DNA of 32,000 bases from Vibrio cholerae ATCC 14035 (GTDB taxonomy: Bacteria > Pseudomonadota > Gammaproteobacteria > Enterobacterales > Vibrionaceae), in contig NZ_JHXR01000002.1 in NCBI RefSeq assembly GCF_000621645.1, forward strand, positions 300,001 through 332,000, given 5' to 3'. Under the pieces are notes generated by a model. The model ran no database searches. It saw nothing but the letters and a program-made list of their open reading frames with translations, and had not been told where the DNA came from. Positions 1-32,000 of this stretch are shown here, in pieces. Within the stretch, counting starts at the first letter, position 1; every line of letters begins with the position of its first letter. The translations under genes were made by a program, and so were the position numbers.

Positions 1-1
1 C

Positions 2-679
2 GAAGAGGCAATCCATAACGACTGGTTTACTTTCCGCTACCAAGCCGCCAACAGCAGTTGGGGAAAAACATTCCATCGCGAGGTCTTTTCTGCGTTTGAG
101 AAAGACGGCGTGCGTTACACGGCAAACCAATTCTTGTTTGCCCTTGAACAGCTCAATGCTAGCCATATCTTCGATCAGTACGTGATTGAACGTGTGATTC
201 AACAGCTTGAAAAAGGCGAACTGACCGATCCACTCGCGATCAACATCGCACAAGGCAGTATCTCTCAACCGAGCTTTATCCGTTGGATCAGCCAAACCTT
301 AAGCAAGCATCTTTCTGTGGCCAACTTACTGCATTTTGAGATCCCAGAAGGCTGTTTCGTCAATGAACCGCATTACACTGCGCTATTTTGTAACGCAGTA
401 CGCAATGCAGGGGCGGACTTTGGGGTAGACAACTACGGACGTAACTTCCAATCTCTCGACTACATCAACGAGTTCCGTCCTAAATACGTCAAACTGGATT
501 ATCTATTTACTCACCATTTGGATGATGAACGCCAGAAATTTACCCTGACCTCAATCTCGCGCACCGCGCATAACTTAGGGATCACCACCATCGCATCACG
601 GGTTGAAACACAGACTCAGCTCGATTTTCTTTCAGAACATTTCATCGAAGTCTTCCAAGGCTTCATTGTTGATAAGTAA
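2..679 (+). CDS. EAL-domain protein, 3' part (5' end lies outside the window); degenerate EAL, LapD-like c-di-GMP receptor candidate
   Basis: The frame is open from base 2 (EEAIHNDWFTFRYQ...); the GTG at 110 is only the ORF caller's first start. EAL-fold landmarks are present but diverged: FEIPE for EAL/EVTE, FGVDNYG for DDFG, VKLDYLF for KIDRSF, IASRVET for AEGVE, FQGFIV for QGY. It lies 14 nt upstream of a LapB-like T1SS ABC gene. Confidence 0.7.
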   Translation, partial: EEAIHNDWFTFRYQAANSSWGKTFHREVFSAFEKDGVRYTANQFLFALEQLNASHIFDQYVIERVIQQLEKGELTDPLAINIAQGSISQPSFIRWISQTLSKHLSVANLLHFEIPEGCFVNEPHYTALFCNAVRNAGADFGVDNYGRNFQSLDYINEFRPKYVKLDYLFTHHLDDERQKFTLTSISRTAHNLGITTIASRVETQTQLDFLSEHFIEVFQGFIVDK

Positions 680-693
680 CCAAGGTCAGAGGC

Positions 694-2808
694 ATGCAAG
701 ATACGTTACTCAATTCGCTGGTGTACGTAAGCCGTTATTATGGTTTAGCGAATTCTCCTGAAGCACTGATCAACGGCTTACCGTTGGCTGACGGCAAGCT
801 CACGCCTTTTCTGTTTCCTCGCTCGGCGGAAAGAGCTGGGCTGATCGCAAAAGAAAACCGCGCGCCGTTAGACCAAATTCCTCATCTGGTGTTTCCTGTG
901 GTATTGCTGCTCAAAGGCGGTGAGGCCTGCGTACTCAATAGCATCAATCAGGAAACGCAAGAGGCTGAAATTGTTACCGCAGAGTCGGGGTTAGTCCCCG
1001 TCGCTTACTCGCTCAGTGATTTAGAAGCGATGTATATTGGCCGTTACTTTATGGTCAAAAAGCAGTTTCGCTTTGATGAACGCTCACCAGAAGTCCTGAA
1101 ACCCAGAGATGGGCACTGGTTTTGGAGCACCATCTATAAATCCAAGCATATTTATCGCGATGTGTTGATAGCGTCACTGCTGATTAACTTGTTTGCCGTT
1201 GCAGCGCCGATGTTTTCACGGATTGTGTACGACAAAGTCGTCCCCAATTTGGCTTTTGAAACCTTGTGGGTGCTCTCTAGCGGCATCTTAGTGATCTTTT
1301 TGTTCGATTTCGTATTTAAAATGCTGCGCAGCTACTTCATTGATGTCGCAGGAAAAAAATCGGACATTCTGATCTCTTCCAAACTGTTTAGTAAAGTGAT
1401 GGGCATCCGCATGGAGGCTCGCCCACCTTCGGTTGGTGCTTTTGCTCGCCATTTGCAAGAGTTTGAATCGATTCGTGAATTTTTTACATCCGCGACGATT
1501 TCTTCACTGATTGATCTGCCATTCGCCCTGCTCTTTTTAGTGTTGATCTGGTTAATGGCTGGACATTTGGTGTGGGTGCCTGTGATCGGTGTCCTGATTT
1601 TGGTGATTTACTCATTTCTCATTCAAAGCCGCTTAAAACGGGCAATTGAAGAAGGCTCAAGACTCGCCTCACAAAAGTACGCCAACCTCATCGAAAGCTT
1701 AGCAGGACTAGAAACGGTGAAGCTGTTTGGCGCGCAAGGACAATTCCAGTACCGCTGGGAAGAAGCCGTAGCGCACATGGCGAATTGGAACATTAAAAGT
1801 CGCCGCATCACCGATAGTATTCAAAACACCGCCGGTTTTGTGCAGCAAGCAGCCAATATCGGCATGATCATTGTCGGGGTCTACCTGATTTCCAACGGTG
1901 ACCTGACCATGGGTGGACTGATTGCCGCAACGATGCTCAGTGGCCGTGCGATTGGCCCCTTAGTACAGCTCTCACTGCTTTCAACCCGTTACAACCAAGC
2001 CAAATCTTCTATGACTATCATTGAACAAGTGATGTCGATGCCTGATGAACAGGAGGAAGGCAAACGCTATATCCATCGTCCCATCATTCAAGGCAAGATT
2101 GAGCTGGACCGCGTGACTTTCCATTATCCAAATTCACCTATCGCCTCCGTCCGTGATTTAAGTCTTACCATCCATCCGGGTGAAAAAGTGGCGATTATTG
2201 GTAGAATTGGTTCGGGTAAAACCACGCTTGAGCGCTTGATCATGGGCCTGTACAAGCCAACTGAAGGGCATGTGCGAATTGATGATACGGATATCTCGCA
2301 GCTGCATCACATCGATATTCGCCGCAATATTGGCTGTGTACCGCAAGACAGTGTGCTGTTTTATGGCTCGATCCGCGACAACATTACGCTCGGTCGCCCA
2401 CTTTCCGATGATCGTGAGGTAATGGATGCGGCCAACCGAGCGGGTGTTACGGTCTTTACTCAACAAGATCCTGCGGGGCTAGAACGTCAAGTGGGTGAAG
2501 GGGGTATGCTGCTCTCGGGTGGTCAACGTCAATCTGTGTCGATTGCGCGCGCTTTCCTTGGCCGCCCTCCCGTCTTACTGATGGATGAACCCACCAGCGC
2601 GATGGATAACCGCTCAGAAATGCACATTAAGCAACAACTTAGCCAACTCAAGCCAAGTGAGACGCTGATCCTTATCACCCACAAAACCTCGATGCTGGAT
2701 GTGGTTGATCGCGTTATTGTGATGGAGAAAGGCTGCATTATTGCCGATGGTCCAAAGCACGAAGTGCTGAACGATCTGCGCCAAGGTAATGTACGCGCAG
2801 TGCAATAG
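694..2808 (+). CDS. Type I secretion system ABC permease/ATPase, HlyB/LapB family, with an N-terminal C39-like domain lacking the catalytic Cys
   Basis: 704 aa. The N-terminal ~130 aa resemble a C39 peptidase but have no Cys in the QxxxxxCG position (LNSLVYVSRYYGL). A six-helix TMD follows. NBD motifs: Walker A GRIGSGKTT, Q-loop VPQD, signature LSGGQRQ, Walker B LLMDEPTS, H-loop ITHK. Confidence 0.9.
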   Translation: MQDTLLNSLVYVSRYYGLANSPEALINGLPLADGKLTPFLFPRSAERAGLIAKENRAPLDQIPHLVFPVVLLLKGGEACVLNSINQETQEAEIVTAESGLVPVAYSLSDLEAMYIGRYFMVKKQFRFDERSPEVLKPRDGHWFWSTIYKSKHIYRDVLIASLLINLFAVAAPMFSRIVYDKVVPNLAFETLWVLSSGILVIFLFDFVFKMLRSYFIDVAGKKSDILISSKLFSKVMGIRMEARPPSVGAFARHLQEFESIREFFTSATISSLIDLPFALLFLVLIWLMAGHLVWVPVIGVLILVIYSFLIQSRLKRAIEEGSRLASQKYANLIESLAGLETVKLFGAQGQFQYRWEEAVAHMANWNIKSRRITDSIQNTAGFVQQAANIGMIIVGVYLISNGDLTMGGLIAATMLSGRAIGPLVQLSLLSTRYNQAKSSMTIIEQVMSMPDEQEEGKRYIHRPIIQGKIELDRVTFHYPNSPIASVRDLSLTIHPGEKVAIIGRIGSGKTTLERLIMGLYKPTEGHVRIDDTDISQLHHIDIRRNIGCVPQDSVLFYGSIRDNITLGRPLSDDREVMDAANRAGVTVFTQQDPAGLERQVGEGGMLLSGGQRQSVSIARAFLGRPPVLLMDEPTSAMDNRSEMHIKQQLSQLKPSETLILITHKTSMLDVVDRVIVMEKGCIIADGPKHEVLNDLRQGNVRAVQ

Positions 2809-2850
2809 TTTGGTGTCTTTAAATAGACGAACCCCTCATACGGTTGAGCG

Positions 2851-2883
2851 ATGAAAAAGGGAACTTAACGTTCCCTTTTTCAT
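2851..2883. terminator. Bidirectional rho-independent terminator between the convergent T1SS ABC and FapA-like genes
   Basis: Perfect 14-bp inverted repeat ATGAAAAAGGGAAC / GTTCCCTTTTTCAT with a 5-nt loop (ttaac). The GC core GGGAAC/GTTCCC is followed by a T5 run on both strands. Confidence 0.8.
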
Positions 2884-2942
2884 TATTCCGCAGATTTATT
2901 ACTCCACAGACAGATTGCACGACTCCGCTTCCGCTAGCGGAC

Positions 2943-4613
2943 TTAAATACCAATATCTTCCGCTTCCAATAGTGAAGAGAGCTTAATTTCGTATTGGTTA
3001 AATTTGAAAATCGAGGCGCCGTGTTCTCGCTTGGTCAGCACTTTCTCATCACCAAACTGAATCGTGACATGGGTAAATACTTTATTTTTCGCTTCCACCG
3101 TATTTTCCAATAGCTGCTGCTCAAACTCTTCATTGAGCATATCCAAAGCAAGTTTGATTTTTTCCATCTGGGTCGACGCGTCTGCTTTCGCGGTTTCTAT
3201 TTCTTGAGCTTCTTCATCGCTACGTTCTGCTTTCGGACGTTTTTTAAACTCGATTTCACGCCGAATCAACGCCATTGTCGTGTCTTGAGCTTGCTTATAG
3301 AGTTCTTTGTGTTTGTTGATTCTCTCTTTATAACTTTGGTAACGCGCAAAAGCCTCAACATGAGTCGCCGTGTCGCCCTCCACACCGAGATTAAAGCAGA
3401 GCACTTTCCCACCCACTTTGGCGTTTCCTGCACTGAGTGTGCCTTGGGTCATTTTGCTGTCGAGCACCGTCAAATCATTTCCGCAACGGATAATATTGCC
3501 AATGCTGTGTACGCCAAGATGGATAGAATCCGCCGCTTGTAACTCAACATACTGCGCGTAGTTAGCGCGAATACTGCCGCCAGATTTCACCACGCAGCTG
3601 CGCTCTTCATCATCCGTCACCATGTGTCCGATGATGCCTTTACCGACGTCTATATCGCCTTGTGCTTGAACGTTAGCAGATTCAATAAAACCGCCAACCG
3701 TAATCGACCCCGTCGCGCGAACAATCATGCCCGGTTCAATATCCCCAGCAATCACGACATTACCTTTAAAGCGGATATGCCCAGTGGCCACACTGACATG
3801 ATTTAGGCAAAGCGCACTGTCCACTTCTATGGTGTTCTTTTTAATAAGGGGCATGCCAGCTTGACTGGCAAGCAACAAATTGGGGTCATTCGGGGAGATA
3901 TGGGTACCTTTACCCGCCACCAAAGCGGATTCTTTACCAGGCTTAGGTGGGATAGGTTTGCCCTGAACGGTGTAACCCATCTCGCCTTTGGTCGCAGGCA
4001 AACGGCGCATCACAGGATCATTTTCACCAACCGTGATGGTTTCTCCTAAGTTGCGCATATCGAGTTTATTTTCACCCGCTTTCTGCTGAGGGCGCAGCAC
4101 GCGCTTCGAGACGTCTTCCACTAATGGTACAAATTGAGTATCACGCCCTTGAATGGGCTCCTTGCCACGAGCGACAGGCTGAGTAAACACCTCACCGGGT
4201 TTTAATTGACCACTCACCAGCAGTACTTTTTTCAATGCCAGTTTGTTAATTCCTTTCAGCACGCTGGCTTGTGCTAGAGCATGAACCAGTTCATTACCGC
4301 GTAGACCGCGTCCGCCATAAGCTCCAGTGACGACCATGCTGGCTAGCATTTCTTTCTCACCAAGCACAACAGAAACCGTCGCGTTACGCACTTCAGCAAT
4401 CACGATACCTTCAAACGCAGCGCGCTTACTTTCTTTCACACAATTGATAAAACGAGTGACTTCCTCATCCAATATGAACAGTTTACCCGCTCCAATTTGT
4501 GCCAACACCATAGGCAATTCGCTGCGATTGAGCTCCTTAGCGGCACCTTGTGCACCTAATTTTGCAATCACTTTCTGTCTATCTGGCGTGAGTTCGAGTA
4601 TCTCTTTCCACAT
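2943..4613 (-). CDS. fapA: FapA family (DUF342) protein with a beta-helix core and a C-terminal coiled coil
   Basis: 556 aa. Typical DUF342 beta-helical repeats (GNVVIAGDIEPGMIVRATGSITVGGFIESANVQAQGDIDVGKGIIGH), then a charged coiled-coil segment (RREIEFKKRPKAERSDEEAQEIETAKADAS...). ATG start at 4613. Confidence 0.75.
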   Translation of the reverse strand: MWKEILELTPDRQKVIAKLGAQGAAKELNRSELPMVLAQIGAGKLFILDEEVTRFINCVKESKRAAFEGIVIAEVRNATVSVVLGEKEMLASMVVTGAYGGRGLRGNELVHALAQASVLKGINKLALKKVLLVSGQLKPGEVFTQPVARGKEPIQGRDTQFVPLVEDVSKRVLRPQQKAGENKLDMRNLGETITVGENDPVMRRLPATKGEMGYTVQGKPIPPKPGKESALVAGKGTHISPNDPNLLLASQAGMPLIKKNTIEVDSALCLNHVSVATGHIRFKGNVVIAGDIEPGMIVRATGSITVGGFIESANVQAQGDIDVGKGIIGHMVTDDEERSCVVKSGGSIRANYAQYVELQAADSIHLGVHSIGNIIRCGNDLTVLDSKMTQGTLSAGNAKVGGKVLCFNLGVEGDTATHVEAFARYQSYKERINKHKELYKQAQDTTMALIRREIEFKKRPKAERSDEEAQEIETAKADASTQMEKIKLALDMLNEEFEQQLLENTVEAKNKVFTHVTIQFGDEKVLTKREHGASIFKFNQYEIKLSSLLEAEDIGI

Positions 4614-4766
4614 AACGCTTTATCTTTTACGGTACAGAATATCCATGAATTGAGTGTATAAGAAGAATACAGATAGCTAAACTACGCAGCCTGCAAATTC
4701 AGGCTTAGGTCACTCTGTAAATCACCAAAAAGAGTCATTTATAAACTAAGCGGAAGGGTGTAGATG

Positions 4767-4792
4767 AGAAAACGGGCACCTTTTTTCGCCCG
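4767..4792 (-). terminator. Weak candidate terminator for the chemosensory operon
   Basis: Minus strand reads CGGGC-gaaaaaaggt-GCCCG followed by TTTTC: a 5-bp GC stem, a 10-nt loop and a short U tract, about 80 nt after the stop at 4872. Marginal. Confidence 0.3.
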
Positions 4793-4813
4793 CGAAATCG
4801 TCAACGAGCCGCC

Positions 4814-4828
4814 GTTTACACTGTAAAC
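4814..4828. other. parS2: parS2-type centromere site (ParB2 binding consensus NTTTACANTGTAAAN)
   Basis: GTTTACA-C-TGTAAAC is a perfect 7-1-7 palindrome. It is intergenic, between the operon stop (4872) and the fapA-like gene. It is one of three copies of the 13-mer core in this window. Confidence 0.7.
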
Positions 4829-4871
4829 CGTACGGCAAAGGTCAGTAAGCCATGCCAACAAAACAATAACG

Positions 4872-6578
4872 TCAGCTAGGCAGAGAATAGTGCAGCGTGT
4901 CTTTGCGAGCGAAGGAGTATACTGCAGTCACTCGGCGGCCTTGATTCGAGTATTCCAAGGACTCACACAACTGGGTCGCAAGAAGAATACCTCGCCCATA
5001 GCTTTTCTGATTGCTTGCGTCCTTTAATGCTTGGCAATCAAACCCTTTACCACTGTGTTCTAAATCGATTTCGATACGCTGCTTATCAGGTTGATAATTG
5101 ACTTTGAGGATTAGCCAATGGTATTCGGGTAAGGTTTTCAATCGTTTATCACGTAACTGATAGAATTCAAAAAAACCGTCCGGTGTTTCTTTCAACGAGG
5201 AATCGAGCTCCAATAACCCGTGCTCTATAGCATTGGCAAAGAGTTCTGAAAGTACTGAACAGAGTAAGTCGAGATCCTCGCCACCGCTGACAATCCCGGT
5301 TAAAAATCGACGTACTTCATTCATCAGGGAAATTTTACGCAGAACATCGGCTGGGAAATGCAATTCTGTCTGTAGGGGGATGCAGCTCAATACCACCTTA
5401 GGTAAGGCTTTATCGCTCGAGTTACTGTTGGTGATAGGGAACGTCATGGTCAAGATAGAGAGATCATCCCCTTTGCCCCGATTAGAAAATTTTTTCACCG
5501 CATCATACAACGTTGGAATCAAAGCCTCGGAATAGGCCTTTGTGAGAACGTGTTCAAGACGCTCTTGGCCAAAGTACTCTCCTTGTTCGTTCATCGCTTC
5601 GATAATGCCATCGGTATAGCAGACCAGCTTTTGGTTAGGCTCTAGTTTGAAATGCTGCACATCCGCCTCAAATTCATTGGAAGGCAATACCCCAAGCGGC
5701 ATATGGTTGGAGATTAAACGACTCACAATATTCCCATGATGGTCAAGTAAATATGCCTCAGGTAAGCCACCTCCCCACCAAGAAATTTCAAAGCCATTAG
5801 CGCGAACTTCAAACACGCTGGCAGCCAGCATCATTCCAACGGGCAAAAAACGCTCTAGAGAGTGATTCAGCTCAATCACCATCTCTCCCAGCGATAAACC
5901 CTTTTGTGCAGTGGAGAAGAAAGTTCGGGTTGCGGGAATCGTCGAGATCGCCGCAGGTAAACCGTGCCCTGTGGCATCTGCAATCATCACATAGACTCCG
6001 CCGTGAGGCCGATTCGCGACCACAATCAAATCGCCATTAAAAATAGTCGATGGTGTAGAGATGTAATGGATCCCGAAAATGTGCTCAACTTGATGGCACA
6101 TTTCTTCCATCAAATTAGTGAAAATCGATTCTGAAATCGCGTAATCGTACTGAACTTGCTCACGGAAATGGCGCAGCTCATCACGTTGTTCCATAACCTC
6201 ATTGTGCATCTTCACAATGCGATAATGTGCCTGTACTTTGGCAATGAGTACGCTACGCTCAACCGGTTTTAGGATGAAATCGTCCCCCAGTGCCAAACAC
6301 TTTTCAAACGAATCGCGATCGTCTAATACCGTTAGAAAAATGATCGGGATATGGTGCTTCACAAACGCTTGGCGGATCTCTTTAGCGGTAACAAATCCGT
6401 CTTTAATCGGCATCATCACATCAAGCAGGATCACATCAGGCAGGATTTCCATTTCACGCATTGCATCAATCGCTTGCTGCCCATCTTCAAAAGTGTCTAT
6501 GTGTGATGCGATGTGCGCCAAGATAAATCGGCACAATTCACGGTTAGTACCGTGGTCATCCACTATCATTACTCTCAC
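4872..6578 (-). CDS. Three-domain response regulator: REC + PP2C/SpoIIE phosphatase + RsbW/SpoIIAB-like Ser kinase (HATPase). CrsR-like partner-switch protein
   Basis: 568 aa. REC: MIVDD...LLDVMMPIKDG...ILKP. PP2C: VMIADATGHGLPAA, CYTDGIIEA, GDDLSILTM. C-terminal HATPase: ELFANAIEHG (N box), HSGKGFD (G1), GRGILLATQL (G2). GTG start at 6578 lies 8 nt after AAGGAG; the internal ATG at 6569 has no SD. Confidence 0.85.
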   Translation of the reverse strand: MRVMIVDDHGTNRELCRFILAHIASHIDTFEDGQQAIDAMREMEILPDVILLDVMMPIKDGFVTAKEIRQAFVKHHIPIIFLTVLDDRDSFEKCLALGDDFILKPVERSVLIAKVQAHYRIVKMHNEVMEQRDELRHFREQVQYDYAISESIFTNLMEEMCHQVEHIFGIHYISTPSTIFNGDLIVVANRPHGGVYVMIADATGHGLPAAISTIPATRTFFSTAQKGLSLGEMVIELNHSLERFLPVGMMLAASVFEVRANGFEISWWGGGLPEAYLLDHHGNIVSRLISNHMPLGVLPSNEFEADVQHFKLEPNQKLVCYTDGIIEAMNEQGEYFGQERLEHVLTKAYSEALIPTLYDAVKKFSNRGKGDDLSILTMTFPITNSNSSDKALPKVVLSCIPLQTELHFPADVLRKISLMNEVRRFLTGIVSGGEDLDLLCSVLSELFANAIEHGLLELDSSLKETPDGFFEFYQLRDKRLKTLPEYHWLILKVNYQPDKQRIEIDLEHSGKGFDCQALKDASNQKSYGRGILLATQLCESLEYSNQGRRVTAVYSFARKDTLHYSLPS

Positions 6579-6601
6579 CGCTATCTCTCCTTATGAGCGA
6601 T

Positions 6602-6901
6602 TTATTCGATATCGAATTTCTTATTAAAGCGCGATATCAGGAGGATTTTTCTTACCTGAGGTAAGACATTGACAATCCGAATCGCGCCGTCCGCTTGCTC
6701 AAGGTATTTCTGCATATTGAGCAACATGCCAAGCCCAGCACTATCGATATAGTCGACTTTGCGTAAATCTATGGTGAATCGGTGATCATGCCGTTTGGCA
6801 TAACTTGCACGAAAATCGTGGACAAGGTTGAAGCAAAAAGCACCTTCAATCGAAATGGTAATGTGTTTATTGTGACTATCGATGTCCGTATGCACACTCA
6901 T
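6602..6901 (-). CDS. STAS-domain anti-sigma-factor antagonist (SpoIIAA/RsbV/CrsA-like) with a phosphorylatable Ser
   Basis: 99 aa. The conserved motif VDYIDSAGLGMLL contains the canonical DS(A/S)G serine. AGGAG lies 6 nt before the ATG. It sits directly upstream of the PP2C-kinase fusion. Confidence 0.85.
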   Translation of the reverse strand: MSVHTDIDSHNKHITISIEGAFCFNLVHDFRASYAKRHDHRFTIDLRKVDYIDSAGLGMLLNMQKYLEQADGAIRIVNVLPQVRKILLISRFNKKFDIE

Positions 6902-6910
6902 GGTGATCTC

Positions 6911-8065
6911 CTAAAATAACTCAACTTCGCCTTCATCTATGCTGTGCTGATTAGCAGCCAATCCCCCACGGTTACGTGAGCGTTCTTGTAATGCCTCAAT
7001 ATTTTCAATAAGTTGCTGTACATTACGTGAATTAGATTGTACCGCTTTCAGTAAGCCGGACGCTTCTTGTAAAAAGGTGATTGAGCCCAATGCATACTCG
7101 CCTTGTTGATAGACTATGTCCGTAAATTGCAATGCTCGAGTACCTTCACGAACTTGTTGAGTGAGCTGTTGACCTAGCCGTTGAAGTTTATTCACTTCTT
7201 GTTCTATCTCGGTATTCAGTTGCTGGACACCACGCAGCATGTAGTCTACTTTTTCTTTAGATTCAATGGCTTGAGTCATATCAAATGAGGCCATTTCACC
7301 CACTGTACGGTTTGCGATATCCACCGTGTCTTGGGCGACTTTCATTTCTGTTTCAATCTGCGTATTCAAATTAGCGGCCTGAATAGAGAGATTACGGACT
7401 TCTTGTGCCACTACGGCAAAACCGCGTCCTGCCTCGCCCGCTCGCGCCGCTTCAATGGCGGCGTTCAGCGCCAGTAAATTGGTCTGCTCAGACAAGCTGC
7501 GCACTTGATTCAGCAGTTTAAAAACCATATCCAGCTTTTGCGACATATCGTGAATGCTGTGTACGGCAGAGATACTTTTTTCTGACACATCCACCAAGAT
7601 TTGCACAAACTGCTGAATGATCGCTTCGGTCTTCGGTAACACCTGCATCAGATCAAACTCACTGCCTTGGTTGGCCATTAAGTTGTCCACTAGTTGAGTG
7701 GAGACTGAAGATTGCTCTTCACTCACTCTTTGCAAACCAAAGAAACTGTTGTTGAGCGTCTCCGCTGAACTATTGATTATAAGGCGCTGTTTTTCTAAAG
7801 GTTCTGCAACACGCTGAATGTTTTCTTTTAAAACCTGCTCAAGCAGACTGAGAGCCTGTTGTTGCTCTGCCGATAAGCGGACATCGTCCGTTGGTTGAGC
7901 TGTTACGATACTCGGTTGTGGAGCTCCCCCCGCCAACCATGGCAGTAATCCAATACAGATAGCGATCAATCCTAACCACCAAATCTGCCCAAACTGAAAA
8001 ATCACCAGCAGCAAGAGTATTTGCCCAATCAGTATCGCCGTTATTTTGTGTTTTCTCGTTATCAT
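6911..8065 (-). CDS. Methyl-accepting chemotaxis protein with a membrane hairpin anchor and no periplasmic sensor domain
   Basis: 384 aa. Two hydrophobic helices ([18 protein letters not shown] / [20 protein letters not shown]) are separated by only GQ. Signalling hairpin: [35 protein letters not shown]. The C-terminus is [12 protein letters not shown]. Confidence 0.9.
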
Positions 8066-8107
8066 CCTAAACCTCTCGACGTCTTTCTGCTCTTATGCGT
8101 ACTGATG

Positions 8108-9148
8108 TTATGCGTGCTTCTTTTGTAGTTGTTCAACAATCCAAGTCGCCATTGCCCCTAAAGGTTTGACGACATCCGCAGCCCCCAGCTCGATCGCTAC
8201 TCGCGGCATGCCCCAAACCACGCTTGATTGCTCATCCTGCGCTGCGGTCGCCGCTCCTTGTTGATGCATCGCCAACATGCCTTTCGCGCCATCTTGTCCC
8301 ATGCCGGTCAACAAAATCCCCATCGCTTTACTGCCTACATGCTGAGCAATTGAATTAAACATTACATCCACCGAGGGTTTGTGCCGATTCACCGCAGGTC
8401 TGTCATCTAACTCAACATAAAGTTTGCCAGCCCGTTTCACGACCACGATATGCTTATCGCCTGGAGCGAGATAGGCGCAGCTACTCTCAAGTGCTGTCGT
8501 TGGTTGTGTCACCTCTTGTACATGGAGAGCGCTGCTGTCATTTAATCGTTTCGCTAAGGAGGCCGTAAACTGCGCGCCAATATGCTGAGTCATGACGATA
8601 GGAGGTAAGCCAGAAGGTAATGCTGCGAGGACTTGTTTGACGGCTTCCGTACCACCAGTAGAAGAGCCGATAGCAATCAACTGGTAATCGGTGGAAACTC
8701 GCTCCGTAATGGGCGCTGAAACCGTCGCACTCTGCACAAACCCTACATTGGCTTGTGCCGCCATTTTGATTTTGTCATTCACCAAGTTTTTATAATTGAG
8801 CATTTCAGCCGGGTTATCTGAAGAAGGTTTGGGGAAATAATCCACAGCGCCTAACTCAAGAGCCGCCAACGTTGCTTCCGCACCGTGCTGGGTTAAGGTG
8901 GAGATCATCACCACAGGTAATGGATGAAGGCGCATCAGATTTTTAAGAAACTGCACACCATTCATTTTGGGCATTTCAACATCTAAGGTCACCACATCGG
9001 GTTGATAGTGCTTAATCAGTTCACGCGCTTGGTAAGGATCTTCTGCGCTCGCCACCACTTGCAACGCGGGGTCGCTATCAATCAACTGGGTTAATAAAGC
9101 CCGAAATACCGGAGAATCATCCACGATCAAGACTTTGATTTTTTTCAT
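8108..9148 (-). CDS. cheB: Chemotaxis methylesterase/deamidase CheB (REC + CheB_methylest); the cluster III paralogue
   Basis: 346 aa. REC: VLIVDDS...[11 protein letters not shown]. Esterase triad context: GSSTGG (Ser), TQHI (His), GMGQDGA (Asp). The ATG overlaps the cheD stop (ATGA). Confidence 0.95.
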
Positions 9149-9798
9149 TGAAACAACTCCACATCGTCAGAGGGAATTTGCTTATCTATGCTGTGTTGAT
9201 AGAGTTCTTCATCCTGTTTAATTGCATGCGCCGAACTAAATCCAATGCGTTTTACCCATGCCTGCCCGGCCTGTGGATCAAACAACAATTTTCGCGGTTG
9301 AGCGCCTCCCAAATCTTGCGCCACGACGTTTAGCTTTTCACGTTTGGCATACTCAAGCACAAACTCGACGTTTTTTTCCCCAACCAGCGACTGGTACCCC
9401 ATTAAGTGAGCGCCACCAAACAGTTTAAACTTCAATCTCTCTCGCTCTGCCCCCATGGACAATAACCGATTAATCAAGACCTCCATTGCATAACATCCGT
9501 AGCGAGAAGAGTCCGACAATAACGCTTGTGGATGCCAATGTTGGCTTTCAAATTGGTTATTAAAAGGCAGCAAAAAGTGGTTCATACCTCCCACTTTCAT
9601 CTCAATATCCCAAGCACAAGCAGACACACAAGAACCCAATCCAGTATGAATAATTTCTTGATCGGACGTAGCATAGACGCCTCCCGGCATCACTTTGACC
9701 CAATGCCGATGATCACTAGGGTGGTTGAAGCGATAATATTGGCCTTTCGCTTCTTCCTGTTTTAGTTTGCGCTTAGTGGCAAGTTTACTGTCTGACAT
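9145..9798 (-). CDS. cheD: Chemoreceptor glutamine deamidase CheD
   Basis: Motifs [12 protein letters not shown] (catalytic Cys) and MNHFLLP. I prefer the ATG at 9798 (MSDSKLATK..., 217 aa) to the ORF-track start at 9846, which would overlap cheR by 62 nt. The tail is [17 protein letters not shown]. Confidence 0.85.
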
Positions 9799-10615
9799 AA
9801 ACAGTATGTCCCAGATGATGGAAAAGCGAACTGCAACGACCAACACTCTCTGAATGCCCTAGCATCAGTACGCCACCCGGCTTGAGTTGCTGGTGAAAAC
9901 GTTCAATCAACTGTTCTTGGGTCGGACGATCAAAATAGATCATCACGTTGCGGCACAAGATAAGATCCAGCTTCTGTTTAAACGGCCATTCCTGAATCAG
10001 ATTCAATTGGTGAAAGTCGATATAGCGTTGCAAACTCTGTTTAATCTTCATATTGCCTTGCTGATCTTTGACCCCACGGACGAAACAACGACGCAAATAC
10101 CGTTCAGGAATCGAGCTTTGCGATTCAATGGGATAAATCCCCAAACTCGCTTTCTCTAACACTGCCGTATCCAGATCGGTTGCCCAAATTTTGATATCCG
10201 GACAAAAGTTCATGACTCCCGCATGATCTAAAACCGACACTAAAGTGTAAGGCTCTTCACCGGTCGAACATCCCGCTGACCAAAAACGCAGTTGGCCTAC
10301 CCGCTCTTTACTCCACTCTGGAACCAATACTTTTTCAATAAATTCAAAATGATGGCTCTCACGGAAAAATTCTGTTTTGTTGGTGGTCAAGGTATTAATG
10401 AAGTGAATGCGCTCCTGCTCATCACTTTCAATCAGCTCACGAAATTGTGTAAAACGGCGTAAACCCTTACGGCGCATCTGCCGACTCAAGCGGCCATACA
10501 CCATGGTACGCTTGGAATCCGGGAGATAAATTCCGACCGTTTTATGCATAAACCATTGAATAAATTTGAAATCTTTATCTGTGAGTTCAAATTCTTGCTC
10601 ATTGACCGCCAACAT
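9785..10615 (-). CDS. cheR: Chemotaxis methyltransferase CheR
   Basis: 276 aa. N-terminal CheR helical domain, then a SAM-binding domain ([26 protein letters not shown]). Confidence 0.95.
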
Positions 10616-10629
10616 ACGTTATCCCTAGA

Positions 10630-12666
10630 TTAGAATTCTTCCCATTCGTCACCTTCTTCTGCCGCCCGAGCTGGCATTTTATGTACGGCCTGATTTATCG
10701 GTGCTTTATGCATGCTAACCACAGGCTTGGTTTTGGGTGGCGTTGATTGGCGAGGTTTGCGCTCAAAAGTGGTGACATTATTTTCGGTGACAAAGAAATT
10801 CATCAAATTAAGCAGCTCTTTTCCTTCATCTTTGAGTGACTGACTCGCCGCTGATGTTTCTTCCACCAGTGAAGCGTTCTGCTGGGTCATTTCATCCATA
10901 GCAGCAATCGCTCGGTTGATTTCATCAATGCCCGTGGATTGCTCCACACTGGAAGCGGCGATCTGTGCAATCAGATCCGAGACTCTCACTACCGCTTCAA
11001 CAATTTCTTTAAGTGTCGATCCCGATTCATTGACTAAGCGTGAGCCTTCATTCACCTTATCGACACTATCGTTAATCAAACCTTTAATCTCTTTCGCCGC
11101 TCCGGCACTACGCTGCGCGAGATTACGCACTTCTCCGGCAACCACGGCAAAGCCACGCCCTTGTTCACCGGCCCGCGCCGCTTCTACCGCAGCATTCAGA
11201 GCCAACAAGTTGGTTTGGAAAGCGATTTCATCAATCACGCTAATGATGTCCGCAATTTTCTTACTGGCGGTATTGATTGCCCCCATCGCGCTGATGGCTT
11301 CACCAACCACTTCTCCGCCTCGGGCAGCTTTTTTCGCCGCATCGGTCGCAAGTAGATTGGCATCTTTCGCGTTATCCGCATTTTGACGCACGGTTGCTGT
11401 TATCTCTTCCATACTGGCGGCAGTTTCTTCCAAGTTAGAAGCCTGAGCTTCCACACGCTGGCTGAGATCGTTATTGCCATCCGCTATCTCTGTAGAAGCG
11501 GTCGCAACTCGAGCAGAAGAAACGGTAATTTTGTCGACCATATTGCGTAGGTTCACAATCGAAGCGTTGACCGCACTGGCTAATCGACCAAATTCGCCTT
11601 GGTACTCTTCAGACATGCTGGTATTGAGATCGCCTTCAGCCACTCGGCTCATCACCGTAATACACTGGCCCAATGGTTCCACCAGCGTGTTAAGCAAGTT
11701 ATTGATGCCATCTCCCAACTCACGCATAAAACCGTTGTAGCCACTGGTATTGATCCGGTCATGCAGGTCACCTTTAATCGCTTTTTGGATCAAAGACTCC
11801 ACTTGGCGCTGGCCATCACGCTGCTCGGTGATATCTACCCATTGCAACGCAGGACCTATGTATTCGCCTTTTGTATCGCGCATCGCAATACAAGTCAGAT
11901 TAAACTCTAAAGAGCCCACTTTGATCATGGAGGTGAAAGGCAAGCGTTCTGGGTTACTAATGATCGAACGCTGATGTGCAGGATTTTTATGGAAAATGTC
12001 GATATTTTTCCCCACCAACTCCGCGGCTTTAAAGCCGGGAAAGGCCTGCGCGAGTTCTGGTTCACGGTGGGTCAACAGTTGTAACAGTGCGGGGTTAAGA
12101 TATTGAATAATCCCCTCTTTATCCGCCATCATCAAATTCGTCGTCATGCCTTCGACCGCCGAAGCTAAACGACCTATTTGCTGATCACGCAAGAGCTCTT
12201 CGGTCACATCACGCCATTCCAAGGTATTGCCAATGTAAGAACCACGATCATCAATAATCGCGCCTACAATCAGCTCGATTTTTACTCCTTTGATGTTGAT
12301 GACGGTGGTGTAGGGTAAATGGCTCGGATCCGCGAGCATGGTGCGCTGATGGCGAGGGTTAAGATGAAAATGGTCAATGCAGTAGCCATGTAAAAAATCG
12401 GCCTCGGCACGAAAATCAGGCCAGACGCTACGAAACAACGTTTCGTGTTGTTTTAGCAGCTTGAGCGTTTGATTATTGAAGTAGGTGATCCGAAAGTCGC
12501 GATCTATCATCATCAGTGCTGTTTGTGCCGCATTGAGTGCGGAAAGCAATTGATAGTTAGATAAACCGCTTTGGGTCTCCGACTCGTCAAATTCGCTCGT
12601 GGCGCTCTCCTTGGCTGGCTCAACAAACTGGGGCACAACCTGTTGTTTACGATTCCAAAATGCCAT
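10630..12666 (-). CDS. aer2: Soluble chemoreceptor Aer2 type: PAS-PAS-HAMP array-MCP signalling domain
   Basis: 678 aa with no TM segment. Two PAS domains carry paired His motifs ([11 protein letters not shown] and [11 protein letters not shown]), and Trp is at residue 276 (PALQW276VD). Signalling hairpin: [35 protein letters not shown]. The C-terminal pentapeptide is EWEEF. Confidence 0.9.
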
Positions 12667-12679
12667 GTGTCTTCCCTCG

Positions 12680-13141
12680 TTATATGCTTTCGGCAGTGGT
12701 GCTTAAGCGCAGCGCCTCAACGTCGAACAGCGCATCAATATCAATAAGAACAAGATGTTTGCTTTTCACTGCCGCAATTCCTTTCACGTATTGGTTGCCG
12801 ATCACAGTGGAAATACTGGGCGCATGTTTGATCTCTTGCTCAGACAAGGCATACACCTCAGCGACCGCATCCACAATCAGCCCCAACGGCTGCTGATTCG
12901 CCGCATTAATCACCACCACCACTGTGGTGGCGTTAATTTCAACCGGTACTAAGCCTAAGCGACGCTTCAGATCGACAATCGGAATGTACTCGCCACGAAT
13001 ATCCAACAAGCCAATCACAAACGGTGGCGCATTAGGCAGGATGCGCACAGGACTCCATCCACGCACTTCACGCACTTCCAGAATCGGGATGCCGTACTCT
13101 TCATCATCTAAAACGAAACTGAGAAATTCACGCTGCATCAT
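12680..13141 (-). CDS. cheW: Chemotaxis coupling protein CheW
   Basis: 153 aa single CheW domain ([18 protein letters not shown]...[20 protein letters not shown]). The start overlaps the upstream cheW stop (ATGA). Confidence 0.9.
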
Positions 13142-13665
13142 GCTTGTCCCTCATTAAGGATTCGGTCCATATCCAGCAATGCATCACTGTCTAGCAAAGA
13201 CATCACCTCATCCCCGACATTCAAAATGCCACTTAAAAAAGGCACCACCATGCTCTCACCGATTGCCGGATGCAGCGGCATATCGCCTTGGCCAATCACA
13301 TCGCTGACGGAATCAACCACTAAACCCATCAGGCGTTTTTGCTCTTGTTCGCGAGCACTCAAGATCAAGACAACCGTTGTTGGCAAATACTCGTATTGGG
13401 TGAGTCCAAAGCGTTGACGTAAATCGATAATGGGAACAATCATGCCGCGCAGGTTAATCACGCCTTTAACAAAATGCGGCGCTCTCGGGATCGGCGTAGG
13501 TTTTTCCCAAACGCGGATCTCTTCGACATGAGATAAGGTCACCCCGTAAAGCTCAGTTCCGAGCATAAAACTTAAAAAATCTGCGCCCCCAGTCAGCCCC
13601 ATATCCATCGACAAGATTGGCTCAAGAGCGGCACTGGATGATGTGGTCAAATTCGCTGAATTCAT
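13138..13665 (-). CDS. cheW: Chemotaxis coupling protein CheW (second copy, with an N-terminal extension)
   Basis: 175 aa CheW domain (FMLGTELYGVTLSHVEEI...GVINLRGMIVPIIDLRQRFG). AGGAG lies 5 nt before the ATG. Confidence 0.9.
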   Translation of the reverse strand: MNSANLTTSSSAALEPILSMDMGLTGGADFLSFMLGTELYGVTLSHVEEIRVWEKPTPIPRAPHFVKGVINLRGMIVPIIDLRQRFGLTQYEYLPTTVVLILSAREQEQKRLMGLVVDSVSDVIGQGDMPLHPAIGESMVVPFLSGILNVGDEVMSLLDSDALLDMDRILNEGQA

Positions 13666-13673
13666 ACCTGCTC

Positions 13674-15836
13674 CTATGCCGCTTTGCCTTTGGTCGTGGA
13701 AGATGAACTGCGCTTCATAAAGTGGGCGATCAAGCCAGGAATATCGAGGATCAAAGAGACGGAGCCGTCACCCAAAATCGTGGCTCCTGAGATCCCAGCC
13801 ACTTTCGCATAATTGGATTCTAGGCTTTTGATCACCACTTGCTGCTGATCAAGCAGATCATCCACCAGCAAACCTACCCTATGTCCTGCTGATTCGACAA
13901 AACAGATCAAGCGCTTCTCTAAACTGCCACTGCGCCCCATCGCAAGCTCATCTTGCAAACGTAAAATCGGGATATTTTCTTCGCGCAATCGGTAGAGTTC
14001 GATCCCGCCTGCCGCATGTTTGACACTGGCAGTGTTGATCTGAATCGATTCGACAATCGTCAGTAGCGGGATGACGTAGACCTGATCGGCCACTTTGACC
14101 AGTTGACCATCCAAAATCGCCAGTGTCAGAGGCAGACTGATGGTAAAACGGCTTCCTCGACCTAATTCTGAATCGACTTCAATCTGTCCACCGAGCTCTT
14201 CAATGTTGCGTCTCACCACATCCATACCGACACCACGGCCTGAGATGTCTGAGACTTGCTCGGCGGTAGAAAACCCGGGCGCAAAAATTAAATTGATGAT
14301 CTGTTTATCGGTCAGATCACTACGTTGGGTCTGAGGCTCTAACACCCCCTTTTCCACCGCTTTGCGCCAAAGCTTGTCGCAATCAATCCCTGCCCCATCG
14401 TCACTGATTTCGACAATGATCGAGCCACCTTGATGAAAGGCTTTTAACGTGATCACTCCCGTTTCAGGCTTACCTTTGGCAAGGCGGACATCCGGCATTT
14501 CAACACCATGATCGATACCGTTGCGCACCAAATGCACGAGAGGATCCACAATCCGTTCGAGCACAGTTTTATCCAGCTCCGTTTGTTCACCTTGGATTTG
14601 TAAATCGACTTTTTTCCCCAAACGACCACACAAATCCCGAACTAAACGGGGAAAACGACTAAACGCAAAACTCATCGGTAGCATGCGAATATTGAGTACG
14701 TTTTCTTGCAGATCTTTACTGTTTTGCAGCAGCTGCGCTAAACCGGCTTTTAACTTGTCCAATTTGTCCATTGAAAAGTCATTACCGAGTTCGGTGAGCA
14801 TGGATTGGGTAATCACTAACTCGCCGACCAAATTAATCAGGTTATCGACTTTCTCGATATCGACGCGGATAGAGGAGACACTTGAGTCGGTTTTCGCAGG
14901 CTTGTTAGTCGCGGACTCTTTGGGGTTAGCGATGACAGGAGCGACAGTTGCAACCGGCGGTTCTACCGCAGGTAAGTCAACGATGGCAACAGGCTCGACC
15001 TGAGTTTGGGGATTGCTTTGAAGCGTCGCTGCAGGAGCAGCCTGCTCATCCTCTACATGAGCGCTAGCCTCGTCACTGAGTATTGGGGCGATGTGCAAAT
15101 CACACTCATCTTCAACCCAGTCGAACAGCTCACGCACATCGTTTTCCGACACATCTCCTGTTAACCGGATCGTCCAACTCAGATAACAGAGTTCAGGATC
15201 GATTTCAGCTAACTCTGGTAGAGCTTGATGGTCTAGCTCTATTTGATATTCAGAACCTAACTCACGCAGCTCACGTAAGATACGCAGCGGGTCATTACCG
15301 CTATAAAACAGTGTTTCATGAGGAACAAAACGGATGCGCCAGCCTTGTGCCGTCGCATCTGGGATTGCAATAGCATCGGCGTGCGTATTCGATGTGTGCG
15401 TATTGGATGATACGGGCTGCGCTTGACTCATTACCCTATCGGCTCCCTGATCCGCTAACAAGGCTTGCAGTTCAGCCCCGACTTGCTGTTTCAAGGCTTC
15501 GTCAATCGCTGTCTCTTGTTCCCGACTATCCAACATGTTGCGTATGACATCGCAGCTTTTGAGCAAAGTATCAACACCTTGTGCGGTGAGCTGCTTTTTC
15601 TGGTTGCGGATTAAATCGAGGTAGGTTTCGACCGCATGGGTAAATTCGCTGATCTCATGCAAATTGAAGGTGCCGGCTCCCCCTTTGATCGAGTGAGCCG
15701 CACGAAAAATCGTATTGAGTACCTCAAGATCGACCTGAGAAGGATCCAGTTGCAACAGTTCCCCTTCCAAAGTCTCAAGATTTTCACGGCATTCAACATG
15801 AAAAATCTTGCGCAGTTGTTCCATATCTAAAGCCAT
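13674..15836 (-). CDS. cheA: Chemotaxis histidine kinase CheA (P1-P2-P3-P4-P5)
   Basis: 720 aa. Hpt: AHSIKGGAGTF. HATPase: DPLVHLVRNGIDHG, DDGAGID, GRGVGMDVV, GRGSRF. A C-terminal CheW-like domain is present. Confidence 0.95.
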   Translation of the reverse strand: MALDMEQLRKIFHVECRENLETLEGELLQLDPSQVDLEVLNTIFRAAHSIKGGAGTFNLHEISEFTHAVETYLDLIRNQKKQLTAQGVDTLLKSCDVIRNMLDSREQETAIDEALKQQVGAELQALLADQGADRVMSQAQPVSSNTHTSNTHADAIAIPDATAQGWRIRFVPHETLFYSGNDPLRILRELRELGSEYQIELDHQALPELAEIDPELCYLSWTIRLTGDVSENDVRELFDWVEDECDLHIAPILSDEASAHVEDEQAAPAATLQSNPQTQVEPVAIVDLPAVEPPVATVAPVIANPKESATNKPAKTDSSVSSIRVDIEKVDNLINLVGELVITQSMLTELGNDFSMDKLDKLKAGLAQLLQNSKDLQENVLNIRMLPMSFAFSRFPRLVRDLCGRLGKKVDLQIQGEQTELDKTVLERIVDPLVHLVRNGIDHGVEMPDVRLAKGKPETGVITLKAFHQGGSIIVEISDDGAGIDCDKLWRKAVEKGVLEPQTQRSDLTDKQIINLIFAPGFSTAEQVSDISGRGVGMDVVRRNIEELGGQIEVDSELGRGSRFTISLPLTLAILDGQLVKVADQVYVIPLLTIVESIQINTASVKHAAGGIELYRLREENIPILRLQDELAMGRSGSLEKRLICFVESAGHRVGLLVDDLLDQQQVVIKSLESNYAKVAGISGATILGDGSVSLILDIPGLIAHFMKRSSSSTTKGKAA

Positions 15837-15884
15837 AACTCACCCGCCCACTGACTAGTTTTGATTCTTTTAGAGTTCAGCTTT

Positions 15885-16244
15885 TTACAAAACGCGCTGC
15901 AAAGTTTTTAGCAGGGTTTCTGGGTTGAAGGGTTTGACTAGCCATCCTGTTGCACCGACTGCTTTGCCCTCTTGTTTTTTTTCTGGGCTGGTTTCGGTGG
16001 TTAACATCAAAATGGGAGTAAACTTATACTGGCTTTGCATACGCACCGCTTTTACAAACTCAAAACCTGTCATCACTGGCATGTTGACATCAGAGATGAT
16101 GACGTCAAAACGCGCCTTCTGCGCTTTGGCTAAAGCTTCACGCCCGTCGGCTGCCGTTTCAACCTCATAACCCGCGTCTTGCAAAGTATGAGAAACCATT
16201 TGTCGAATCGAAATTGAATCATCTACTGCCAAAACTTTTGCCAT
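15885..16244 (-). CDS. cheY: Chemotaxis response regulator CheY
   Basis: Single REC domain: LAVDDS, IISDVNMP, LTTE, VKPF. I prefer the ATG at 16244 (MAKVLAVDD), which is preceded by GAGGGA with 6-nt spacing, to the GTG at 16262 in the ORF track. Confidence 0.9.
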   Translation of the reverse strand: MAKVLAVDDSISIRQMVSHTLQDAGYEVETAADGREALAKAQKARFDVIISDVNMPVMTGFEFVKAVRMQSQYKFTPILMLTTETSPEKKQEGKAVGATGWLVKPFNPETLLKTLQRVL

Positions 16245-16254
16245 AGTGTTTCCC

Positions 16255-16524
16255 TCATTCACTCTTTAGCTGCATCAGGTCTGCCATCCCCAGCAGGGCA
16301 AGTCCTTCAGCTAACACGTCAGATAATTGTTCAAAATGGATCTGCTGCCCATTGTGCTGTGCGGTGATAAATAAGGAAGCCAATAGTTGAACACCCGCGG
16401 CATCCACCCGAGCAACGGCGCTACCATCAATCACTATCGGTGCTTCTTGGCTCATCCACGGCAAAAGCTGCTGCTTGCACTCTTGTACATGCGCAATGTC
16501 CAGAACTTCATTCAGTATCAACAT
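16255..16524 (-). CDS. STAS-domain protein lacking the phosphorylatable serine; first gene of the chemosensory operon
   Basis: About 89 aa from the ATG at 16524 (the ORF track starts at a TTG at 16560). STAS-like core: VIDGSAVARVDAAGVQLLASL. DAAG replaces DSxG. Confidence 0.65.
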   Translation of the reverse strand: MLILNEVLDIAHVQECKQQLLPWMSQEAPIVIDGSAVARVDAAGVQLLASLFITAQHNGQQIHFEQLSDVLAEGLALLGMADLMQLKSE

Positions 16525-16754
16525 GGAAATCCAAACCTTTAAGATGAAATGAATAGTCAACCATTTTCCTACTTCCCATTTTTGAGTTTAGGAGGGATTA
16601 GCCAATTATCAAATGCAGCAAGAATATCTCTCACCAAAGTCGTCGTGTGCTCTGCCTGCAGTAATCGACAAATACCAGTGGATCCCGAGTTTCAAGATTG
16701 TTTATTTTTTCAACCAGACACATATAGACATGATTTTTATTCTCATGCTTTAAT

Positions 16755-16777
16755 TAATTGTTATGTTATAACATTTT
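16755..16777. promoter_or_regulatory. Zur box (zinc uptake regulator operator) in front of the ABC importer operon
   Basis: tAAtTGTTATgTTATAACATTTt matches the gamma-proteobacterial Zur consensus GAAATGTTATANTATAACATTTC at 18 of 22 defined positions, and 14/15 in the core TGTTATAnTATAACA. It ends 17 nt before the ATG at 16794. Confidence 0.7.
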
Positions 16778-16793
16778 AATTAAGGACATTTTG

Positions 16794-18323
16794 ATGAAAA
16801 AAAGGTTGTTCGGTTTGATTTTAGCGCTAGGAGGTGCAGGGATTTGGTTGACGAAAACGGAGCCTGCACCGAGTTCGCTGGAGATTTCAGGCCCCTTTGA
16901 GTTTAACAGCCAAGATTTAGCCAAGGACGGATTCCTGTTTTCGCGTCTACAAGTGGTTGAATCCTTGGTTGGCATCAATGAGAACTCACAACCATACCCT
17001 TTGCTGGCAAAAAGCTGGACGGTAAGTGATGATGGATTAGTGTGGCGTTTCCAAATACGTCCTGAAGTACAATTTCACGATGGCAGCCAATTGACGGCAC
17101 AAGCGGCGGCGACGGCTCTTAATCATGCGCTAGGTAAGCCGGGAGTAATAAAACAAGTACCGATCAAGGCGATTACCGCGCAAAACGATCAAGTGGTGAT
17201 TGAACTTAACACTGTCTATCGCCCGCTCGCAGCGGTGCTTGCTCACTACTCGCTCGCGATTGCCTCCCCCAGCTCTTATGATGCCAGTGGTAACGTGATT
17301 CGGCTCTTAGGCACGGGGCCTTATCAAATCGCACAGTTGCAAGCGCCTCATAAAGCCAGTGTTATCCGCTTTAACGCTTATTGGGGTAAACCCGCCAGTA
17401 TCGAAACCATCAATTATCTGGCAGGCCATCGCTCAGAAAGCCGCGCTTTGTTAGCACAAACTGGGCAAGCCGATCTGGTCTACACCCTTGACCCTATTAG
17501 CATTCCGAGTTTACAACAGAGCCACAATCTGGATCTCTACATTGAGTCGATGCCGCGTACAGTTCTGATCAAACTCAATAACGAACACCCTTTGCTTAAT
17601 CACGCCGATGTTCGTCAAGCAATCAGTTTGGCAATCAATCGTGAAGGTATTGCTCAATCGGTACTTAAGTTACCGGGATCAGAAGCGCATCAACTCTTTT
17701 CTCCCGCACTCGGAGCTTGGCACTTAGCAGACAAAACACAGCCGCAGCGTCATTTAGCGACCGCGCAAACCCTGCTAGCCAATCAAGGCTGGACGCTCAA
17801 TGACCAAGGTTTACTGGAGCGAGAAGGCCAAGCGTTCCGAGTTCAATTGCTGACTTATGCTGATCGCCCTGAACTACCTTTGATCGCCACCGCGCTACAA
17901 GCCCAGCTCAAAGAGATTGGTATTCAAGTGGATATTGCGATCGATAACTCAAGTGCCATCCCCGCCAAACATCATGATGGCACCCTAGAAATGGCCTTGA
18001 TTGCCCGCAACTTCGGTACTATTGCCGATCCTCTGCCACTGCTTTTGAGTGATTTTGCAACGCATCAAGGATCGGATTGGGGCCCAACCAATTGGTCATC
18101 ACCTCAGTTTAGCCAACTGCTGGCTGAGCTTTCGACCGAATCAGACAATGCGCGTTATCAGCAATTGGCCGCCCAAGCCTCTCAATTACTGGCCGATGAG
18201 ATGCCGCTCATCCCTGTGACTTATTACCGCCAGATTGTGTCGGTCAATAAACGAGTCGCTGGATTTTCGTTTGATCCCTTTGAAATTAACTACCGCGTCG
18301 CGCAGATGAGTTTCAATGACTAA
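16794..18323 (+). CDS. ABC transporter substrate-binding protein, family 5 (NikA/DppA/OppA-like)
   Basis: 509 aa from the ATG at 16794 (MKKRLFGLILALGGAG signal/anchor), with AAGGA 8 nt upstream. SBP_bac_5-type sequence throughout (LAKSWTVSDDGLVWRFQIRPEVQFHDG...). Confidence 0.85.
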   Translation: MKKRLFGLILALGGAGIWLTKTEPAPSSLEISGPFEFNSQDLAKDGFLFSRLQVVESLVGINENSQPYPLLAKSWTVSDDGLVWRFQIRPEVQFHDGSQLTAQAAATALNHALGKPGVIKQVPIKAITAQNDQVVIELNTVYRPLAAVLAHYSLAIASPSSYDASGNVIRLLGTGPYQIAQLQAPHKASVIRFNAYWGKPASIETINYLAGHRSESRALLAQTGQADLVYTLDPISIPSLQQSHNLDLYIESMPRTVLIKLNNEHPLLNHADVRQAISLAINREGIAQSVLKLPGSEAHQLFSPALGAWHLADKTQPQRHLATAQTLLANQGWTLNDQGLLEREGQAFRVQLLTYADRPELPLIATALQAQLKEIGIQVDIAIDNSSAIPAKHHDGTLEMALIARNFGTIADPLPLLLSDFATHQGSDWGPTNWSSPQFSQLLAELSTESDNARYQQLAAQASQLLADEMPLIPVTYYRQIVSVNKRVAGFSFDPFEINYRVAQMSFND

Positions 18324-19272
18324 GATTCTTGTTCACCGTTTTTACCAGGCCCTCTTTGTGGCCTGGTCCGTCGGCACACTGACCTTTATTTTGATGCGCT
18401 TTATTCCGGGTGATGTGGCTTATCGCATTGCAGCAGGTCGCTATGGCTATGATTATGTCAATGCCGACGCCGCACTTGCAGTGCGTGCTGAGCTAGGGCT
18501 GGATCGCTCCGCTTTTGAGCTTTACTTGCAATGGCTATGGGATTTACTGCATCTTAATTTAGGCCATTCTCTGGTCAGCAGTGAACCCGTCATTCATGCG
18601 ATTATGCATAATCTCGGACACAGCCTTTTACTTGCAGGCGCTGCAACACTGCTCTCGCTGTTTATCGCGATCCCAATTGGGGTCTATTGCGGTAAACGTA
18701 CCGATCGGTGGGCAGATAACCTTGCCCTGCTCACCTCAATCATGATTAAAGCGCAGCCAGTATTTTTGATTGGTCTGGGGCTTGTCATCCTGTTTGCTTT
18801 ACAACTGAATTGGTTGCCTGTTGCTGGATTTGGTCATCCCAAATTCCTTATTCTGCCTGCGCTGGCTTTAGCGCTGGGTATGGCAGCGATGTCGAGTCGC
18901 ATGATCCGTAATGCCACTGCTCAAGTGTTGCAATCCCCCTATTACGCTTTCGCGCGTTTGAAAGGTTTGAATCACGAGCAAGCCTTTACGCGCCACGCAC
19001 AGCGTAATATCGCCCTTCCTGTTATGGCGTTTGTCGGCATTCAGGCGGTGAGCTTAGTAGAAGGGATAGTGATGATTGAATCGCTGTTCTCTTGGCCCGG
19101 TGTGGGACATGCCTTGTCACATGCGATTTTCCAACGCGATATTCCAATGATCCAAGGCTCTGCACTGGTGATGGGATTATTGTTTGTCGCGCTCAATACG
19201 CTGGTCGACTTAGTCCAATACGCATTAGACCCTCGCCTACGTTTAAGCCGACATGTTCAACCAGAGGCCTAA
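18316..19272 (+). CDS. ABC transporter permease (DppB/NikB-like)
   Basis: 318 aa polytopic protein. EAA-type loop region: YYAFARLKGLNHEQAFTRHAQRNIALPV. The start overlaps the SBP gene's 3' end by 8 nt. Confidence 0.85.
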   Translation: MTKILVHRFYQALFVAWSVGTLTFILMRFIPGDVAYRIAAGRYGYDYVNADAALAVRAELGLDRSAFELYLQWLWDLLHLNLGHSLVSSEPVIHAIMHNLGHSLLLAGAATLLSLFIAIPIGVYCGKRTDRWADNLALLTSIMIKAQPVFLIGLGLVILFALQLNWLPVAGFGHPKFLILPALALALGMAAMSSRMIRNATAQVLQSPYYAFARLKGLNHEQAFTRHAQRNIALPVMAFVGIQAVSLVEGIVMIESLFSWPGVGHALSHAIFQRDIPMIQGSALVMGLLFVALNTLVDLVQYALDPRLRLSRHVQPEA

Positions 19273-19273
19273 C

Positions 19274-20065
19274 ATGAAACTGCACTTATCGAAACCACAA
19301 TGGCTTGGGGTGAGCCTGCTGATTTTGCTCGTGATGCTCGTGCTGATCGAACATCTGCTGTATGGCGGCGATCCGGCCAAACAAGATCTCAATCGCGCTT
19401 TAGCCGCCCCCAGTTGGGGTGAACCGCTGGGTACCGATCACTATGGGCGCAGTAACTTCGCACGTTTAAGCTCTGCAATTGCGACCTCGTTAACCATGGC
19501 CGTCGCTTGCGTAAGCAGTTCCGCGTTACTGGGGTTAGTCACTGGCGTGGTCGCAGCATGGAAACGCGGTTGGTGGGATAGAGGCTTTTCTTGGCTACTC
19601 AACATGTTGCTGGCCATGCCCGGTTTAATCTTGGTGTTACTGTTTGGCGCTATGGTACCGGGCTCTTTTTTCATCCTCTATCTCGCTATTGCCTTAATGT
19701 TATGGGTGGAATTTTTCCGCGTAGTGCGCAGCAAAACCCTCTCATTACTTGAACAGCCACAAATTGAAGCCTCACGATTGTATGGCTTCAATGCTTGGTA
19801 TCTATTTCGCCGACATCTTTGGCCTGAGCTAAGGGAAGATCTCTTCACGCTGGCCTGTTTTGGTGCGGGTAACGCGATTTTAGCGCTCGCCTCCATCGGC
19901 TTTCTTTATGTTGGACTTAAGCCACCCCAAGCGGAATTAGGCATGATGATGGTGGAGCTCTTTCGCTACTATCACCAAGCCCTTTGGGTACTCGCCCAAC
20001 CCATCTTAGTGGTATTTATTTTAGTGTTAAGTTTTCAAATGCTGGCCAAAGGAAAAATATCGTGA
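19274..20065 (+). CDS. ABC transporter permease (DppC/NikC-like)
   Basis: 263 aa from the ATG at 19274 (MKLHLSKPQW...), 1 nt after the upstream stop, with AGAGG 5 nt upstream. Polytopic; loop IEASRLYGFNAWYLFRRHLWPEL. Confidence 0.8.
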   Translation: MKLHLSKPQWLGVSLLILLVMLVLIEHLLYGGDPAKQDLNRALAAPSWGEPLGTDHYGRSNFARLSSAIATSLTMAVACVSSSALLGLVTGVVAAWKRGWWDRGFSWLLNMLLAMPGLILVLLFGAMVPGSFFILYLAIALMLWVEFFRVVRSKTLSLLEQPQIEASRLYGFNAWYLFRRHLWPELREDLFTLACFGAGNAILALASIGFLYVGLKPPQAELGMMMVELFRYYHQALWVLAQPILVVFILVLSFQMLAKGKIS

Positions 20066-21444
20066 CCGCGCTCCTCTCTGTACAACAACTCGCGATTTCT
20101 ACTGCGCAAGAAACCTTAGTTGAAAGCTTGTCCTTTGAACTGCATGCTCACCAAGCGCTGACGATATTAGGTGAAACGGGATCAGGCAAAAGCTTGTTGG
20201 CGAACGCGATTATTGGCAATTTGCCCGCTGGGCTGCGTAGCCAAGGTAAGATTGCGTTATTTGGCCAATATCAACATCAGCGAACTCAAGCAGAACGTGA
20301 AGCGCTATGGGGAAAACAACTTGCCGTCTTGCCCCAAGAGCCTTGGCATGCACTCAACCCAATCATGCGCGCGGGCGAACAAGTGGCGGAGGTGCATCGC
20401 TTGGTGATGGGCAATCACGCCGCTAGCGCAGCATTAACCGACTCCGCTTTTCAGCAAGTGGCACTTCATCAGGATCTGAGCAAGTACCCACATCAGCTCT
20501 CTGGCGGCATGGCGCAACGCGTCGCCTATTTGTGTGCCACCCAAACGCAGGCACCTTTGCTTATCGCCGATGAACCAACCAAAGGTTTAGATGCCAGCCG
20601 CCGCGATCAAATCATTGCCTTATTGCAAGCACAATTAACTCGTGGTGCGTTGTTAACCATCACTCACGATATCGAAGTTGCCGAAAAGCTCGGTGGAACC
20701 ATCATTGTGATGCGCAAAGGTGTTATTCAAGAGCAAGGGCCAGCCCAACAAGTGCTGAGTCATCCTCAATCAGATTACACCAAGGCGCTGATTAACGCTG
20801 ACCCCAGATATTGGCCAACCACACCGCAGAGTAAAACAGGAGAGCCCCTGTTGACCGTGGACAATATCGCCATGCATCGCGGGGAGAAGTGCTTGTTTGA
20901 TTCGCTGAGTTTCACCCTCAGCGCCGGAGAAATTCTTGGCATCAGTGGTGATAGCGGCTGCGGGAAATCTACTCTTGCCGATCTATTACTCGGGTTACTT
21001 AAACCCAGCCAAGGCCGTATTCATCGCCTACAAGCGATCCCTCTCGGTAAGGCACTGAAACTCTATCAAGATCCGCCTAGCGCCTTGGCGAAAAGCGTCA
21101 CTTTACAGACACTATTGGAAGATGTGTGTCGTCAGCATTCGGTCGAACGCAGCCAAATTCCTCGTTTACTGGAACGCCTCGCTTTGTCACCCAACTTACT
21201 GTCACGCAAAGCCAATCAAGTTTCAGGCGGAGAATTACAACGTTTTGCGATTCTGCGCGCTTTACTGACGCGGCCAACACTCTTAGTCGCCGATGAGCCC
21301 ACCTCGAGACTTGACCCCATCACGGCAGCCAGTACCTTGCAGTTAATCATCGAGTTAACTCAAGAGATCGGCTGCGCTTTGGTCTTGATCAGTCACGACA
21401 AGCTCGCCCTTGAGAAAACCTGCCATCGTGTACTCTCTTTGTAA
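20062..21444 (+). CDS. Fused double ATP-binding-cassette protein (DppD-DppF-like, two NBDs in one chain)
   Basis: The GTG at 20062 overlaps the permease stop (GTGA). NBD1: GETGSGKS, LSGGMAQR, LLIADEPT, ITHD. NBD2: GDSGCGKST, VSGGELQR, LLVADEPTS, ISHD. About 460 aa. Confidence 0.85.
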   Translation: MTALLSVQQLAISTAQETLVESLSFELHAHQALTILGETGSGKSLLANAIIGNLPAGLRSQGKIALFGQYQHQRTQAEREALWGKQLAVLPQEPWHALNPIMRAGEQVAEVHRLVMGNHAASAALTDSAFQQVALHQDLSKYPHQLSGGMAQRVAYLCATQTQAPLLIADEPTKGLDASRRDQIIALLQAQLTRGALLTITHDIEVAEKLGGTIIVMRKGVIQEQGPAQQVLSHPQSDYTKALINADPRYWPTTPQSKTGEPLLTVDNIAMHRGEKCLFDSLSFTLSAGEILGISGDSGCGKSTLADLLLGLLKPSQGRIHRLQAIPLGKALKLYQDPPSALAKSVTLQTLLEDVCRQHSVERSQIPRLLERLALSPNLLSRKANQVSGGELQRFAILRALLTRPTLLVADEPTSRLDPITAASTLQLIIELTQEIGCALVLISHDKLALEKTCHRVLSL

Positions 21445-21457
21445 GACGAGTCTTGTC

Positions 21458-21495
21458 ATTCATGGGGCCGAATGGCCTCATGAATTCGTTTGTTT
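21458..21495 (+). terminator. Rho-independent terminator of the ABC importer operon
   Basis: 12-bp stem ATTCATGGGGCC / GGCCTCATGAAT (one G-U pair) with loop gaat, followed by the T-rich tcgtttgttt. It begins 14 nt after the stop. Confidence 0.8.
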
Positions 21496-21502
21496 CACCC
21501 TC

Positions 21503-21517
21503 GTTTACAGTGTAAAT
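21503..21517. other. parS2: parS2-type centromere site
   Basis: GTTTACA-G-TGTAAAT. The 13-mer core TTTACANTGTAAA is perfect. Intergenic, just after the ABC operon terminator. Confidence 0.7.
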
Positions 21518-21640
21518 ACGATTACCCCAAGCAACTTAAAGTGGCTGATAAGCAGCAAATAGGAAGGGATACACAGTCAATGGTGCAGGTAAACCGATAA
21601 TCCACATGGATTAACCCTTTGGTTTATCTCATACCGTTTT

Positions 21641-21657
21641 CTTAAGCGAGTATTAAG
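21641..21657. promoter_or_regulatory. PmrA/BasR-box-like direct repeat in the eptA promoter
   Basis: CTTAAG-cgagt-ATTAAG. On the opposite strand it reads CTTAAT-N5-CTTAAG, a perfect YTTAAK-N5-YTTAAK. TATAAA lies 10 nt downstream, and 50 nt separate the box from the ATG at 21708. Confidence 0.55.
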
Positions 21658-21707
21658 AAACCCCATTTATAAATGGCTTAACGTTCACAGAATTTAGCGT
21701 GGTCATC

Positions 21708-23350
21708 ATGCCGACATTCAACATTAAGCCATTCTCCTATCTCCAATTAGTCTTTTTGCTGGCAGCCTATTTTGCGCTGCCACTCAATCTTCCGGTTTAC
21801 GCTCAATTAGCGCATATTTTCAACCAATCTACGTCCCTTGATTGGGGATTCGCCCTCTCTATTCCGTTATTTTTCCTGTTTGCACTGAATTTTATCTTCC
21901 AGATTTTCAGTTGGCCTTACTTGTTCAAGCCTTTTTTGCTGTGTTACTTGTGCTGTCGGCCTTAATCAGCTTCGCTGGCTTTCAATACGGTGTGATTGTC
22001 GATCAAGATATGTTAGTGAATGTGTTGGAAACCGACCGCGGCGAAGCGGGATCTTATCTCACAATCTACTCTGTACTTTGGTTGCTCGGGTTTGGCCTCG
22101 TGCCTGCGCTAGCTCTGCTTTTTACCCCAATCCGCCCAGAAAAAAGTGCCCTGCGTTTTTTGATGAAAAAGGGGCTATCCATGCTGGTTTCCGTTGTCGT
22201 GATTGGCGTGATCGCTGGGCTTTATTATCAGAATTACTCGTCCGTTGGACGCAACAACAGCTCACTCAAAAAAATGATCATCCCGACCCATTTTCTCTAC
22301 AGCAGTTTTGGGTTAGTCAAACAGCGCTATTTCACGGAACCAATGGTGTATCAGGAGATCGGTCAGGATGCGCAGCAAAAGCCAAGCGCCGTTCGTCAGG
22401 CAACCCAAAAGCCGACCTTAGTGTTTTTTGTGTTAGGTGAAACTGCACGAGTACAAAACTACCAATACTTGGGTTATCCGCGTGATACCAATGCTTATAC
22501 CGCCCCTTTCCAGCCGATCTTTTTTAAAGATGTGGCGAGTTGCGGTACAGCAACCGCCGTTTCAGTGCCTTGTATGTTCTCCAACATGAATCGCCAAAAT
22601 TTTGATCGCTCTCGGGCGGACAACCAAGACAATGTGCTGGATATTCTGCAGCGTGCGGGCATCAGTCTGCTCTGGAAGGAAAATGACGGTGGCGATAAAA
22701 ATGTCGCGAAGAATATCCCGCTTAAAGAGTTAGCTAGAGATAACCGAGAAGGGATTTGCGATGGCGACACCTGTTACGACATTGCGATGTTAGAGAATTT
22801 AGATCAGGAGATCGCCACGCAGCAGGGCAACCGAATGATTTTCATGCATTTCATCGGTAGCCACGGCCCCACTTACTTTAAACGTTACCCAAAAGAGATG
22901 GCAGTTTACCAGCCTGACTGCCCAAGAGCAGATATTGAAAACTGTAGCGTCGAGCAGATCGTAAACACGTATGACAACACCATTCGCTACAGCGACTATG
23001 TGATGTCGCAGCTCCTCGCTAAGCTCGATTCACTGCAAGACCGATATAATACCGCGCTGATTTATATCTCCGATCATGGTGAATCATTAGGTGAAAATGG
23101 CCTGTTTTTGCATGGTATGCCCTATAGCCTAGCGCCTGAGTACCAGACTCGAGTCCCTCTCCTTATCTGGATGTCCTCTGGGTTTAGCCAAAGTAAAGGG
23201 ATTGATGTTGAATGCCTGCGCAGCAACAGTGAATTACCTTATGCGCACCAGAATCTGTTTCACTCACTGCTCGGCGTGATGGATGTATCAACCAAAGCGT
23301 ACCAAGCCAATTTGGATCTGTTTGCGAAGTGTAGAACCAGCCAATCTTAG
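21708..23350 (+). pseudogene. eptA: Lipid A phosphoethanolamine transferase EptA/PmrC family, reading frame broken in a T6 run (21932-21937)
   Basis: The N-terminal TM region (21699/21708..21965) and the remainder (from about 21929 to 23350) are in different frames. Joining them at the T run gives ...SWPYLFKPFFAVLLVLSAL..., colinear with E. coli EptA. Span 1643 nt; adding one T gives 547 codons. Sulfatase-fold motifs: SCGTATAVSVPCMFS (Thr nucleophile), HFIGSHGPTY, YDNTIRYSDY, ISDHGESLGENG. Confidence 0.8.
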
Positions 23351-23396
23351 CCATACCCAAACAACTTAGCCTTAGGTAGCGGGCAAATGAGTGCAT

Positions 23397-23430
23397 CCCC
23401 AAGAGCATAGGCAAGCTCTATGGCTTGGGG
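23397..23430. terminator. Strong hairpin between the convergent eptA and sensor-kinase genes (no U tract)
   Basis: CCCCAAG-ag-CATAG-gcaagct-CTATG-g-CTTGGGG: 7+5 bp stems, a small internal loop and a 7-nt loop. No T run on either strand, so its function as an intrinsic terminator is uncertain. Confidence 0.35.
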
Positions 23431-23501
23431 TAAACGAACGTAGCCAACACCGCGACAACGTTAAGCAGGAAGGGGATAAAGCCACATGATAAGTTAGGAC
23501 G

Positions 23502-24917
23502 TTATTCGCAATTGCGAAAACGAACAACAAAGGTATTACGCTCATCAGTACGTGGCAGCAAGAGCACTTGACCGCCATGAAGCGCTGCAATATCACGACA
23601 GATCGACATGCCAAGCCCTGCGCCATCGCCTTTTTGGCTGTTGGCACGGTAGAAGTTATCAAACATTTTTTCACGAGTCAGATCGTCAATCGCGGCCCCA
23701 GTATCCGACACACGCACTTCAATCTCACCATCGTGGTCGCTAAGCTCTACCGCTATCTGGCTAGAGTGGCCGGAATAACGAATGGCATTATCCAGCAGAT
23801 TTTTAAATAAAATGCCCAGGAGTAACTCATCTCCCCATAAACGCGAACTTTCGCCATGAAAACTCAGCTGCTGATCCTGCTTAAAAGCGATAGGTGCTAA
23901 ATCCGCTATCACTTGTTTAATGACGTTTGCCAGCTCAACCGGCTGTTTCCTTAAGGTTTGTGTACTTTCTACTTTGGCCAGCATTAAGAGCTGATGAATC
24001 AATCTATCGGTGCGCTCTATACCTTTGAAAATACGTTCTAAATCTTGCTTTAACTGTTCCTGATTGGTGCTACGCAGGGCATTTTCGGCATTCACTCTTA
24101 AAACGGTCAGCGGGGTTTTTAACTCATGTGCCGCCATTCGAGTAAAACGTTTCTCACGCTGCCATGCTTGCTCTAGCTCATTGAGCAGTTGATTCAACGT
24201 CTCCACCAAAGGCAAAAGTTCCACCGTAGGTTTTTCGACATAAATTCGATCTAGCTTATGGATGCTGCGCAGAGCAATCGCTGCTTTCAGCGCTTGGATT
24301 GGCTGAAAGCTACGTTCAATCAGCACCACCAAAACCACAATCAAGCACAGAATTAAAATTAATTGCGGAAGTGCGGTGGATAAGGCGATCTCATTAATCG
24401 CTTCATCACGAATGCTTTGCTTTTCTGCAACCAAAACATACTGTTTACCCTTTTCTTGATCAGGGAGACTCAACTGGAAATAACGCCAGCTTTCGCCGTT
24501 GAGCGTGATATCACTAAAACCATTCGCATCACGGCCAAGACTCAGCGCAGGCAAATGAGTATCAGAGCTAAAGAGAAGATCGCCCTCTCGATAAAACTGG
24601 AATAATAAATACTGTTCATACGGGTGGCCAAAGAGCGTGGCGACATCATCGTTGGCTTTGGAAAGGCGCTGAATATGCTGCATCCACAGATTGAACTGCT
24701 CATGCTGATTACGATCTGCAAATTCATTGGCCGAAACAGAAGTGGCGATCAGTAATAATTTGGCGGACTGCCCAAGACGGGCATCGTACACTTCTCCCAC
24801 TTCATGTTGGGCGTTGGAATAACTGAACCCAAACGAGACCAGCATCAAACCGGTACTCAGCAAAACAGAAGTCAGGGTAAGTCGGCGTTTAATGGAAAAG
24901 AGAGGTTTATTTTTCAA
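23502..24917 (-). CDS. Sensor histidine kinase, BasS/PmrB/QseC family
   Basis: 471 aa: TM1, a ~150-aa periplasmic domain, TM2, HAMP. H box MAAHELKTPLT, N box LLDNAIRYS, G1 DTGAAID, G2 GAGLGMSICRDIA. The only available start is the TTG at 24917, overlapping the regulator gene by 11 nt. Confidence 0.85.
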   Translation of the reverse strand: MKNKPLFSIKRRLTLTSVLLSTGLMLVSFGFSYSNAQHEVGEVYDARLGQSAKLLLIATSVSANEFADRNQHEQFNLWMQHIQRLSKANDDVATLFGHPYEQYLLFQFYREGDLLFSSDTHLPALSLGRDANGFSDITLNGESWRYFQLSLPDQEKGKQYVLVAEKQSIRDEAINEIALSTALPQLILILCLIVVLVVLIERSFQPIQALKAAIALRSIHKLDRIYVEKPTVELLPLVETLNQLLNELEQAWQREKRFTRMAAHELKTPLTVLRVNAENALRSTNQEQLKQDLERIFKGIERTDRLIHQLLMLAKVESTQTLRKQPVELANVIKQVIADLAPIAFKQDQQLSFHGESSRLWGDELLLGILFKNLLDNAIRYSGHSSQIAVELSDHDGEIEVRVSDTGAAIDDLTREKMFDNFYRANSQKGDGAGLGMSICRDIAALHGGQVLLLPRTDERNTFVVRFRNCE

Positions 24918-25563
24918 TCATGTACCCCACACCTCGTACATTTTTAACCAGATTATCCGGCAATTTTTTGCGCAGATTATGAATATGTACTTCGATTGCG
25001 TTATCACTGCTGCCTTCATCCCAGCCGTGCAGTGCTTGCTGCAAAAGCTCTTTACTCATCACTCTTCCCGCTTGGGTCATCAAACTGGCGAGGATTTTGT
25101 ACTCATTTCGCGTTAATTTCAGAGCTTGCTGAGCGTAGTAGATTTCTTGTTTAGAGAGCGAAAGGTCAAGTTCCCCAACGGAGATGAGCTCCTCTGCGCT
25201 CCCTGAGCTACGACGAATGATCAAGCGTAAACGTGCGAGCAGCTCTTCGAGCGCAAACGGCTTACCTATGTACTCATCTGCACCGCCATCCAACCCTTTG
25301 ACCCGATCACTGATATCATCCCGTGCCGTGAGTATCATGACAGGCAATGTATAACCCGCTCGCCGAATTTGGCGCAGGACTTCCAAGCCATCCATATCTG
25401 GCAAGGTGAGGTCCAAAATCAGTGCCGTAAATTGCTCGGTTTTCAGGGCGGTCACGACGCCACCACCCCGCTCCAGCCAGTCAACCGTATAGCCTTGTCG
25501 GCTTAACGCTACTTGCATTGATTCACCGAGCAACGTGTCATCTTCAACTAATAGTAAACGCAT
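24907..25563 (-). CDS. OmpR-family response regulator, BasR/PmrA/QseB subfamily
   Basis: 218 aa from the ATG at 25563 (MRLLLVEDDTLLGESM...); the ORF-track start at 25740 runs into the upstream gene. Close to E. coli BasR motif by motif: LDLTLPDMDGL, YTLPVMILTARD, GLDGGADEYIGKPFALEEL, EVHIHNLRKK, VRGVGYM. Confidence 0.9.
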   Translation of the reverse strand: MRLLLVEDDTLLGESMQVALSRQGYTVDWLERGGGVVTALKTEQFTALILDLTLPDMDGLEVLRQIRRAGYTLPVMILTARDDISDRVKGLDGGADEYIGKPFALEELLARLRLIIRRSSGSAEELISVGELDLSLSKQEIYYAQQALKLTRNEYKILASLMTQAGRVMSKELLQQALHGWDEGSSDNAIEVHIHNLRKKLPDNLVKNVRGVGYMIEK

Positions 25564-25567
25564 AAGG

Positions 25568-26200
25568 TTACTTGATGCTCTCCAATAAGTGCGCAATCTC
25601 TTCCTGACGTCCCGCATCCGCAATTTCTCGTTTCGGTCTTGCGGGTGCATGCTGAGCTTGCAGTAAATAGCGCTTTGCCTCTGCGCTACGGCCTTCTTGT
25701 AGCAAAAAATCTCCGTAGAAATAGTTGGCATCAATGCCATTGGGATTCACGGTCAAGGCTTGTTTAAGCAGCTGCTCTGCTTTTTCTTTATCCCCAAAGG
25801 CGACAGGCCAACCCGGCACTTTATAGTATAGCGTGCCCAAACTGGTCAACGCGGAGCCTTCCAGAGTATTTGGCGCTTGCGCGATGACCTCTTCAAATAA
25901 ACTTTTGGCCTCTTTCACCAGCGATAAAGCCCCCAATCCGCCCCTCACTCCCGCTAAAGAAGATTGGTTGATGGCCAGCCACACTTTCAACTCGGGGTTA
26001 TCGCCCGAAATCGTTAACTCCAGTCGATTACGCGCGATCGTGCGTTCAAAACAGCGCTCTTGCTCCTTAGCAGAAGCGGTACGGTATTGGCATTTTGCCC
26101 AATCCGTTTGCACTTGTTCTAAAGGCGTAATCGCGTAACTTGAGTGGGCATACCCGAGCAACAGTGCGCTAAGACTCATCCATTTAAGCATAATGTTCAT
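25568..26200 (-). CDS. Secreted TPR-like repeat protein (periplasmic), unknown function
   Basis: 210 aa from the ATG at 26200, with AAGGAG 8 nt upstream. Signal peptide MNIMLKWMSLSALLLGYAHSSYA. TPR-like helical repeats (LGTLYYKVPG..., AEQLLKQALTVNPNGIDANYFYGDFLLQEGRSAEAKRYLLQA). Confidence 0.7.
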   Translation of the reverse strand: MNIMLKWMSLSALLLGYAHSSYAITPLEQVQTDWAKCQYRTASAKEQERCFERTIARNRLELTISGDNPELKVWLAINQSSLAGVRGGLGALSLVKEAKSLFEEVIAQAPNTLEGSALTSLGTLYYKVPGWPVAFGDKEKAEQLLKQALTVNPNGIDANYFYGDFLLQEGRSAEAKRYLLQAQHAPARPKREIADAGRQEEIAHLLESIK

Positions 26201-26227
26201 AAACTCTTCTCCTTGAATTATCACGCT

Positions 26228-27025
26228 TTAGCGATTTAAAAATGACAATAAGACGGGTTGTTGCTTTCTAATTGCCCGAGAAACCAAGCTCGGCAGTAGT
26301 TGGTTAAGACGCACCAGAAGTTTCTCCGGCCAACCGATCCACATGACGTTTTGCTCCGTTTCAATCATTTTGGCCACCTGCGCAGCAACCAAGGAAGGCT
26401 CATCACTGCGATTCCCCAGTGCTCGATTGAGCTGTTGAACGGCCTCACTGTTGAGCGAAGTATTGGTGGCTCGTGGCGCTAAATAGAGCACTTTCATTCC
26501 CGTCCCCGCGAGCTCTCGGTTCATCGCTTCGCTAAAACGGTGCAATCCCGCTTTCGCGGCACAATAGCTGGCATAGCCCGGATACCCTATCGCCCCGAGA
26601 CTGGAACCAATATTGATGACCATCTGCGGTTTACGGCTCCATTGCAAAACATGGTGCATGATTTGGATTGGCGTCATTAAATTCAGAGCTAACTCACGCT
26701 GCACCGACTCCATCGAACGACGCGCCAACAAACAGAACTGATTGGTCCCTGCATTATTGATCACGACGGCGATGCGCTGCTGGGCGCGGTTTAATTCTTC
26801 CACCAAAGCCTGCAGTTGCTCCATTCCCGCTTCACTGGTTAAATCTGCGCTCACAACCCGATGCAGCTCAGGCTTGGGGAGTGATTGACGCAATGCTTCA
26901 AGTTTTTGCGCATCACGCGCTAACAAGATTAACCGCGCACCACGCGCCGCTAAAGTATGGGCGATAGGCTCGCCAATGCCACCTGAAGCGCCCGTTAACA
27001 ACACATATTGTTGATGAATGTCCAT
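26228..27025 (-). CDS. Short-chain dehydrogenase/reductase (SDR)
   Basis: 265 aa. Cofactor motif TGASGGIG, then NNAG, and active-site YCAAK. AGGAGG lies 5 nt before the ATG. Confidence 0.9.
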   Translation of the reverse strand: MDIHQQYVLLTGASGGIGEPIAHTLAARGARLILLARDAQKLEALRQSLPKPELHRVVSADLTSEAGMEQLQALVEELNRAQQRIAVVINNAGTNQFCLLARRSMESVQRELALNLMTPIQIMHHVLQWSRKPQMVINIGSSLGAIGYPGYASYCAAKAGLHRFSEAMNRELAGTGMKVLYLAPRATNTSLNSEAVQQLNRALGNRSDEPSLVAAQVAKMIETEQNVMWIGWPEKLLVRLNQLLPSLVSRAIRKQQPVLLSFLNR

Positions 27026-27034
27026 AAACGCCTC

Positions 27035-27718
27035 CTAAGCTGCCTGTTGCTGGGTCTGGGGCAGTAATTCACGCAACATCTGCCCATACAGATAAAACAC
27101 CTGATTCGCCGAGTGGATAATCGCTTGCTGATCCTCTTCCGCGGTAATTTTGTCCATTAAGGATTCGAAGAAGCGAATGTGGTCTTGATCCAGTTCACTG
27201 TGTGAGGTGAGATAGCTCATGGCTTTAGCAGGTAAATTGAGCTGCTGTTTGACCAAGCGCGCTATGTTGCCGCCCACGCCCACACTCGTCCCTTCGAGCA
27301 CCCAGACCATACCAAACAACGCGAGCGGATTGGCGCGATCAATCTGGTGGTAAAGATAAGCGACCATCAATTCAATCGGTGTACTGACTTGCCCCACCCC
27401 TTGGTTATTTCGCACCGCTTGAGCATCACCACCACAAACTCGAATATCATTGAGGATCCATTCTTGGTGACCTTTCTCCTCATCGATATAGTCGGCAATG
27501 GCAATGCGCACCCACTCATAACGATCACTCAATCGTCCCCCACACGCCATTAACAGTGGTACGGTATGTTTGACGTGATGGTAGGCTTGGGTCAAAAAGC
27601 TTAAGTACATGTCAAGCGTGATCTCGCCGCGAGCACAAGCTGCAAATACTGGAGCTTGTAACATCTGTTGCTGAGCCGCTTGCGTCTCTTTTTGTAAACG
27701 TTGAAAAAATCCTGTCAT
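27035..27718 (-). CDS. Heme-oxygenase-like fold, putative di-iron redox enzyme (iron-containing redox enzyme family)
   Basis: 227 aa from the ATG at 27718, with GAGGAG 7 nt upstream. All-helical sequence with ligand-type motifs AYHHVKH, DEEKGH (ExxH), VLEGTS and SELDQDH (DxxH), spaced as in TenA/PqqC/UndA-like proteins. Confidence 0.6.
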   Translation of the reverse strand: MTGFFQRLQKETQAAQQQMLQAPVFAACARGEITLDMYLSFLTQAYHHVKHTVPLLMACGGRLSDRYEWVRIAIADYIDEEKGHQEWILNDIRVCGGDAQAVRNNQGVGQVSTPIELMVAYLYHQIDRANPLALFGMVWVLEGTSVGVGGNIARLVKQQLNLPAKAMSYLTSHSELDQDHIRFFESLMDKITAEEDQQAIIHSANQVFYLYGQMLRELLPQTQQQAA

Positions 27719-27760
27719 GAGAGTTCTCCTCATCGTGAGCCTCAAAGAGGCCCGAACGAC

Positions 27761-29284
27761 TTACCGTGAAATGTCGCCAATACCGCTACCGCTTCTTGCC
27801 GGAAGGGGATACAGGTATTGCCAATTGAGGTCGGGCGCATTACGCACTCGACGAAAAGTGTGCTGCGCGTTCTCAATCAACGCTCGCTTGGGTCGGCCAT
27901 TGGCCGTCAACCAAGCCTGCCATGCGCTCGGCTGATTGACGAAAAGCAGTTGTTGGATCTGTGCGTAGTCGGGTAACTGATGATTTATTTGTTGCACACG
28001 TTGCTCCAGATCGGGCATTAGGCGATCAATCACAGCCACTAACCCCACCTCATCATCGCCGACCACCACGAAACGGCATTGCGGTAACCAAACTTGCGCG
28101 TGAGACTCAATCCATTCCGGTGCGATGTTGCGCCCAAACGGAGTAATGATGAGATTTTTTTTGCGCCCTACGATACAAAGAAATCCCTGCTCATCGAGTG
28201 TCGCCAGATCACCCGTGGCAAGCCATTCGTCGGTCAATGGCTCGCCGATATAACCCAGCGCACTATTGCCACGAACCCACAATTCACCATCTTCAGCCAA
28301 TTGGATTTGTAGATGGCTCAGCGGCTTGCCACAACTACCGGGCTGGTCATGTTGCGGTGTATTCATGCTAACCACCGAAGCGCATTCAGAAAGTCCATAG
28401 CCTTCATAAGCAGGAATGCCCAGAGCTCGTGCGCTATGGATAAGTTCAGCCGCAACGCGCGCGCCCCCTACCGCCACCCATTGCAGCGACTTCGCCAACT
28501 CGGGAGCCTGTTTCACCACCTGAATCAGCGCCATCAATAACGCTGGGGTAAGAACCAAACTGGATGGCTGATAAACGCTCAATACGTTGGCAAACTGAGT
28601 GGGAGAAAATTGACTAGAGCCAGACAGCCCTACCGATTCACCAAACAGTACGCTTGAAGTCACCCCGAGCAACAAAGGCACGTAAATTCCTGTGATATTT
28701 TCCAGCAGCGTGGCGAGCGGCAACATCACCAAATGCTGCTCAACTTGCGCGCTCATCTGCTCTGCGATGGCCAGCGTAACGCGCTCTAGATTTTCTTCAC
28801 TCAAACAAACACCTTTCGGGGTGCCTGTTGAGCCAGAGGTGAACGTGATTTTTTGTGTACCCGCCAAAACGCGATTGGGTCTATTCCTCGGTTTATTGCC
28901 CTGATAGTGCCAAGCGTCAAAGCCACCGACTGTCAGTGAAGGCGAACCCAACTCAGGCCAATCACCAAGACAGAGTTCAACATTCGCCTCATTCAGTAAA
29001 TGAGCGACTTGTTCTGATGTAAAAAAGGTCGGGACAGGAACCATAACGATGTGTGACCACATCGCGGCTAAATCGAGCGCAACCCAGTCGACACTGTTTT
29101 GTGCACGTAATGCGATGCAGTTTGCGGATAACCGCTGCAGCTGATTAGCGATCAGGTCGACTCGCTCTAACAGTTGAGAATAATTGAGAGCTATCCTCTC
29201 TTGCTGAGCGTTATGGCCAACAAAAGCCATTTTCTGCGGTTGGTGCAAGGCATGCTGCTGCAGCGCAGCGAGAATTCGATTCAT
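27761..29284 (-). CDS. AMP-dependent synthetase/ligase, fatty-acyl-AMP/CoA ligase-like
   Basis: 507 aa. Adenylation motifs: TFTSGSTGTPKGV (A3), EGYGLSE (A5), TGDLATLDEQGFLCIVGRKKNLIITPFGRNIAPEWIE (A7-A8; the GxNIAPxxIE form is typical of long-chain acyl ligases). Confidence 0.85.
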   Translation of the reverse strand: MNRILAALQQHALHQPQKMAFVGHNAQQERIALNYSQLLERVDLIANQLQRLSANCIALRAQNSVDWVALDLAAMWSHIVMVPVPTFFTSEQVAHLLNEANVELCLGDWPELGSPSLTVGGFDAWHYQGNKPRNRPNRVLAGTQKITFTSGSTGTPKGVCLSEENLERVTLAIAEQMSAQVEQHLVMLPLATLLENITGIYVPLLLGVTSSVLFGESVGLSGSSQFSPTQFANVLSVYQPSSLVLTPALLMALIQVVKQAPELAKSLQWVAVGGARVAAELIHSARALGIPAYEGYGLSECASVVSMNTPQHDQPGSCGKPLSHLQIQLAEDGELWVRGNSALGYIGEPLTDEWLATGDLATLDEQGFLCIVGRKKNLIITPFGRNIAPEWIESHAQVWLPQCRFVVVGDDEVGLVAVIDRLMPDLEQRVQQINHQLPDYAQIQQLLFVNQPSAWQAWLTANGRPKRALIENAQHTFRRVRNAPDLNWQYLYPLPARSGSGIGDISR

Positions 29285-29294
29285 CTTTCACTAC

Positions 29295-29897
29295 TCACGC
29301 TTGCTTTTGATTAAGGTGTAATTGATTGAGATGGGTGCAACCATGCACTAAATTGCCCGCCAAAATACGCGGACGGTGCTGATAGTAAGTTCCCCAGATT
29401 TGAGAAGCATTGGGAATACGAGCTGGAGAAGCTTGGGCAATCAAGGTGAGTTGCAGGCCAAAACGACGCATCAGGGCATGCAGAGGATCGGTTGCAGTAA
29501 AAATGCACCACTCAAACCCCATGGCGACCAACTGCTGTGCCATCAAACGAAAGTGAAACGCTGAAAGCCCGCGACCAAAAGAAGCAAGATGGCCAAATTC
29601 AATCAACTTGCCACGAGGTATCGGACATGCAAAACGTTGTGCAAGAAGACGATCGGCAGGCTCATCGAGATATTGTTCAAGAAACAGCGGCTCTTGCTCT
29701 GCAATCCGGTATCCACAGACAGACTTCATGACCTGTTTATCAAGTAGCGCTAAATAAGCAGGCATATAAGCGGTGAGGTGGGCATCAAACGCTTGCTGAT
29801 AGCGCTCATCAACCAGTTTGATCGCCTCATTCCAACGTGGATGCGTGGGTGTAATGACTTCCAGTGTCAAATCGGCTAGACAAGGTAGAGGTTTCAT
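29295..29897 (-). CDS. dth: 'Thermostable hemolysin' (delta-VPH) family protein; probably an acyltransferase-fold enzyme rather than a toxin
   Basis: 200 aa. No signal peptide or amphipathic/TM segment. I recognise the sequence type of the Vibrio delta-VPH/Dth family (LEVITPTHPRW...YLALLDKQ...VCGYR...IEFGHLASF). AGGGA SD before the ATG at 29897. Confidence 0.65.
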   Translation of the reverse strand: MKPLPCLADLTLEVITPTHPRWNEAIKLVDERYQQAFDAHLTAYMPAYLALLDKQVMKSVCGYRIAEQEPLFLEQYLDEPADRLLAQRFACPIPRGKLIEFGHLASFGRGLSAFHFRLMAQQLVAMGFEWCIFTATDPLHALMRRFGLQLTLIAQASPARIPNASQIWGTYYQHRPRILAGNLVHGCTHLNQLHLNQKQA

Positions 29898-29944
29898 TGG
29901 TGTTTCCCTTTGCTTACTCTGTAAGTCAAAAGTAATCCACCTAA

Positions 29945-29961
29945 CTTAAGAATCCCTTAAT
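29945..29961. promoter_or_regulatory. PmrA/BasR-box-like direct repeat in front of the dth-to-kinase gene array
   Basis: CTTAAG-aatcc-CTTAAT, a perfect YTTAAK-N5-YTTAAK (ATTAAG-N5-CTTAAG on the gene strand). TACTTT lies 10 nt downstream on the gene strand, and 47 nt separate the box from the ATG at 29897. An extra CTTAAA is at 29974-29979. Confidence 0.55.
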
Positions 29962-30070
29962 ATACCGAAACGACTTAAATTAGCAGCTCGCCAGCCAATA
30001 CGTTCATCCTGATGAGCAGAGACAAGTTCGATGCTTGAGGCAAACCCACCTAGCCAGCACCGCCGCAACG

Positions 30071-32000
30071 TCAAATAGGTAAAGTATATTTACACTGTAA
30101 ATTCACAAGCAAAGCCAAGATTTCCGTTCGCACCGCTTGCTCGACTTGCCGCTTCCCACTTAACTGAAACTGCTCGGCACAGGCCGCCCAACTTTTACGC
30201 TGCAGAATTTTACTGATCAACAAAGGGGATAGGCTCTCTAGTGATGGAGCCGTTGCCAGTAGCCAAGCATAAAGCCACACCGCCACGCTTTCGTAATTTG
30301 CTCCACCTCGCGCGTAACGCTCGATCAATTCTAAAGGGATCAGAGGTTGAGGCAATGCGACAGTGCTAGGTAAAAGCTGTTGGATGATTTGTGGCTCCAA
30401 CGCTTGTAGAGAATCACTGAGTTCAAAAATCCAATGCGCACTAAACTGCTGTTTGGCTTGCTCCAACCAATCGAGATGCTCTCCGCGCACCATCAAGAGA
30501 GAGTAACAACCACTCGCCTGATCTCGATGCGAACCGAGTTTTATTGGTACGAAGTGGTTAGCTAGCCAAAATGGCAACAAATCTTCACTCACCCCGAAGC
30601 TGGTGGCGTAATAATCCGCGTGATGCTGCGCAATAAAATGGGTCAACAATTGGCTACCTATACCTTGGCGTTGGCAGTCGGGATGGACGGCAATGCGTAA
30701 TATTCGCCAACAAGATTGGCGCGCCGCTTGGCTAATTCCTAATTGATTCGCCAAAGTCACGGGGGTTAAATGCCCTTTCGGACGCCGCGTTCCCAGTTGA
30801 ATCGCCTCAATCGTCGGCGCGTCTAACTCCCCTTCACGGACCGCCAAAACGCAACCGACGCACACCTCTCCTTGATAAGCGACGAACAACGTCATCGCTT
30901 CATCTTGCAGTAAAGCAAAGAGATCGTTGGGCGAGGTTTGATAATGCGCATTGACCAAAAGTGCAAACACTTGTGCTAATCGCTCAGGTTGCTCCACACA
31001 CTCAGGCTGACTGAATAAAGAAAAAGACAGCGGTTCTCTCGCCTGCTCTAGGGCAACTTCAGGCAACTCACTTTGTAGAAGAAATACCTGATTTTGCCAC
31101 TGTTCCAGCGCATCCCCCGCCGCCCAGCGGATCGGCTGCTCAAGATGCAGTGAGCGCATCTGCGGGCGCTGTACTTGCAACCAACTCTGAAATTTTAGAG
31201 AAAAACCGCGCCCACACCCTTCGTAGCCATGAATGGTCGAAGAAAATACTGCGCGGTGATAGCGCTCCACCCAACGTTTTAAAAATGGCAACGGCAGCGC
31301 AGCGGCTTCGTCGACCAGCAATAAATCACTCTCAGGTTGAGTGCGCAGTAGCTCATCCGGAGCCATAAAACGTAAGCTTGACTGTGCCGTTTGCACCTCA
31401 CCGCGCTGGCGATGGGCTTGCGGTAATGTGCGCTGGGCATGCACAAACAGCGGCTCCACGGCAGCCAAAGTAGGTGCAGTCACCACAATATGCATAGAGC
31501 GCGATGACATCAGCTCTGCGGCCGCCAATCCCAGTGCGCTGGTTTTTCCACGCCCGCGATCGGCAGTCAGCACTAAAGGACGCTTGCGATGCCCAGTCAC
31601 GACTTTAATGATGCTGTCGATCGCCAATCTTTGTTCGGTATAAGTTTGTTCGGTATTCGTTCGCGTAACCGAATCCGAATTGGGTAAAGCCGGCACCGTT
31701 TGTGGCGTAATCACAAGCAAGCGATGACAAGCGCGCTCTAGCCAGACTCGCGCACAATGGTTGAGCGTAGTCGGTTCGCCAACCACCAACAGTAATCCGC
31801 CGCCCACCAAGGTACCCAGCACCGCATTAAAGCTATTGGCATCCCAACCTTGCGTTAAATCTACGATCAGGAGTTGGCATTCTCGCCCTAACCATTGCTG
31901 ACCTTGGCGATAGTCGACACAAGTCACACCCTCTAGCTCAGTTTGTCCTAACATCAATATCGGTTGTTCGGCAAAGTGCGGAACAAGTGTTTTCAATAAG
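30071..32000 (-). CDS. tmcA: tRNA(Met) cytidine acetyltransferase TmcA (helicase-like ATPase + GNAT); the 5' end probably lies beyond the window
   Basis: At least 641 aa. Walker A ADRGRGKTSALG, DEAA Walker B (LLLVDEAAALP), GNAT motif RIAVHPDCQRQGIGSQLL. The frame stays open to base 32000; the TTG at 31996 is only the ORF caller's start. Confidence 0.85.
   Translation of the reverse strand, partial: LLKTLVPHFAEQPILMLGQTELEGVTCVDYRQGQQWLGRECQLLIVDLTQGWDANSFNAVLGTLVGGGLLLVVGEPTTLNHCARVWLERACHRLLVITPQTVPALPNSDSVTRTNTEQTYTEQRLAIDSIIKVVTGHRKRPLVLTADRGRGKTSALGLAAAELMSSRSMHIVVTAPTLAAVEPLFVHAQRTLPQAHRQRGEVQTAQSSLRFMAPDELLRTQPESDLLLVDEAAALPLPFLKRWVERYHRAVFSSTIHGYEGCGRGFSLKFQSWLQVQRPQMRSLHLEQPIRWAAGDALEQWQNQVFLLQSELPEVALEQAREPLSFSLFSQPECVEQPERLAQVFALLVNAHYQTSPNDLFALLQDEAMTLFVAYQGEVCVGCVLAVREGELDAPTIEAIQLGTRRPKGHLTPVTLANQLGISQAARQSCWRILRIAVHPDCQRQGIGSQLLTHFIAQHHADYYATSFGVSEDLLPFWLANHFVPIKLGSHRDQASGCYSLLMVRGEHLDWLEQAKQQFSAHWIFELSDSLQALEPQIIQQLLPSTVALPQPLIPLELIERYARGGANYESVAVWLYAWLLATAPSLESLSPLLISKILQRKSWAACAEQFQLSGKRQVEQAVRTEILALLVNLQCKYTLPI
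30088..30102. other. parS2: parS2-type centromere site, inside the last codons of tmcA
   Basis: ATTTACA-C-TGTAAAT, a perfect 7-1-7 palindrome. It lies in the codons for ...NLQCKY... of the tmcA 3' end. Confidence 0.7.

Follow-up and report, generated by a model that had tools for sequence, protein, structure and literature searches.

A PmrA-type gene array around the Vibrio cholerae 'thermostable hemolysin' as a putative acyl-amide or aminolipid operon

Our analysis of a 32,000-nt stretch of V. cholerae DNA (the window) leads us, on balance, to read the genes VCA1111 to VCA1104 as an autoregulated operon of the PmrA/BasR family that makes and exports an amphiphilic acyl-amide or aminolipid and is co-deployed with eptA. 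If this is true, the 'thermostable hemolysin' of V. cholerae is misnamed and belongs to a pathway co-induced with a known polymyxin-resistance gene.

Gene array and its conservation

The locus corresponds to VCA1102–VCA1111 on V. cholerae chromosome II and agrees with the classical strain O395. As an earlier note on this DNA had described, seven co-directional genes occupy the minus strand, with junctions of 10, 42, 9, 27 and 4 nt and one 11-nt overlap; coordinates, gaps and overlap were all reproduced:

29295..29897, minus strand: 'thermostable hemolysin' Thl (dth/VCA1111); PF12261, 201 bits
27761..29284, minus strand: adenylate-forming (ANL) ligase, VCA1110/DthC; PF00501 AMP-binding
27035..27718, minus strand: heme-oxygenase-like di-metal oxidase (HDO) candidate; PF14518 Haem_oxygenas_2, 107 bits
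26228..27025, minus strand: SDR oxidoreductase; NCBIfam PRK09072 equivalog, 386 bits against a cut-off of 238
25568..26200, minus strand: signal-peptide TPR protein, BstC/TPAT-T-like; phmmer against PDB, AF2, Foldseek
24907..25563, minus strand: OmpR/PhoB-family response regulator (RR), PmrA/QseB-like, VCA1105; Response_reg and Trans_reg_C
23502..24917, minus strand: sensor histidine kinase (HK), QseC/PmrB-like, TTG start; 2CSK_N, HisKA, HATPase_c
21708..23350, plus strand: eptA (VCA1102), frameshifted, convergent with the kinase gene; two ORFs matching EptA/MCR models

The gaps had been said to lack hairpins and U tracts, and our terminator scan likewise found no terminator-like site in any gap of the array, its overall count of sites equalling the shuffle expectation. 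The claim that five of the six downstream genes have their own Shine-Dalgarno sequence stands only in part: those of the HDO (GAGGAG), SDR (AGGAGG) and TPR (AAGGAG) genes are clear, but those of the ligase and RR genes, like that of the HK gene, are weak or distant. The longest HDO ORF begins at TTG 27745, the GAGGAG belonging to the ATG at 27718; the HK is called as 471 aa in O395.

Our comparative set consists of 80 related loci, chosen from at least 487 as those matching the Vibrio protein best; this choice biases the fraction bearing the two-component system (TCS) upward. The order Thl–ligase–HDO–SDR–TPR–RR–HK is retained across the range from Vibrionaceae to remote Gamma- and Betaproteobacteria. 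Order and tight spacing are kept together in about 60 of the 70 evaluable loci (Vibrionaceae, Methylophaga, Porticoccus, Lysobacterales, Pseudomonas alcaligenes and Betaproteobacteria), and this conservation across classes of Proteobacteria supports the suggestion that the seven genes act as one unit. The Thl and ligase genes are neighbours in 77 loci (median gap 20 nt), and Vibrionaceae share an HK/RR overlap of about 10 nt. A neighbourhood search for the cassette with and without the TCS, proposed earlier, finds it conserved with the TCS, and even where the TCS is absent the TPR gene accompanies the four enzymes; Pectobacterium, Bordetella and others retain these five genes with no adjacent sensor. 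The TPR gene is part of the enzyme module rather than of the TCS, and the first five genes are one conserved module. In V. cholerae we infer that all seven are co-transcribed.

A shared promoter box and its likely regulator

A PmrA-box-like repeat had been noticed in front of the array and again at the eptA promoter. In exact form, TTAAG-N6-TTAAG occurs at these two sites only in the 32 kb, against a shuffle expectation of 0.03, each followed at the same distance by a -10-like hexamer:

29945..29961, minus strand: PmrA-type box ATTAAG-GGATT-CTTAAG, 5' of the first gene (Thl); exact TTAAG-N6-TTAAG at 29960-29945
29929..29934, minus strand: -10-like hexamer TACTTT, beginning 10 nt past the Thl box; read from the sequence, geometry recurring in related loci
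21641..21657, plus strand: PmrA-type box CTTAAG-CGAGT-ATTAAG, 5' of eptA; exact TTAAG-N6-TTAAG at 21642-21657
21668..21673, plus strand: -10-like hexamer TATAAA, beginning 10 nt past the eptA box; read from the sequence, geometry as at the Thl promoter

The repeat is also conserved. Allowing at most one mismatch, we find it in the 250 nt upstream of Thl in 55 of the 60 loci where a TCS adjoins the cassette and in 1 of the 10 where none does, the background rate being 1.3% per 250 nt, and the same fixed geometry of box, 10 nt and TAnnnT is seen in about 40 related loci and at both window promoters. Wherever eptA lies near the cassette (seven loci) it has an upstream box; these cases represent four independent layouts, with eptA convergent, downstream, upstream or placed behind an FTR1 trio. 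Even in Pectobacterium, whose five-gene module has no TCS, the intergenic region upstream contains a CTTAAG-N5-ATTAAT box. We suggest that the RR binds the direct repeat CTTAAG-N5-CTTAAG, 10 nt upstream of the -10 hexamer, and activates from the -35 position in the PhoB/PmrA manner, which would induce both the RR's own seven-gene operon and, as a separate unit, eptA. A 15-nt palindrome common to both upstream regions was rejected as a regulatory element; it is a parS2 centromere site.

This layout resembles pmrCAB / eptA-basRS of Salmonella and E. coli (the PmrA/PmrB regulon), where an OmpR-family regulator and kinase likewise end the operon, a direct repeat, YTTAAK-N5-YTTAAK, occupies the promoter's -35 position, a function in envelope modification (putative here) is encoded 5' of the TCS genes and eptA belongs to the same regulon. 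Here, however, five genes replace pmrC/eptA, and eptA is a separate, convergent unit. Moreover, RR and HK score under the NCBIfam equivalog cut-offs for PmrA, PmrB, QseB and QseC (246 bits for the RR against the PmrA cut-off of 330), and the HK has a large QseC-type 2CSK_N periplasmic domain, which is poorly conserved and whose HEVGE (ExxE) motif is not invariant. Cassette-linked RR orthologs are 40-98% identical. In Pseudomonas aeruginosa, PA4773-PA4775-pmrAB serves surface spermidine synthesis, its product acting at the outer membrane against cationic peptides, and there too genes for making a small molecule share a transcript with a PmrAB pair that regulates them and itself, as we propose here; it differs in having polyamine enzymes rather than a ligase, GNAT, HDO and SDR, and no periplasmic TPR protein. 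V. cholerae itself offers AlmEFG, the lipid A glycine modification system under VprAB/CarRS, which likewise places an adenylating enzyme and an acyltransferase under a PmrA-like TCS and is coordinated with EptA, as proposed for the present cassette. The latter, in contrast, has no carrier protein, uses a GNAT instead of an LpxL-like transferase, adds an oxidase, a reductase and a TPR protein without AlmEFG counterparts, and is linked to another TCS.

Thl and the predicted product

The AF2 model of Thl (pLDDT 93) has as its top Foldseek matches LasI, TofI, MesI and FeeM (E 6e-8 to 1e-6); generic GNATs rank lower, and the TM-scores are only 0.55-0.60. Its sequence shows no link to the LuxI, FeeM or OlsB families, PF12261 being the sole family match and a PDB profile search coming back empty; invariant residues include R64, E74, Y76, R95 and an LFLEQYL motif, and no signal peptide is seen at the N terminus. 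We regard Thl as a candidate cytoplasmic GNAT-fold acyltransferase, nearest in predicted structure to LuxI-type AHL synthases and to FeeM, which synthesizes N-acyl amino acids, and the 'small acyltransferase-like protein' of the earlier note is right at fold level. The ligase has MenE, oxalate-CoA ligase, FadD13 and NRPS A domains as its best solved relatives, which leaves the former 'long-chain-type' label unsupported. The HDO best matches 3DDE and CADD in the PDB and has the conserved ligand positions EExGH, E and HxxxDxxH. For the TPR protein, phmmer against the PDB returns BstC (7T1S; E 2.3e-8, 25% identity), and Foldseek of its model (pLDDT 90) returns BstC (TM 0.68), then the TPAT T-components 8G52/8G53 and the lipid-transfer TPR domain of PTPIP51. 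It is a probable periplasmic lipid binder, likest the sterol-binding BstC. BstC (from the BstABC sterol transporter of Methylococcus) and the TPAT (TatT-type) T-components are likewise secreted, all-helical TPR proteins, those with a known ligand binding hydrophobic molecules in the periplasm, but here no RND or TRAP transporter partner lies near the TPR gene, and the score against the BstC equivalog (40.6 bits) is far under its cut-off of 350.

In the pathway we propose, the ligase would activate a carboxylic acid and Thl would couple it to an amine, giving an amphiphilic acyl-amide (an N-acyl amino acid or aminolipid-like product) that the HDO and SDR would tailor. The module encodes no carrier protein, O-acyltransferase or exporter; the secreted TPR protein would take up the product in the periplasm and hand it on towards the outer membrane or outside, for deployment alongside phosphoethanolamine on lipid A. 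FeeM/NasY N-acyl amino acid synthases, OlsB/GlsB aminolipid N-acyltransferases and LuxI, the best structural matches, share the GNAT fold with Thl, and single genes of these kinds confer antibacterial or hemolytic activity on E. coli via lipid products (PMC11631085). Thl differs from them in lacking sequence-level membership and in probably drawing its acyl donor from a dedicated adenylating enzyme, not acyl-ACP; compared with OlsB/GlsB, the cassette also lacks an OlsA-type second acyltransferase. In a Serratia variant operon, Thl and ligase are likewise paired, and a TauD-type oxygenase and an efflux pump accompany them (PMC4046660).

Because the operon resembles a route to a small fatty amide or lipid, the protein called a 'toxin' is probably an enzyme, and the heat-stable hemolysis seen on expression of the first gene would come mainly from a surfactant-like product, as the earlier note had conjectured. 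That conjecture has a published precedent in the hemolytic N-acyl glycine made by an N-acyltransferase, as described in PMC11631085 citing Lynch 2017, but is opposed by work on deltaVFH, the V. fluvialis Thl homolog. This protein is reportedly secreted, and its purified recombinant form, His-SUMO-deltaVFH, reportedly acts by itself, killing THP-1 cells, inducing pyroptosis and binding PS, PA and PIPs (PMC11033176). These properties point to a protein toxin, as do the hemolytic activities of cloned dth and delta-VPH, reported in work cited in PMC4046660, and a plasmid-borne Pseudoalteromonas gene group in which Thl and the TCS lie together with acyl-CoA synthetases and an iron transporter, and which was interpreted as a virulence cluster (PMC6262041). 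That the annotation is correct, with VCA1111 a secreted hemolysin or cytotoxin binding host membrane lipids and the neighbouring enzymes and TCS a virulence cluster that only regulates or accompanies it, nevertheless seems to us improbable given the missing signal peptide, the enzyme fold with its invariant polar residues and the adenylating enzyme nearly always within about 20 nt downstream. The family also spans about 2,200 representative clusters, the hosts among the 80 loci include free-living marine, soil and wastewater Proteobacteria as well as Nitrospiraceae, and protein purified from E. coli could bring bound product along.

We give very little credence to housekeeping lipid scavenging, in which DthC would be a redundant acyl-CoA/acyl-ACP synthetase for exogenous fatty acids within a catabolic or recycling module. 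Fed C13:0 is indeed elongated to C15:0 but not C17:0 in a vca1110 transposon mutant, but the same study assigns AasS activity to VC2484 and deems the vca1110 effect secondary (PMC12208996); the module, moreover, has no beta-oxidation genes, and what is conserved alongside the ligase is a GNAT, an HDO, an SDR and a periplasmic TPR protein, all behind a PmrA-type promoter.

Signal, iron context and eptA

In the acyl-amide operon that we favour, the kinase probably answers PmrB-type periplasmic signals (Fe3+ or mild acid). Enteric PmrB senses Fe3+. V. cholerae eptA is acid-induced, and the adjoining TCS has been termed 'still uncharacterized' (PMC12064563).

A recurrent iron-related context, overlooked in the earlier note, is visible in the related loci. 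In about ten gammaproteobacterial loci, genes for cupredoxin-like, FTR1 iron-permease and outer-membrane proteins come after that of the kinase, and the cassettes of TCS-less loci (Brevundimonas-type and others) are divergent from genes for an ECF sigma factor (FecI), FecR and an STN-domain TonB-dependent transducer; together these point to an iron link. The product might then be an amphiphilic metal chelator, for instance an N-acyl hydroxamate formed by N-oxygenation through the HDO and acylation of the resulting hydroxylamine by Thl, made on iron sensing by the PmrB-like kinase or a FecA-type transducer to buffer or import Fe3+. The divergent transducers are a classic siderophore-signalling layout, and the Pseudoalteromonas cluster and Fe3+ sensing by enteric PmrB fit as well, but we hold this reading to be rather unlikely: the cassette has no conserved association with an NRPS, NIS synthetase, flavin N-hydroxylase or dedicated uptake ABC system, in V. 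cholerae and the other Vibrionaceae loci it has no FTR1 or TonB receptor beside it, and PmrB-type sensors are triggered by excess iron, not scarcity.

The same transducers, as sensors of extracellular molecules beside TCS-less cassettes, could also speak for a self-sensed loop of the kind known from phcBSR, cqsA/cqsS and rpfF/rpfC. A diffusible acyl-amide from a LuxI-fold synthase and its tailoring enzymes would be detected by the TPR protein and kinase in quorum-sensing-type positive feedback, with eptA as one output. AHL synthases are, after all, the best structural relatives of Thl, and synthase and sensor genes share one autoregulated operon in most loci. To this, too, we assign a small probability, since the five-gene module persists without an adjacent sensor in Pectobacterium, Bordetella and others, the PmrA-like regulator has a lipid A enzyme as its conserved extra target, the TPR gene goes with the enzymes rather than the kinase, and the neighbourhood contains no conserved receptor of the LuxR or any other type.

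One feature of eptA itself had been overlooked. The gene is interrupted by a 1-nt deletion near 21933 (AAGCC-TTTTTT, aligned to AAGCCATTTTTT in V. mimicus and V. metoecus), leaving two ORFs in different frames that match EptA/MCR models at positions 6-73 and 55-535. Judged by its reading frames, eptA is a pseudogene in this strain; V. cholerae O395 encodes an identical 502-aa eptA product.

A predicted PmrA-family operon beside eptA

Our analysis confirms the observation of the earlier note, seven tightly spaced co-directional genes converging on eptA, and partly supports its interpretation as an envelope-stress-controlled lipid-tailoring system co-regulated with phosphoethanolamine addition. 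All seven minus-strand ORFs were reproduced, with gaps of 10, 42, 9, 27 and 4 nt and one 11-nt overlap, and their family assignments were upheld: the 'thermostable hemolysin' Thl (T_hemolysin, PF12261), an AMP-binding ligase, a heme-oxygenase-like di-metal oxidase (HDO; Haem_oxygenas_2), a short-chain dehydrogenase/reductase (SDR; NCBIfam PRK09072, 386 bits), a signal-peptide TPR protein, a PmrA/QseB-like response regulator (RR) and a QseC/PmrB-like kinase (HK). The best-supported reading is that this array forms a PmrA-family operon, predicted to be autoregulated, whose first five genes would make and tailor an amphiphilic acyl-amide or aminolipid-like product and hand it to the periplasm, where it would be deployed jointly with phosphoethanolamine addition. 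The architecture parallels that of pmrCAB/eptA-basRS, with the five-gene module occupying the place of pmrC; what is new in this PmrAB-type autoregulated envelope operon is a widespread, previously uncharacterized biosynthetic module.

Features of the locus
29897-29295, minus strand: Thl gene (dth/VCA1111), first of the seven
27761-29284, minus strand: ligase gene (VCA1110)
25568-26200, minus strand: TPR gene
29945-29961, minus strand: PmrA-type CTTAAG-N5-CTTAAG repeat (box) before Thl
21641-21657, plus strand: box before eptA
21708-23350: eptA

The Thl product is 99% identical to the V. cholerae 'thermostable hemolysin' and the truncated 502-aa EptA product has an exact copy in V. cholerae O395 (CP000626.1), which together identify the region as VCA1102 (eptA) to VCA1111 (dth) of chromosome II, flanked upstream by a chemotaxis cluster and a peptide ABC transporter and downstream by tmcA. 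This block is present in all examined V. cholerae and V. metoecus genomes and missing in V. paracholerae (PMC8357300). VCA1110 has been named DthC and assigned to the 'dth region' that Fallarino et al. 2002 described (PMC12208996). Literature searches with the locus tags and with T_hemolysin/acyltransferase terms returned no functional study of the operon, and the two-component system (TCS) adjoining V. cholerae eptA was termed 'still uncharacterized' in 2025 (PMC12064563).

Consistent with the earlier note, a scan of the array places no terminator-like site in any gap. The view that all downstream genes except the kinase have their own Shine-Dalgarno sequence is roughly right, these being strong at HDO, SDR and TPR and weak at the ligase, RR and HK. 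The repeat that the note had described at both the array front and the eptA promoter is real and non-random, since TTAAG-N6-TTAAG occurs exactly twice in the 32 kb (0.03 expected from shuffles), 47 nt before the Thl ATG and 50 nt before that of eptA. YTTAAK-N5-YTTAAK is the PmrA/BasR site, and as a predicted site this repeat is present and conserved at the -35 position of both the operon itself and eptA. Allowing up to one mismatch within 250 nt upstream of Thl, the box is found at 55 of the 60 related loci with an adjacent TCS vs 1 of the 10 without (background 1.3% per 250-nt window; Fisher p 3e-7, for loci that are not phylogenetically independent), with half-site variants CTAAG, TTAAT and CTTCAG among loci. 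At about 40 loci and at both window promoters a TAnnnT hexamer (TACTTT at Thl, TATAAA at eptA) begins exactly 10 nt past the box, the geometry of PhoB/PmrA-type activators standing in for a -35 element. Moreover, every eptA near the cassette at the loci examined has a box of its own, in four different arrangements.

Arrangement of box-bearing eptA relative to the cassette
Convergent with the cassette: L001, L002, L036
Downstream of the cassette: L016, L021
After a trio of genes that includes an FTR1 permease: L049
Immediately upstream of the cassette: L056

Through box conservation, the fixed geometry and the boxes at eptA, phylogenetic footprinting gives good support to two predictions, that the operon is autoregulated and that eptA is co-regulated with it. 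For the TCS next to eptA this yields a predicted regulon and binding site, together with a link to acid- or iron-induced polymyxin resistance that can be tested. In Pectobacterium, where no TCS adjoins the module, CTTAAG-N5-ATTAAT is still found in the intergenic region upstream of the five genes; in P. brasiliense (L083 833-9627) the module, with overlapping genes, adjoins a Tn3-family transposase and resolvase and has as its divergent neighbour a cytochrome b561-like (Ni_hydr_CYTB) gene, toward which this repeat and a following TATAAC are oriented. Two further variations on the half-site were seen: a half-site-like hexamer, TTTAAG, that V. cholerae alone has 12 nt ahead of its Thl box (29973-29978, minus strand), and three to four CTTAAG half-sites in tandem at 11-nt spacing in V. 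genomosp. F10 (L018).

About 125 nt ahead of each box is a 15-nt palindrome, TTTACAGTGTAAATA, which was considered and rejected as a second shared operator. Its three copies in the window, TTTACA-N-TGTAAA at 4815-4829, 21504-21518 and 30087-30101, match the ParB2 half-site TGTAAA, which is conserved in all ten parS2 sites (PMC3688505). The copy at 4815 lies in an unrelated intergenic region, one copy falls inside the 3' end of tmcA, and even those cholerae-clade loci that lack eptA still have copies. The ParB2 half-site, the copy at 4815 and the persistence without eptA identify the palindromes as parS2 centromere sites of chromosome II, near oriCII; the matching palindrome-to-box spacing at the two promoters is probably a coincidence.

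The earlier note overlooked a frameshift: in the window eptA is a pseudogene. A single-base deletion near 21933 (AAGCC-TTTTTT vs AAGCCATTTTTT in alignment with V. mimicus and V. metoecus) breaks it into 88-aa and 502-aa ORFs in different frames, which match EptA/MCR models at positions 6-73 and 55-535, respectively. This deletion fits the lack of resistance from eptA of the classical strain O395, as stated, citing Herrera 2017, in PMC12064563. The spacer between the convergent eptA and kinase genes holds a 12-bp hairpin with no U tract and folds no better than shuffled sequence (z = 0.65). Its sole Rfam match, full-length and sub-threshold, is to the Vibrio antisense RNA AS5 (V_AS5; 23351-23474, plus strand, right after the eptA stop; 40.7 bits vs a gathering score of 96, E 4e-6).

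A conserved five-gene module

A genome scan with a Thl alignment, taking one genome per species, gave 487 confirmed relatives, and the window proteins were mapped by tblastn onto the best 80 of at least 487 loci; these are the loci most similar to Vibrio Thl, so that proportions among them are biased. The Thl family overall comprises about 2,200 representative clusters. The neighbourhood comparison proposed in the earlier note, of cassettes with and without the TCS, finds both: the order Thl-ligase-HDO-SDR-TPR-RR-HK is kept widely, and the five-gene module also occurs without an adjacent TCS. Among these best 80 loci, the seven genes are co-directional and in this order in essentially all Vibrionaceae, with gaps that remain short, a median TPR-RR gap of 4 nt and a conserved RR/HK overlap of about 10 nt. 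The same order recurs in Methylophaga, Porticoccus, Lysobacterales, Sulfuriflexus, Pseudomonas alcaligenes and betaproteobacterial MAGs, where the cassette-linked RRs are 40-53% identical vs 27-38% for unrelated RRs of the same loci. In 77 loci the ligase gene comes directly after Thl, the median gap being 20 nt. Brevundimonas, Bordetella, Nitrospiraceae and Pectobacterium have the five genes with no TCS beside them, so the TPR gene is part of the enzyme module.

The ligase has the PF00501 core of an ANL adenylate-forming enzyme, with conserved TSGSTGTPKG, YGLSE, TGD and GR motifs; it falls below all NCBIfam cut-offs, MenE and long-chain models scoring equally, and its top PDB matches are MenE and oxalate-CoA ligase. 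At residues ~460-470, the site of the catalytic A10 lysine (usually SGKxxR), it reads NGRPKR, and since at least 80% of 75 orthologs share N-G-R-P, the usual A10 lysine may be replaced or shifted. HDO scores 107 bits against PF14518 (vs 28.9), and its carboxylate/His ligand set (EExGH, the E in VLEG, HxxxDxxH) aligns with CADD/3DDE and is conserved in 54 orthologs.

The TPR protein carries a signal peptide, MNIMLKWMSLSALLLGYAHSSYA, read from the sequence, and is closest by sequence to the sterol-binding BstC (7T1S, E 2.3e-8); BstC and TPAT T-components take Foldseek ranks 1-4, and the lipid-transfer TPR domain of PTPIP51 is also matched. It scores 40.6 bits on the NCBIfam BstC equivalog, vs a cut-off of 350, and the examined neighbourhoods of its gene hold no RND or TRAP partner transporter genes. 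Just past the signal peptide, C37 and C50 do not vary among 21 orthologs, suggesting that they form a periplasmic disulfide, and some orthologs give faint Pfam matches to RMD1-3 and TAtT. By Pfam, the TCS pairs an OmpR/PhoB-type RR (receiver and winged helix) with a HisKA/HATPase_c membrane kinase. Both score below the NCBIfam equivalog cut-offs (PmrA 246 vs 330, PmrB 170 vs 314, QseB 205 vs 345 and QseC 216 vs 475 bits), and the V. cholerae kinase has HEVGE after TM1, resembling the periplasmic ExxE/acidic-His motifs of Fe3+ and acid sensing, in columns only ~60-80% conserved among 60 orthologs.

Thl as a putative acyltransferase

Thl belongs clearly to PF12261 (201 bits vs a Pfam gathering cut-off of 27). 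Its structural model (pLDDT 93) has a compact alpha/beta GNAT fold rather than a membrane-inserting architecture. Its best solved matches are the AHL synthases LasI, TofI, MesI, EsaI, BjaI and RpaI and the N-acyl amino acid synthase FeeM, at fold-search E values of 6e-8 to 1e-5; LasI, TofI, MesI and FeeM are in the Foldseek top 10 (probability 1.0, TM 0.55-0.60) and ordinary acetyltransferases rank below. The fold search alone is informative here, as a profile search against the PDB returned nothing at E<=1, and PF12261 is the only family matched at E<=0.01, to the exclusion of Autoind_synth and Acetyltransf_5. Invariant residues include R64, R95 and the LFLEQYL and WG.YY motifs. The 'hemolysin' is most likely the acyltransferase of the five-gene module. 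That Thl is instead a protein toxin, as annotated, strikes us as very unlikely, yet this reading keeps some weight, because cytotoxicity and binding of PS and PA have been reported for purified recombinant deltaVFH, the V. fluvialis homolog (PMC11033176), which counts against hemolysis by a product. The Thl sequence has no N-terminal hydrophobic signal that would serve as a signal peptide or for secretion, and its model is a compact GNAT fold.

For an acyltransferase, the proposal in the earlier note that hemolysis could come from a surfactant-like product has a direct precedent in the hemolytic N-acyl glycine made by a Bacteroidales N-acyltransferase, N-acyl amino acids being membrane-disrupting (PMC11631085). 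A small-molecule product would also explain heat stability and supernatant activity without a signal peptide (PMC4046660); the same study describes a Serratia operon in which a Thl-ligase pair is accompanied by a TauD-type oxygenase and an efflux pump, 184-fold up in an rsmA mutant. Genome papers on Vibrio and Aeromonas routinely list delta-VPH/dth among the virulence markers; an acyltransferase role for dth in a biosynthetic operon would mean that the marker has been misread and that a conserved bacterial metabolite is still to be identified. A V. parahaemolyticus paper went no further than noting that VP1735 is associated, in the manner of STRING, with VP1729 and VP1731 (PMC10469919).

Sensing systems, iron and envelope neighbours

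The most intriguing feature is that the same cassette stands beside a PmrB-like kinase in some loci and beside a FecA/FecR/ECF-sigma system in others. About ten gammaproteobacterial loci have, after the kinase gene, genes for a cupredoxin-like protein, an FTR1-family iron permease with a REGAE motif and an outer-membrane-like protein of 240 aa that matches no Pfam family. Cassettes at TCS-less loci are transcribed divergently from genes for an ECF sigma factor, a FecR-type anti-sigma factor and a TonB-dependent transducer with an STN domain.

Iron-related neighbourhoods of the module
Cupredoxin-like/FTR1/outer-membrane-like trio, non-Vibrio Gammaproteobacteria: L045 17542-19579; also L046, L047, L049, L051, L060, L061, L067, L075, L076
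Five-gene module divergent from ECF sigma/FecR/TonB transducer: L041 5712-10065; L043; L052; L055; L059; L064 5654-9778

Both neighbourhoods point to a link with iron, and a Pseudoalteromonas plasmid cluster with QseBC, an iron transporter, acyl-CoA synthetases and a hemolysin, read there as a virulence cluster, has been described (PMC6262041). That the product is itself an iron-binding metabolite is an unlikely reading, and it seems to us similarly improbable that it is a signal sensed by its own producer. The two neighbourhoods also allow a more specific and equally doubtful version, that the module makes a secreted, self-sensed acyl-amide whose receptor has been swapped in evolution between a PmrB-like kinase and a FecA/FecR/ECF-sigma system. 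The proposed distribution of receptors, PmrB-like in Vibrio and many Gamma- and Betaproteobacteria and the cell-surface signalling system in Brevundimonas-type loci, is put forward with the same reserve. If true, a self-sensed acyl-amide would represent a new, widespread class of LuxI-fold-based extracellular or metallophore signalling, and would, via eptA, tie the remodelling of lipid A to population or iron cues.

We continue to favour a periplasm-delivered acyl-amide or aminolipid-like product. Several other neighbours of the module are envelope-related: TamB is convergent with it in three loci (L055, L057, L064), a PEMT/ICMT-like membrane methyltransferase gene follows it in two (L043, L052), and in Porticoccus (L045 12080-13547, L060) the ligase and HDO genes are separated by inserted genes for a SAM methyltransferase and a Kdo/WaaP-family LPS kinase.
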